55,099 nucleotides of DNA, taken from a virus (taxonomy: Duplodnaviria; Caudoviricetes). Under the pieces are notes generated by a model. The model saw nothing but the letters and a program-made list of their open reading frames with translations. It did no database searches and was not told the origin of the DNA. The position numbers were made by a program, and so were the translations under genes. Positions 1 to 55,099 of the stretch are shown here, one piece after another; positions within the stretch are counted from its first letter, which is position 1; each line of letters opens with the position of its first letter. The stretch spans positions 1-55,099 of the IMG/VR virus record IMGVR_UViG_3300033475_000029. One strand, given 5' to 3'.

Positions 1-354
1 TGCGGGTGTTCGCGATGAACGCGAAGTCGTTGGACGTCGCCACCGAGTTGCCGGCCGCCGAAGCGACCCACGTCCCGGCCTGACCGTTGACCTTCACGAC
101 GGACAGCGAGCCGGCGCGGAGAGCGCCAGTCGACTGAGCCTGCGCGAAGACGATCACGTCGCCGACCTCGAACTTGATGATGTCGTCGGCGTCGACCATC
201 GTGATCGTGGTCGTGCCGTCGACGGTAACCTGGCCGAGGGCCGGGAAGCCGTTCGACCACAGCTCGATCGACGCGATCTTGGTGACCTTCTTGATCGCGC
301 TATCGAGCTCGCGCTTGAGCGGCTTGACGATCGCGCCGATGTCCGAGATGCCGG
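1..354. repeat. Terminal overlap, copy 1 (matches 54746-55099)
   Basis: Direct sequence identity apart from A128/C54873 and A227/C54972. Confidence 0.97.
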
Positions 355-655
355 CGGCGACGGCCATCGAGTCGATCTGCATGAGGTTGGTCATCGGGAC
401 GGGTGTCACGAGGAACTGAACGCCCTGGGAAGGAGTCGCCGTGCCGATCGTGCCGGTCGTGTTCGACGGAACGCCCGCGCCCGCGAAGGCCACGGGAACG
501 ACGTCCGCCTGACCGCCGGTCTTCGCCTTGTAGGACCGCTTCTTGAGCTGTCCGAGGAACGCGTCACCGCCGAAGGCGAGATCGGCGATGTAGTTCTTGT
601 TTCGGTAGACGCGCTTGAGCTGGTATGCGACGTCGGAAAATGATGCAGCGGCCAT
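1..655 (-). CDS. Major capsid protein, 5' part (continues across the join to 54159; ~413 aa)
   Basis: ATG at 655 with AGGAGG SD; frame MAAASFSDVAYQLKRVY... is continuous with the 54159 ORF; follows portal and scaffold. Confidence 0.8.
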   Translation of the reverse strand, partial: MAAASFSDVAYQLKRVYRNKNYIADLAFGGDAFLGQLKKRSYKAKTGGQADVVPVAFAGAGVPSNTTGTIGTATPSQGVQFLVTPVPMTNLMQIDSMAVAAGISDIGAIVKPLKRELDSAIKKVTKIASIELWSNGFPALGQVTVDGTTTITMVDADDIIKFEVGDVIVFAQAQSTGALRAGSLSVVKVNGQAGTWVASAAGNSVATSNDFAFIANTR

Positions 656-690
656 GATTGGCCCTCCTGGTCAACGCCAGGTCGTGTCGG

Positions 691-1743
691 TCAGTCGTCG
701 CGGCCCAATCCGAGCGAAGCAAAGAGATCGGCTTCGACCTCCTCCTTCGTTCGCGAGTCCGGCGACCGTCGAGACGACGGCGGGGTTTCGAGAGAACTGG
801 AGACGGTCTTTCTCGGTGCTGCCTTGCTGGTCTCTTTCCCCTTTGCAGGGGCTCTCTCTTGGCCTTCGCCGTTTTGCTGCTTCTCATGCCTGGACATGAC
901 CCTCTCGAGGCGTTCCGCAACGAAGCGGAAGTCGGGAAGGACGCCGGTCTTTTGGTAGAACTTTTCGGCCGCCGCGTAGACGAGCGACACGGAGTCGCGC
1001 TTCGCCATCAGCGTGGGCAGCCTGTCCGCGTGCGATTCGAGCGTGCGATCGATCTTCGACTCGATCTCGCGGCGCGCGGTCATCTCCTGGATCTTCGCTT
1101 CGAGCTCGCCGTACTTCGCCTTCAGCGCCTCGGAGTCCTCGAGCTTCTTGCCCAGGGTCTCGACGGTCTCGCGGAGCTTCTTCAGGTCGGCGGCACGCTC
1201 GGCGGCGGCAGACTTAGACGCCTCGTCGGCCGGCTTCGCGGCAGCGGCGTTGTCCTCGGCCGTCAGAGCTGCGATCTCAGCCAGGACGTCGCTCATCACC
1301 TTCGCGATGGCGCGCTCCTCGGCGTTCGCGGGCTTGGGCACGTCCGCCGGCTTCGCCTCGACGGCCTCGGGCTTCTTCGCGGGCTCGGCGGCGGGTGCGG
1401 CCGGCTTCGCGGCCTGCGCGCGCTGACCCTCGCGAGCGCGCTTCTTCTCGGCGGCGCGCTGGCGCACGGCCTTCAGTTCCTCGACCCAGTTGTCGGAGTC
1501 GTCGTCCGACTTCGCCTTGGCGGCTTTGTCGTCGGCCTCGCCCTTGGCGTCCGCCTTCTCGGCCTTGTCCTTCTTCTTCTCGGCGAACGGCTGATGTCCC
1601 GCCTTCTCCGAACCGTCCCCAATACCGTCCGCTTCCGCCTCGAGTCCCAGTGCATCCAGGATGTCGGACACGTCGCCGCCCATCGCCTCGGGGTCGATGG
1701 CGGGAGTTGCGTTCGTGGGCTCGGCGGCGGCGGTTTCGCTCAT
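691..1743 (-). CDS. Capsid scaffolding protein
   Basis: MSETAAAEP start with AGGAG SD; charged Ala/Glu/Lys coiled-coil protein between portal and capsid. Confidence 0.75.
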   Translation of the reverse strand: MSETAAAEPTNATPAIDPEAMGGDVSDILDALGLEAEADGIGDGSEKAGHQPFAEKKKDKAEKADAKGEADDKAAKAKSDDDSDNWVEELKAVRQRAAEKKRAREGQRAQAAKPAAPAAEPAKKPEAVEAKPADVPKPANAEERAIAKVMSDVLAEIAALTAEDNAAAAKPADEASKSAAAERAADLKKLRETVETLGKKLEDSEALKAKYGELEAKIQEMTARREIESKIDRTLESHADRLPTLMAKRDSVSLVYAAAEKFYQKTGVLPDFRFVAERLERVMSRHEKQQNGEGQERAPAKGKETSKAAPRKTVSSSLETPPSSRRSPDSRTKEEVEADLFASLGLGRDD

Positions 1744-1765
1744 GCTCTCTCCTGGGGTTCGTTTC

Positions 1766-3706
1766 TCAGGCGGCGGCTGCCATAGAGCCGGCCATGTCGG
1801 AAGCTGAAACGGGCCCCGCAAGCGGCGGGGGCGCAATGGGCGCGATGCTCGTTCCCTGCGTGTTCGCGGAAGCAGGCGGAGGCGCAGCCTTCTGCTGAAG
1901 AGACAGGACGTTGCCGATCCAGTTCTGGAGTAGATCCAACTGGTCGTGCGGCATGTCGTCCGCGATGCCGTTGAGGTACTGGACCGACGCGTATTTGAGC
2001 GCGTAGTTGAGATCCAGCATCTCGATCGGAGCAATGAAGCGCCGATCGGCGAGCATCTTCGCGATGATCTTCTCGGTGGCCCTTCGGCTCGCGAGACCCA
2101 AATCGATCTTCGCCTTGAGGTCGGGCAGCTGGACGAGTTCCTTGAAATCGTCGCGGTCGATCGCGCCCATCTGGAGCAAGTCAGCAGCGGCAGCGAGGCG
2201 GCCCGTCGGCGTCATCGGGAGCGCCGAGACCGGGAACGCCTGGATCACGTAGTCGGAGCGGTCCAGCTCGAGATCTGACGTCTTCATGCGACGCAGCCAA
2301 CGGCCGTTGGGGTCGCGGATCGTGATTTCGTAGTCGGGGATGCGCTGGACTGCGTCCAAGAGCCGGTCGGCCGACTCGACGTGGGCGCGCTGGTAGTCGA
2401 GCGCCACGATCGAAAGCCGGTCTTGCCGAATCTCGTTCCACTCGCGTTGCGCCGGGGCGCTGTTCAAGCCCGCCGGGCGGGTACCAACGCTGGACTGCTG
2501 GTTGATCCCGCACATCTCGAAGCCGCGCGACCACACGCGATCCTCGTGCGCGGGAAGCTCGGGCCCCAGTACGTTGCCGGCGCTGACCTTCGTGAGCTTC
2601 TTGCCCGGCGCGACCTGGATTATGTCGCCGATGGCCTCGGAGCCAGTGCGCACCTGCGTAACGGCCGTGTCGCCGCCGTTCGGGCCTTCCTCGATGAACT
2701 GCGGGACGGCCATCTGACGGAGGCACTGCGAGATACGCTGAGCAACCCCGTCGAGTTCGTCTTGGTTCGCGGCGTTGATCGCGGCGATGCTGGTCGGGTA
2801 CGGGCCGAACGGCTGCTGGGACCACCCGAAGTCGACGGCCGGGAACTTCTCGTCCGTCCATTCCTCGTCGAGGAGCAACGCCGAGTCGGTGCAGATGACG
2901 TGACGGCCCTTGTAACGACCGACCGGGAGCCGCCACAGCTCGTAAACAAGGCAGTGCTGCCCGCTCATCGTGTGGTCGATGGTCGTCAGGCCAGCCGAGG
3001 TCGATTGTTTGATCTCGTCGATGAGCGCCATGCGCTCGGCATGCGCTTTGTTCGCCTCTTCGCCCTCGGGCTTGCCGGCGTACTCGGCAATGAGAGCGTC
3101 TTTGTCGGCCGTGTGGCGCTCGACGCGAATCGTGGGGCGCCCCTTGTGCGCGTCCACGGGCTCGTACATCACCTGCCAGGCCGGGATGTGCTCCGCAATG
3201 GGGCCGTCGGGCGTCTCGATGAACTTCACCGAGCCGAGGTCGAACAGGCACGCGTGCAGTGCGGCTCGGCGCAACTCGCGCTCGGTGCCGGTCTGCTCAA
3301 TGAGCGCGTTCGCGGCGTCGGTGCAGTCCTGGGAGCGCTGCTGCTGAGCCGGCGTCCCGCCGTCGGTGACGAAGGAAACGCGTGTCTCCGTCTTCGCGAA
3401 CTGCGACATCGCCGTGTCGATCAGCGTCCGCGTCAGGTTGCGCGGGGACCGAAACACGGGCGTCGGGTTCGGCGTGCCCGGCGACGACGGGGCCGCGTCG
3501 AACTCGGTCAGCGAGGCAATCGGGCGGCCGAGATACTGCGTCGCGTACTTGAGATGCGACGCGCGGCGGTCGTTCTCGGGGCCACTGTCCCACAGCGACT
3601 GCGCGAACTCATACGCAGCCGTCCGCGCATCCTCTCCTTGGAGGTCTGCGCGGAACCACAGGTCGCTGGGCGTTTTCGGCGAGTCTGCCGACGCTGACGA
3701 TGCGAT
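1766..3706 (-). CDS. Portal protein (probable ATC start at 3706; ORF track starts at 3457)
   Basis: ~560-650 aa ORF between terminase and scaffold; frame stays open upstream of 3457; GGAG precedes ATC. Confidence 0.8.
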   Translation of the reverse strand: MASSASADSPKTPSDLWFRADLQGEDARTAAYEFAQSLWDSGPENDRRASHLKYATQYLGRPIASLTEFDAAPSSPGTPNPTPVFRSPRNLTRTLIDTAMSQFAKTETRVSFVTDGGTPAQQQRSQDCTDAANALIEQTGTERELRRAALHACLFDLGSVKFIETPDGPIAEHIPAWQVMYEPVDAHKGRPTIRVERHTADKDALIAEYAGKPEGEEANKAHAERMALIDEIKQSTSAGLTTIDHTMSGQHCLVYELWRLPVGRYKGRHVICTDSALLLDEEWTDEKFPAVDFGWSQQPFGPYPTSIAAINAANQDELDGVAQRISQCLRQMAVPQFIEEGPNGGDTAVTQVRTGSEAIGDIIQVAPGKKLTKVSAGNVLGPELPAHEDRVWSRGFEMCGINQQSSVGTRPAGLNSAPAQREWNEIRQDRLSIVALDYQRAHVESADRLLDAVQRIPDYEITIRDPNGRWLRRMKTSDLELDRSDYVIQAFPVSALPMTPTGRLAAAADLLQMGAIDRDDFKELVQLPDLKAKIDLGLASRRATEKIIAKMLADRRFIAPIEMLDLNYALKYASVQYLNGIADDMPHDQLDLLQNWIGNVLSLQQKAAPPPASANTQGTSIAPIAPPPLAGPVSASDMAGSMAAAA

Positions 3707-3785
3707 GGGCCGGCTCCGTTGATCGGAGTCTGGGCCTCTCTCGGAACCGCCTTAATCTCGCGGCAGTCCCTTTATGTGTACGCCG

Positions 3786-4748
3786 TTACGGAATGGGCGT
3801 CAACGACGATTGCGCTTGACGAAAGCGCAACGGATTCAAACGCACCGCCGACGCGGCCGGCATGAGCAACACGGGCAGGTAGTGCCACCAGCAGATCGGC
3901 GAGAGCCACAAGCCGAGCGCCATCAAGAGGCCCCCGCCGAACTCGGGCGCAACACGGCCCCGGAGAGCAATGCCGGCCGCCACAGCGACGATCATAGGAG
4001 CCAGCCCATGGACACCAAGCAACGCCGGGAGGCTCACGTTTGTGTGCCAGGACATCCCTCGCGCTCCGACCTGGCCCATGAGCCGCACCCAGGCGATCCA
4101 GTCGCTCACCGGGACGACGGCCAACGTTGCGAGACAGACCGCCACGGCAACCCCGACGCCCACGGCCATGTCACGCCGCGGCTTCGCAAGCAGTGACCAG
4201 CCTGGAAAGACCTTGAGCGCGCCGGCCACGCCAGCCAATGCCGCGCCCCCGCTCGCGAATCTATTTTTTAGCGGGGGTACCAACGACCAGGCGCACAACG
4301 CCCAGACGATCACGTCCGCGTTGCCGAAGCTCATCGAGACGGCCGTCCCCGGGACGAGCTGTAACAGGAAGCCCGCTCCGAGCACGTTCGCGACGCTCAC
4401 CCGAGCGCCGACCAAGCGCACGAGGCCAGCGGCGTAGGCCCAGAATCCAGCGAGGACGAGCGCGTACCAGACGCCTTGAAACGCGCGCGCCGGGAGGGCC
4501 GCCAGGGGCGCCACGACCACCGCAAGCGGAGGCGGGTAGATGTACGGCGCCCGACTCGAGTAGAACGCTTCAGCCGCCCCCTCATAGAGCGGAGCGTGGC
4601 GCAGGACGCGCGAGCCAGCTTCGTAGAGGCCCGGCTCGTCAAGGCCGTCCGTATTCCTCGTCGCGTGGCCCGGGAGCCAATACACGAGGTGCGCCAGCAG
4701 CAGGACCGCCCCGCAGACAGCGAGGACGCGACGGACCGGCGGCGACAT
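3786..4748 (-). CDS. GT87/DUF2029-like polytopic membrane glycosyltransferase (GT-C)
   Basis: YIYPPPLA..APL, GN, ALKVFPG and SPICWWHY motifs; many hydrophobic segments. Confidence 0.85.
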   Translation of the reverse strand: MSPPVRRVLAVCGAVLLLAHLVYWLPGHATRNTDGLDEPGLYEAGSRVLRHAPLYEGAAEAFYSSRAPYIYPPPLAVVVAPLAALPARAFQGVWYALVLAGFWAYAAGLVRLVGARVSVANVLGAGFLLQLVPGTAVSMSFGNADVIVWALCAWSLVPPLKNRFASGGAALAGVAGALKVFPGWSLLAKPRRDMAVGVGVAVAVCLATLAVVPVSDWIAWVRLMGQVGARGMSWHTNVSLPALLGVHGLAPMIVAVAAGIALRGRVAPEFGGGLLMALGLWLSPICWWHYLPVLLMPAASAVRLNPLRFRQAQSSLTPIP

Positions 4749-4953
4749 GTCACGAGCGTGCGCTTACGAGCGCAGCGGGACAAGCTGGACGGGCGTGCAG
4801 GGGTATTGCCGCGGCGCTACATGGCGGCGAAGATGCGAAGCAGTGCGCATAGGCGGCACTCTCCGTCTTTGCACGACGCCATGTGCTGCTCGATCTCGCG
4901 GCGCGCGGCGTCTCGGCGTTCGCGTCGGGCCCGCGGCTTGCGACCGGCCTTGC

Positions 4954-5256
4954 TCATGCCTGCTTCGCCTTGGCAGCGGCTCGGCAATTGCTACCGGCCG
5001 GTTCTTTCGTCGGATCGCTGGCAACATGCCCAAGCTCACCACAGCGACCGCAACGCGCCAGCGCCAGGCGAGACGGATGAGGGGCGCACGGATGCAGATA
5101 GCCGCGCGGGTCAACATCGCCGCACCATTCGCCACCGGGCGCCTTGCACGTCGGGCATTCCACGGGAGGCGTCATCGGATGGTTCAAGGCTTCCGCACCA
5201 TCGACGTTCGATCTCCAGACATCTCGGCGGCCCATTCGTCTTTCTGGCGCTGCCAC
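4954..5256 (-). CDS. Small Cys/His-rich (zinc-finger-like) hypothetical protein
   Basis: CPTC...C and CGRCGELGH motifs; start uncertain. Confidence 0.5.
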   Translation of the reverse strand: MAAPERRMGRRDVWRSNVDGAEALNHPMTPPVECPTCKAPGGEWCGDVDPRGYLHPCAPHPSRLALARCGRCGELGHVASDPTKEPAGSNCRAAAKAKQA

Positions 5257-5375
5257 TCAATTCGCTCCCGCTCAACGGGACAATCGACGCACTCTCCGCG
5301 TGTCAGGTCTAGGCCAGGATGGCCCGCATGCGCCCGGGGCCACAACTCGGCGATCAGGTCGGCAATCTCGCCCAT
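5184..5375 (-). CDS. Hypothetical protein
   Basis: Tightly packed 63-aa ORF. Confidence 0.45.
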   Translation of the reverse strand: MGEIADLIAELWPRAHAGHPGLDLTRGECVDCPVERERIEWQRQKDEWAAEMSGDRTSMVRKP

Positions 5376-5377
5376 GG

Positions 5378-5569
5378 CTACTTTCTCACCATCGATGACA
5401 TCGCCGCGGCGTAGCTGGGGCGCTTCGACTTGGGCGACGCGTTCGCCTTCGGATTCTTGACATGCTCGGGGAGCTTGGCGCCCTTGGGGGTCGCCGCGGC
5501 GAACTCTTTGGCCACCTTCGGGTGGGTCGCGAACAGGTAGCGCTCTTGGGCCTTCGATTTAAACGGCAT
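5378..5569 (-). CDS. Small basic phage protein (MPFKSKAQ-type)
   Basis: MPFKSKAQERYLFATHPKVAKEF...LPEHV, an N-terminus recurrent in phage hypothetical proteins; AAGGA SD. Confidence 0.7.
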   Translation of the reverse strand: MPFKSKAQERYLFATHPKVAKEFAAATPKGAKLPEHVKNPKANASPKSKRPSYAAAMSSMVRK

Positions 5570-5737
5570 CAGATCAGTCCTTTCGCTCGGTAGTGCGCGA
5601 TGGTTCTCTCGTCGGCCTTCCGTTGGGCCTCGGCGCACCGACGCGCGAATGCGCACCATTCGCAGTCGCAGCCGTCGATCGACTCGTAACGCGGAAGACG
5701 CGGGTGTTTCTCACGCGGCAGCCTATATGTCCGATTC

Positions 5738-7348
5738 TTACCCATAGTTTGGTTTGTCGTCTCCGCTCATGTTCGCGGCCATGATGCGCTTCAAAAGGGG
5801 GTCGTCGAACACCGTGGGCGTCTCGGGCTTCTCGAACGCATCGAAATAGTCCTGGAGGCCATAGCGACCGGCCTCCGACGGGTCAGGGTGCCATGCGGAC
5901 GCCCACTTGTACTGCCCGCGCTCCCGGGCTTGCTTGTCCCACCTGGCGCGCTGGTAGTCCTGTTCGAGTGCGGATCCGATCATGATCTTCGCGCGCCCGC
6001 CCGTCAGGAGGTCGTTGTTGCGGTCGACCTGGCCCTTTAGGTCCGCCTTTTTGGCCGCGAGGATCACCGGCAAGCCGTAGTCGTTTTGCAGGTTGTCGAT
6101 CGTGTTCTGCGAGCTGCCGGCGTCGTATCTCCACTTCATGACATAGAGGCCGCGCTGACTGAACATCGACTGCGCGACCCCCGCCATCGCGAAGATCTGA
6201 CCCGTCGTGAGTTGCGCGGCGCGCGGCGTCGTCCAGTCGAAAAGGTGCTGTACATCATGGCTGTCCTTGTCGCCCCAGCCCCAGCCCTGGATCGAGACGC
6301 GGTCGGACGTCGAACCGGGGTCGATGGCGAACCCCACGATGCGCACACCAGGCCGTGGCGTCGCCGCCATGAGCCCGTGGCGCGCGCCGTCCTTCTTCCC
6401 GTCTCGCATCGGGTGGCAGAACAGCAGGTCCCGCCCCTTGGCGTCCTTCTGCGTCTCGTAGAGCTTCACGAGCCACTCGGGGATGTCCGCCACGTAACCG
6501 TTGCGCTCGACGGCGTAGCGATAGGCCGTGGCCGTTGGGTCGAACGCCGGGCGCCCGCCCCAGTCGCGCATGATCTGCGGGTCATCCTCGTTGAGGCCCG
6601 TGTCCGCCATGTAGCGCCGCAGCACTTCGCGGGCCTCGGGCGTGTGAACGTTCGCGAGGCGGCCCCAGTTGTGCCGCGACCAACCACCGTCAGTGCGCTG
6701 TACGAACCGCCCGTCGACCTGGATCCACCCCGATTCGCGCCAGAAGCGGCCCGCGGGGGCATCGGGGAACACGCCGGCAAGCACAAGCTCTGACGTGAGA
6801 GACATCATCGGCGGGAGGATCGAATCCAGCAGCTCGTCGAGAACGTGCCCCTGGTCCTGGCACTCGTCGATGATGATTCCGCCGCCATCGAGACGGCCGC
6901 CGAGCAGGTTCTTTATGTGCTTCGCGTCGTCGGTGCCGCCGAAGATGACGCGGCTCCCGTTCGGAAACGTCGACACCATGCGCGTGTCGTTGTGCCGGAC
7001 GCCGCTCAACCCACCGAAGCGCGAGAACAGGCGCGTCCAGATGGGTTCCCAGTTGTTCGTGCGGATCTGGGGGCCGTTGAGCCCCAGCATGAGCCAGGTG
7101 CTATTGGGCCGCCCCAGCGCGCGGTCCAGCATAAGCGCGTCGCACCCCTGGGACTTGCCCGCCTGACGGGCGCACATGACGTGCTTGCGGTGCGAGCGGT
7201 CGGCGAGAAACTTGTATTGCGGCTCGTGCTTGCCGGCGAACTCCGCGATCGTGAACTTCGGCCGCGACTCGAGGAGAGCCAGCGCCTCGTCGAGCTCGGC
7301 CGGCGACATCGCGTCGATTTGGGCGGCGCTAAGAACCGGAGCCGCCAT
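5738..7348 (-). CDS. terL: Terminase large subunit
   Basis: Walker A ARQAGKS, Walker B IIIDECQD, nuclease-domain AIDPG. Confidence 0.92.
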   Translation of the reverse strand: MAAPVLSAAQIDAMSPAELDEALALLESRPKFTIAEFAGKHEPQYKFLADRSHRKHVMCARQAGKSQGCDALMLDRALGRPNSTWLMLGLNGPQIRTNNWEPIWTRLFSRFGGLSGVRHNDTRMVSTFPNGSRVIFGGTDDAKHIKNLLGGRLDGGGIIIDECQDQGHVLDELLDSILPPMMSLTSELVLAGVFPDAPAGRFWRESGWIQVDGRFVQRTDGGWSRHNWGRLANVHTPEAREVLRRYMADTGLNEDDPQIMRDWGGRPAFDPTATAYRYAVERNGYVADIPEWLVKLYETQKDAKGRDLLFCHPMRDGKKDGARHGLMAATPRPGVRIVGFAIDPGSTSDRVSIQGWGWGDKDSHDVQHLFDWTTPRAAQLTTGQIFAMAGVAQSMFSQRGLYVMKWRYDAGSSQNTIDNLQNDYGLPVILAAKKADLKGQVDRNNDLLTGGRAKIMIGSALEQDYQRARWDKQARERGQYKWASAWHPDPSEAGRYGLQDYFDAFEKPETPTVFDDPLLKRIMAANMSGDDKPNYG

Positions 7349-7922
7349 CCTTCGCGCCTTCTTCGGCGAGCCGTGCCGTCGCCGTTTCAGCCAGGGCCTT
7401 GAGCCGGGCCCGCTTTTCCTCGACGGTCATCTCCTCGTACTTGATCGGACCGCCATCGGGTCCCGAGTGCTCAACCCGTTCCGAGACGCCCTTGAGGTCG
7501 ACGTGGCGCCCGACCAGCTTCAGCGGCTCAGCCTTGCCCCACAGCTTGAACTCGACTTCGACCGTGTGGCCGCCTTCGCCGTCATCCCACGCCTTGCGCT
7601 TGATCGACGACACGGCAGCCATCGCGTTACGGGGCGCGCCGGGGGACAGCGTGAGATTGCCGGCGTCGTCGATTCGGTAGTTACTGATGCTCGAAAAGGC
7701 CATCGCGGCCAGCTCGCGGAGCACGCGGTCTTTCGTGATTCCGCTCTTGGTTGCGTGCCACTCCTTAATGCGCTCTACCTCATCGGAAATACTAGGTTTT
7801 GCTAAGAGAGCAGCGGCCTGTTCGTTGGCCGTTCGAGGCGAATAGCCCGCGCGAATTGCGGCCTTCGTCCCGTTGAAGTCGATGACGTATTCCTCGACGA
7901 ATCTGCGCTGTTTGGAGGTCAT
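7329..7922 (-). CDS. terS: Terminase small subunit
   Basis: KQRRFVEEYVIDFNGTKAAIRAGYS HTH signature; ATGA overlap with upstream gene. Confidence 0.93.
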   Translation of the reverse strand: MTSKQRRFVEEYVIDFNGTKAAIRAGYSPRTANEQAAALLAKPSISDEVERIKEWHATKSGITKDRVLRELAAMAFSSISNYRIDDAGNLTLSPGAPRNAMAAVSSIKRKAWDDGEGGHTVEVEFKLWGKAEPLKLVGRHVDLKGVSERVEHSGPDGGPIKYEEMTVEEKRARLKALAETATARLAEEGAKDGGSGS

Positions 7923-8542
7923 CCAACGTCCGGCAAAAGGTCCATGTCGCACACCGTCGGAATGTACGGGGGGCGTGGGTCGGCGAACGTCCGCCCCTTG
8001 ATGCCAGGGCCCCATTCCGACACCGGGGGATCGAACGTCGCCGGATTGAAACGCTCCCGGATCGGCGCATTGTCCTCGGCCTCAAGCTCGGCCAGCAGGC
8101 GCCAGCGTTTGAAGTCGTGCTCGGTGCTTTCGTGGATCGCGCCATCGGCCGTCCGGACCCGGCGCAACTTGCCGTCACGACGGAAGAAACGGGCGCCGTC
8201 CAACCGTTGGCCTTCGTTGGCCGGGAGCCAGGTCTTGCCATCGCACGAGTATTCGGAGCGGGGCGGCGTGGGCTTCGGGGCCTGGACCAGCGCGCGCACG
8301 ATCTCGCCCGGGTAGTTCTCCGCGGGACGTACCTTGGCGGAGACGGGCAACCACGCCGCGAAACCTTCGAACATTCCGGTCCCGCGCAGAGGTCTCGCCC
8401 TCGTTTCCATCTCGGCCAGTGCTACCAGCGCGTCCGCCAATTCGTCATCGTTCGTGTGCGTTTCCATTGCGATTTCCTCAATGAAGTTCGCAGCGCTGTA
8501 CGCGTGTTTCAGTATGTCACCGAGCGTTGCGAACGTTGCCAC
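7919..8542 (-). CDS. Hypothetical protein
   Basis: 207-aa ORF coupled to terS. Confidence 0.65.
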   Translation of the reverse strand: MATFATLGDILKHAYSAANFIEEIAMETHTNDDELADALVALAEMETRARPLRGTGMFEGFAAWLPVSAKVRPAENYPGEIVRALVQAPKPTPPRSEYSCDGKTWLPANEGQRLDGARFFRRDGKLRRVRTADGAIHESTEHDFKRWRLLAELEAEDNAPIRERFNPATFDPPVSEWGPGIKGRTFADPRPPYIPTVCDMDLLPDVG

Positions 8543-8556
8543 CGTCGGACCTCAGT

Positions 8557-8793
8557 TTACTCCACCCGGATCCAATTCGTCCCGGGCCACCGTTTGCGCA
8601 ACAAGCCGACGAGCCATGAGCGAATCTCACCCGAGTACGCTTGGATTTCTGCCGCCTTGGCCTTTTTGAACGCTTCTTGCATGCGCGGAGCGAGTTCCAC
8701 TTCCGCCTCGATGACCCGCGCTCCTGCCGGGATGCGGTCGGCCTTCGGTCGACGTCGCTCGTCGGTCCGTTCCTTATCCAGCAGGAACCGCAT
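8557..8793 (-). CDS. Hypothetical protein
   Basis: Coupled ORF with SD. Confidence 0.55.
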   Translation of the reverse strand: MRFLLDKERTDERRRPKADRIPAGARVIEAEVELAPRMQEAFKKAKAAEIQAYSGEIRSWLVGLLRKRWPGTNWIRVE

Positions 8794-9218
8794 CACACGC
8801 TCCTCGGTTTCACCTTGACCACGCACCGCGCCTCACGAAGGGCTAGCGCTGCCGTCTCGGCAGGGGGGCGCCGAAACGTCACGCTCTCCCGGTCGCGCAG
8901 CAGGGCCTTGACTACTCGGGCGGCCAACCCTGCCGTGCTCATATCGAGGTACAGCTTGCGCAGGTGCAGGAACTCGACCGTTTCGTCCTGGGGGTCTTCG
9001 ACCACGAATCCTTGGATCTCGGGGTGGCCGTGCCGCTCAACCCCAGGAAGAAAAGCGGCTGAGATGCGGCACCGCTCGAGCACGCCGTCAACGAGCTCGC
9101 AGACGGTTTCGAAGTCGCACGCCTGGCCGCCGTTGCGGGCCCGAATAGCGTCGCGGGTGGTCGACCAGATGTACCGGCGCTCTCCGTAAAGCGGGCGGCG
9201 CACGTAGACGCCGGCCAC
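8793..9218 (-). CDS. Hypothetical protein
   Basis: 141-aa coupled ORF. Confidence 0.55.
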   Translation of the reverse strand: MAGVYVRRPLYGERRYIWSTTRDAIRARNGGQACDFETVCELVDGVLERCRISAAFLPGVERHGHPEIQGFVVEDPQDETVEFLHLRKLYLDMSTAGLAARVVKALLRDRESVTFRRPPAETAALALREARCVVKVKPRSV

Positions 9219-9599
9219 CTAGTTCTCCTCGCCCTGCACCGGGGTCGGGCCGTTGAGGACGGGGGCCAGCTGGGGGTTGTCCTTGACCAACAGCATCGCG
9301 AAGGTCGCCCAGTCCATTCGATGGATTTCGGCCACAGGACCGAATCCCGCTGCCCAGTCCTTCTTGGCCCGCACGGCGCTCGGGATGACCATCGCCCCCA
9401 TGATGAGGAACCGCACCTCGGCGCGCTCAGGCGGGCACTCAGGGCGCTTCCCGGTCTCGGGGTCGGCAGGGTTCTCGTCCAGCCACGCCTGCGAGGGGAT
9501 GACCTCGCAGTCGAGGTGGGCTGAGATCTGCACGGGCGGCGTACGGCCGGCGCCGAGCACGTAGCCTTCGGCCATGGGGTTGGACTTGTGGGCGCCCAT
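9219..9599 (-). CDS. Hypothetical protein
   Basis: MGAHKSNP start, TAATG overlap. Confidence 0.6.
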   Translation of the reverse strand: MGAHKSNPMAEGYVLGAGRTPPVQISAHLDCEVIPSQAWLDENPADPETGKRPECPPERAEVRFLIMGAMVIPSAVRAKKDWAAGFGPVAEIHRMDWATFAMLLVKDNPQLAPVLNGPTPVQGEEN

Positions 9600-9814
9600 T
9601 ACGCGCTCCCTTCGGTCTCGGTCGCCCGCGCCCGGCCCCACACCTCGTCCTCCAGGCGCTCGAACTCCTCGCGGATCTCGACCACGCGCTCCATGTAGGC
9701 GAGACGGACTTCGAGACCCGTGGGAGCCTTACGAACAGCCGCGTCGGCGGCCTTGTTCATGGCTTCGACGGCGCGTTCGCCGGGGGTTGTTTTCTTGGTC
9801 TTGAGGTTGGTCAT
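9599..9814 (-). CDS. Hypothetical protein
   Basis: MTNLKTKK start, coupled stop. Confidence 0.55.
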   Translation of the reverse strand: MTNLKTKKTTPGERAVEAMNKAADAAVRKAPTGLEVRLAYMERVVEIREEFERLEDEVWGRARATETEGSA

Positions 9815-9868
9815 TTGCTCTCTTTCTTCTCCCAGTCGGGCCGGCGATGAGGGCAATGGAGTAGGTGC

Positions 9869-10222
9869 TCATGACTGGCGCCCCGCCTTCTCTTCGATCC
9901 ACCAGCGCAGTTCCGTGGTGTTGAAAAACACCGGCTTTTCGAGCTTGCGCGCCTCGTCGATTTCGCCCCGCGTCCCGGTGCTCATCATCCAGTTGCCTTG
10001 CACGAGCACGGCGTCGCATCGACGCAACAGCTCCAATGTCCCCTCGATCCAGACCGCATCCGGTGCGCAGTCCTGGAAGTGCCGTGTGTTCATGTGCGGA
10101 CAGAGTGCCGCCGCGCCCATGCGCCAGACTTCGAGCGCCACCGTTTCGGCGGCCCTGACGTTCTGCTCAATGAGCCAGGGCGTCGCCGCGCGGAATGGGC
10201 CGGCGATGTAGACGACCTTCAT
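9869..10222 (-). CDS. DUF4406/DUF1937-like nucleoside 2-deoxyribosyltransferase-fold protein
   Basis: VVYIAGPF...CPH...LLRRCDAV...W..S.G..GE..A.....PVF pattern. Confidence 0.8.
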   Translation of the reverse strand: MKVVYIAGPFRAATPWLIEQNVRAAETVALEVWRMGAAALCPHMNTRHFQDCAPDAVWIEGTLELLRRCDAVLVQGNWMMSTGTRGEIDEARKLEKPVFFNTTELRWWIEEKAGRQS

Positions 10223-10548
10223 CGCACGCGCTCCAGTTTCTTCGGGCGAGCGGTCTCGCGGGCCTCTTGGGCGGGAGGGATGATGACTCGGTAGACGCGG
10301 CGGTCGGCTACATGCATATCGCCAATCAGGCAGCACTTGCCGCCGAGTCGGTGACTCGGGATCGTCGTCGTCCATCCGTCATGATATTCAAGGCCGCCGC
10401 TCTTGTTCAGTCCAGGCGCGTCCGCCACGAACGCGAGCAACATCCCGCGGTGGTCGCGGTCGCACCACTTGCAGGGCTTGAGCACGATCAGGTCGCCTGC
10501 CTCCAAGCTCCCGAAGTCGGTTACGAGTTCCAAACGCTCCTCGCTCAC
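10219..10548 (-). CDS. Hypothetical protein
   Basis: GTGA/ATGA coupling. Confidence 0.55.
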   Translation of the reverse strand: MSEERLELVTDFGSLEAGDLIVLKPCKWCDRDHRGMLLAFVADAPGLNKSGGLEYHDGWTTTIPSHRLGGKCCLIGDMHVADRRVYRVIIPPAQEARETARPKKLERVR

Positions 10549-10739
10549 GGTTGCCCTCCCTTGTTGACCTTCAACCCGCGTCCCTCCGCCTCCTTGGCCC
10601 TCTGGCGGGCACGGCGGAGGCCAGAGCGCTCCTCGAAGTAGCGGCCGAAGAACAGGTCGAAGATGGCGATGACCGGCCACGTGAGACCCAGCAGGCGGTC
10701 AGCGGCGCGGTGGCGCCAGGTGGGTAGGGAGGGTGTCAT
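10545..10739 (-). CDS. Small hypothetical protein with a hydrophobic segment
   Basis: Coupled 64-aa ORF. Confidence 0.5.
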   Translation of the reverse strand: MTPSLPTWRHRAADRLLGLTWPVIAIFDLFFGRYFEERSGLRRARQRAKEAEGRGLKVNKGGQP

Positions 10740-11446
10740 GCGGCACCGCCGAGCAGAGACCGCTGCGCCGGTCCCACGTCTTCCGGGTATAGGCGAATCG
10801 CGCGCCCTTCGCGTTCGACGCGGACGCCTTCAATGGCGCCTTCCTCGGCCCATTTCGCGATGCCCGTTCGCGCCGACGCCTTACTGGCATAGTGGAAGTG
10901 CCCATCGGCCAGGAGTTCGCCGAGGGTGATGCCCGGCTGTTGCCGAACCATCCGCGCCACTTGCATGCACGTCTCCTTGAATGGCGTGAAGTAGCCGCCG
11001 CGGTTCGTGCCCGCCGCGACGAGCGTCTTTTGTTCCTCGCGCAGGTGGTTGCGCAGCGACGCCGCCACCTTGCGATCGAAGCGCGGGTGGCAGCGCTCGC
11101 GGACAATTTCATATTGGTCGACCGTCAGGCGACCGATGCCGTGCTGGTCGGCGAAGTAGTCGAGCACTGGAGAGCAGCGCATCGACGGCGGCGTGGCGAC
11201 CGACACGAGGTTCGCACGCCCGCGCCAGTAGTCGGCCTGGTCGAGTACGGCGACCCCGTATTGCATCTTTGTTTCGATGGCCCAGAGCAGCGGCCCGCGC
11301 GTCGCCACGATGTCGCAGGTGCGCCCATGGACATGGACTTCCTGGTAGACCTCGAACCGCTGGTCACGCAGCCATGCGACAACGAGGGCCGCAATGCTCG
11401 CCTCGGTTGCCGGGGGCGGCGCATAGCGGTCCCGGAGCGCCGTCAC
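10736..11446 (-). CDS. PD-(D/E)XK restriction-endonuclease-like protein with C-terminal helical/HTH-like region
   Basis: E...VYQEV....CDIVA.....WAIETK motif. Confidence 0.7.
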   Translation of the reverse strand: MTALRDRYAPPPATEASIAALVVAWLRDQRFEVYQEVHVHGRTCDIVATRGPLLWAIETKMQYGVAVLDQADYWRGRANLVSVATPPSMRCSPVLDYFADQHGIGRLTVDQYEIVRERCHPRFDRKVAASLRNHLREEQKTLVAAGTNRGGYFTPFKETCMQVARMVRQQPGITLGELLADGHFHYASKASARTGIAKWAEEGAIEGVRVEREGRAIRLYPEDVGPAQRSLLGGAA

Positions 11447-11483
11447 GCCACCCTCCAGCGCCCCAACATAACGACGGGCTGCT

Positions 11484-11969
11484 TCACGCGGGGCTCCCCG
11501 GGTACGTCGCTCCTGCACCAGGGCGGGCGTCGGCATATTCCGCGGCGTTCCGTGGGCACGAGTAGCAGGGGTTCAGCAGGCCGCACTTACACCGCCCTGC
11601 CGCCTCCAACTTCGCGTCCATCGACGTCCGCTCGGTTTCTTCCATGGTCCCCGGTGCCGCCGTGGACTCTGCGGTGAGCTCGCGAACGCGGACCTTCCCG
11701 CGCAGCTTCGCGATCACATCCTCGCAGCAGTCGCGCACGCCATCGTACGCACTGACGAGGCGACCATTTGCGTCGTTCAGGATGGCGCGCTCGGGCGCCA
11801 GCGCGAAGAACATCGCCCCGGCCCCGACGAACGGCTCGTAGTAGGTGCCGAATCTCGCCGGCATTCGGCGCAGCAATTCCGGGAGCAACTGCGTCTTGCC
11901 GCCGACCCACTTCAGGAACGGCCGCGCCATCGCTCCAGGGATCACGTCTGCAACCGCCACGGCGCTCAC
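11484..11969 (-). pseudogene. dam: Truncated Dam-family (D12) adenine methyltransferase fused to unrelated sequence
   Basis: [19 protein letters not shown] and LNDAN present; similarity ends near residue 90; no DPPY motif. Confidence 0.8.
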
Positions 11970-12310
11970 TTACCCCGCCTCCGGTCGATGGCCTCGACCC
12001 ATTGGCAAACAACGGCCGCGACCTGAAGAAGCTCGTTTCTCAGAGCGTCCGGGTCGGTCTCGCACAGCGCCTCGAAGAATTCCTCCGCGAGGATGTGCGC
12101 GAAAGTCACCTGGCCTTGCGCCGCAGCCTTGTCGCATGCGCGCTTCGCGGCTCCTCGACGCGCCCGGTTTGCTCGTGCCGGGCGGGTTCCGTCGGGGAGG
12201 TTCTGCTCTCCCCATCGTGCGTGCTGGCGCGCTCTCTCTTCCCACACATCGTTGAGGACGCGCTCCATTGCGTGAAGTTGCGCGAGGTCCATCTCGGCGG
12301 CCTCGCTCAC
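11966..12310 (-). CDS. MazG-like all-alpha NTP pyrophosphatase
   Basis: [12 protein letters not shown]...ILAEEFFEA...[11 protein letters not shown]. Confidence 0.75.
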
Positions 12311-12579
12311 GGCGCCCTCAGTGGTTCGCGCGCAATGAGCACGTCGAGAACCGTCGGTTGAGCGTTGCGCTCGCAGCGGGCGCACCCGCCCAGGACGAAT
12401 CGCCCATCGTAATCGACCTCGTGCGGGTCCCATTCGTGGCCGCACTCGCAGATCCATCCTGTCGCTATCTGCTCGTCACTCGGACACGGCTTGCCGACGC
12501 AGGCGTGGCAGTCTGCGGGCGCGGCCTCGCCCCCCAAGAAAGAGGCCGCGCCCGCGTCCATGAATCTCTCGGCGCTCAC
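12307..12579 (-). CDS. Small Cys-rich hypothetical protein
   Basis: Coupled ORF; CxxC motifs. Confidence 0.5.
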   Translation of the reverse strand: MSAERFMDAGAASFLGGEAAPADCHACVGKPCPSDEQIATGWICECGHEWDPHEVDYDGRFVLGGCARCERNAQPTVLDVLIAREPLRAP

Positions 12580-12740
12580 GAGGAAGCCTCCCGGCATCCG
12601 TCGCACGTCAGATCATGCGGCGGTGCCACACTCGCCTTCACGTCCCACCCGTCGGCCTTCTTTGCGGCGAGGCACGGCGGGCAGAGCCATAGCCAGATCT
12701 CAAAGCCCTTCGAGAGTTGGAAGATCCGCACCGTGTTCAC
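12576..12740 (-). CDS. Small Cys-rich hypothetical protein
   Basis: Coupled ORF; CPPC and CDGC. Confidence 0.5.
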   Translation of the reverse strand: MNTVRIFQLSKGFEIWLWLCPPCLAAKKADGWDVKASVAPPHDLTCDGCREASS

Positions 12741-12925
12741 GTCCGCGCTCCCGTCTTCGCGGCAACCTCGACCGCCTCGTCCTCGGTGAGATATCCGCTC
12801 GCCTTCCAGTCGGCGATGAGGCTGCCCTTCGCCCAAGCCGAGACGTCACGCCACGAGTTGAGCAACGCGATGACCGCGTCGAGGTTTGACTGGCCCTTCG
12901 AAAGAACGTGCGTCCGAGCGCTCAC
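12737..12925 (-). CDS. Hypothetical protein
   Basis: GTGA-coupled at both ends. Confidence 0.5.
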   Translation of the reverse strand: MSARTHVLSKGQSNLDAVIALLNSWRDVSAWAKGSLIADWKASGYLTEDEAVEVAAKTGART

Positions 12926-13749
12926 GCGGCACCTCGGCGCGCTTCGAGTTGCGCCGCCATACGGGCGACCGCGGCGGCCTTCTCGTCCTCGGTGATCTTC
13001 ACCGGGGGTTTGTGCACATTCGCCCGCGAGGCCGACGGTGCGTCTTCGGCCGCACCTCCCGCGGGCGCGCAGTGCGCGCTTTCCCTCACGTGGATCGACG
13101 GCGCGTCGGCCTCTGGCCTCGGCACCTCCCCGCTCGGATGTTTTTGGAAAGTCTTCTCCTCGGCGAGTTCGCGCACGAGGTTCCGCACCGGCGACGCCGG
13201 CCCTTCGATCGCGCGCCGCGGGTCGAGCGGTGCAATCTCGCCCTCGATGGCCACGAAGGCCGCCGCGCACCCGGTGCGCCCCCGGCCCCAGCCCTCGAGC
13301 GGCTCTGGGCGAAGCGCGGTCTCGGGCCCGGATGCGAACGCCGCGAACAACTCCGCGAAGCGTTTGGCTTCCCATTTCATGGCCTCGTCGCCAAGCTCGC
13401 AAAGCCAGGCCCATGAGCCCATGGCACGGAGCACCGTATTGGTCAGCGGGCCGAAGTCGATGCTTGCGACGGTGTAGTCGTACCGGCGGATCGCCTCGCG
13501 GACCTTCGCCCAGGCCGCTGCGGCGCGGGCCTCGAGACTGCGAGGCGGGCGGGCGAAGGCGCGAAGCTCGGACGGCGAAGGCATGAACTTGCATTCGCGC
13601 AGCGCGCGACCGGCCGCGAAGTTGATTTCGTCCTCGGTGAGATCCTCGAGCCCGAGCTTGTAGCCGCGCGCCGCAGGCTTCGTGAGCGCGACTCGAAACG
13701 TCTCGGCCAACGTCTGCACCGTCGTCGCAATCAGTTCCACTCGCGTCAT
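12922..13749 (-). CDS. DUF6475-like replication partner (putative helicase loader or inhibitor)
   Basis: CKFMPSPSELR...AAWAKV...MGSWAWLC...KRF pattern; directly downstream of the initiator. Confidence 0.65.
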   Translation of the reverse strand: MTRVELIATTVQTLAETFRVALTKPAARGYKLGLEDLTEDEINFAAGRALRECKFMPSPSELRAFARPPRSLEARAAAAWAKVREAIRRYDYTVASIDFGPLTNTVLRAMGSWAWLCELGDEAMKWEAKRFAELFAAFASGPETALRPEPLEGWGRGRTGCAAAFVAIEGEIAPLDPRRAIEGPASPVRNLVRELAEEKTFQKHPSGEVPRPEADAPSIHVRESAHCAPAGGAAEDAPSASRANVHKPPVKITEDEKAAAVARMAAQLEARRGAA

Positions 13750-14450
13750 CGGTTCGTCTCCTCGGCCAAAAGTTCCGCCCACGCGTCGCGACCCTGCTGC
13801 GCCTTCACTGGGACCGCCGCGACCGCCGCCTGGCGCTCGTCCTCCCATCGCCGACCGTTGAGCCATGTCCCCGCGTGCGGGACGGCCTCCGGATCGCGGC
13901 GCACGAAGATCGGCACCTGCCACTCAAGAGCGGCCATGATCTCGGTCGCCAGCGCATCGCAACCGTGCCGCTGCCACATTTTCAGCGCGTGCAGCCTCGC
14001 GGCCTTGCGAGGGTACGCATCCCAGAACGCGACGAACAGCGCGCTGGCGTCCGGCTTGCTCTTACGCGTGCGCGCGACTCTTTCTGATCCGGATTGCCGA
14101 GAAGGATCCGAAGAAGAACCCGGAACCAGAGAAAGAACCGGAGGCAGACCCCCCCCTACCCCCCCAACGCTACCCGTAGCGTTTTCGTCAATGTTTTCAA
14201 CACTACCGATAGCGTTTGACGCTGATTCTTCGACGCTACGGGTAGTGTTCGTTAGTGCTTTTTGAACACTACGGGTAGCGTTTGAAATCAGCTTTTCAAC
14301 ACTACCGATAGCGTCCTCGGAAGCCTCAAACGTCGTCCAACGGTTGCCGCAGTCACAGGCGCGGCGACGCCTCATGACAAGCCCATCGGCAACGAAGCGC
14401 GTCTCGAGCACACGACCACGCTCGGCGGATTTACACGACGAGCACTTCAT
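13746..14450 (-). CDS. Phage replication initiator with N-terminal NrdR-like zinc ribbon
   Basis: N-term MKCSSC...VLETR....G..MRRRRACDCGNRWTTFE; C-term FWDAYPRK...PHAGTWLNGRRWEDE; internal iterons. Confidence 0.85.
   Translation of the reverse strand: MKCSSCKSAERGRVLETRFVADGLVMRRRRACDCGNRWTTFEASEDAIGSVEKLISNATRSVQKALTNTTRSVEESASNAIGSVENIDENATGSVGGVGGGLPPVLSLVPGSSSDPSRQSGSERVARTRKSKPDASALFVAFWDAYPRKAARLHALKMWQRHGCDALATEIMAALEWQVPIFVRRDPEAVPHAGTWLNGRRWEDERQAAVAAVPVKAQQGRDAWAELLAEETNR
14166..14315. repeat. Putative replication origin: five 18-bp palindromic iterons at a 33-bp period
   Basis: Copies start at 14166, 14199, 14232, 14265 and 14298; consensus RACRCTACSSRTAGYGTY; AT-rich spacers. 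Confidence 0.9.
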
Positions 14451-14475
14451 TTCCACGTCAACCTCGTGGCCACGG

Positions 14476-14877
14476 CTACGCGGCCTCCCTAGCCGACCCG
14501 CGAATCCGCACGGCAAGTTCAAGCGCCTTGCGGCGCAGTTCCAAGAACTCCTTATGCAACGCGCGTAGGTCGTCAACCAGCGAAACGCTCTCTTCGAGAA
14601 TCGTCACCCCGACGATCCGGTCCATCTCAAGAGCGAAGGCCGGGTGAGCGTCGGCGAACCTCTGCACGCGCTGAATGCCGTGGGTCACCGTGCTCGCGTC
14701 TCGGGCTCCCAGGGCGTTGCCGATTTCGCTGTTCGACATCTTTGCGTAACAGCGAAGGAGCCCAAAGCACTCGTGCCTCGCGAGTGTCACTTGGGCATGG
14801 CGGTTCGACGACTTCACTTGCTTGACCGTCACGCCACGGGCCGCACAAAGGGCGGCGATGATTTCGCCTGGGGTCAC
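14476..14877 (-). CDS. Stand-alone DnaA C-terminal (domain IV)-like HTH protein
   Basis: S.R...V..ARH....L......S..EIG.ALG.RD.STV.HG..RV. Confidence 0.8.
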   Translation of the reverse strand: MTPGEIIAALCAARGVTVKQVKSSNRHAQVTLARHECFGLLRCYAKMSNSEIGNALGARDASTVTHGIQRVQRFADAHPAFALEMDRIVGVTILEESVSLVDDLRALHKEFLELRRKALELAVRIRGSAREAA

Positions 14878-15212
14878 GACTCGTCTCCGTGCAGGGCGCG
14901 CGTTTCGAACTTCCCCGCGAACTCAGGCCACCCGATCTCGAGCGCCCTCGCAATGCGCGACGAGAAGCTGTTGTTGACGGCGTATTTCTCGCCAGGCGTC
15001 TTTCGGATGATCTGGCGGTACCGCGCAATCTCGACAATGAACTTCGCCGATAGCCGCGTCTCACCGGCCGCGATGAGCTCGCGCCCGATGTCAGCGAACT
15101 CGTGCAGCGCCTTCGGGTGTTCTTCGAGGAAGCGAGCGAAGCGGAGATCGATGGACTCGGCGCGAGAGTGCCCCGAGAAACCGAGGTCGGCATGCGCAAC
15201 CGAAGCGCTCAT
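14874..15212 (-). CDS. Phage hypothetical protein
   Basis: F..F.EEHP...K..VNN.F....AR...PEFAGKFETR; coupled at both ends. Confidence 0.65.
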   Translation of the reverse strand: MSASVAHADLGFSGHSRAESIDLRFARFLEEHPKALHEFADIGRELIAAGETRLSAKFIVEIARYRQIIRKTPGEKYAVNNSFSSRIARALEIGWPEFAGKFETRALHGDES

Positions 15213-15934
15213 GATGCCGCCTCCTTCCAGTTCCATACGGGACCGTCGGTCGTCTCGCAGTCGAGATAGCAGCCGTCTTTCTTCTCTGGCCGCACCCACT
15301 TCGCGAGCATCAGCACGCGATCGCCGCGCTCCCAGCGGTAGACCACGCCCTCCATTGGTTCCAGCGCTCCGTGATGGCTCTGGAGGCCGGGCAGAATGGT
15401 CATCGGGAACGCCTCGGCCGCGCCATGGAAGACGTGTGGAGTCGCGAACGCACCCGCCACGGCGCCATTGAACCGAGCGTGCGTGAGGCGCTCGTCGTTG
15501 GCATCGAATATGTCGAATGCAACGAACGGCTCGTGAGGTAGCGCGTACTTCGTTCCGTGGGCCTGTGCCAGCCACTCGCCGCAGATCCGTTGCCCTTCTT
15601 CCAGTACGACGGCAAACCGCGAAACGTTGCGCTCTACCCACCGCGCGAACATCTGGTGTTGCTCGCGGGGTGACGTGCGGGCATCCCATCCAGCTCGCAC
15701 CAGCGGGTAGATTTCGCCATTGAGCTTGCATGCGCCGACGTTTGAGCCGTCGACCTTCTCTTGGACGACGAGCCAGTCGCGCTTCGGAAGCGCCTCGGTC
15801 ATCGCCTTCGTTTGGCCTTCGTGGATGTGATGATCTCCGGGCCCGAGACGGGAGCCATGGAGGTGACCGATGGATCCGTAGCTCTTGCGCCCCATGGGCT
15901 TGATCCCGGAGACGACCGTGCCAAGCCGACTCAC
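15209..15934 (-). CDS. RNA ligase family nucleotidyltransferase
   Basis: Motif I EKVDGSN, ICGEW, FVAFDIF, EGVVYR, AKWVR. Confidence 0.85.
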   Translation of the reverse strand: MSRLGTVVSGIKPMGRKSYGSIGHLHGSRLGPGDHHIHEGQTKAMTEALPKRDWLVVQEKVDGSNVGACKLNGEIYPLVRAGWDARTSPREQHQMFARWVERNVSRFAVVLEEGQRICGEWLAQAHGTKYALPHEPFVAFDIFDANDERLTHARFNGAVAGAFATPHVFHGAAEAFPMTILPGLQSHHGALEPMEGVVYRWERGDRVLMLAKWVRPEKKDGCYLDCETTDGPVWNWKEAAS

Positions 15935-16473
15935 GGCAGCACCACCGATCGAACCGCCCACCCCGCGCCCGCAACCTGGCGCAGTACCTCGCCGAGTCCA
16001 GCGTCAGCGAGCTTGTACGCGTCTGCGACGGTTCTTGGTCGCGTCGCGCGCATCTTGGTCAGCGCGACCCAGTCTGCCGCCACAGCCCACTTCTCTTCCT
16101 TGGACCACCCGCGGAATGGGTTCTTCGGGCCGTCCTCCTGCCCGTCGAAATACCGGTGGCAGCTACGCGGCCCGTCACACAGGGGCACGCACTGCCAATC
16201 AGGCACTTTGAGAGACATACCCTTCTGCCCTGGTCCAGTCGCGACGTGAGCCGCGGTGGACGGGCCGGACTTGTGACAGTGAACGCAGGCGAGAGTTCGC
16301 ACGTACTGCACGTAAGGCGAGGCGTCCGCACGACGCTTGATCCGCTTCGGGAGCGCCCGTTTCATCCGTGAGCGAGCCAGGGGCTTGCGCGGGCCCGAGA
16401 ATGACGTGTAACGCTTCCTCCCTTGCTCGTCGTGGCTGGCCCCGCGAGAGAGGGGCGTGCGACGGAGGCTCAC
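15931..16473 (-). CDS. DUF968/Ref-like HNH-type zinc nuclease
   Basis: YVRTLACVHC...AAHV...GMSLKVPDWQCVPLC.....CH. Confidence 0.7.
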   Translation of the reverse strand: MSLRRTPLSRGASHDEQGRKRYTSFSGPRKPLARSRMKRALPKRIKRRADASPYVQYVRTLACVHCHKSGPSTAAHVATGPGQKGMSLKVPDWQCVPLCDGPRSCHRYFDGQEDGPKNPFRGWSKEEKWAVAADWVALTKMRATRPRTVADAYKLADAGLGEVLRQVAGAGWAVRSVVLP

Positions 16474-16688
16474 GGAAGGTCCTCCGGGTCACAGCCGTCG
16501 AGACTCAGAGAGAGGGCGACGTCAAATGCCTCCTCGATGTCGTCGTCAATTGAGGCCGACGTGCGGACGTCGATGGCGAACTCCTTCGCTTCCGGATCCA
16601 TGACGCAAGCCCAGCAGCGGTGCCCGTTGATCACGGGCGTGGCCAGCAATTCCCTCGTGACCTTCGGGAACTGACGACGGCGGCTCAC
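16470..16688 (-). CDS. Hypothetical protein
   Basis: Coupled ORF. Confidence 0.5.
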   Translation of the reverse strand: MSRRRQFPKVTRELLATPVINGHRCWACVMDPEAKEFAIDVRTSASIDDDIEEAFDVALSLSLDGCDPEDLP

Positions 16689-16945
16689 TTGGACACCGCC
16701 GTGTCGGGAACTTCGATTTCGAACGTGAAGGGAAGGACGACCCGGCCCCGATCGAAGTCGGAGATGAACTCAAGGCCACCGGCGGGCAAATCGACAAAAC
16801 CGCCGTTCCAGGCAATCCCGTCGTCGCTAACCAGAACGCCGTTCAACCCGGCGCGACAACACGCCAGCGCGATAGGGCAGCTTTCGCAGTCACCGCTGTT
16901 GCCGGCCGCGATATCCTCCGCCGTCACCTCTACGCGGAGCTTCAC
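16685..16945 (-). CDS. Phage hypothetical protein
   Basis: VEVTAEDI..G...DCESCPIALA...FISDFD.G; coupled. Confidence 0.65.
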   Translation of the reverse strand: MKLRVEVTAEDIAAGNSGDCESCPIALACCRAGLNGVLVSDDGIAWNGGFVDLPAGGLEFISDFDRGRVVLPFTFEIEVPDTAVSK

Positions 16946-17127
16946 TGGGCACCTCCCAGCACGCTCTTAAGCGAGAAGAACAGCCACCCGACGGATGACA
17001 CCGCTAGAAACGGAACCGGGTGAAAGAACCGCAGCGCAAGCCACGCGGGAACGGCAAGCACGGCCCCGGCCATGACACACGCCGCCTGGTCGCTCACGAG
17101 TTTGCCGAGCGCATCGAGGAGCTTCAC
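16942..17127 (-). CDS. Small membrane protein
   Basis: Two hydrophobic segments. Confidence 0.5.
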   Translation of the reverse strand: MKLLDALGKLVSDQAACVMAGAVLAVPAWLALRFFHPVPFLAVSSVGWLFFSLKSVLGGAQ

Positions 17128-17333
17128 CGCCCACCTCCGTCCTGAGTCGTGGCCTTGCAGACGCACGCGTGAATCGGCGGCAGCGAGGGGATGATCTGGA
17201 ACGAAGCGACGCCGCTGGGCTCACAGATGGCCGCGCAGGCGCGCATCTCGTCGGCGTGGCTACTGCACCCGCCCACCGACAACACCAGCACCGCCGCTAC
17301 CGCACACACCGCTGCCAGGAGGGTGCGGGCCAT
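17124..17333 (-). CDS. Small secreted or lipoprotein-like protein
   Basis: MARTLLAAVCAVAAVLVLSVGGC signal-like N-terminus. Confidence 0.5.
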   Translation of the reverse strand: MARTLLAAVCAVAAVLVLSVGGCSSHADEMRACAAICEPSGVASFQIIPSLPPIHACVCKATTQDGGGR

Positions 17334-17347
17334 GGCCTTGCCGGGCC

Positions 17348-17710
17348 TCACGCGGCACCTCCGGCCTTCGGGGCCTCTGCCTCGGGGGCGACGTACGGTG
17401 CGAGATCGAGCCCTTCGCCGTAATTGTCGATGGCGTGATTCAGAACGGCCACGGGGAACTTGCCGAGTCGGCTGCCCTCCAAGAGGGCCTGCATCACTGC
17501 AAGGTCCTGCCTGCAGACGTCCTTGTAGAGCCTCCAGATACGCGGGCCATAGATGCCCAGCGAATCGAGGTACAGCACGCGGAAGAACCCATGCGGGCCT
17601 TCCTTCATAAGCTGAACGCAAACGCTCAGCGCACCCGGGTTGCCGTCGCACATCGCCACGATGGCGTCGGACGTGCTCATGGACAGCGTGATGCGCTCGC
17701 GCCGGCTCAC
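17348..17710 (-). CDS. Phage hypothetical protein
   Basis: MCDGNPGAL...LDSLGIYGPRIWRLYKDVC. Confidence 0.65.
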   Translation of the reverse strand: MSRRERITLSMSTSDAIVAMCDGNPGALSVCVQLMKEGPHGFFRVLYLDSLGIYGPRIWRLYKDVCRQDLAVMQALLEGSRLGKFPVAVLNHAIDNYGEGLDLAPYVAPEAEAPKAGGAA

Positions 17711-17910
17711 GACGCCACCCCCATGCGCTGCTCAAGGGCGCGTACCCGGCGCGCAGCCGTGGCCTGCTTGCGCTTTGCGATCGAGCGGCGGCGCTTAGCC
17801 TCGACCACAAGGACGCCGATTGCCTGGTCGCAGTAAGTCAGGAACTCCTGTCGCCCCAGGGCGCCAATCGCGGCCGGGGCGAGCCACTGGACCGCCTGAC
17901 GCCGTCTCAC
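17707..17910 (-). CDS. Hypothetical protein
   Basis: Coupled ORF. Confidence 0.45.
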   Translation of the reverse strand: MRRRQAVQWLAPAAIGALGRQEFLTYCDQAIGVLVVEAKRRRSIAKRKQATAARRVRALEQRMGVAS

Positions 17911-18188
17911 GCGCGTCCTCCGATCGGGCCAAAGGCGTCGAGGCCAGGACCGGCCGCGATGGCGCCGAATGCCGGAAAGGCCGTCACGCGGCGCTGGAGA
18001 CGAACGCGCGCCGGCTTGCCCGTCCGCGCCGCGACCTCGACGGACAGCACGCCCGTAAGCTCGCGGATCTCCTGATTGGTCAGGTCCTCGGGCTGTTTCC
18101 GGAGCAGCGGGTGACTACCCGCCGCCCCCGACGGCACCTGTAACTTCTTCTTGAAGTAAGAACACGCGATCGGTCGTTCCATCTTCAC
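17907..18188 (-). CDS. Hypothetical protein, first gene after the integrase gap
   Basis: GGAGG SD before GTG. Confidence 0.55.
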   Translation of the reverse strand: MKMERPIACSYFKKKLQVPSGAAGSHPLLRKQPEDLTNQEIRELTGVLSVEVAARTGKPARVRLQRRVTAFPAFGAIAAGPGLDAFGPIGGRA

Positions 18189-18205
18189 GCCCTCCAGAAA
18201 CGCAC

Positions 18206-18414
18206 TCGCCAGCTCGAGCCCTGTGCGCTGTCAACAGCAGGCACGACACCCCCGTGTCCGTCGGCGGTCAACACCGCAAGGGGCTCCAGCTGGCGAACGG
18301 TTCTTGACACGGGGGTGAGTATTAGTTCTCACGCGTCCCAAAATCGCGCAACTACTTTTGTGCTGAATCTTACAACTCAGCGAACAGAGTCAGCAATTTG
18401 TCCGTTGTCAACAG
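18206..18414. promoter_or_regulatory. Structured intergenic region, candidate attP
   Basis: 26-bp imperfect inverted repeat (18206-18231/18271-18296); TGTCAACAG repeated at 18229 and 18406; AT-rich stretch by the int 3' end. Confidence 0.45.
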
Positions 18415-19396
18415 GAGGGCGCTCGGCCTTAACGGCCGGTTTTCGATCGGCGGCGAGGATCTCGCGCATGTGCGCGCGGTCAGCCTCGCTGATCTGCAAA
18501 TAGCGCCAATGCATCGCTGCTGACTCGTGCCCGATCAGCTTCATCGCGATGAGCGGGTTCATGTTACCGCTCGCGAGCCGCGAGACTGCGCCGTGCCGAG
18601 CGTCGTGCGTGACGACGCGGCGATCTCCGGGCGCCGCCGGCAACGTGTCGAGGAACGGCCGCGAGATCGTGTTGAAGTACTTCGGATTGTACGGCCGCTT
18701 CGTTCTCGGGTTGGCGAAGTAGAAGTCGCAGCCTTCGATCTCGTCGAGGCTGTCGAGCAGGCGCAGGCAGTACTCGCTCATCGGGACGTCGCGCGACTTC
18801 TTCTTGCCCTTCGCGTTCTCGCGCGGCACGTGGATCATCATGTTCTCGCGGTCTACGTGCGCCCGCTGCATGCGAACGACCTCGCAACCGTTGCGCATCC
18901 CCGTTTCGATGCACACGCCCTGGAAGACGCGCAGCACCTGCGGAGCCTTTGAGAAGGCGATGTCGTGCGCGATCGGCTCGATGCGCGTCTCTCGCGCGTG
19001 CTGCCCCGGCAGGCGCTCCACGCCCTCAAACGGGTTGCGCGCGATCAACTCGGCTCGAACCGCCGCGCGAAACATCGCCAGCGTTTGCGCCAGCTCGGTG
19101 TTCAGGGTCCCGACGGCGCGCTTGAACCCGAGGCGCGTTGTTCCGTCCGCGCGGCCGTCGCGGAAGACGATGTAATGAGCCGGGCGAAGTTCGGACACAC
19201 GCTTGGGCCCGAAGTACTCCAGAACGGGCTTGAGCGTCGACAGGGCGGCGGGTCGGCAGCGCTTCGCGTACCATTCCCCGATCTCCGACACGAGCATGTC
19301 GGTTCCGACGGTGACGGGCCTCAACGCGCGGATGTCCGCACGAAGCTCTGCCATCTCGGCGCGCATCAGCGCCAGCAATTCGGACTCGTCGCTCAT
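18377..19396 (-). CDS. int: Tyrosine integrase/recombinase
   Basis: TGMR, K..K.R.VP, HDARH, LIGH and RY catalytic motifs. Confidence 0.92.
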   Translation of the reverse strand: MSDESELLALMRAEMAELRADIRALRPVTVGTDMLVSEIGEWYAKRCRPAALSTLKPVLEYFGPKRVSELRPAHYIVFRDGRADGTTRLGFKRAVGTLNTELAQTLAMFRAAVRAELIARNPFEGVERLPGQHARETRIEPIAHDIAFSKAPQVLRVFQGVCIETGMRNGCEVVRMQRAHVDRENMMIHVPRENAKGKKKSRDVPMSEYCLRLLDSLDEIEGCDFYFANPRTKRPYNPKYFNTISRPFLDTLPAAPGDRRVVTHDARHGAVSRLASGNMNPLIAMKLIGHESAAMHWRYLQISEADRAHMREILAADRKPAVKAERPPVDNGQIADSVR

Positions 19397-19476
19397 GCAG
19401 CCTGCGCGGTTATCGTGTGACAGAAAGGTGACGTTGCGTTAGCTGAGCAGAATGTCAGCGAGGCAAACTGTCGCGC

Positions 19477-21561
19477 TTAGGTGCGGCGTTTTGCCTTCGC
19501 ATGGGTGTAGAAGCGAAGGGCGTCGCGGAATCGGCGGTAGATCCGTTTGAAGTCGGCCTGTGCGCAATTCGGCTGCCCCTCGCACTCTTCGGTGCCGTTG
19601 CAGCCGCACCCGATGTAGCTGGCGTAACGGCGAAGGTTTCGCAACTCGGCCTCGGCCTTCTTCGGTAGCTTCACTTCCCCGTCTCCCGGCGCCATGCTGC
19701 AAGGGAGGGGCTGACTAGGAATGCGTCATACGAGCAGTTCACTTCGTGCGGCTGCGACAGGTCGCGAGGAGAGCGGCACTCGGGGCACCGCGAGATCAAC
19801 GGGAGGCCGTCCATGCGGACGTGCTCGGCCTTCTCAAGCAGCGCCAACGCTTCCTTGAGCAGCGCATCTCTATCGACGGTAGAGGGGACGGCATCTTCGA
19901 CCAAAACCCGCACCGCTTCGGCGGCGTGCCATGTTGGCGCCGCGTCGGCGAGAGTCCTGCGCAGGTACTGACGGGCCTCTTCGCGAGTCATCACTCCCCC
20001 TCTCTCTTGGTACGCTCGCTCGCGATGGCGTCGGCAATGACGTTGACCGGGTACACCGGGAGCCACGCGAGCTGCCCCCGTGCAATCTCCTCGGCGCGCT
20101 TTAGTCCTTCGGCGCGGCCTGCGTCGAAGCCAGCGCGAATCGCCGCGCGAAGCCCCGTACAGATACACGGTCGGCCCTGCTCATGGGCGCACACTCGGCG
20201 GGCTGCGGACTCAATGTCGAACGTCATGGCGTCTCGTCTCCCTTATCTCGGGGTGCGCTCTCCCTGGCCCGCCAGTTTCGTCGCAGGGCCTCCATGTACT
20301 CGCGGTGCTCTCGTCGTCCCCGGCGCCACGCAATGACGTCGGACACGAGGTTCGCCGCGAGCAGGAAGTAGAGTATCCACTCGGCGCTCACGGGCGCGTC
20401 CCTCCTTGCGTCTCGCGCGCCGCTAATTTCTCCCAGGCCATCGCGGGCGCAACCCAGCCGATTCCGAGCAGCAGCACGCCCACGGCAAGGGTGCGGTACC
20501 CGAATGCCGCCGTGACCGCACCGCCGACGAAGTGCCCGGCGATGAAGCCCTGGCACATGCCGACGACGAAGCGGGGACTCACGCGCTTACCCACGGGTAC
20601 CACCGTCCTGGCCGCGCTTCGGCCCGAGGATGACGAGCAGGCGCCCCAGGTACAGCGTCTGGCCGAACGTCTTGCGGTAGCCGGGCATGCACCCGAAGCT
20701 CGTCTTTGCCTCGGGCACGCGCTCGGCGCCGGTCTGCCACCCGTGCCACCCCCAGTGACTCAGGTTCAGTGAGAGGTTGTTGGCGCGCGTCTTCCACTTC
20801 AGCCGAATCGGCCACAGGTGGTAACGGGCGCGGTCGTCGTTCTTTCCGATGAGTCTCATTCTCGCGTCCCTCCTGGAGGTGGCGTCTCGGCCTCGGGCCT
20901 CCTGGCTTCCATGCGAGCGATTTCCTCCTCGGTCCACGTGCGGTCGGTCCAGTCGCGATGGCGCCCCGCGTGGCCGTCGGTCTTGATGCACGGCCAGACC
21001 CATTCGGCGGGGCACGTCGCGGCGCAGTCGATGGCGGGCATCCTCATTGGCCAACCTCAGGCGGCGTGAACTGCTTACACGTGCAGTCTGCGGCGTGGCA
21101 CTCGTTGGCGAAGAATCCGACGCATCGGTGCGACCCGTGCCCGTGCCCGCAGACGCACCGCGGGTTGCTCGGGTGCTCACTGTCATGGCGTCCGCAGGAG
21201 ATGCAGACCCCGTCAGGGCGAACCGCTCGCAACTCGTCGCATGGCTTCACGGCTTCTCCCCTCCAGTCGTCGTCGGCGTCTCGGTGGTCCCGGCTTGACG
21301 TCGGGCAGCTTCGAGGGGCGTCTCGTTTTCGGGCTCCGGTGGAATGACACGACCGCGTCCTTGGCATGCCTTGCAGGCGACGCCACGGGGGTTCGGCCAC
21401 AACGCGCCCGCGAGCCCCATGAGCGCGTCAAACACGCCGTCTGCGAACGAGCCGAGGCGGATCAACACGCCCAGCCCGAGCCCGACAAGTAGCACGGGCA
21501 GCGTGAGCACGAATGCGAGCACGTAGCGCACCCACCAGACCACCGGCCTGAGCAGTCTCAT
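19477..21561 (-). other. Run of ~9 small coupled hypothetical ORFs (19477-19674, 19671-19991, 19991-20227, 20224-20391, 20388-20582, 20587-20859, 20856-21047, 21044-21250, 21247-21561)
   Basis: Overlapping stop/start codons with SDs; several are Cys-rich or hydrophobic. Confidence 0.6.
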
Positions 21562-23768
21562 TTGGGCGTCTCGGTGGTAGAGGAGAGGCGGGCGATGTGG
21601 TCGGCGAGGTAGCCGAGGTGCCTGGTCTCATACTCCCATTTGATAACGTCCGACGACAGCCAGCCCGGGTGTGGCTTGCGGCGCTCTCTGATGAGCGCGA
21701 TGACCTCGTCGAATGCGGACAGCCGGGCCCGGGAGACGGCAGCGTCACGGTCAGCGGCGCCGCGGCTGTAGGCGACCAGGCACATCTCGCGCTCATTGAT
21801 GAAGTTGCCGTTTTCGACGGTCGTCCACCACGCCTCGAACGCCTCACTCCCTGGAGAGCTACCGCTGCCCTGGCAGCTTCCCGGCACCGGGGCGTGACCG
21901 GGCACGCGCAGGCACGTCATCACGATGCCGCTGTACTTCGACGGGTAGGTCAGGCCGCACGCCGGAGAGCTACCGCTGGAAGGGGTGGCGGCGATGGCCG
22001 GCGCGTACGCCTTGCAGTCGCAGCGAGCGCACGCGTAAGGCGGCTCAGTGTAGTGGCGGTGCGGCGTGCCCGCGTTGCGCCCCTTCTCCTGCTCGGCGCA
22101 GACGCAGCGATTCGGGTCGGTCGCGCCGCCGTACAGCCCCTTAGCGATGGACGCCACGCGCTCGGCGATGGTCTGTTCGCGCGGGGGCTCCTCGGTAGGC
22201 GCTGCACTCGCCAGTCCCGTAGTGGGCAGCGGGCCGACCTTCTCGACTAGCTGGTCGGAGGTAGGCGCTGCGCTCGCGCTGCGACCCAGCAGCATGAACA
22301 TGCCGCCGTCGATGGCCGCCTTCCCGATGCCACCGATGGGCTTGCGTGTCACCGGGTCCACGACGTTCCAGCCGCCACTGTCGTTCTGCTCCCCCGTGAA
22401 CTCGTAGGTGCTCCCGTCGCGATGCCGAGCACGGTCCCCCTTCTCCGGGGGCCACGGCACGTGGGCATCAGCAGCGAGAGCAGGCGGGGCGCCCCGGACG
22501 CCCGTCTGGTTGCAGTCGTCGCACCCCTCGGGGTTGTCGTGCGGGCTGCTCACCCAGCCTCGTCCGCCGCACGAATCACACTTCGGCCCTCGCGGCACAT
22601 CAGCAGCGGTGCCCGCGAACGTCGGCAGCTCCTCGCCCTTCTGCAACGCGATTCGCCGCTGCACCGAGCGGGAAAGCACGTGGGCATCAGCAGCGGGGGC
22701 AGACGAAGGTTGCCGAGGCCGGGGCGTGTGGCTGGCCGTGGCACAGCCCTTTGGACTCACGCCCCGGCCCGAGCCGTCGCCTGCACTTTCCGGCGTCTGC
22801 ACCCCCTCAAGGGGCCGGCGTCCGGACCTGAGAGGCTGTTCTCGTTTCGGCAATCTTGATTCTACCACAGCAGCGGGGGCAGGCGGGGCGGCCTCGGGCG
22901 GTCCGGTGCGTTCGCACCTGCACTCTGAGAAGTCTCCGGCATCGTGGCGGCACCCAGGGTAATGATCCTTGTCCTCGGGGTGATGAACCGACCACAGGTG
23001 ACCGCAGGCGTCGCAGGACTTGGGCGCAGGCGGGGCCTCGCTCTGGGGCTCGCTCGGGGGTGCCTCGACGGGTTCAGTCGCGCGGCACGAGTGATACCCC
23101 GCGTGCTCCGCCGGCAGCGCACACGGCTCGTCGCAACCGGCCTTCGAGCAACGACACTCGCAGCCCCGCTGCTCTCCCTTCGGCGTCACGGGGCGCGGCC
23201 CCAGGACGACGCGCATGCGATCCATTGCTGCCGGCGACATCTCCCAGAGCACGCGCTTGTCCCAACCGCCGCGTCGTTGCGTCCACTCGACGACAGTGAG
23301 GTACTCGTCGGGCGAGCCGGTTCCGTGCGCTCGCGTCTCGATGACCGCCCCGGACTCCACGCGAGTCAATAGGAAGCCATGTGAGCGCGAATATGGGGCC
23401 GGCGTCACCAGCGGCTCGACGGGCGTCACGGGTGGTGCGGCCAGGAAGGCTTTCGTCTCGGCAACGCGCGAAGGGTACGGCGCCAGACGCTCGCGAAGGC
23501 GCTGGTTCTCGGCTTCCGCGGCGTTGGCCCGGTTGGCGTGCGTGAGGTACAGCGAGCTCGCTCCAGCGCCGTCGTCGCGCAGCCGGCGCACCAGGTCACG
23601 CAGCCGCTCCACCTCCCCACGGGCGGCCTCGGTGGCGCGCTCTGTGGCAGCGGTGTCGACGGAGCGAAGGAGGGCGACAAGGGCAGGTGCGGCACTGTCG
23701 TAAGAGACGGCCCAAGAATCGCTCATGAACTCGCGTGCTCGGTCTTCCAGTGATTGCTCGGTGCTCAT
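21558..23768 (-). CDS. Large mosaic protein: Cys/His modules joined by Pro/Ala linkers
   Basis: ~736 aa, coupled at both ends; internal direct repeats. Confidence 0.75.
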   Translation of the reverse strand: MSTEQSLEDRAREFMSDSWAVSYDSAAPALVALLRSVDTAATERATEAARGEVERLRDLVRRLRDDGAGASSLYLTHANRANAAEAENQRLRERLAPYPSRVAETKAFLAAPPVTPVEPLVTPAPYSRSHGFLLTRVESGAVIETRAHGTGSPDEYLTVVEWTQRRGGWDKRVLWEMSPAAMDRMRVVLGPRPVTPKGEQRGCECRCSKAGCDEPCALPAEHAGYHSCRATEPVEAPPSEPQSEAPPAPKSCDACGHLWSVHHPEDKDHYPGCRHDAGDFSECRCERTGPPEAAPPAPAAVVESRLPKREQPLRSGRRPLEGVQTPESAGDGSGRGVSPKGCATASHTPRPRQPSSAPAADAHVLSRSVQRRIALQKGEELPTFAGTAADVPRGPKCDSCGGRGWVSSPHDNPEGCDDCNQTGVRGAPPALAADAHVPWPPEKGDRARHRDGSTYEFTGEQNDSGGWNVVDPVTRKPIGGIGKAAIDGGMFMLLGRSASAAPTSDQLVEKVGPLPTTGLASAAPTEEPPREQTIAERVASIAKGLYGGATDPNRCVCAEQEKGRNAGTPHRHYTEPPYACARCDCKAYAPAIAATPSSGSSPACGLTYPSKYSGIVMTCLRVPGHAPVPGSCQGSGSSPGSEAFEAWWTTVENGNFINEREMCLVAYSRGAADRDAAVSRARLSAFDEVIALIRERRKPHPGWLSSDVIKWEYETRHLGYLADHIARLSSTTETPK

Positions 23769-23998
23769 GGGGTCCACTCCGCGCGAGGCGTTGACGGCAG
23801 GCCGTGCGATTCGTTCCAGGCGTCCGCCGTGGCCTCGGCGGTGACGATTTCAGCGTCTATGTCCGGGTCGGGATGCTGCCCGCTTCCGACGTAGCCGCAC
23901 CCGAGGCAGCGGAACAGCGACGCGCCGTCGACGTACCCGCGCTCGTGGGACGCGGCGCACCGAGGGCAGGTGAACTTGACCGAAGGCTTAGTGCTCAT
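23765..23998 (-). CDS. Small zinc-ribbon protein
   Basis: CPRC...CLGC. Confidence 0.6.
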   Translation of the reverse strand: MSTKPSVKFTCPRCAASHERGYVDGASLFRCLGCGYVGSGQHPDPDIDAEIVTAEATADAWNESHGLPSTPRAEWTP

Positions 23999-24843
23999 GG
24001 GGTCTCCTTGATCACGGCGAGGACATCGGGGCACTTCGTGAACGCTTGCAGGCGACCGACGTCCACGGTGGCGACGTTCACGGCCTTGGTCGTGATCAAC
24101 TGCACCGCCTCCCTCAGCATCCCCCGCAGCTCACCAGCGGCAGCGCGAGCGTGGTCAAGTTGCGCGAGCACAAAGTCGACGGCGTCGATGGGACTGCGAT
24201 GCCGAGCGTTCTCGCGAATCGTTGCCGTGCGCTCATCATCTTCTCGCGCCGCCTCCCCCACCCGTCTACGGAGGGCGGCCAGGTCGCGTTCGGCGGTCTC
24301 AGCGCGGACCTGGACAGGGGCGACCGCCTGGCGGACGACGTCCATCGCGCCGTCGACGATTCTGTCCCGCGCCTCGGCCAATACGCGCGCCTGCGCCAGG
24401 TCCCGCTCAGCCCGTGCAGCGGCCAGCTCCCCGCTCACCTGGGCATAGAGAACGGTGGCGCTGTCGAGGTCAGCCCGTGCAGTGGCGAGGTCGGCAAGGG
24501 CGGTGTCGCGCTCGCCGCGAAGGGTTGCGACGTCTTCGCAGCGGTCGGCGAGCGTGCGCCACTCGTCGCGCTCGCGTTGCAGCGCCTCACATCGCGCGCT
24601 GGCCTCAGCCAGGGCTTCCGTGAGCCTTCGTTCCACCTCTCCGGGGTGACGGCGGACTTCGAGGTCGCGTTGCAGCGCCTCCCGTTCGGCCTCGTGCTCC
24701 AGTTCGCGGGCGGTCAGGCGGTCGCAGAAGTCCGAGTGGTGGTACGGCTCCTCGGGCGAGTTGCGCCAGCATGTGCGGTGGTTGATGGTTAAGAACGCGT
24801 GCGCCTTCTCTCGGGCGCGGTCCTCCGGCGAGGGGGTGCTCAT
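23995..24843 (-). CDS. Coiled-coil hypothetical protein
   Basis: Repeated ERD/EAL heptads; MSTPSPEDRARE start. Confidence 0.65.
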   Translation of the reverse strand: MSTPSPEDRAREKAHAFLTINHRTCWRNSPEEPYHHSDFCDRLTARELEHEAEREALQRDLEVRRHPGEVERRLTEALAEASARCEALQRERDEWRTLADRCEDVATLRGERDTALADLATARADLDSATVLYAQVSGELAAARAERDLAQARVLAEARDRIVDGAMDVVRQAVAPVQVRAETAERDLAALRRRVGEAAREDDERTATIRENARHRSPIDAVDFVLAQLDHARAAAGELRGMLREAVQLITTKAVNVATVDVGRLQAFTKCPDVLAVIKETP

Positions 24844-25385
24844 GGCGTCGCCGCCGCCTTGAACGACGCGAAGCTCGGCGGGTCCGCGTGCTCGAACCCC
24901 GGGAACAGGGCGTCCATGATGAAAGCGGGCAGGAACTCGCCACGCGCCGCGACCATCGCTGCCAGTCTCATCGTCGCGTGGTCGTTCTTCTTTTCCCATT
25001 CGGCGCGCACCTCGGGGCGAGTGACCTCGCAATCCCGGGCGTGCTGATCCGTACGCGTGAGCCCGTCGTCGTCGCACGCTCCGCACGACCAGCGCCCCGC
25101 GCAGACCTCCGGGCAGAGCACCGCGTGCTGGGTGAGCCCGACGCCTTGAAGCTTCCTGAACGTCGGATCGACATTCGGCACGATGATGCAGTCGGTGGCC
25201 CCGCATCGGCCGCACGTCATGCCCTTGTGGACGCGTGGGCGTGCCTCTGGTGAAGGGGGCGCGGGCGACGCGGTTTCGAGGGCGTGACATTCTCCGTTCT
25301 CGTGACGCACGCAATGCACGGCCTCATGGTCGACGTATCCGAGCAGCTTGCCGCACCCGCGCGTCTCTTCCGCGGCGCCTTTCAT
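24840..25385 (-). CDS. Cys/His-rich hypothetical protein
   Basis: Coupled ORF. Confidence 0.55.
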   Translation of the reverse strand: MKGAAEETRGCGKLLGYVDHEAVHCVRHENGECHALETASPAPPSPEARPRVHKGMTCGRCGATDCIIVPNVDPTFRKLQGVGLTQHAVLCPEVCAGRWSCGACDDDGLTRTDQHARDCEVTRPEVRAEWEKKNDHATMRLAAMVAARGEFLPAFIMDALFPGFEHADPPSFASFKAAATP

Positions 25386-25720
25386 GGAATCTCCCTCTGC
25401 GTGCGCTCGTCCTTCATGCGGTCGTACTCGTAGTCGCCGCGGTCCTCTCGCGCGATGGCGTGGGCCCGATCGCGTCGGCACTTCGGACACAGGCGGCGCG
25501 GATAGCCGTCGTCGAACACCTCCACGAGGTCCCGTCGAAGCCAGCCGTTGTCCTGCGAACAGAAGTCACGTCCATCGCACTCGGCGGGCTGCTCCGCGAG
25601 CCATGCCGCACACGGACCACAGTCGACCATTGCCTCCTCGTGTCCACAGCCCGGCATCGGCAACTCTCCGGAATTTCCGGAAGGTTCAACCGTCAAGGAT
25701 TGCTTTACTATTGCCCGCAT
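25382..25720 (-). CDS. Cys-rich hypothetical protein
   Basis: Coupled ORF; CxxC motifs. Confidence 0.5.
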   Translation of the reverse strand: MRAIVKQSLTVEPSGNSGELPMPGCGHEEAMVDCGPCAAWLAEQPAECDGRDFCSQDNGWLRRDLVEVFDDGYPRRLCPKCRRDRAHAIAREDRGDYEYDRMKDERTQREIP

Positions 25721-25943
25721 GGGTACACCGTCAGCCTTTCGCTCCCAGGACCGAGGATTTCGCCGTTAATGTCGATTCGCCCCGAAGACCCGCACCGGTA
25801 GCACTCAACCGCATCGCCCTGCCGGAGCGGAGCGTGACCAAGCCGACGGACAGCGACCATCCGCTCTGAGACGACGACGGCGCGCCTCTCTGGAGCCGAC
25901 GCAGCGTCCTCTGCCGCACGGGTCGCGGAATCGCGACCGCGTC

Positions 25944-26279
25944 TCATGGTGTCGGCTCGCAAGCAGGCTCGCCGGGGCAGTTAGGACCACAGAGCCACAT
26001 GTCACGTGCGGCGTCGTACTGTCCTGAGCATGTCGGATAAACAGCCCCGCACTCGTGGCACACGAAGCCGTCGCCCTCGTCATTTTCGGCGTCGGTCTCG
26101 TCCTGTCGCCCGCACCAACACATCTCGTCGCAGAAGCCGCCCGCTATGACGCCGTCGCACGGCGGAGACTGGCACTCGCCGCAGCACCGGCAGTGCTTCG
26201 CGAACGCCTCAATCACTTCGGGCGGCGGCATGGACGGGTCGGCGCTCTCCCCTCCCTGCTGGTCCTCTCTGGTGGTCAT
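25944..26279 (-). CDS. Cys-rich hypothetical protein
   Basis: Many Cys residues; ATGA coupled. Confidence 0.55.
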   Translation of the reverse strand: MTTREDQQGGESADPSMPPPEVIEAFAKHCRCCGECQSPPCDGVIAGGFCDEMCWCGRQDETDAENDEGDGFVCHECGAVYPTCSGQYDAARDMWLCGPNCPGEPACEPTP

Positions 26280-27424
26280 GGGGCGGCCTTCTCGCGTTCC
26301 GCGCACTCCCGGATGTCCTCCAGTGCTCTGGAATTTGTCGCGTAGAAGTGCGGCACTCGTCCTGTGCTCGCCCGGTAGATCATCGCTCCGGCGCGCTCCG
26401 GGCCGTGCTCCGCCTCCAGTTTCGCCCCGGCCTCGCCCGCGAGATGAATCGCCCACCCGGCGCGGCAATGAGTCGTCCCGCACGCGCCACCTTCGCCGTG
26501 CCACGAGGCCATTTCGAGGACGCCGCCACTGGAGATGGCGGCCAGAATCTTCGAATCCAGGGCCTCGACGACGGGGGCCTCCGGGTGACGCTCCCGGTAC
26601 GCCTTGGCTCGCTCGGCGAGCACTTCCGGCGTTGGCGCCTGGCGTACGTAGTGCGTCGGCGGATCGGTCTTCTCGATGCCGGCCGGCACGTTTCGGGCGC
26701 CCGTGAGGTCGGCGCCCGCGAGGTCGGCGCCCGCGAGGTTGGCGTGCGCGAGGTCGGCGCCCGCGAGGTTGGCGTGCGCGAGGTCGGCGCCCGCGAGGTA
26801 GGCGCCCGCGAGGTCGGCGCGCGCGAGGTCGGCGCCCGCGAGGTCGGCGCCCGCGAGGTAGGCGTCCGTGAGGTTGGCGTGCGCGAGGTTGGCGCCCGCG
26901 AGGTCGGCGTCCGCGAGGTCGGCGTGCGCGAGGTTGGCGTCCGTGAGGTTGGCGTGCGCGAGGTTGGCGCCCGCGAGGTAGGCGTCCGTGAGGTTGGCGC
27001 CCGCGAGGTAGGCGTCCGTGAGGTTGGCGTGCGCGAGGTTGGCGCCCGCGAGGTAGGCGTCCGCGAGGTCGGCGTGCGCGAGGTTGGCGTCCGCGAGGTT
27101 GGCGTGCGCGAGGTTGGCGCCCGCGAGGTAGGCGTCCGCGAGGTTGGCGTGCGCGAGGTTGGCGCCCGCGAGGTAGGCGTCCGTGAGGTTGGCGCCCGCG
27201 AGGTCGGCGCCCGCGAGGCAGGCGTCCGTGAGGTCGGCGTGCGCGAGGTTGGCGTCCGCGAGGTTGGCGTGCGCGAGGTTGGCGCCCGCGAGGTAGGCGT
27301 CCGTGAGGTTGGCGTGCGCGAGGTCGGCGTGCGATCCTTCGCGGCCTCCCGTCACGCGCCACTTGCGATGCTCCTCAAGGATGGCCTTCAACTCGTCTGC
27401 GGTGAACTTCCTGCGCTCGCTCAT
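26276..27424 (-). CDS. Pentapeptide repeat protein with C-terminal CGTTHCRAGW domain
   Basis: 42 A[DNY]L[AT][HDG] repeats; GAGGAG SD. Confidence 0.95.
   Translation of the reverse strand: MSERRKFTADELKAILEEHRKWRVTGGREGSHADLAHANLTDAYLAGANLAHANLADANLAHADLTDACLAGADLAGANLTDAYLAGANLAHANLADAYLAGANLAHANLADANLAHADLADAYLAGANLAHANLTDAYLAGANLTDAYLAGANLAHANLTDANLAHADLADADLAGANLAHANLTDAYLAGADLAGADLARADLAGAYLAGADLAHANLAGADLAHANLAGADLAGADLTGARNVPAGIEKTDPPTHYVRQAPTPEVLAERAKAYRERHPEAPVVEALDSKILAAISSGGVLEMASWHGEGGACGTTHCRAGWAIHLAGEAGAKLEAEHGPERAGAMIYRASTGRVPHFYATNSRALEDIRECAEREKAAP
26699..27328 (-). repeat. 42 x 15-bp coding tandem repeat
   Basis: GCC-(GAC/AAC/TAC/TGC)-CTC-(GCG/ACG)-(CAC/GAC/GGC/CGC). Confidence 0.97.
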
Positions 27425-27483
27425 GTTCGTCTCCTCGTTGGTTGCAGAGCCCTGCTGGTCCTCTGTCTGTGTGGTGGGTGGCA

Positions 27484-27675
27484 TCACGACCGAGCCCCCT
27501 GTCGAATCGCGCCGGCAATCTTGCGGGCCATGTCGATTCGAGCTCGCGCCGTCTCGCCAACCACTCCGGCCTCGTTGCGCAGTAGCTCATACGAGAAGGC
27601 GAACGCCTCGACGAGACGCAGACAGCGCCTACGCTCTGCGCGCACCTTTGGGTCTAGCGTTCGTTTCGCGGCCAT
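27484..27675 (-). CDS. Small basic hypothetical protein
   Basis: AAGGAG SD, MAAKRTL start. Confidence 0.55.
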   Translation of the reverse strand: MAAKRTLDPKVRAERRRCLRLVEAFAFSYELLRNEAGVVGETARARIDMARKIAGAIRQGARS

Positions 27676-27760
27676 TGGTGTCCGTCTCCTTGAGTGTGGT
27701 GAGTCGTGCGCTTCCATGCGGCCCACGTCGCACCGTGGGCCGGAGTAAGGCGCGACTGGG

Positions 27761-28339
27761 CTAGAAGGGAATGTCGTCCTCGGCCGCGCGGCCCTTGCCA
27801 ATGTGGCGATCTCCGACCCCGGGCTCGTCGCCCAGGTCTTCGCCGCTCGACGACGAGCGCCCGCCGCGTACGGCCTTCTCGCCTGGCGCGTCCGGGATGC
27901 CACGAACGGCCATCCTCATCTCGGCGGCGAAGCGACGCATGTCGTTCTTCTTCATGGGCGCCGAGAGCTTGAAACCGCCCCCGCCCGGAGCGTTCACCCA
28001 GGCGATCTTCGCGCTGATCTTGCCGTTGTACTCGGCGTGCTCGACCGTGATCGACACGGCCTGGTCGAGGGCCTGTTCGTTTACCGTCATGAGGTCGTCG
28101 CCGCGGAAGCCGCAGTAGCGAAGCGCCTGGATAGTGCGCTCGGTGGTCTTCTCGGTGAAGTAGCCGAACCACGTCAGCTTGTGGCCGATGTAGTCGCCGT
28201 CGATCACTTCAAAGCACACGGCGATCTGCCGCTTGTTCTCCTTGGTGAAGCCGAATTGCACCTTCTGCGGTCCCTCGTCGGTGGCAACGGGGACGACGAC
28301 GGCGCTGTAGTAACCCTCGGGGATCAGATCTTGAGACAT
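27761..28339 (-). CDS. ssb: Phage single-stranded DNA-binding protein (DUF669-like)
   Basis: IPEGYY N-terminus, acidic DDIPF tail, follows the Sak4-like ATPase. Confidence 0.8.
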   Translation of the reverse strand: MSQDLIPEGYYSAVVVPVATDEGPQKVQFGFTKENKRQIAVCFEVIDGDYIGHKLTWFGYFTEKTTERTIQALRYCGFRGDDLMTVNEQALDQAVSITVEHAEYNGKISAKIAWVNAPGGGGFKLSAPMKKNDMRRFAAEMRMAVRGIPDAPGEKAVRGGRSSSSGEDLGDEPGVGDRHIGKGRAAEDDIPF

Positions 28340-28367
28340 GTGGCTCTCCTCTTTCGAGCGTTGGTGG

Positions 28368-29375
28368 TCAGGCTGCTTGTTCTTCGGATTGCTTGGTGGG
28401 CACGCGCTTGAGCGCGAGCAGGTTGCGGCGCAGGCGTTCAATGTCGCCGGCCGCAGTCGCTTCCTTCACGGCCGCGGAGACCTTCGCGGCGATCACCGCG
28501 TCTCCGATGCGCTCCGCTTCGGCCATCACGAGGGCGGCGAGTTGCGGGACGTCCATCGACTCGCCGTCACTGAGCGCCTTGGCGAACGGCGCCCACGGGT
28601 TCTCGGGATCGAGCTCCACTTCCGCGGGCAGCGGATAGCGAGACTTTGCATCGTAAGCGGCGGTGCGCTCGAGGTAGAGCATCCGGCGCCCCGTCGTGAA
28701 GCCCTTCACGCGCGAGCCGGAGCCCTTGCCGGCGCCATCCTCGAAGGCGGCGAAACCAACGACATCGACCCAGTCCTTGAGGAGACCGGCCGCCTTGTCG
28801 TTCAGGCTCAGGTTGTAACGGTCGAAATCCTCCGTCGTCGGGCTCTTGAACGTCCGCACGATCGAATGACCGATCATGAGCACGTTCATTCCGCGTGCGG
28901 CCTGGAGGCGCTCCAACTTCGAGAGGACGACGCGCCACTGATCCAGTGCGGCGTTGGGCCCCTTCCCGTACCCGTAGGAATCGAGGCTCTTTTGGCCGTC
29001 GCGCTTGCACACGAACTGCCAGACCATCGCCTCGAAGCTGTCGACGGTGTCCATGACGAGCGTCTGAAACCCGTGCTCGTTCGCCGTCAGGTCGTCGATC
29101 ATCCCGATGACGTCCTCGTAGCTGTGCGGGATATGACCGCCGAGGCCCTCGCGAAACGGATAGCGCGCCACGGGGAGCTGCGCGGATCCTCCCTCCACGT
29201 CGCACCAGATCGGCGCGGGCGCATGAGCCGCCAGGGTGCTCTTGCCTGCGCCGTTCTGCCCGAACACGAGAGCCTTGAGCGGCTCTTTGAGCTTCCCGGG
29301 CTTGATGCCCGAGAGACGCGTTTTCGGCGGCAACGCCTTGATGGCTGATTCAGAGAGCGTGATCGTTTTCGTCAT
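28368..29375 (-). CDS. sak4: Sak4-like AAA_24 ATPase recombinase
   Basis: GQNGAGKST, DVEGG, TLVMDTVD, GYGKG, IGH, DWVDVVGF, AKSR. Confidence 0.88.
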   Translation of the reverse strand: MTKTITLSESAIKALPPKTRLSGIKPGKLKEPLKALVFGQNGAGKSTLAAHAPAPIWCDVEGGSAQLPVARYPFREGLGGHIPHSYEDVIGMIDDLTANEHGFQTLVMDTVDSFEAMVWQFVCKRDGQKSLDSYGYGKGPNAALDQWRVVLSKLERLQAARGMNVLMIGHSIVRTFKSPTTEDFDRYNLSLNDKAAGLLKDWVDVVGFAAFEDGAGKGSGSRVKGFTTGRRMLYLERTAAYDAKSRYPLPAEVELDPENPWAPFAKALSDGESMDVPQLAALVMAEAERIGDAVIAAKVSAAVKEATAAGDIERLRRNLLALKRVPTKQSEEQAA

Positions 29376-29402
29376 GGTGGCCTCTTTCGCCGTTGGGTCT
29401 GC

Positions 29403-30410
29403 TTACGCGGCCAACTCCGGGTGGACGTCGGTCAGCTTTTGGAACTTCGTGTCGTCGTCGATCGACGCGCGCCCCTCGCAAACCTCGAGGTAGCTACAGG
29501 GCCGCCCGTACGCGTGGCACGCGCTCACCGAGCGCGGCGCCAGGCCCTTGCGGCCCGTGATCTGGATGAGCTGAGCCGCCTCATGCATGTCCGCCCGTGA
29601 CGCCGCGATCTCCGCGTCGAGCCGGATCACCTCCTGGCGCTGGTAGTACGCGTCAGGCTCGGCCGTGATCGCCTCAGCGATGCGCAGCCGAAACTCTTCG
29701 ATCGTCTCGTCGTTCTCGCGCTGGTTCGCGTACAGCCGGCCGCCTTGCGTGTACTTCCGAGCTTCGACGGGCGTCGCCTTGTACGGGCGCTGCGCGAGCT
29801 TGCCGAGGACGTCGTAAATTACGCCCGCGATCTCGCCGACCTTGAGCGACGCGGCGCCGTCGAAGTACGCGCTCACCTGAGAGTCGGTGCGAAGCTTCGA
29901 CCAGTACGTCGAGCCCGGCGACAGGTCGGCCCCGCTAGTCTTGTGCTCGACGATCCAGATCGAACCGTCCGAGCGCTTGCGCACAAGCGCGTCGAGCTTG
30001 CCGGCGAGCCGCACGCCGCGGGCCTTGCGCCCGTCAGCCTTCGTCAGCGACGTCTCGAACGCACACTCGACGGCGAGCACTTCGTACTCAGCCATCGCGC
30101 CCGACCAACGGGCGTCGTAGCCCATCATGAGAACCTCGGCCTTCGCGCGCGTGGCATCGTCGAAGGTCTGCGCCGATCCGATCGCTTTCGCGATCGCCGA
30201 CAGCGCATCGGACAGGGCCATGCGCGGGTCCATTAGGCAGCCCTGGTGAGCTTTCCACCACGCCTCAAGTCCGGCGTGCATGACCGTGCCGAACTCCAGA
30301 GACTCCGAGGCGACGAGCGAGCGCCAGCCTTCGTTGTAGCGGTACTGGTGCTTCCGGATGCACTCCTGGAACGCGCGCAACCGGGAATTCGTGAGAACCA
30401 GCCGAGTCAT
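29403..30410 (-). CDS. PD-(D/E)XK (RecB/Cas4-like) exonuclease
   Basis: S.L..F..C, FGT.MH, LAGKLD, IVEHKT, Q...Y and C-terminal Cys cluster. Confidence 0.88.
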   Translation of the reverse strand: MTRLVLTNSRLRAFQECIRKHQYRYNEGWRSLVASESLEFGTVMHAGLEAWWKAHQGCLMDPRMALSDALSAIAKAIGSAQTFDDATRAKAEVLMMGYDARWSGAMAEYEVLAVECAFETSLTKADGRKARGVRLAGKLDALVRKRSDGSIWIVEHKTSGADLSPGSTYWSKLRTDSQVSAYFDGAASLKVGEIAGVIYDVLGKLAQRPYKATPVEARKYTQGGRLYANQRENDETIEEFRLRIAEAITAEPDAYYQRQEVIRLDAEIAASRADMHEAAQLIQITGRKGLAPRSVSACHAYGRPCSYLEVCEGRASIDDDTKFQKLTDVHPELAA

Positions 30411-31016
30411 CCCGCCCTCCTAAACATCTGCGCCAGCACAAAACCCAGGTTATTGGCCACGGCGTCCGCAGTCCGCGAGGCCACCGGCTGCCCTGCTGCC
30501 GATGCGTGCCGCATGACTCCGTCTTTCATCCAGGCTGCGAGGGCCAGAGCGAGTTCGTGATCCGTCCCGGTCGCAATGGCGTCCTCGACAGACTCCGAGA
30601 GGGACAGCGCGAGTGCAGCAGCGGCGGTCACTTGGACACCGCCGTGCCGTCAACCGTGCAGATCAACTCCGGGTCAACGTGGTGCGGGAGCCCGCCCCCG
30701 TCGGGGAGCACGTGCATGTACGTCGGGCAGGCGAAGTCACCGCACGCGGCATCCTCGGCGGTGATGACAACGCCCGAGTAGTACACATGCGGGAGACCGG
30801 CCGACCGATACGTCACCCGCTGCCCCGGCTTGAAGTCCTCGCGCTTCACGCTGCGTTCTCCATGGTGATGCACGCGGGGCACAGGTCCTCACCCGGAGCC
30901 GGCTCACTCCCGCAATCGAGGCAGTGACCCTTGCAGTCGATGCCGCGGCGACCGTCGCAGTCATTGCAGACCGGATGCTCGCGCTCTTGCCACTCGATCA
31001 GTTCGGCGTCCGTCAT
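30407..31016 (-). other. Three small coupled ORFs (30407-30631, 30628-30849, 30846-31016)
   Basis: Overlapping stop/start codons; the last is Cys-rich. Confidence 0.55.
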
Positions 31017-31018
31017 GG

Positions 31019-31073
31019 TGTAACCAAATTAAACTGGTTACAGGGCAGGCGCAAGTATAAAAGTAACCAGTTC
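31019..31073 (-). promoter_or_regulatory. Sigma70-like promoter overlapped by GTAACCA operator repeats
   Basis: Minus strand TTGCGC-17 bp-TAATTT (31054-31026); inverted repeat GTAACCA-N8-TGGTTAC; AT-rich. Confidence 0.65.
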
Positions 31074-31092
31074 AAGAAAATCCTTGAGCCAG

Positions 31093-31533
31093 CTAGGAGG
31101 CGAAGCCGTGCGGCCAGTGCGCCCGGTCGGCGGGCCAGTCGATCAGCCTGGCGATGGCCTTGGCGCGGTCCTCGGGAATCTTGCGGTCCGAGTCCGTGCG
31201 GTGCATCGAAAGCATGGTGTGCGAGCACCCCACGGCAGCCGCCAGGGACCGCAGCGTATAGCCCGCCTTGCGGTATGCCGCGGCAAACTTGTCTTTGCCG
31301 GTGCGACCCTTCGAAATGGCAAGGCGTCTATCTGTAACCATGTTACCAGTTACAGTAGACGCGCTGGGCGCGGCGCGCAAGGTCAGTTCGTCCTCGGCCA
31401 GCGCCAGTGCTTCCCGTGCTGCCGTGAGCCTGGCAATTGCCGCCTCAAGAGCCTCTGTCTCAGCTCGCGCCTCGGCTTCCCTGGCGCGAGCGCGGGCAAG
31501 CTGGCGTTGCAAGAGGGTCCTGGTGTCCGGCAC
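31093..31533 (-). CDS. XRE/Cro-like HTH regulator with N-terminal coiled coil
   Basis: YTLRSLAAAVGCSHTMLS...IPEDRAKAIARLI. Confidence 0.7.
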   Translation of the reverse strand: MPDTRTLLQRQLARARAREAEARAETEALEAAIARLTAAREALALAEDELTLRAAPSASTVTGNMVTDRRLAISKGRTGKDKFAAAYRKAGYTLRSLAAAVGCSHTMLSMHRTDSDRKIPEDRAKAIARLIDWPADRAHWPHGFAS

Positions 31534-31618
31534 GGTGCCGTTTCTGGCACGGAGTGCCCATCGCGTCCAGAGGGGGAGGGAATCGTCAGTACACTATGCA
31601 TTTTTCGGCCTCAAAGTC

Positions 31619-33319
31619 TCATTCGCCGATGAAGTCGACACGCACGAGATCCTCGTCGGGCCACAGGTGCCCCGCCGTCGGAGCCTTCATGTAGCCGTCG
31701 CACTCGGCAGTGCAGTAGGCGCCTCCGGCCGCTGCCGCTACATCACGGCCACGGGGCGCCTTGGTCTTACCGCACGTCGCGCACGTGACGGGCGCGCGGC
31801 ATGCTTCGGTGCAGGCGCTCACGGCAGGCTCCGATCTTCCTCGCGGACCTTTCGGATCGCGGCCTCGTGACGGTCCCGCGCCTCGCACGCTCGCATCCAC
31901 CGGGCGTTTGCGGTCGTGACCTTCGCCCTCGACGAGCCGGGAGGGAGCGCCATGCGTGCGGCGCTCGTTTTCGCGACGTGGGCTTCGTGCTTCGCGAGAA
32001 CGGCGTACATGTCTCGAAGTTGGAGGACGGCGAAGTAGCGCGATGTTTCTTCCCAGGTGGCCACCTACGCGCGCTCCGTTATTCCGACCTTCACGCCGTC
32101 GAAGTTCAGAAACGAGACATCACCGCGAGGATTCACGACGGCGACGCGCACCAAGTCGCGGTCCGTGTTCTTCTCGCGCAGTGCCTCAGCGAGCGCTGCC
32201 CGCTCCGTTCCGTGAGGGCGCCCAAGGCGGCACCAGATGCCCACAGTGTACGATCCGATGACCGTGTAGCCAGCGACATGCCCGAGCTTGCCGGGGTCGG
32301 TCACGGCATCACCACCAGGACAAGTGCCACCGCCACCAGGGCCACCGCCATGGCCAACACCGTGACGGGGTTTTCGTCGATGACGTCGACAAAGCGGGTC
32401 CAGAGGAAGAGTCGTGGGCGGGTGCGGACGAGCGGGGTCATGGGTTGCCTTTCGTGGCGTCCCCCGGCAAGCTCGGCTGGCTCCCCAAAGAGCAGCGCGA
32501 GGACCGGGGTGACTTGGTTTTCGTGCTCGGCTCGCGCTCGTGAGTGGCATCACGGGCGCGGGCCACTACCTCGCGGGAGCGACCTCCCAGCCGGCGCCGC
32601 GGAGCGCCTGTTCGTGGTCCGTGCCGCCGCGATAGGAGCCGTCCAATTCGAGCCATGACGTGATCGCTCCGTCGGCGTCGGACGGGAAGATGTACGTCTC
32701 GGGCACGCCCAGGACGTAGGTGGCGGAAACGATGACGTGCTCTGTGGTTCCATCGCAGCCGTTGTCCACGGGACGCGACAGCTTGTAGAGGCTTTGCACG
32801 GCCCCGCTGCGAGTCACCATGTTTTCCTTGATCAGCATCGCGATTACCTTGTCACTCATGCGCTCTCCTTTGCGTTGTTGTTGACCGCGGGCGCGAGGCC
32901 CAGCAGCACCCACTTGGCGTGCGTCAGGTAGATCCGGGTCTTCCCGCTGTAGTTCTTCGCCTTATAGCCAAAGAGGGCCATCAGGGAGCCGATGACGTGG
33001 CCCGGTCCCTCGACGCACCCGGAGGCCGGCTCGAGCTTCGTGAGCTGCGCCGTGAGCTCGGCGGCGCGAGCCTTCCATGCAGGGGACGGCTCCGACCAGT
33101 AGGAGCGGGTTTCGGTGGCCATGGCTACTTGGTCTCCGAGGCGCGGCGCCAGCGGCGCTCGCCGTAGGGCATGAAGCGCCAGTTATCCAAGCCGTTGTCG
33201 TACGAGAACCCGGCCGGGTGCAGCGCGACAACTTCGTAGCCGCCGAACCACTGCCAGTTGATATCGCTCTGGACGTCGATCTTGTCGCCAATCGCCGGGG
33301 CTGTCGTCGCGCTCGTCAT
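31619..33319 (-). other. Early cluster of small ORFs (31619-31822, 31819-32064, 32065-32304, 32301-32441, 32566-32859, 32856-33122, 33125-33319)
   Basis: Coupled ORFs with SDs downstream of the divergent control region. Confidence 0.6.
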
Positions 33320-33447
33320 GAATACGAATCTACGCCCTCTCTGATTATCTGCAACAAAAAAATGCACGGCGCTGCATTTTCCCTGCGACGGCGGCATATC
33401 GCGATATGCATTGACTTGCAGCAAATAAAGGCGCACACACAGGGGAG
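33320..33447. promoter_or_regulatory. Divergent control region with palindromic operators
   Basis: AT-rich; AAAATGCA-N6-TGCATTTT; perfect 16-bp GCATATCGCGATATGC; minus-strand TTGCAG-N16-TAGATT. Confidence 0.7.
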
Positions 33448-33651
33448 ATGGCTAAGACGAAGCGGGGGCGACCCCGGGCGCCGGCAGATGCGAAGATCGC
33501 GGCGCGCCACTCAGTGAACTACGTCAAAGAGGACAATGAGATCGTGAAGGCGGCAGCGGCGCACGAGGGAGAGCGGTCGATCGGACGATGGGTCGGCCGG
33601 GCCGCCCTCCTCCGTGCTCGCGCCGTGCTCGCAGAAAAGGAGAAGCCATGA
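33448..33651 (+). CDS. Ribbon-helix-helix (Arc/CopG/DUF1778-like) regulator
   Basis: KRGRP, short beta strand, then E..IVKAAA....SIGRWVGRAAL; first gene of the plus-strand operon. Confidence 0.65.
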   Translation: MAKTKRGRPRAPADAKIAARHSVNYVKEDNEIVKAAAAHEGERSIGRWVGRAALLRARAVLAEKEKP

Positions 33652-33833
33652 ATCCCGACCCTCGGAACGCATGCCCACCCGACGGCCACGACTGGACCGA
33701 CTCGGTCTGGCTTCCCGGCACCCAGGAGTGCGCGTGGCCAACCTGCGGAGCCACCCGTGAAGCTCCCGCGGTCGTCGTGCGTGGTGTGGATGTCCCTGCT
33801 AGCTCTATGGATGTGGGAAGGAGAGCGGCGTGA
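33648..33833 (+). CDS. Small Cys/His protein
   Basis: ATGA coupled; C...GHDW...C..PTCG. Confidence 0.5.
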   Translation: MNPDPRNACPPDGHDWTDSVWLPGTQECAWPTCGATREAPAVVVRGVDVPASSMDVGRRAA

Positions 33834-34186
33834 GCGGTCCCGACATCCGTGTCGTCGACCATGCCGACGAGGTTTCGTGTGCGTTCTGCGGCTCGTTCGC
33901 GTCGGACAAGGCCCTGATCGTGAACCAGCACGAGGGCGTTGGCTCGCTCATCTGCCAGAGCTGCGTGAACGCACTGGATGCGTTTTTCATCACGCACCCT
34001 GGCGGGAAGTCGGCGCTGGGTGCGGCGCGTTCGAAGATCGAACGGTGCGACGAGTGCGGGTCAGCATGGGACGCGTCCGCGGGTGTTCTCACGCACCCTT
34101 TGCGCCATCAGCGGTCGTGCTCTCGCTCGACATTCGGGCAGTCGGCGACGTATGCGGATGAATCTGGCGATGGAGGCGGGGCGTGA
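33830..34186 (+). CDS. ClpX C4-type zinc-finger-like protein
   Basis: SCAFCG......LI........ICQSCV. Confidence 0.65.
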   Translation: MSGPDIRVVDHADEVSCAFCGSFASDKALIVNQHEGVGSLICQSCVNALDAFFITHPGGKSALGAARSKIERCDECGSAWDASAGVLTHPLRHQRSCSRSTFGQSATYADESGDGGGA

Positions 34187-34554
34187 GCACATCACCAGGA
34201 CCGTGGAAGTGGGAGTACGGCGACGGCCCCGGCGACGTGCGCCGCCTCAACGATGCCAATGGCGAAGAGGTTCTCGGTTGCTCCGTCTGGTCTGACCCGG
34301 TGTGTTTGAGCATCGATGGCGATGGCGCCGATGCGAGGCTCATCCTGGTCGCTCCCGAGATGGCGATTCGCCTTCGATCTCTTGAGTGGGTCGGCTACGA
34401 AGGCGAGATGGGCTTTCTGCCGGCGCGCTGCCCGGAGTGTGAGGCGTACGAAAGTGACGGGCATGTTCAGGGGTGCGAGTTTGCCGCTCTACTTGCCCGT
34501 CTCCCTGCCCCGCCCGCTGCCCCGGAGACCGCTCAACGAAAGGACCGCGAGTGA
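34183..34554 (+). CDS. Phage hypothetical protein (SPGPW...DARLI..APEM type)
   Basis: Recurrent phage motif; coupled. Confidence 0.65.
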   Translation: MSTSPGPWKWEYGDGPGDVRRLNDANGEEVLGCSVWSDPVCLSIDGDGADARLILVAPEMAIRLRSLEWVGYEGEMGFLPARCPECEAYESDGHVQGCEFAALLARLPAPPAAPETAQRKDRE

Positions 34555-34934
34555 GCCGCATCGTGCACCATGCCATCATCGTGACGGGCGCCATCCGCGA
34601 GCACATGGTTCGCGCGGAGGCGATGGCGCGCGAGATCTTCGGGAGCTGGGCGCCGCCGCCGTTCCCGGCGCTCGCCAACGGCTACTGGACGCTCTGCATC
34701 GGACCCGACGGAAGCAAGGAAGAATGGGCCGACTCTGACGCCGGCGACGAGCGGCGCAAGGTCTTCATCGCGTGGCTCGAGGCGCAGCGCTACGAGGACG
34801 GCTCGTCGCCGTTCGCGTGCGTCGAGGTCGAGTACGGGGGTGACGAGCGCGCGCCCGCGCGGATCGTGCACGATGAGGCGCGCCGCGAGCACTGGTCGCG
34901 CGGCGACAGCCGGGAGAGAGGGCGGACGCCTTGA
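34551..34934 (+). CDS. Phage hypothetical protein
   Basis: HHAIIVT...NGY....IGPDGSKEEW.DSDAGD. Confidence 0.65.
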   Translation: MSRIVHHAIIVTGAIREHMVRAEAMAREIFGSWAPPPFPALANGYWTLCIGPDGSKEEWADSDAGDERRKVFIAWLEAQRYEDGSSPFACVEVEYGGDERAPARIVHDEARREHWSRGDSRERGRTP

Positions 34935-35086
34935 GCGCGAGCGCCGCCGAGGTCGACATCGAGCGGCCGTGCATCGACTGCGGGACGGCGACGCTCAATC
35001 CCGGGCGGTGCCGCGACTGCCACATCGAGTACCTCTTCGACCTGGCGCGCTGCGAGCTCTGCGGTGATGACGCGGCACCGGCCTAG
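34931..35086 (+). CDS. Small Cys-rich protein
   Basis: TTGA coupled; three CxxC motifs. Confidence 0.45.
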   Translation: MSASAAEVDIERPCIDCGTATLNPGRCRDCHIEYLFDLARCELCGDDAAPA

Positions 35087-35385
35087 CCTCCGCCCTCGAT
35101 CACGAGTTGCCACGGCCGGCGCCCCGAACACCAACGCCACGCCCCCGACATCGAGCGGTAGCAGTGATCCGGGGCGTTCGTCTCCATTTCCTCGAACGTC
35201 GGCCGGGCCGCGTCTCCGCCGGTCTTCACGGGGCGCAGACAGCGACTACAGCGCGCCACCGTGCGGAGCGTGGTGTCCTCATCGTCAGGGTCGTCCGGCA
35301 TCTCGGGGAGCGCGCCCTCAACGAACGTGGGCGCGTCATCGTCGATCCATTCGGCGGCCCGGTCGTCGTCGGTCACGTCGATCAC
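35083..35385 (-). CDS. Acidic/Cys hypothetical protein
   Basis: Coupled ORF. Confidence 0.5.
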   Translation of the reverse strand: MIDVTDDDRAAEWIDDDAPTFVEGALPEMPDDPDDEDTTLRTVARCSRCLRPVKTGGDAARPTFEEMETNAPDHCYRSMSGAWRWCSGRRPWQLVIEGGG

Positions 35386-35597
35386 CGAATCTGCTCCGGC
35401 AGCACGAAGACGGTCCCGAGGACGCGTGCGGGGAAGACCTCGCGTAGCCGCGCAAGCGCCTGGACTTGGCCCTCGGCCGCCATTACATAGTCCATGTCCT
35501 TCTTCGGTACGAAGGTGACCTGCGTGAGCTCCTCGCCGCCGGCCGCGAGCAGGCGGTCGAGACCGAGGAGAGCGAGCACTTCATCGCGCGTGGTCAC
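35382..35597 (-). CDS. Hypothetical protein
   Basis: Coupled ORF. Confidence 0.5.
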   Translation of the reverse strand: MTTRDEVLALLGLDRLLAAGGEELTQVTFVPKKDMDYVMAAEGQVQALARLREVFPARVLGTVFVLPEQIR

Positions 35598-36133
35598 GGC
35601 ACCGGCCGCGTCTGCGCGAGCGCGAACCTCAGCCACCCGACCATCTTCCCGTGGTGCACCTTCTCTGGGTCGCCGGTCTTCACGAGCAGCGAGTCACCCG
35701 TGCGGCTGCCGGCGGCGTTCGTGTTTCCCGATGCCCAGCCCAGGCCGACGCCCTCGACGAGCGGCGCCGTGCACACGATGACGTGGCCTTTTCCTGCGCC
35801 ATGGTCGAGAATCCCCACGTCCCCGCGTCTCGGCGTGATGACGCGGCAGACAGGATCGGCGAGCTGCCACATGCGGAGCGCCCCGGCCGTCCGCGGGCAC
35901 GGGTTCACGATGCCGAGCTCGCGCGAGACGTAGTAGTGCGCCGCGTGCGCCGTCGCCGCGCACCACTCGTTCCCGGGCGAAAGCCCGACGAGGCGCAGCC
36001 ATTCGTTGATCTCGGGCCCGCTGTTCGGCCCTAGCGTTTCCTTGAACCCAAGGTGGGCCTCCATCCATGAAGCGACGCGCTCGCCGATGTCGTTCGGGTC
36101 GCACATGAGCGGGGACGTGTCGGTCGCGGTCAT
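35594..36133 (-). CDS. CHAP/NlpC-P60-type cell-wall hydrolase (candidate endolysin)
   Basis: N.GPEI..WL, WCAA, PRRGDV, GHV and GNTN motifs. Confidence 0.8.
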   Translation of the reverse strand: MTATDTSPLMCDPNDIGERVASWMEAHLGFKETLGPNSGPEINEWLRLVGLSPGNEWCAATAHAAHYYVSRELGIVNPCPRTAGALRMWQLADPVCRVITPRRGDVGILDHGAGKGHVIVCTAPLVEGVGLGWASGNTNAAGSRTGDSLLVKTGDPEKVHHGKMVGWLRFALAQTRPVP

Positions 36134-36642
36134 TGCACCTCCAGAATCGTCACGGCGACGCCGTGCTTGGCGTCGACGGTGAACGTGTCAGACCAGCTTT
36201 CGATCGCGGCCCACCCGTCACCGGGGAGCACGCCAGCCTTCACGAGCCCGTCGAGGATGAACTTCCGGCCGGCGCTCGAGACGTTGTCGGGGTCGCGGCG
36301 CCGGTCCTTCTCGACCCACAGGAAGTGCAGCCGGGCGCGGCGCACGGGGCGGAGGCGCGCAGCCTTCGCGTTCGCCCAGACGAACTCGCCCAGGTCGCGC
36401 TTCATCTTCGCGTAGGCGTGGCCGCGACCGCCGCGCCCCTTGGCGGCGGCGATGACCTCGTTGAGGCCGGGCAAGCGGTCGGGGATCCAGAGCGTCTGGC
36501 GCAACGGCTCGGCGGCGGCGATGCGCGCGGCGCCCTGGGCGAGGATGCCGGCGGCCCGCGCCTCGGTCGCGCGCACGGTTGCCTCGGCGGACTCGACCCA
36601 GCCAAAGCCGCCTGCGGCACGAGCGCGCTCGCCGGGCGTCAC
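36130..36642 (-). CDS. rusA: RusA-like Holliday junction resolvase
   Basis: LPGLNE...RRRDPDN....KFILDGLVKAGVLPGD. Confidence 0.82.
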   Translation of the reverse strand: MTPGERARAAGGFGWVESAEATVRATEARAAGILAQGAARIAAAEPLRQTLWIPDRLPGLNEVIAAAKGRGGRGHAYAKMKRDLGEFVWANAKAARLRPVRRARLHFLWVEKDRRRDPDNVSSAGRKFILDGLVKAGVLPGDGWAAIESWSDTFTVDAKHGVAVTILEVQ

Positions 36643-37418
36643 GCGAACACCGCCAGAACACAGAGGGCGGCCGCCAGCGCCAGTAGCGCGCCAGCGAAGA
36701 GGCGAAGGCCCCGCCGGCGCGCGAACAGGCGTCGCGCGGGCGAGCCCGGCACGTCGGTCCAAGTGCGCCGAACTCGTTTCCCCTGCGCGGTGTCGCGCCA
36801 GAGGACGCCGGGGGAGGAGCTGCGCCGGCTCACGAGGCCGACCTCTCCTTCGCCGAGAGCCGGTAGAGCGCCTGCCCCACGTCGCACTCAAGGTCCGGGC
36901 CCATGAGGTTGCAGCCACACGGGCCGCCACTGCCCACGTGCAACCGGTAGAACGCCGCGACGCCCTCCACGGCCATCTCCACGAGGCGCACGTCGGGAGG
37001 GATGCGGGGCTCGGGCGCGGCAACGCGGCTCACCGCGCCCCCGCATGCGCTTCCCAGAGCCCCCACGCCAGCGCCCCGAATAAGCCGACGACGATTGCGA
37101 ACATGGCCGCGCCCAGCAGGACGCGGATCACGAGCGGCGTCTTGTCGGGGCCGCCAGCGCGCTTCACGGGTGTCACCTCGCTCCTCCGTCGGCCGAGCAC
37201 GGCGAGGCGCCGGTGCGGTACCTCGGTGCGCCCGCGTCGTCCCGTTCGAGCACCCCGCCGATGTAGACACAGCCGGCGTCGCACTTCTTCGCCATGAACG
37301 GAGGCCCCGAGATGTCCGGCACGGGCGGCAGAGGCGGGAGCGTTGGCCCTGTTGCGCATGAGACCCACAGAATGGCCGCCAGGGCGGTCGCCAGAGACAC
37401 GCCGGCGCGCAGGCTCAC
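36639..37418 (-). other. Four small coupled ORFs, three with hydrophobic or signal segments (36639-36833, 36830-37033, 37030-37176, 37173-37418)
   Basis: Overlapping stop/start codons. Confidence 0.5.
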
Positions 37419-38104
37419 GCCCTGCCCCCGAGGCGCCGCAGCGTGCGCGAACGCGGGTTGCTGAGCTTCTGAATCATGCGCGCCGGCATATGACCCGACG
37501 CAAACACGTTCGAGATGTTGCCATCCTGGTCGCGCATGATGAGATAGCCGCCAGGCGTCTGGGTGGGCGCGCCGGAACCAAGCCGGCGCATGCGGTCGAA
37601 GGGGAACTGGCCTGCGGGGTCGAAGTACGACGGGGTGACGAAGTTCGAGAGCATCACGCCGCGCGTCTCGCCGAAGATGGTCACTGACTGTAGATAGGAG
37701 TCATTCTCCACGGGGTCGCACACCTCGAGCGCGACATCGCGGCCGCCCGGGATTGGGCGCCACCCCGTACACGTGCGATCGACGAGCGTCTCAAGACATT
37801 CATGCGACAGAGTGATCGATGTCGCGTCACCCTGCGCGAGCACCTGTCCGTAGATGGTCCCCGCCCAGTCGTCGTGATAGCCAAGTGCTCCTTGCATGTC
37901 GATCGAGTCAACGACCGTAAACACCCAGCAGACGGGCGGAAGAACGCCCTCCCCGTTTCGGTAGAGCTGCACAGGGACGGGCGGGATGCCCCACACTGCG
38001 GCGGCCTCTTCGACCTGTGCCGCACACGCCTCAACCATGAAGGCGAGATCGTGATCGGAGAGGTTGCGACTCCGGTTGCAGACCGCGATTTCTCCGACGT
38101 CCAT
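37415..38104 (-). CDS. Putative HExxE zinc metallohydrolase
   Basis: ALGYHD, LSHECLETLVD, EVCDPVE, SNFVTPSYFDP. Confidence 0.6.
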   Translation of the reverse strand: MDVGEIAVCNRSRNLSDHDLAFMVEACAAQVEEAAAVWGIPPVPVQLYRNGEGVLPPVCWVFTVVDSIDMQGALGYHDDWAGTIYGQVLAQGDATSITLSHECLETLVDRTCTGWRPIPGGRDVALEVCDPVENDSYLQSVTIFGETRGVMLSNFVTPSYFDPAGQFPFDRMRRLGSGAPTQTPGGYLIMRDQDGNISNVFASGHMPARMIQKLSNPRSRTLRRLGGRA

Positions 38105-38421
38105 CAGGGCGCCGGGTGCGTCGCGAGCCATTCGCGAGCGCGGTCCGCCTTCATGCTCTCGAAATCACTCTGTTCCGCCTGCGCGGCGTGAGCGGCATTG
38201 GCTCCAACGTGCGCCACGACGTCGTTGAGCACCTTGAGGCCGCACTTGGTTGCGATCTTCGTCAACTCGGCAACCCAGTCGCCCGCCACGAGACCGTTGT
38301 TGACGTCGCCGATCAAGTCGGTGGCCGCGCACGAGCCGATGTCGGTGACGATGGTGACGGGCTTCGTGGTTCCGCACGCCGCGAAGGCCAGCATGCACAC
38401 CAGGAGAACGAGGCGTCTCAC
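38104..38421 (-). CDS. Lipoprotein (spanin-like candidate)
   Basis: MRRLVLLVCMLAFAAC lipobox. Confidence 0.55.
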   Translation of the reverse strand: MRRLVLLVCMLAFAACGTTKPVTIVTDIGSCAATDLIGDVNNGLVAGDWVAELTKIATKCGLKVLNDVVAHVGANAAHAAQAEQSDFESMKADRAREWLATHPAP

Positions 38422-38702
38422 GAAACCACCTCCCAGTCCGATGCGAGCAGGTCCGTCTGCGAGCACAGCCATGGCACGAATTCGCCTCCGGCCGTGCGCA
38501 TCATGACGTACGGCAGGAACTTGAGCACAGTTCCCTCGGGCTGTCCGGTCGCCTTGGCCGTGTTCGCGTTGATGGGGATGCCGTCGGGGTAGCCGGGCTG
38601 GTACGCGAGGTACATGCCCTTCCCGTTCCATCCCGCGCGCGCCACGCGGCTGCCCGAGCGCATCGCGGCCACGGCATCGCCGATGCCCATGCCAGTGCTC
38701 AC
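38418..38702 (-). CDS. tad2: DUF2829 / Tad2-family anti-defence protein
   Basis: G.RVARAGWNGKGMYL...PY..MRTA.G..VPW..SQTDLLA.DW. Confidence 0.88.
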   Translation of the reverse strand: MSTGMGIGDAVAAMRSGSRVARAGWNGKGMYLAYQPGYPDGIPINANTAKATGQPEGTVLKFLPYVMMRTAGGEFVPWLCSQTDLLASDWEVVS

Positions 38703-38866
38703 GACTGCGCCCCCAGCGCGGCCTTGACGTCTGCCAACAGCGCCACGACCACGGTGGCGGAGATGCCCGTCTTGACGAGCGGGCCACCCGGGCCAAACAG
38801 CACCCCGGCAACGGTGGAGGCAATCGCGATCGCGACGCCAATGATGTGCTTCGTTCTGGTGCTCAT
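38699..38866 (-). CDS. Putative holin (2 TM, 55 aa)
   Basis: MSTRTKHIIGVAIAIASTVAGVLFG...SATVVVALLA; AAAGGA SD. Confidence 0.5.
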   Translation of the reverse strand: MSTRTKHIIGVAIAIASTVAGVLFGPGGPLVKTGISATVVVALLADVKAALGAQS

Positions 38867-38868
38867 GA

Positions 38869-39222
38869 TCAGTCCTTTCGTCGAAAGAGGTTCGTGAATC
38901 GTTGCCAGATGCTCACTGGCCTTCCGCGGCTGGTAGTTGGAGGGTCGACGGCTCGAGGTGGGTATCCGCGGACATCGTCCTCGATGAGTCGAGCGAGGTC
39001 ATGGAGAGCGTCGGCCGCTTCTCTTGCTTCCTGGCCCAGTCGCTCCTTTGCAGCTCTCCGCTCAAGACCTGAAGTCGTGCGTGCGAGCCGAGTAACCTCG
39101 ACAAAGCTCGTTGCCAGGGCGTGGAGAACGAGGCCAACGTTTGCGGCGGTGATCTCGTCGGGCGTGGCGTCTCGTCGGAGAGAGAGATCGGGCGGAGTCT
39201 CGTATTCGCTGCCATTGTCCAT
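38869..39222 (-). CDS. Hypothetical protein
   Basis: GGAGG SD. Confidence 0.5.
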   Translation of the reverse strand: MDNGSEYETPPDLSLRRDATPDEITAANVGLVLHALATSFVEVTRLARTTSGLERRAAKERLGQEAREAADALHDLARLIEDDVRGYPPRAVDPPTTSRGRPVSIWQRFTNLFRRKD

Positions 39223-39235
39223 GTCCTCCCTCGTT

Positions 39236-39529
39236 TCACCTGCGACCCGTGATCCGCAGCTGCATCAGCTGCGCATTGATGTCCTTCGTTGCCGCCTTCA
39301 CGTCAGCGAGATCGCTTCGCATCCCCTCGACGCCGGCCTTAAGCACCGCGTGGTCCAGTTCGACGGCCTTTGTGCGGTTCTCCAGCGACGAATAGTCGTC
39401 CTTCGTCGGAGCCGTGAAGACCCACTTGCCAAGCGCCGCCGCACTTCCCAGAAGCGTCAGAACGAACGCCGCCACTGCTAGCCAGTTGTGGCGCGGCTTG
39501 AGGTACTGACGGAGTTCGTCGTCGGTCAC
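39236..39529 (-). CDS. Single-TM coiled-coil protein (lysis-associated?)
   Basis: TM segment followed by heptad repeats. Confidence 0.55.
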   Translation of the reverse strand: MTDDELRQYLKPRHNWLAVAAFVLTLLGSAAALGKWVFTAPTKDDYSSLENRTKAVELDHAVLKAGVEGMRSDLADVKAATKDINAQLMQLRITGRR

Positions 39530-39584
39530 GGCGCGCCCTCTGCGACCGCGATGAGCGTCACCAGGGGAATGTGTTCGAACCAGT

Positions 39585-40268
39585 TCATGCCCGGAACGTC
39601 ATGAGGTTGGCCGCGGCGAGCGATGCGCCGAGGGCGTTGAGGTGCAGCCCGTCGACGGTAAGGAAGTCGGTGCCAGGCAGGTTGCTGGGGTTGTAGAGAG
39701 GAATCGTCGCGAACCACCACGGCCGCGGATCGATGTACGTGATGGTCCCCGACGCGGATAGCGTGTTGCACGCGCTCTGAATGGCCACATTGACGGCGTC
39801 GATGTTCGCGTCGAGCGAGCCCGCGCCCTGCGGCCACAGCTCGCCGTTGTTCATGGCGCCAACGACGACCACGCGACACGTGGGAATGGTCGCCCACAGG
39901 CCCATGGTGCCCGTGATCAGGTCCGTGCCCGCGGCGGCAATCGCAGAGCCACCCGCAGAAGCGTTGTTGCGGCCCCACGCGACGAAACACAGCGTGGGAC
40001 TGTAAATCACGGCCATTGACCCGTAGTTGCTCGCCCACTGACTCATGAGCGTCCCGCTTGCGCCGTTCACCGAGAACGCCACCGGGTGGCCGCGGTCGAC
40101 GACACGGCACCCGACCGTCGAAGTCATCGCCTGGTTCATCAATGGCGCCATCGGCACCGCCCAACTCACGGACGTGCCGCCAGCTCCGACGATGCCCCCC
40201 GCAATGAGCGAATCGCCCGCAAAGACGACTCGGTCTGACGAGAGCGAGAATGTACCTCTCGCCGGCAT
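39585..40268 (-). CDS. SGNH/GDSL esterase
   Basis: Block I AGDSL, block III WGRNN, block V DGLH. Confidence 0.88.
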   Translation of the reverse strand: MPARGTFSLSSDRVVFAGDSLIAGGIVGAGGTSVSWAVPMAPLMNQAMTSTVGCRVVDRGHPVAFSVNGASGTLMSQWASNYGSMAVIYSPTLCFVAWGRNNASAGGSAIAAAGTDLITGTMGLWATIPTCRVVVVGAMNNGELWPQGAGSLDANIDAVNVAIQSACNTLSASGTITYIDPRPWWFATIPLYNPSNLPGTDFLTVDGLHLNALGASLAAANLMTFRA

Positions 40269-40271
40269 CGC

Positions 40272-40847
40272 CTAGGAGAGCGCGAACTTGCGCAGCGTGA
40301 CCACCGAGCCGGCGCCGAAAAAGTTGTGCGTCCCGTCGACCAGGACCAGCGACGTCACAGGCGTGATCGTCTCGTACCAGTACGACATACCTTCGAAGTA
40401 CTGGTTGCTGGCCGCCGTGGCGCTGTGTGACGCCGAGCAGTTCCATTTGATGCGGCGATCTACCCCGGTCTTCGGATAGATACGCGCATAGAAGTGCCAT
40501 CCCTTGCCGGCAGCGGCTTCATACGCAACGAGCGCCGAGTTTGACCCCGACGAGCCGTTCCACGTGATGTTGCCGGCGCTCGTTGAAAGGTTGAAATTCG
40601 ACTCCCAAGCCTGATTCGTAGTCGTGCCGTTGAAGTTGCAACTCAGCGTGCCGCCACGAATCGTGCAGTTCGCCCCCGCTGGGCCCCATCCCTCCAGCTC
40701 GTAGATGCCGTCGGTATCACCGGACAGACCCGATAACGTCACCGTGTTCGTGTCCGCAGGGACGATATACGTCTGAATCAGCGTGACGGGGCAGGAGCCG
40801 CTGCTCGCGCCGCCCGTCGTCGCCGTTCCATATGATGCGGTTGCCAT
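40272..40847 (-). CDS. Putative tail fibre or minor virion protein
   Basis: Thr/Gly/Ser beta-rich, in the structural module. Confidence 0.55.
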   Translation of the reverse strand: MATASYGTATTGGASSGSCPVTLIQTYIVPADTNTVTLSGLSGDTDGIYELEGWGPAGANCTIRGGTLSCNFNGTTTNQAWESNFNLSTSAGNITWNGSSGSNSALVAYEAAAGKGWHFYARIYPKTGVDRRIKWNCSASHSATAASNQYFEGMSYWYETITPVTSLVLVDGTHNFFGAGSVVTLRKFALS

Positions 40848-40848
40848 C

Positions 40849-41241
40849 TCAGTACCCCTTCGCGTGGCAACGCGCCGTCAGAACTCCGGTGCTTGCCGAG
40901 TTGGTGTAACAGAGCCGAACCCACTTGAACGACGTGGGGGCAATGTCGATGCCCGACCCAGCCGCCGGATATGCCCCCGCCGGGTTCACGCCCGTAGGAA
41001 TCGTCAACGTGAGCTGCGTCCAATCAGACGGGCTTGGATTCGTCTGCGGATCGAACTCATTGGACACCTCGACGGAGAATGTTCCCGTCGGCGTCCCCGT
41101 CCATCGCATCGTCCACGAGACTCCGTGAGACGGCTCGATATTGACGGGGGTCCCCGTGATTTTGTTGGTTCCGGTCATCGTGTTCGTCGCCGAACTCGTG
41201 CCGCCGAATGACCACTGATCTCCTACCGTGTTGCTAGCCAT
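40849..41241 (-). CDS. Virion structural protein (beta-sandwich)
   Basis: WTGTPTGTFSVEVSN...DW...FKWVRL.YT. Confidence 0.6.
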   Translation of the reverse strand: MASNTVGDQWSFGGTSSATNTMTGTNKITGTPVNIEPSHGVSWTMRWTGTPTGTFSVEVSNEFDPQTNPSPSDWTQLTLTIPTGVNPAGAYPAAGSGIDIAPTSFKWVRLCYTNSASTGVLTARCHAKGY

Positions 41242-41251
41242 GGTTGCCCTT

Positions 41252-41629
41252 TCACCAGCGACCCAACTTGATCTCATTGAGAGGAAACCAGAGGTTCATT
41301 TCCTCGATTACGAGCACTCCGTGAGCGATGTATGCGCGTTCCGGTTCGATCGAACTTGCCTGTTTCGTGCTCGTCACGAACATGTGCGAGCTGAGCGAGA
41401 TTTTCGGGCGCGTCAAAACGACCCTGTCAGCCGTAACGACTACGGACAGCGGAGATTCGACCTTCGCGGCGGTCTCGGGCGGCGCAGCCTGCTGCAAGTG
41501 CGCAAAGCTCAGTCCCTGCGAGTTCGCCTGTTGCGCCTGTTGCGCCTGTCGCGCCTGTTGCGCCTGTCGTTGCAGTTGCTGCCCGAACGCGCTCTGACCA
41601 TGGCCGTTCGACTGCTTCCCGTTCTTCAT
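41252..41629 (-). CDS. Hypothetical protein with Gln/Ala repeat
   Basis: 5 x 9-bp repeat at 41525-41569. Confidence 0.55.
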   Translation of the reverse strand: MKNGKQSNGHGQSAFGQQLQRQAQQARQAQQAQQANSQGLSFAHLQQAAPPETAAKVESPLSVVVTADRVVLTRPKISLSSHMFVTSTKQASSIEPERAYIAHGVLVIEEMNLWFPLNEIKLGRW

Positions 41630-42381
41630 TGATCCGTCCTGTCTGGCCCCGGTTCGGGCCGAAATTGCTGCGCGATGCGGCTCTTTCCCTGAGAAGCAGC
41701 GGGCCCTTGCTGTGACTCGGCCTGGTGCTTCGCGTAGAGGTCCTGAAACGCTCCAGTCGGCCGAGACTCGTCCATCAGCGTGATCAGCTGGTCGTTGAGC
41801 CATCCGGGCAACTCGGGATTGATGCCCGTTCGTTGTCCGGCTTCGGTGTATGCGCGGGCGCCACCGATCGCGGCCTCCTGCTGCGCCTTCGTTTCATTGG
41901 GGTACGCCGCCGTAAGCGCTGCGCAGTCCATCGGCGTGAGGTATCCAGCCGCCACGAGGAGTGGCAGCGCGTCGGGGCCCGAGCCAACCAGGAACACCGA
42001 GCGCGCCCACTTCGCTTGATCCGCATGCGACGCGGGCATCGGTCGCGCCGCCGTGACCGAGCGCGGGGCATAGCCAGTCGGCATCGACTTTTGCAGCGTC
42101 TCGGCGAGGCGTATGGCTTCGACGCCGACCGGATCCTTGCGAAACGCGTCCTTGTCGAGGTTCTTGACACGGAACGTGACGCCCTCAGGGACGGGCGGAA
42201 TGTGAAACGAAATCGGCTTGCCCATGAACATGACCGCGCGCCACGAGGGGGCGCGGACGCTCACGGAGAGGCCGAGGGCGCGCTGAAGTTCCAAGCGGGC
42301 GGCGAGTTCCAGCGCCAGTGGAGAGAGCGGGGGCGACTCGGGCGGGAGATCGCCGGGGACGAGGGTGAGGCCGATCGTCAT
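41626..42381 (-). CDS. Putative internal virion protein
   Basis: Coupled ORF after the large helical proteins. Confidence 0.55.
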   Translation of the reverse strand: MTIGLTLVPGDLPPESPPLSPLALELAARLELQRALGLSVSVRAPSWRAVMFMGKPISFHIPPVPEGVTFRVKNLDKDAFRKDPVGVEAIRLAETLQKSMPTGYAPRSVTAARPMPASHADQAKWARSVFLVGSGPDALPLLVAAGYLTPMDCAALTAAYPNETKAQQEAAIGGARAYTEAGQRTGINPELPGWLNDQLITLMDESRPTGAFQDLYAKHQAESQQGPAASQGKSRIAQQFRPEPGPDRTDQ

Positions 42382-44480
42382 GGCGTGGCCTCCTGCTGAT
42401 CTCCGGGGTGCGCGGCGACCCAGATCCGGCGCGCATCGGCCGCCGGCAGGCCAGCGGTCACGGCCTGTCGGACGAAATCAGAGACGTTCGCCGTATAGCG
42501 CGCTGCCTTGGCCAGACGGGAGATCGCCGCCGCGTACCTCGGTGAGCGCCCGAACTTGGCAGCCGATTCGGTGACCGCGCGCTGGACCTGGGGCGCGAGC
42601 GTCGCGGCTGCCATCAAGCCGCCCGCAACGGGATGGTGACCCGCCGTGGCCATGAGCGCCGCGCCGCCGAGCTCGCCCACCTGACGAGCCATTTGCCCGA
42701 TGCTGTGCGCGGCGTGCGCGGGCTTTCCGCCTGCCCCTACACTGAGTTCCTTCGCCTTCAACAGGCGCTGGTCCATCACGGTCTTTGCCGCGAGGAGCGT
42801 GTGCGTGTCGCGATCCATCTGCTCGAGGCGAGAGACGGCATCGGGAGCGCCCGCGCGGGCGCGCTCGAGCTGAGCGTCGAGGAGCTTGGTCGGGGTGGCG
42901 GCGACGTCGAGAGCGCGCCGGTAGCGCTCGGTGCCGTTGAGACCGCCTTCGCCCGTGAACGCCGTGTTCTGCGCGTCCGTCGCGAGACGGCGGAGCTGGC
43001 GCGTCGACACGACGGCCTCGGGGTCGTACTCGTGCCTGACCGGAGCGTCACTGGCTCCGGTCGTTGCGCGCGCCTTGATCGCCGCGATCTCGCCGTCGAC
43101 GTTTTGACCTGACTTGCGCGCGTGCTCCAACATCGCCAGCGCGTCATCGGTGCGCATTCCATCAAGGTCGCCATGGCCGGTAACGCGCATCTCTGGCTTG
43201 TACGCCCCGGGCTCAGCACCTCCGATGCGCTTCGCGCCGTAGGTCTCCGATGCCGTGATCACCGCGAGGCGCTGCTTGAGCTTGTTCGCGATCTGCTGCG
43301 CGTACTCCTCGCCGCCGTGCTCGCCGTGTTCCCACTCGTGGATGTCGTCCTTGAATGCCTTGACGACGTCTTTCATCTTCACGCCCGAGTCAGGTAGCGC
43401 CTTGTCGATCGCGCGATAGACCTCGGGCTTGTCGGCCTGCGCCGCGGTAAGGCGGTCTTGAATCGCGTCGACGGCGTGCTGAACCTTCGGGAGTTCGCCG
43501 TGACGAGCCTCGGCGATGGCGCCACGGAGTTCCTCGTCACGCCCGATCAGCTCGGGGAAGTCGTGCGCCGCGCGGGCCATCTGCTTGCGCGCGACCGGCG
43601 TCGATGCGCCCTTGGCCTCCCCGACGATGTCCTTCGCGATGTACTCGTCGGCCGCCTTCGTGGCGTGCTCGACGAAGTTCTTCCCGGCTCGTCCAGCCGC
43701 CGAGAGAGCCGGCGGAATCGCGCCCATGGCGCCCGACATGACGAGGCCAGCCGGATCGGTCGCCGCTTCGCGGGCTGCCTCGAGGCGGTGCCCTTCGGCG
43801 TTCGCGCTCAGCGCCGCGGCAGCGGGCGCCGTGGCCTCGTACATCGCCACGCCGCGCCCGGCGCCAGCGACGGCGCCAGCCAAGGGAGCCACGACCGGTC
43901 CGACCACGCGCGTCGCCGCGAGCTTGGACAGGATCCGCTCGGTGCCGGGAGCGAGTGCCTTCGCCACCGGGACAGCCGCTTTGCTGACGAGGCCGCCCGC
44001 AACCTTGGCCACCGGATTTGGGAGGAAGGAGCCGGCTACCTGGCCCGCTTCGCGGTACCTCGGATCGCTCGACTGCGCGGAGAGGCTGTTCTCTCCCGTG
44101 TCGCCCAGCGCGTTCCCGATTGCCTCGGCCGCCTTGTTGCCATAGCCGAGCGTGACGACGTCGCCGACGCCTTGCTCGAGCGAGTGACGCTTCTCGGGGC
44201 CAAGTGCGTACTTCGGATCCTGGGGATGGAGGATGGAATCAATCGGGTGCTTGAAATTCTCGGCGACTTTGCTGCCGAGTTCGGCGCCCACGTCCTTGAC
44301 GGCGCGAGCACCGCTGACGATCGAGTCCTTCGCGCGCGTGAAGAATCCGCGATCGTCCGCCGCGGGCTTGCCCGAGTCGAGATCGACGGCGCCCGCCAAC
44401 TCCTCAGGCGAGAGCTTCTGCGGGGCGATCTCCGTCGCGCCCGCGAGTTCCTCTTCGGATAGCTTTACCGGCTCCGCCAT
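42378..44480 (-). CDS. Putative DNA ejection (internal virion) protein
   Basis: ~700 aa, Ala/Gly-rich helical; podovirus gene order. Confidence 0.6.
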   Translation of the reverse strand: MAEPVKLSEEELAGATEIAPQKLSPEELAGAVDLDSGKPAADDRGFFTRAKDSIVSGARAVKDVGAELGSKVAENFKHPIDSILHPQDPKYALGPEKRHSLEQGVGDVVTLGYGNKAAEAIGNALGDTGENSLSAQSSDPRYREAGQVAGSFLPNPVAKVAGGLVSKAAVPVAKALAPGTERILSKLAATRVVGPVVAPLAGAVAGAGRGVAMYEATAPAAAALSANAEGHRLEAAREAATDPAGLVMSGAMGAIPPALSAAGRAGKNFVEHATKAADEYIAKDIVGEAKGASTPVARKQMARAAHDFPELIGRDEELRGAIAEARHGELPKVQHAVDAIQDRLTAAQADKPEVYRAIDKALPDSGVKMKDVVKAFKDDIHEWEHGEHGGEEYAQQIANKLKQRLAVITASETYGAKRIGGAEPGAYKPEMRVTGHGDLDGMRTDDALAMLEHARKSGQNVDGEIAAIKARATTGASDAPVRHEYDPEAVVSTRQLRRLATDAQNTAFTGEGGLNGTERYRRALDVAATPTKLLDAQLERARAGAPDAVSRLEQMDRDTHTLLAAKTVMDQRLLKAKELSVGAGGKPAHAAHSIGQMARQVGELGGAALMATAGHHPVAGGLMAAATLAPQVQRAVTESAAKFGRSPRYAAAISRLAKAARYTANVSDFVRQAVTAGLPAADARRIWVAAHPGDQQEATP

Positions 44481-46369
44481 CACTGATCCTGGTGAAACAT
44501 CCCGTCAGGGGTGAGGGTTCCCGTGCGGCCGTCCTTGAGTTGCACGCGCTTGCCCTGCGGTGCGCCGCCGCCTTCACGGCCTCCAAACCCAGCGAGCCCC
44601 GAGAACAGTCGCCCCCGTTCCGCGAGCAACGCCGGGCGCTTCGCCTCGGGCTGACTCTCGGCCCACTTGTTAAAGTTGTCGTACGCCTCTTTGCCGGCCG
44701 CCTGGGATGAGCCCAGTTGCCCGTTGATGAACGAGCGGAAGTTCTCCATCTGCTTCTCGCCCATCTCTCCGTTCTTGATCTTCGAGACGACCGCCTCGGC
44801 GTTGTCGAGGGAGCCGCCGAGGTGACCGAGGGCGAGCGCAAGGGCTTGCTTGCTGGCTGCGCCACCGCGGGCCGCGCTGACGGCCTTTTCGACCGCAAGC
44901 GCCTGCTGGAGCGGGTTGTGCGCGTTATCCTTCAGCTGCTTTTGAAGCTCGGTCAGTTCGCGCTGCTGCTTCGAGATGGCGTCGATTCCGTTCTGCTTGC
45001 GCCATGCGTCGACCTCGGTGCGCAGCGCGGGATCTGCCTCGGCCCCGGCGTGCTTCTTCTTCTCAGTGTCATCGGCCGAGCGGATCTTCGAGATCTCGCC
45101 CTGGATCTGGTTCGGCTTCAGGTGCGCAGCCGCGGCCAGCTTGCCGACGTTTGGGATGTTGTTCGGGTCCGGCGCCGCGAGAACGGCTGCACGGAATGCG
45201 TCATATGCGGCACCGGAACCAGCGCCGCCGCCCCCGCCGCTTCCCTTTCCGTGCTTCGGGACGAACCCGCCCGTCCCTGCGGCATGCGCGCCGTACATCG
45301 CGGCCCGCGCCTTCTCTTCCTCGATCTGGGCTGCCTTGACCTGATCTTCGAGATACAGCTGGCGCAGCATCTTCTGCGCCTCGACCTCTTTCCCGGCTGC
45401 CTCTTCTTTGAACTTCGCGGCGGACGCGGCGGCGATGTTCTGAGAGTTCGCGTCGGTCAGAAGCGCGGCCCTCTCCGTGAGCCGAGCCCCAATGAGCTTG
45501 TCCTTTTGCGCGTCTGCCATCGTCAGGTTGGCCAAGGCCGTCTGACGTGCGACGCGCGTGTCCGCGATTCCGGTGTGCGCCTGAATGGCCTCGTCGGAGA
45601 GCTGATTCAGCTGCTCGACCTGGCGACGGTGATCGTCGTCCATGTCCTTGTTCAGGATTTCGAGGGCAGCGTTTGACGTGTGCGTAAGACTGGAGCCGAG
45701 CGCGCCTAGAGCGATCCCAAGCGCGGACGCGACCTTGGCCGCAGTGGACTTGTCCGCCCAGTAGTCCTTGAACTTGAAGTTTTTGAACGCCTCTTGGGCC
45801 TGCGCGTAATGCTGCTGCGCGGCTTTGTCGGCGCTGTCGTACATCTCGTTGACCTTGGCGGCCCTCTTGGCGCTCTCCTCGGCCGCTTCGCGGCGCTCGG
45901 TTGCTGCGTCGGCCTCGGCAGTCGTCTTGCTCGCCTCGCCTTGTGCAGCGCGCTGGTCCGCCTCCTCGCGCTCCTTGCGTGCCTTGTCCTGCTCACCGAG
46001 GGCGTTCGCGACATCGGCGGTACCAACGGGCTGATTGCCCGCGGGGGCAGTGACGAGAGGCCCCGGAGCGCCCCGTGGCGCGGTTCCGCCCTGACCCGGC
46101 AGCGGGACCATGCCCGGAGCCTCGCGTGGGACGGGCGGCGGCCACTCCTTGTCGGGATCGCGCGTGGGCGTTCCTCCGGGAGGCGGCGGCGGGATCGCGA
46201 TCGAATCCGTCGGCGACGGGGCCGGCGGCCCGAAATCGGGCGGCGGCACAATGTCCACGTCACTCGGCGGAACTGCACCGGCAGGCGCAGCTCCCGTGTC
46301 ATCAGGAAACGGAGCGAGCTCGTCGCCGGGGCCGCGGCCGAGGTCGGCAAGAACCTCTTCGTCGGTCAT
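44480..46369 (-). CDS. Putative DNA ejection protein
   Basis: Pro-rich N-terminus, coiled coils, hydrophobic ALGIALGALG. Confidence 0.6.
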   Translation of the reverse strand: MTDEEVLADLGRGPGDELAPFPDDTGAAPAGAVPPSDVDIVPPPDFGPPAPSPTDSIAIPPPPPGGTPTRDPDKEWPPPVPREAPGMVPLPGQGGTAPRGAPGPLVTAPAGNQPVGTADVANALGEQDKARKEREEADQRAAQGEASKTTAEADAATERREAAEESAKRAAKVNEMYDSADKAAQQHYAQAQEAFKNFKFKDYWADKSTAAKVASALGIALGALGSSLTHTSNAALEILNKDMDDDHRRQVEQLNQLSDEAIQAHTGIADTRVARQTALANLTMADAQKDKLIGARLTERAALLTDANSQNIAAASAAKFKEEAAGKEVEAQKMLRQLYLEDQVKAAQIEEEKARAAMYGAHAAGTGGFVPKHGKGSGGGGGAGSGAAYDAFRAAVLAAPDPNNIPNVGKLAAAAHLKPNQIQGEISKIRSADDTEKKKHAGAEADPALRTEVDAWRKQNGIDAISKQQRELTELQKQLKDNAHNPLQQALAVEKAVSAARGGAASKQALALALGHLGGSLDNAEAVVSKIKNGEMGEKQMENFRSFINGQLGSSQAAGKEAYDNFNKWAESQPEAKRPALLAERGRLFSGLAGFGGREGGGAPQGKRVQLKDGRTGTLTPDGMFHQDQ

Positions 46370-47430
46370 GCCGCCCCCCTATCCTCGAGCTTTCGCAGGC
46401 GGCGATTCATCTCGGCGAGCGCGCCAGCCGAGGCCAGCGTGAGGTGTCCCGTGTCGACGCGACGGAGCCCGTCGGCGCCCTTTTTCACGGCGCCCGGGAA
46501 CACCTCCTCAACCTCTTGAGCGATGACGCCTTCGTGCTTCTCGCCCCCGTGCTCGGGCTTGTACTCGAAGGTGACGCCGTGGACCTTGTCGCCCATCGCG
46601 TCGGCGAAGGACTTGCGCTTGACGTTGGTCTTGGCGCGTTTGTCGGACAGCTTTGCGAGTGAGCCGAGTCCTCCGCCGATCAAATTCGTGACGGCACCGA
46701 ATCCCTCTTGGTTCTGCTTGTTCGTCTGGACGGCCGCGTTTTGGTTTGCGATCTGTGCCGCGATCGGAGCGTTCGTTTCTTGGGCCTGGAGGTTTCCGAA
46801 TCCAAGCTGGTACTGGTTGTTGAGTCCTTCGGCCTGGAGATCGGCGCCCTGGTTCGCCTTCTGGGCTTCGAGCGCGTTGTTTTGGTTCGCGGAGGCAGCG
46901 GAGAGATCTGCCTGTCTCATCCCCTGCGTCAAAGAACCGATCTGCCCGCGTGCCTGCGCTTGCTCCTCGGCCTTCTGCTGAGCCGCCTGCGCCGCGGTCG
47001 CGAGCTGCGCCTGATTGCCGGCCGCGAGCCCCGACCGCAGCGCGGCTCCAGGGTTCTGACGGCTGTAGGCCGCCGCGAGACCACGAGCCTGCGCCGCCGC
47101 CGCGTCGCTGCCTCGCGTGAGCATCGCATCTGCGGCGGTCGGCGTTGCTCCGCTTGCGACGCCCTGAAGGTCCCCGATGTTCGATGTTTCGAGCGCGCGG
47201 GCTTGATCGGCCTGAGCCTGATTCAGCGGAGTGCCGTTGACTACGCCGGCCGCAACGGGCCGCGCGTTAGAGCGATCGCCGAATGCTTGAGCCAGCGTTC
47301 GTGCGTTCTGTGCATCAATCGAATCGGCGGGACTGGCAGGCGTAGAAGGGGCGATTGCGTGCTTCGCCCACCCATACAAATCCTTCGCGCCACCCGCGAT
47401 TGAGTTCCACGCGTCTCCAAAAGCGCTCAT
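46366..47430 (-). CDS. Putative pilot/ejection protein with peptidase S74 chaperone domain
   Basis: Ala/Gln-rich body, then SDKRAKTNV...FEYK...GVIAQEVEEVFP.AV. Confidence 0.75.
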   Translation of the reverse strand: MSAFGDAWNSIAGGAKDLYGWAKHAIAPSTPASPADSIDAQNARTLAQAFGDRSNARPVAAGVVNGTPLNQAQADQARALETSNIGDLQGVASGATPTAADAMLTRGSDAAAAQARGLAAAYSRQNPGAALRSGLAAGNQAQLATAAQAAQQKAEEQAQARGQIGSLTQGMRQADLSAASANQNNALEAQKANQGADLQAEGLNNQYQLGFGNLQAQETNAPIAAQIANQNAAVQTNKQNQEGFGAVTNLIGGGLGSLAKLSDKRAKTNVKRKSFADAMGDKVHGVTFEYKPEHGGEKHEGVIAQEVEEVFPGAVKKGADGLRRVDTGHLTLASAGALAEMNRRLRKLEDRGAA

Positions 47431-47502
47431 TGCCTTCTCCCTTCGATCACTGAACGCGCGACCAGCTTGAATGCGCGACGATTGCGCCCGACCATCGGCG
47501 CC

Positions 47503-47955
47503 ATGAAACTCGCCTTCGCGGTGCTCTGTATTGCCACCCTCGGCTGCGGCGGAAATTCATCTCTAAGCGACACCTTGCAAGGCACTTGGATCGACACCAG
47601 CGATCCGGCTGCCATATGCGCAAATGGTCTGGAGTTCTCCGGCGCCGTAATGAAATTCATCAGCCTGTGCGCGACCGGGAACTCGAGCGGCAATGCGCAA
47701 GAAAGCGACGGCGATTTCACCGCCGACGGATCGCACCTGTCCGTGCATTTCGTCCGTTCAAGCTGCGCTCTCTCTGCGACGGACAGGCAGTGGGACGTGG
47801 AATACAGCTTCGTGAGCGGCAAACTGCGCCTAATGGATACGTCGGCCGTCGTCTTGCTTGAGCGCGACAACGCAGAGCCGCTCGCCGGGGCATTCACGTT
47901 CGGGTGTTTCGACTCGACAGGAACGTTTTCACCACGACCGGTTACTCCGCTCTGA
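47503..47955 (+). CDS. Antisense lipoprotein (moron)
   Basis: MKLAFAVLCIATLGC lipobox; LQGTW; opposite strand to its neighbours. Confidence 0.75.
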   Translation: MKLAFAVLCIATLGCGGNSSLSDTLQGTWIDTSDPAAICANGLEFSGAVMKFISLCATGNSSGNAQESDGDFTADGSHLSVHFVRSSCALSATDRQWDVEYSFVSGKLRLMDTSAVVLLERDNAEPLAGAFTFGCFDSTGTFSPRPVTPL

Positions 47956-47983
47956 GCCGTGAACGCGCGTAAGTTCGCCGTGA

Positions 47984-50900
47984 TCATGTGGCAAACACAA
48001 AGTGGCCCGCAGTCGGCGTCCACCCTCCGTTAGCAAGCACGGTCAGGATTCCCGTCGTCGCGTTGATCGCCTCGACAGTGAATGAGCCCGCGTCCAGGCT
48101 CGACGATGACGCGCCGGTGTAGTACGTCGATCCGATCGCGAAGTTCGAGATCGACGACACCGAGACGGAGTACACCCCTGCTCCTGGCAACCCGCTTGCG
48201 TAGACGTCGGCCGCAATGTCAGCGGAGCTACGCGCATAATTCAGAGCGCGAACGTTCGCGTACTGCGCCCCGCCGCTGTTGCCGAACGTACCGGCAGGAG
48301 GAACACCGCTCTCGGTGCCGCCGATGTAGAACACCTCGTTCCCCTGCACGGTGTGCGTACCCGCCGAGGCCACGGAGCCGATGAGCACACCGTTTCGATA
48401 GGCGTGGTAGTTGCCGCTCGCGTCGCGCGTAAGGGCGAAGGCAGCCGGCGCTGCGTAGGGCGGAGGAGACACAGGGACCTGCGCCCACGTTGCGTTGTTT
48501 GTGCCAGGGAATGCCCCGTAGAACGGAACCGGCAGGTTGCTGCCGATGTTCTGATCCGAGATCTCGCAATCGCCGCTTGTCGACCAGATGTCGTACAGGC
48601 TTCCGATTCGGTCGGGAGCGCCGTCGCGATGCGGGGTGATGTTGTCGGGATTGACGCAGCAGAAGTGCGAAATTGAGAACGTCCGCTTTTGGACCATCAC
48701 CCACTGAAACGTGAACGCTCCCGAGAAACGCAGCAGGGAGGCGAGAGAGACGTCCAGCTTGAGCTTCGCGTTGAACGTCACGCCGTCGTAGGTTGTGTCT
48801 ACGGCCTGCGCACATCCGTCGAACGTGACGTAAGTAGCGGCCTTGGGGACCTCGGTGCGAGCGTCGACGGACGCCAGAGTGAGACCGTTCCCCGAGATGT
48901 CGACCAGAGAGCCATTGAGCGGCCAGTTCGCGACCGTTCCAGTGATATTCGGGAGCGGCGTAATGCAACTCGCGACGGTCGCCTCCAGTAGGGCGATGAT
49001 CGACAAAGGGCCGTTTTGGCTCGCTGGCCGGGGCGCCCAGTTGTCGCGGTTCGTGAGCATCTCAAACCCCGGTTCGGGCTGAATCAGCGCCGACCACGAA
49101 TCGAGGCGAACCACGGCCTCTCCGGCGGGAAGCTGGAGCGCCGGAGAAAAAGCAGTGCAGAGCTGCTTGCGCGGGCGCGCGACGGCTCGGATGGGGCCCG
49201 CCGCTGCGTCGACTGTGTATCGCGGCAGGAACGACTCAACGAGTGAGTCATCGTTGTCGAAGTAGATCGACATCTGAGGCTGCGAGCCGAGCCCCACCGC
49301 CGTGCATTCGCCGAGGGCGCGCAACTGGATCAGACGGAGGCACCCCTCCATGTTGGCCAGTCGCAGCCACGGACCGCGAATGACGCCCGAGTAGTAGACC
49401 CCTGCGTCGGTGGGCGTATTCGAGTCGGCCGCCTCGATCCACATCTGCCCATCCGACAGAAACAGCGCCTGTCGCGTGCCCAGCATGCGGGTCATGACGA
49501 TGCCTGCCGACATCCCGCCCGTGTCGCGCACCCAAATATCGAAGACGCGATCGTGAACGAATCGGTAGTTGCTCGTCTGGATCCGCACCTCGTTGTCGGG
49601 GGGCGACAGAACCATGCCCGTGACCGTCTCTTCGCTCGTCACGAGAGGCATCGACAGGTACTGGTCGATCGCGGCGCCGACGAAGTCCGTTTCCTGAGAA
49701 CGGCGCAGGCGCCACAGGCCGCCAAGGCTCACCATGTAGACCTCGGAGCCCGTCGACAGGAGCGGAGCGCCAATGATTGCGCCCGTCTCAGACGAAATGA
49801 GAGAGAATGAGTAGTCGGCCCCGCTTCCGTCGTTGTTTGGACCGTCGCCGCCAGCGATATAGATCGCGTTTTGCTTGAGCAGGACGATCTTATCGTCCAT
49901 GGCCGCAAGCCCCGTTCCGGGTCCGAAGGCGTCGTCAATCTCGACAACGAACTCCTCGGGGAACTCCGGCATGATGCCCGTGGAAATCGGCTTCGAGTAG
50001 CGGACGCGCGTCGGAAAATCGCGGTCAATTCCCCATAGGCGTCCGTTCCAGTTGGTTGGATGTAGCAGGGTCGGCGTAAGCGTCGCTTCGAGCTCGCCGG
50101 CCGTGTCTCCCGGCAACTGGAACTCGTACCCCTGGCCCGTTCCGACGTCTCCCGTCGTGTCGACGTAGCTGTACGTGAGCGTCGTAGCCACCGTGCCATC
50201 GATGCTCGTGAGGAGCTTGAACGTCTTGCCGTCACCGTCGGTGCGCCAGATCAGGACAATGCGGCGGCGGTTCCAGTTCTCGAGCTGAGTCAACGCCCCG
50301 GCGATGGTGACGGTGTTGTTGCCACCGCCCGGCGTGATGGACTTCGTCACGCTCATGGGCGAGCGCCAGACGTTCCCAGATTCGTCTGGCATCCATACCG
50401 TTACGCCGTAGGCGTATAACTTGGCTGGGTCGAGAGATCCGGCGCCTACCGACGGCGTGAGCGTCTGTGGTTGCAGCGGGACCATCGTCGCCCCGTGCGA
50501 GCACAGAAACTGCCCGTTCGACGTTTGCAGCAACGTCCCTGCCGGCAAGAACGCGCCCTGCTGGTTCTGCGTTCCTCGTCCGACGTTCTGGTTCGTGTAG
50601 GTCGTCGAGTTGAGGTATTGAACCGTCCACGTGTCGACGGCGTAGCGAGATCCGCCGCCCCCGTCCCCCTGGTCGACGAGAACCGTTTGGCGCGCCAGGG
50701 GAACCATGAACCGGTCTGTGCCAAGCCGCTGCGGCTGCGCTACCGTGGCTGCCCTGATCGAGGCTTTCCCGGCATTGAGCGGTAAGAGGCGGGCTTGAGG
50801 CTCGCGCCAAAGATTTGCCGTGACCGCGGAGTTGTCGAACTCCAGCGCCATCTCGAGGTATGTCGGCTGAGGGTCATCATTCGTCAGACCGTCGACGAGA

Positions 50901-52114
50901 ATGATGTACCGCATGGCGTCCGTGTTCGGCTCGCGCCACGCGCCCGTGTAGAGGCCAGCAAAGTTGACGTTCGTTGGGATGATGTCGACGGGAATGCTGA
51001 CCACGCCACCGAATCTCTTTGCTCCGCGAAGCTGGTAGCCACCCGTGGCCGTCGGGTTGTAGACCACCTGCCAGTCGACGCCCGCGTTGTACGCGACGCC
51101 GGCCATCTGAACAGACTGGATGGCCTCGACGAGCTCGTTCGTCTGAATCACGCCCACGCTGTTCAGGCGCACCACGCGCGTCTCTGGTACTGCATTACAG
51201 ATGCCCACGAGTCGCGTGCTGGACGCGTCCGGGTCCATGAGCATCGCCAGACAGTTCGAGGTATCCACCGCCTGCGGATACGTCGTTGCAACGTTCGTCA
51301 GCGGGTTGTACTCGGCGATTTCGAGGTTGCCCGTGCCCGTGTTGTTGCGGTAGGCGAGCGTGACCGTCGACCCGCCGTAATAGAGCATGTCGAGGTACGA
51401 AACCCCGTTGGATCCAACGCCGGCCCACGCGGTCGTTGCGATCACCTTGGCCGTGACGGCCTGAACACCCGTGATCGCGTTCCACGCATGCGCCACCACG
51501 TGGTGATTGGCGTCCACATAGGACAGCACGAGCATCTGAGCGTCGCTGCAATAGGCGACACGAGGCCGCGCCGACGTCGAACCGTCGAATGACGCGTAAT
51601 AGGTCGCCGTCGCTCCGTCGATGGTCTGGAGAGCCACCGAGAAGCCGCCGCCCGAGTCGGACCACCACGCCGAAAGCGTGTAGTTAGGTCCCTGCGCCGC
51701 CGCGAGCTGATAGGGGCCCGTGCTTCCCGTCGAAGTCGAGGGCGAAACGACGGTGCGCGACCAGTTGCCAGGCGTCAGCTGCGAGCACGACGGGTAGATC
51801 GCAGTCGTGTCCGGCGTGATCCAGCGCGTCCCGCCATTAGGGCTGTAGACGCGCCCCGAGTTCGTGGTGTCCGTCTGTCGCACGAGCCCCACAAAGCCGC
51901 CCCACGGGGCCTCCGTGAGCATCACGGGGACATTGTTGCCGGGGAGATCGTCGAGGGTGTCGTGCGTGAAGCCCGAGCGCGTGCGCCACTCGTTTTGGCG
52001 CTCCTGCCGAACATTGTCGAGCACGAGATGTGTGCCGGGCTGCACCATGAGAGGCGCGCCCTTAGTCATGATGCCGGATGCTACCGGCCACGAGACTACT
52101 GTTCCCGTTGGCAT
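47984..52114 (-). CDS. Large tail nozzle/stabilisation protein with C-terminal LamG/ConA-like domain
   Basis: ~1376 aa beta-rich; WNGRLW...RYSK; C-term WPLNGSLVDISGNG...ALTRD...YRNG...FYIGG. Confidence 0.7.
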   Translation of the reverse strand: MPTGTVVSWPVASGIMTKGAPLMVQPGTHLVLDNVRQERQNEWRTRSGFTHDTLDDLPGNNVPVMLTEAPWGGFVGLVRQTDTTNSGRVYSPNGGTRWITPDTTAIYPSCSQLTPGNWSRTVVSPSTSTGSTGPYQLAAAQGPNYTLSAWWSDSGGGFSVALQTIDGATATYYASFDGSTSARPRVAYCSDAQMLVLSYVDANHHVVAHAWNAITGVQAVTAKVIATTAWAGVGSNGVSYLDMLYYGGSTVTLAYRNNTGTGNLEIAEYNPLTNVATTYPQAVDTSNCLAMLMDPDASSTRLVGICNAVPETRVVRLNSVGVIQTNELVEAIQSVQMAGVAYNAGVDWQVVYNPTATGGYQLRGAKRFGGVVSIPVDIIPTNVNFAGLYTGAWREPNTDAMRYIILVDGLTNDDPQPTYLEMALEFDNSAVTANLWREPQARLLPLNAGKASIRAATVAQPQRLGTDRFMVPLARQTVLVDQGDGGGGSRYAVDTWTVQYLNSTTYTNQNVGRGTQNQQGAFLPAGTLLQTSNGQFLCSHGATMVPLQPQTLTPSVGAGSLDPAKLYAYGVTVWMPDESGNVWRSPMSVTKSITPGGGNNTVTIAGALTQLENWNRRRIVLIWRTDGDGKTFKLLTSIDGTVATTLTYSYVDTTGDVGTGQGYEFQLPGDTAGELEATLTPTLLHPTNWNGRLWGIDRDFPTRVRYSKPISTGIMPEFPEEFVVEIDDAFGPGTGLAAMDDKIVLLKQNAIYIAGGDGPNNDGSGADYSFSLISSETGAIIGAPLLSTGSEVYMVSLGGLWRLRRSQETDFVGAAIDQYLSMPLVTSEETVTGMVLSPPDNEVRIQTSNYRFVHDRVFDIWVRDTGGMSAGIVMTRMLGTRQALFLSDGQMWIEAADSNTPTDAGVYYSGVIRGPWLRLANMEGCLRLIQLRALGECTAVGLGSQPQMSIYFDNDDSLVESFLPRYTVDAAAGPIRAVARPRKQLCTAFSPALQLPAGEAVVRLDSWSALIQPEPGFEMLTNRDNWAPRPASQNGPLSIIALLEATVASCITPLPNITGTVANWPLNGSLVDISGNGLTLASVDARTEVPKAATYVTFDGCAQAVDTTYDGVTFNAKLKLDVSLASLLRFSGAFTFQWVMVQKRTFSISHFCCVNPDNITPHRDGAPDRIGSLYDIWSTSGDCEISDQNIGSNLPVPFYGAFPGTNNATWAQVPVSPPPYAAPAAFALTRDASGNYHAYRNGVLIGSVASAGTHTVQGNEVFYIGGTESGVPPAGTFGNSGGAQYANVRALNYARSSADIAADVYASGLPGAGVYSVSVSSISNFAIGSTYYTGASSSSLDAGSFTVEAINATTGILTVLANGGWTPTAGHFVFAT

Positions 52115-52359
52115 CAGGCGGCCAGCACGTAGATCGCGGTGCGCGTGCGGCACTTCAGCGATCCGTTGATGGTGTACTCGTAGACCGTCCCCACCGGGGG
52201 CAGGTCGGGGTCAATCGCGATGGCGCCGAGGTTGACAATGCTCGAAGAAGACGGCGGAGGATTCTGAAGCGCGAGCACGGCTTCGTAGAGCCCGATAAGC
52301 ACCGTGAGGAGTTCATCGGGTCGGCCAACGGTCGTGGACGTGGGTTTGCGAAGCGCCAT
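52114..52359 (-). CDS. Small structural-region protein
   Basis: TGATG overlaps at both ends. Confidence 0.55.
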   Translation of the reverse strand: MALRKPTSTTVGRPDELLTVLIGLYEAVLALQNPPPSSSSIVNLGAIAIDPDLPPVGTVYEYTINGSLKCRTRTAIYVLAA

Positions 52360-53441
52360 CAAATTCCCCAGCCGCCCCATCCACCACGGAACAAACGTCC
52401 GTCGGTGTCGATAGCCTTCTGCGGCCCCGGGCTGCGCGTCGTGGAGAAATACTTTTTCGCTTCCGCGATCAACGCCTCTTCGCGCTTTTCGAAAGGCGCC
52501 GCCGTCGCGCCGCGGTTGTCGCGCTGCATGGCCGTGATTGCGGCCTTGAGCTTCAACAGCTCGACGAACATCTCCAAGATCGCGTCGATGTTCGCGCCCT
52601 GCGTCCACGACTGCGCCGACTCGATTGCCGTGAACGTCGTGAGCGTGAAGAACTGTCCCTCATTGACAGCGCCAGTCGGGAGGGCGGCATCGTATTGACC
52701 GACGCCAACAACGTATCCGACGGCGATTTCTGCCGTCTCGTCGAAGCCTGTCCAGCGCGTGAGCACCCACGGCAGTCCGACCGACCCCGTCTGTGTGACC
52801 TGATAGATTCCGTTGTCGCCCGTGGACACCTGGTTCTTGATCAGGATCAGGTCATTGAGTACGACATCTGCGCCGTCGACCGTGAGTAACGCGTTGGCAC
52901 TTGCCGTGAGGGTCTTCCCGGCGCCGGCCCCGGACGCAACGCAGGTCGGAAGCGCTCCAGTTGTTGCCAGACGCACGGGCTGCGCCGTGTGAGGCAGAGG
53001 GCAGTACCAGAGGCCGTAGGTTCCCGCCGCTCGGATCGAAGGCTCGACGAAGATCAGAGTCCCCATGAGGCGACAACCGGTCGCTCCCGTGCCGGCGCCG
53101 ACGCCGAGGAGGCTCGGCCAATACCAGCCACCAGGGGCGCGACGGTTGAACCAGTTGAACGGTCCGAGGCTGTATTCGGTCGGCGTGTCCGGTGCGCAAA
53201 CGACGTCGATGAGGCTGTGAAAGTTGCTCGGGACAGAGAACGAAGCCGAGCCGCCCGACGCGAGAGTGAAGTCCGCACGCGGAGCGACCTGGAAGTCAGG
53301 CCGCGCCGCTGCGAACGTGTCCCACGCCGAGCGGATCGACTCGTTGACGAGCGTGATCCACTCCGCTTGAAGTACGCGGTTGGTGTTTTGCAGGTCGCTC
53401 CTGAAAGCGGCGCCTGCAATGATCTCGCTGAACGTCGCCAC
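52359..53441 (-). CDS. Head-tail adaptor with inserted tail-fibre-type domain
   Basis: MATFSEII...EWITLVNES, PSNF..L, LWYCP; insert RLATT...TVDG...LIKNQ...DNGIY...WVLTR. Confidence 0.65.
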   Translation of the reverse strand: MATFSEIIAGAAFRSDLQNTNRVLQAEWITLVNESIRSAWDTFAAARPDFQVAPRADFTLASGGSASFSVPSNFHSLIDVVCAPDTPTEYSLGPFNWFNRRAPGGWYWPSLLGVGAGTGATGCRLMGTLIFVEPSIRAAGTYGLWYCPLPHTAQPVRLATTGALPTCVASGAGAGKTLTASANALLTVDGADVVLNDLILIKNQVSTGDNGIYQVTQTGSVGLPWVLTRWTGFDETAEIAVGYVVGVGQYDAALPTGAVNEGQFFTLTTFTAIESAQSWTQGANIDAILEMFVELLKLKAAITAMQRDNRGATAAPFEKREEALIAEAKKYFSTTRSPGPQKAIDTDGRLFRGGWGGWGI

Positions 53442-53442
53442 T

Positions 53443-53691
53443 TCAGCAGGTCGCGATGAAGGTCTTCAGGGCCTCGGCGAAACGCTCGGGATCGGCGATC
53501 TGGATGCCCAACGCCTTGCCGATCTGCTTCGCCGCCATCATGCGGTCCTCCGAGGACGTCTCGTCGTCGCCCTCGGCCTCGTCGTCCATGTCGGCCCCAT
53601 ACTCCGAGCCGGCCATGTCCTTGTCCTTCTCCATCTCGCCGACCGCCTCGTCGAGGAAGTCGTCATCCATCTTCTTCGGTGCGGTTCTCAT
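53443..53691 (-). CDS. Small acidic hypothetical protein
   Basis: Ends ...FAEALKTFIATC; coupled. Confidence 0.6.
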   Translation of the reverse strand: MRTAPKKMDDDFLDEAVGEMEKDKDMAGSEYGADMDDEAEGDDETSSEDRMMAAKQIGKALGIQIADPERFAEALKTFIATC

Positions 53692-54092
53692 GACGCAGCC
53701 TCCACGCTGACTTCAACTGCCACCTTGGCGACGGCGATGACATCCGCCGCGTTGCCGGCCGCATTGAACGTCGTGAAATTGATCGTCCCCGCCGTGTTGA
53801 TGCTGTCATCGGTGACGATGTACGCGCCCTTTCCGAGGCCATCGGTAGACGTCGGGTTGATCGCGAAGATGTGAAAGCTCTTGAGGTGGTACCCCTTGAG
53901 CACAGTCGTTCCGTCCGACTGCAACAGCTTGAACACGTAGGTTCCCTCGCCCGACCGAGTGATCGTCGCGAGTCCCTTGAACTTGATGGTGCCGACCGAA
54001 CCATCGGCGCCGGTGAACTGCCCACGGACGCAGCACGTATCGCGGTAAAACCACTGTGCGATCGCGCTTCCGACTCTTGCGAGTGCTGACAT
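53688..54092 (-). CDS. Putative capsid decoration or minor structural protein
   Basis: Directly after the capsid gene, AAAGGAG SD, ITRSGEGTY. Confidence 0.6.
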   Translation of the reverse strand: MSALARVGSAIAQWFYRDTCCVRGQFTGADGSVGTIKFKGLATITRSGEGTYVFKLLQSDGTTVLKGYHLKSFHIFAINPTSTDGLGKGAYIVTDDSINTAGTINFTTFNAAGNAADVIAVAKVAVEVSVEAAS

Positions 54093-54158
54093 TTGCGTTG
54101 CTCCTTTGAGCGCCCGCTGCTGGCCCCAGATCGCTCCGAGGCCAGCGGCGGAGGCGAA

Positions 54159-55099
54159 TCAGGTCAGCGTGATCGTGAGGTTCCAGCCGGGAGCGTTGCA
54201 CTCCAGCTGCGGATACCCACCGACGGCCGCCGAGATGGTGCCCGTCACGGGATCCATGAAGATCGCCGGGGCCGCGCCGAGCGGATCCGCGATCATGGTC
54301 GGGAAGTCGAGGCCCCAGCCCACGAGCTCCCACGTCGACATGTTCAGCATGAAGATCTTGTTCTTCGGGCAGAACTGCGGCGTGAAGACCTCCATGACGC
54401 CCGCGGGCGTCATCACGCGATACCCCGAGTACAGGATCGCGCCGTCCTTGCCCTTCTTCTTGATGGGCTCGGTCGTGTAGATGGTCTTGCCCTGGAGCGC
54501 CTTCGCCAGGAAGGCCCACGTCTTCGGGTGCATGAACGCCGTGAGGTCGTCCGTGCCGTTGCTCGAGTACGTCAGCGCCCACGCGATGCCGTCCACGAAC
54601 GCGCCCTCGATGTCCGCCAGCGACGCGGCCACCTTCATGCCGATCAGACGGTCATCGACCGTGCGATCGACGCTGAACAGCGTGTCCGCCGTCGAGGGCA
54701 GCCAGCCCTGCACGCCCGTGATTGCGATCTTCGTGGCACCCGTGTTGCGGGTGTTCGCGATGAACGCGAAGTCGTTGGACGTCGCCACCGAGTTGCCGGC
54801 CGCCGAAGCGACCCACGTCCCGGCCTGACCGTTGACCTTCACGACGGACAGCGAGCCGGCGCGGAGAGCGCCCGTCGACTGAGCCTGCGCGAAGACGATC
54901 ACGTCGCCGACCTCGAACTTGATGATGTCGTCGGCGTCGACCATCGTGATCGTGGTCGTGCCGTCGACGGTCACCTGGCCGAGGGCCGGGAAGCCGTTCG
55001 ACCACAGCTCGATCGACGCGATCTTGGTGACCTTCTTGATCGCGCTATCGAGCTCGCGCTTGAGCGGCTTGACGATCGCGCCGATGTCCGAGATGCCGG
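54159..55099 (-). CDS. Major capsid protein, 3' part
   Basis: Ends ...GYPQLECNAPGWNLTITLT; same frame as 1-655 through the overlap. Confidence 0.8.
   Translation of the reverse strand, partial: GISDIGAIVKPLKRELDSAIKKVTKIASIELWSNGFPALGQVTVDGTTTITMVDADDIIKFEVGDVIVFAQAQSTGALRAGSLSVVKVNGQAGTWVASAAGNSVATSNDFAFIANTRNTGATKIAITGVQGWLPSTADTLFSVDRTVDDRLIGMKVAASLADIEGAFVDGIAWALTYSSNGTDDLTAFMHPKTWAFLAKALQGKTIYTTEPIKKKGKDGAILYSGYRVMTPAGVMEVFTPQFCPKNKIFMLNMSTWELVGWGLDFPTMIADPLGAAPAIFMDPVTGTISAAVGGYPQLECNAPGWNLTITLT
54746..55099. repeat. Terminal overlap, copy 2
   Basis: Matches 1-354 with two substitutions. Confidence 0.97.

What the first reader, a model, noticed from the sequence alone, without database searches (positions are those of the whole stretch)
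13746..14450. Replication initiator built from an NrdR zinc ribbon, with NrdR-box-like iterons in its own gene
Seen: the N-terminus (MKCSSC...RVLETRFVADGLVMRRRRACDCGNRWTTFE) has the CxxC, RRRR, second Cys pair and TTFE pattern of the NrdR DNA-binding zinc ribbon. The ATP-cone is absent; in its place are five 11-aa repeats and a phage-initiator C-terminal domain (FWDAYPRK...PHAGTWLNGRRWEDE). The DNA of those repeats carries 16-bp cores ACGCTAcccgTAGCGT, ACACTAccgaTAGCGT, ACGCTAcgggTAGTGT, ACACTAcgggTAGCGT and ACACTAccgaTAGCGT. Known: NrdR boxes are tandem 16-bp palindromes (about acaCwAtATaTwGtgt) spaced by whole helical turns, and lambdoid initiators carry the origin inside their own gene. Inference: a host repressor domain and its operator were co-opted together as the origin-recognition module, with an altered core giving specificity. 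Host NrdR might also bind the origin and tie replication to dNTP status. I know of no description of this, but novelty is unverified.
Basis: partly seen in the sequence, partly recalled or inferred. Interest (0 to 1): 0.92.

Follow-up and report, generated by a model that had tools for sequence, protein, structure and literature searches.

The report
Phage initiator built on NrdR zinc-ribbon
A temperate phage's replication starter protein reads DNA with the zinc-ribbon domain of the bacterial repressor NrdR, and its likely origin, written inside its own gene, consists of five sites that look like NrdR's operator boxes.

Summary
Gene 13746-14450 (-) encodes a 234-aa protein. Residues 1-42 pass Pfam's threshold for the NrdR zinc ribbon, and the model superposes on solved NrdR at about 1 A. 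There is no ATP-cone. Residues 137-205 form a helical domain matching phage replication-initiator and replisome-organizer families. The disordered linker is encoded by five 16-bp palindromes, ACRCTA-N4-TAGYGT, exactly 33 bp apart.

Used as an exact pattern on 185,579 species genomes, an iteron pair retrieved 24 loci. At least 12 lie directly before nrdD, RNR or nrdR genes, so they are real NrdR operators. The residues that contact DNA in NrdR are kept, with D15 replaced by E. A metagenomic relative keeps the palindromes even where the reading frame differs. It also keeps an adjacent G-tract/GGATC element at 86% third-position identity.

Best reading: a lambda-O-like initiator with its origin in its own gene, using a co-opted NrdR domain and operator. 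Binding by host NrdR is untested because the host is unknown.

About 30-40 metagenomic clusters share the architecture. No cultured phage does, and I found no paper. This scan met the family before on other DNA.

The parts
13746..14450 (-). Initiator gene (P0001, 234 aa): NrdR-type zinc ribbon, disordered linker, then initiator C-terminal domain
14325..14450 (-). Codons 1-42: NrdR-type zinc ribbon (C3, C6, C32, C34; R13, E16, R18, R27-30, R37)
   Evidence: Pfam. Alignment to S. coelicolor and E. coli NrdR. Foldseek rmsd 0.9-1.2 A over 44-46 residues. pLDDT 85-92
14167..14182 (.). Iteron 5 in gene order, ACGCTACCCGTAGCGT; abuts the G-tract
14200..14215 (.). Iteron 4, ACACTACCGATAGCGT
14233..14248 (.). 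Iteron 3, ACGCTACGGGTAGTGT
14266..14281 (.). Iteron 2, ACACTACGGGTAGCGT
14299..14314 (.). Iteron 1, ACACTACCGATAGCGT
14149..14165 (.). C8-TA-C7 on the plus strand (G7-TA-G8 on the coding strand). These are the only G/C runs of 7 or more in the genome. The tract encodes GGVGGG
   Evidence: Conserved in L154 and L006
14078..14148 (.). Strand-skewed, lower-GC tract with GGATCC and CCGGATC (GATC at 14086 and 14105). Candidate unwinding or host-factor element
   Evidence: 81% nucleotide and 86% third-position identity to L154. Three-way alignment
13836..14042 (-). Codons 137-205: helical C-terminal initiator/replisome-organizer domain (pLDDT 94-98)
12922..13749 (-). DUF6475 gene. Its start overlaps the initiator's stop. 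Candidate helicase-recruiting partner (inferred)
   Evidence: Pfam and PHROG. Same position in L154. 17 proteins including the query itself
14476..14877 (-). Stand-alone DnaA domain-IV-like gene directly upstream
   Evidence: Pfam Bac_DnaA_C, 53 bits. TIGR00362 C-terminal positions only

Best explanation
P0001 is the replication initiator of a temperate, host-replisome-dependent phage. It is organised like lambda O, and the origin lies inside its own gene.

Inferred from NrdR: pairs of the N-terminal NrdR-type zinc ribbon bind each 16-bp palindrome (ACRCTA-N4-TAGYGT). R18 and E16 read the invariant C4/G13 base pairs. R13, R27-30 and R37 hold the phosphate backbone.

Shown: five such sites lie 33 bp (about three helical turns) apart, in the DNA that encodes the protein's disordered linker.

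Inferred: occupying the array builds a bent nucleoprotein complex. This stresses the adjoining conserved G7-TA-G8 / pyrimidine-rich / GGATC element (14078-14165), where the duplex opens. The helical C-terminal domain, shared with many phage initiators and replisome organizers, then brings in the host helicase, probably through the translationally coupled DUF6475 protein.

The DNA-binding domain and its operator type were most likely taken together from a bacterial NrdR. The ATP-cone was lost, and the AT-rich centre of the box was replaced by a GC-rich one.
For: Domain identity
- Pfam PF22811 is above threshold, and 26 of 32 aligned family members hit it.
- The Foldseek top 13 PDB chains are all NrdR, with rmsd 0.9-1.2 A.

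DNA-contact residues
- In S. coelicolor NrdR, R12, R26-29 and R37 contact phosphates, and D15/R17 give specificity. R17A abolishes binding. Inverting the conserved G:C pairs lowers binding about 50-fold (PMC9110341, passages read).
- The alignment maps these residues to R13, R27-30, R37 and E16/R18.

Iterons are NrdR-box-like
- All 5 iterons keep C at position 4 and G at position 13.
- The iteron-pair pattern found 24 loci in 185,579 genomes. By my arithmetic about 0.03 are expected under uniform base composition.
- At least 12 of the 24 lie directly upstream of nrdD, RNR-large-subunit or nrdR genes. Four were verified by Pfam and 8 by shared N-terminal sequence read by eye.
- The E. coli nrdAB box 2 in PMC12176259 has a GC-rich centre and shares 11 of 16 positions with iteron 14266 (my count).
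- The 17-bp spacer lies within the 14-17 bp range that four NrdRs bind (PMC12051234).

Selection on the DNA
- L154 (225 aa, about 41-45% identical) has palindromes at spacings of 33, 33 and 44 bp. The last one is read in another frame, as PLPVVV.
- The G-tract/GGATC zone shows 81% nucleotide and 86% third-position identity, against 42-58% third-position identity elsewhere.
- The same core is present in the divergent L006.

Architecture and role
- The linker is disordered (pLDDT below 50 for residues 60-99).
- The C-terminal domain matches initiator PHROGs, and annotated initiators, primosomal proteins or replisome organizers in 78 cultured-phage records and in BFVD.
- Relatives combine the same C-terminal domain with lambda-O-type (PF04492) or HTH N-terminal domains.
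- The phage has no DnaB_C, IstB/DnaC or PolA match. It has an integrase.

Peptide proxy for co-variation
- 9 of 11 aligned members with the E-T-R loop carry linker peptides that imply CTA-N4-TAG palindromes, against 2 of 21 members with other loops. This proxy was chosen post hoc and is confounded by relatedness.
Against: - No binding, footprint or replication assay exists.
- DNA was available for only two relatives (L154, L006), so co-variation between iterons and the recognition loop rests on a peptide proxy.
- The iteron centres are GC-rich (0-1 A/T). NrdR kinks DNA at weakly stacking central AT steps, and 42 of 48 cellular boxes have 3 or more A/T. The binding geometry may therefore differ.
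- The second zinc ligand pair is CxC, not CxxC.
- Cumulative GC skew shows no extremum at 14.1 kb.
- Stand-alone phage zinc-ribbon genes of this type have no such boxes nearby: 0 hits in 9 loci, L156 included. The domain therefore does not always travel with this operator.
- Family members with the NrdR-like D-S-R loop seem to carry different linker repeats, of PTNG type.
Confidence: 0.72

Rival explanations
1. The palindromes are mainly sites for the host's own NrdR. The phage would read or titrate the host's dNTP sensor. The phage zinc-ribbon protein would act as a competitor or dominant-negative partner of NrdR rather than as the origin binder.
For: The outer 12 positions and the 17-bp spacer match real NrdR operators. 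NrdR's smallest unit is a dimer held by the zinc ribbons, so mixed dimers are conceivable. Earlier scan notes report NrdR-box arrays in other phages' replication regions (unchecked).
Against: The boxes sit inside the gene of a protein that carries both the matching DNA-binding domain and an initiator domain. This is the lambda-O logic. The centres are GC-rich, unlike 42 of 48 cellular boxes. The host is unknown, so nothing could be tested.
Confidence: 0.12
2. The array is an autoregulatory operator or roadblock. The protein would be a transcription regulator fused to a replisome-organizer domain, and the true origin would lie elsewhere.
For: The NrdR zinc ribbon is a repressor domain. Sites inside a gene could block its own transcription. 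GC skew gives no origin signal.
Against: The array has five phased sites next to a conserved, strand-skewed, lower-GC element that is conserved at synonymous positions. No other iteron-like array of this motif exists in the genome. The C-terminal domain is the one found in annotated initiators.
Confidence: 0.1
3. The repeats exist for the protein: an 11-residue repeat linker. The DNA palindromes would then be a by-product.
For: There are five in-frame 11-aa repeats in the window.
Against: Each unit is a 16-bp palindrome. In L154 and L006 a palindrome is read in a different frame, giving unrelated peptides (PLPVVV, SLPLAL) while the DNA motif is kept. The linker is predicted to be disordered.
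Confidence: 0.03

Closest known systems
NrdR, the dATP/ATP-sensing repressor of ribonucleotide reductase genes (S. coelicolor 7p37/7p3f; E. coli 9fxk, 9gex)
   Same: The N-terminal zinc ribbon is homologous and superposable. The phosphate-contacting arginines and the specificity arginine are kept. Target sites are 16-bp palindromes with the same outer half-sites, the same C4/G13 pairs and a permitted spacer.
   Different: There is no ATP-cone, so no nucleotide sensing or cone-mediated tetramer. The second ligand pair is CxC. D15 is replaced by E16. There are five sites, not two. The box centre is GC-rich. The sites lie inside a coding region next to an origin-like element, not on an nrd promoter. 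The protein carries an initiator C-terminal domain.
Phage lambda O protein and ori-lambda
   Same: The initiator has an N-terminal DNA-binding domain, a flexible linker and a C-terminal recruitment domain. The origin iterons are inverted repeats lying in the linker-coding part of its own gene, next to an easily distorted tract. A partner gene lies immediately downstream. The phage depends on the host helicase and polymerase.
   Different: The N-terminal domain is not PF04492 (no hit). The downstream partner is DUF6475, not a lambda-P-like protein. The flanking element is a G-tract plus a pyrimidine/GGATC tract rather than a plain AT-rich region.
Phage 'replisome organizer' / DnaD-like / RepA-like initiators (PHROG 9474, 9327, 270; annotated genes in Pseudomonas, Xanthomonas, Arthrobacter and Gordonia phages)
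   Same: The C-terminal helical domain is shared.
   Different: Those proteins use HTH, DUF1376, DUF6291 or lambda-O-type N-terminal domains. 0 of 78 cultured-phage matches cover 80% or more of P0001.

Membership tests
Pfam PF22811 Zn_ribbon_NrdR (domain) | Score at or above the gathering cut-off over the full 42-position model | tested here: met
   42.7 bits against 27.2, positions 1-42 of 42. 26 of 32 aligned family members also hit.
NrdR (TIGR00244 equivalog) | Zinc ribbon with two CxxC pairs | tested here: inconclusive
   The first pair is CxxC (C3, C6). The second is CxC (C32, C34), which costs one alignment gap. The fold still superposes at about 1 A.
NrdR (TIGR00244 equivalog) | ATP-cone domain after the ribbon; full-length score above cut-off | tested here: not met
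   No PF03477 hit. TIGR00244 scores 39.1 bits against 124.65, matching positions 1-53 of 147 only.
NrdR (TIGR00244 equivalog) | Represses nrd operons through paired boxes on their promoters | not testable with these tools
   The only box-like sites in the phage are the five inside the gene. The host is unknown.
Lambda-O family (PF04492 Phage_rep_O) | Lambda-O-type N-terminal DNA-binding domain | tested here: not met
   No hit at E up to 1. Relatives P0028 and P0074 do join PF04492 to the same C-terminal domain.
Lambda-O-like origin-in-initiator-gene arrangement (functional class) | Array of inverted-repeat iterons inside the linker-coding part of the initiator gene, beside a distortable tract | tested here: met
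   Conserved in L154 and L006. Origin activity itself was not tested.
Phage replication initiator / replisome organizer (PHROG 9474, 9327, 270) | Profile match of the C-terminal domain | tested here: met
   E 1.4e-15, 3.4e-15 and 3.8e-14. BFVD structural matches to DnaD, replisome organizer and RepA-like proteins. No PDB structure matches this domain by Foldseek.

The most novel reading that the evidence does not exclude
The phage origin and the host's dNTP-sensing circuit share one recognition code.

Host NrdR loaded with dATP and ATP could bind neighbouring iteron pairs, because the 17-bp spacer lies in its permitted window. Origin firing would then be gated by the host's dNTP state.

Conversely, the cone-less phage ribbon could occupy host nrd operators or form mixed dimers with NrdR. 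That would change ribonucleotide reductase expression during infection.
Probability: 0.2. Interest if true: 0.9.

Novelty: new variant of a known kind. Interest (0 to 1): 0.65.

Why it matters
This would be a clear case of a transcription-factor domain and its operator being taken over together as the origin-recognition module of a replicon. It would extend the NrdR zinc ribbon, so far studied only in the RNR repressor, to DNA replication.

The proposal can be tested directly with existing NrdR reagents and structures, because the predicted contact residues (R18, E16) and bases (C4, G13) are named.

It also opens the question of whether phages can couple origin firing to, or interfere with, the host's dNTP sensor.

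Finally, it defines a family of about 30-40 metagenomic clusters with a conserved origin core: a palindrome, a G-tract and a GGATC tract.

Tried and rejected
Iteron pairs in IMG/VR. The scan gave 3 loci (L003-L005). They are intergenic repeats in low-GC podovirus-like contigs, and from recall they look like SP6/T7-type promoters. They have no zinc-ribbon gene nearby, so I rejected them as unrelated.

Searches for relatives' DNA.
- P0001 alone in viral contigs found 1 locus, matching the C-terminal domain only.
- Alignment A3 in viral contigs used C-terminal patterns: 595 stretches matched, 554 were confirmed, and the best 80 were kept. Only L006 and L007 carry a zinc ribbon by my regular expression.
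- A back-translated RRRxxCxCGxRW pattern gave 68 stretches. Seven have an upstream CxxC, three are genuine small ribbon proteins, and none is an initiator.
- Alignment A4 in genome contigs matched 206 stretches, and 0 were confirmed.
- Alignment A4 in metagenome contigs matched 437 stretches, and 7 were confirmed. Only L154 is a full initiator.
- Two phages with 62% identical terminase lack the initiator: 0 of 2.

Host identification. The terminase homologues carry no useful names. The only named one is a Limnocylindria MAG at 45% identity. There are no tRNA genes. The host remains unknown, so host NrdR boxes could not be compared.

Complex prediction. The initiator C-terminal domain was tested against the DUF6475 protein. 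The result was no verdict (score 0.28, mark 0.32). It counts neither for nor against binding.

DUF6475 partner elsewhere. tblastn of the DUF6475 protein against the 80 C-terminal-domain loci and 7 metagenome loci matched only L154.

Other negative checks.
- The DnaA-box consensus (a recalled motif) gave 0 matches with up to 1 mismatch.
- GC skew shows no extremum at the proposed origin.
- GATC is common genome-wide: 320 sites. The two sites in the element are notable only because they are conserved.

Literature. Supplementary tables of the NrdR papers, which hold box sequences and logos, were not available and may bear on the box comparison.
Full report
WHAT IS THERE

The window is a complete 55,099-bp virus record with 66% GC. 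Nearly all genes lie on the minus strand. It has an integrase. It has no DnaB-type helicase, DnaC/IstB-type loader or family-A polymerase.

The gene at 13746-14450 (-) encodes P0001, 234 aa. Pfam places the full 42-position NrdR zinc-ribbon model on residues 1-42, at 42.7 bits against a cut-off of 27.2. The NrdR equivalog model matches only its first 53 of 147 positions and stays far below its cut-off. No ATP-cone is found.

An AlphaFold2 model built on 32 family sequences has three parts:
- a confident three-stranded ribbon (pLDDT 85-92);
- a disordered stretch (pLDDT below 50 for residues 60-99);
- a very confident helical domain at residues 137-205 (pLDDT 94-98).

The 13 best PDB matches by Foldseek are all NrdR chains, with rmsd 0.9-1.2 A over 44-46 residues. 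The helical domain has no PDB match. It does match PHROG replication-initiation and primosomal families, phage proteins annotated as initiator, primosomal protein I, RepA-like or replisome organizer in 78 cultured-phage records, and DnaD, replisome-organizer and DUF1376 models in BFVD.

THE REPEATS

Five copies of ACRCTA-N4-TAGYGT start at 14167, 14200, 14233, 14266 and 14299, exactly 33 bp apart. They are the only matches in the genome. The shuffle expectation is 0.08, and 0 of 100 shuffles reach 5.

They lie in a GC trough, at 0.45-0.50 against 0.66 for the genome. They encode the disordered linker.

In gene direction they are followed by G7-TA-G8, which holds the only G/C runs of 7 or more in the genome. 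Next comes a pyrimidine-rich tract with GGATCC and CCGGATC.

ARE THEY NrdR-BOX-LIKE?

I scanned the exact pattern of two neighbouring iterons (two copies of ACRCTA-N4-TAGYGT separated by 17 N) over one genome for each of 185,579 species. It matched 24 loci. By my arithmetic about 0.03 are expected under uniform base composition.

What lies next to the 24 loci:
- Eight lie directly before ~790-aa genes whose N-termini match one another. L172 was checked and is NrdD with an ATP-cone (653 bits).
- Two lie before small NrdD-C-terminal-like genes. L166 was checked.
- One lies before nrdR itself (L162, ribbon plus ATP-cone).
- One lies before an RNR large-subunit gene (L163).
- That makes at least 12 of 24.
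- Six others that I checked sit beside unrelated genes (CYTH, gpsA-like, RNase H, cysS, a methyltransferase-like gene, a ClpB-like gene).
- Six were not resolved.

The outer 12 positions and the spacing of the phage iterons are therefore those of working NrdR operators.

From passages of PMC9110341:
- each box binds a pair of ribbons;
- R12, R26-29 and R37 hold the backbone;
- D15 and R17 read the conserved G:C pairs, which are nine positions apart;
- R17A abolishes binding;
- inverting those pairs costs about 50-fold in binding;
- the DNA kinks at the central AT steps.

In all five iterons the corresponding positions, 4 and 13, are C and G. The sequence alignment maps the contact set to R13, R27-30 and R37, and to E16/R18. 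Everything is kept except the conservative change of D to E.

PMC12051234 (passages) reports that four NrdRs bind box pairs with 14-17 bp spacers. The phage spacer is 17 bp.

The difference lies in the centre of the box. The phage has CCCG, CCGA or CGGG (0-1 A/T). Of the 48 cellular boxes retrieved, 42 have 3 or more A/T. Those genomes are themselves low in GC (36-51%). A GC-rich centre is not unknown in real boxes. By the 5+16+15+16+5 layout of the 57-mer in PMC12176259, E. coli nrdAB box 2 reads GTACTACAGGTAGTCT. It shares 11 of 16 positions with iteron 14266 by my count.

IS THE DNA ITSELF UNDER SELECTION?

One metagenome contig (L154, 1250 bp) encodes a 225-aa homologue with the same ribbon. 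Its linker DNA holds palindromes of the same type at spacings of 33, 33 and 44 bp. Because 44 is not a multiple of three, the last palindrome is read in another frame, as PLPVVV instead of A-T-R-S-V. The DNA motif is kept while the peptide changes.

By segment, identity between the window and L154 is as follows:

| Segment | Nucleotide identity | Third-position identity |
|---|---|---|
| Ribbon | 74% | 57% |
| G-tract/GGATC zone | 81% | 86% |
| C-terminal domain | 52% | 42% |

A much more divergent family member in IMG/VR (L006; its ribbon lacks the RRRR motif) keeps the same core. A CTA-N4-TAG palindrome abuts G6-TTT-G6 and then a TCTTCT...GGATC tract. Its palindrome is also read in the other frame.

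This is the signature of a cis-acting element overlaid on a tolerant linker, as in lambda.

THE FAMILY

The word-indexed search found only one other full-length protein with the ribbon (P0002). All other hits share only the C-terminal domain, joined to HTH_36, lambda-O (PF04492), DUF6291, DUF1376 or MarR N-terminal domains.

The exhaustive profile search gave 11,657 proteins at E up to 0.001. Among the best 150, about 30-40 clusters have a ribbon followed by this C-terminal domain. Of the 32 I aligned, 26 hit PF22811.

P0250 and L156 join a similar ribbon and repeats to a different C-terminal domain. This shows module shuffling.

Small stand-alone ribbons of 55-122 aa also occur in phage contigs. 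None of the 9 loci examined, L156 included, has NrdR-box-like sites nearby.

No cultured phage has the full architecture: 0 of 78 records reach 80% coverage.

As a rough, post hoc proxy for iteron type, I counted linker peptides that can only arise from CTA-N4-TAG palindromes (A[TI][GR]S[VA] or LP[VA][VA]). They occur in 9 of 11 aligned members with the E-T-R loop and in 2 of 21 with other loops. Several of the others repeat PTNG-like peptides instead. This is suggestive of co-variation, but it is confounded by relatedness.

CONTEXT

The DUF6475 gene (12922-13749) starts on the initiator's stop codon. It holds the same position in L154 at 50% identity, and the small upstream gene there is 81% identical. 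It has 17 homologues including itself.

A stand-alone DnaA domain-IV-like gene lies between the upstream gene and the initiator in the window but not in L154. No DnaA-box consensus occurs in the phage.

MECHANISM AND STANDING

Shown:
- the domain identities;
- the site array and its uniqueness in the genome;
- its match to real NrdR operators;
- retention of the contact residues;
- DNA-level conservation;
- dependence on the host replisome.

Inferred:
- ribbon dimers bind the palindromes;
- the array nucleates an O-some-like complex that opens the adjoining element;
- the C-terminal domain recruits the host helicase via the DUF6475 protein;
- the module was captured from a host NrdR.

Not tested: any binding, origin activity, and host NrdR cross-binding (host unknown).

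I found no paper describing this.

The scan's notebook shows that other agents reported origin-in-initiator-gene elements with G-tracts, GATC clusters and a zinc-ribbon domain on other genomes. These look like the same family, and my L006 data fit one of them. The family as such has therefore been seen in this scan before. The demonstrated equivalence of the iterons to NrdR operators is what this report adds.

Noticed in passing
window 14476-14877 (-): A stand-alone DnaA domain-IV-like protein (Pfam Bac_DnaA_C, 53 bits) with a C-terminal coiled-coil-like tail lies directly upstream of the initiator. It is absent from the same position in L154. No DnaA-box consensus occurs in the phage.
   Followed up: partly
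window 12922-13749 (-); L154 927-1250: The DUF6475 gene starts on the initiator's stop codon and keeps that position in L154. The family search lists 17 proteins including the query itself, all unnamed. It may be the helicase-recruiting partner. Complex prediction gave no verdict.
   Followed up: partly
window 14149-14165; L154 514-533; L006 2884-2899: A G6-8 / T(A/T) / G6-8 tract is conserved right after the last palindrome. A GGxGG peptide occurs upstream of the C-terminal domain in 26 of 38 ribbon-bearing homologues and in 17 of 221 others (rough regular-expression classes). On the coding strand it fits a G-quadruplex motif. Its function is unknown.
   Followed up: partly
L155/L157 3001-3246; L158 208-375; L159 2117-2323 and L160 3001-3207; L113, L128, L121: Small stand-alone NrdR-type (CxC) zinc-ribbon proteins of 55-122 aa occur in phage and metagenome contigs. 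BFVD holds similar 'NrdR-like N-terminal domain' phage proteins. No NrdR-box-like site lies near them. Their role is unknown; an anti-NrdR role is one possibility.
   Followed up: partly
L156 380-1063; protein P0250: Here the same ribbon and linker repeats are joined to a different C-terminal domain. L156 has two perfect 27-bp direct repeats 35 bp apart plus an inverted partial copy.
   Followed up: no
L161, L169, L177, L181 (Saccharibacteria genomes): Perfect NrdR box pairs with a 17-bp spacer sit next to genes unrelated to RNR (CYTH, cysS, gpsA-like, RNase H). This suggests a wider NrdR regulon in this lineage.
   Followed up: no
L006 2805-2862: The divergent family member has short CACCGG/CACGGG-type repeats at about 10-bp spacing upstream of its single palindrome. 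This resembles an earlier scan report of ACCGGT hexamers in a 10-bp register.
   Followed up: no
window 11484-11969 (-): Only the first ~90 residues match a Dam-like DNA methyltransferase family (phrog_56). The 161-aa frame then ends, so the gene may be split or truncated.
   Followed up: no
L003 11826-11874; L004 14747-14795; L005 8704-8752: Low-GC viral contigs carry paired CACTATAGGTAG-type repeats that happen to fit the iteron pattern. From recall they look like single-subunit phage RNA polymerase promoters.
   Followed up: partly
window 28368-30410 (-), 15209-15961 (-), 9869-10375 (-): These genes encode a Sak4-like annealing protein with an exonuclease, an RNA-ligase-like protein, and a nucleoside 2-deoxyribosyltransferase-like protein.
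   Followed up: no
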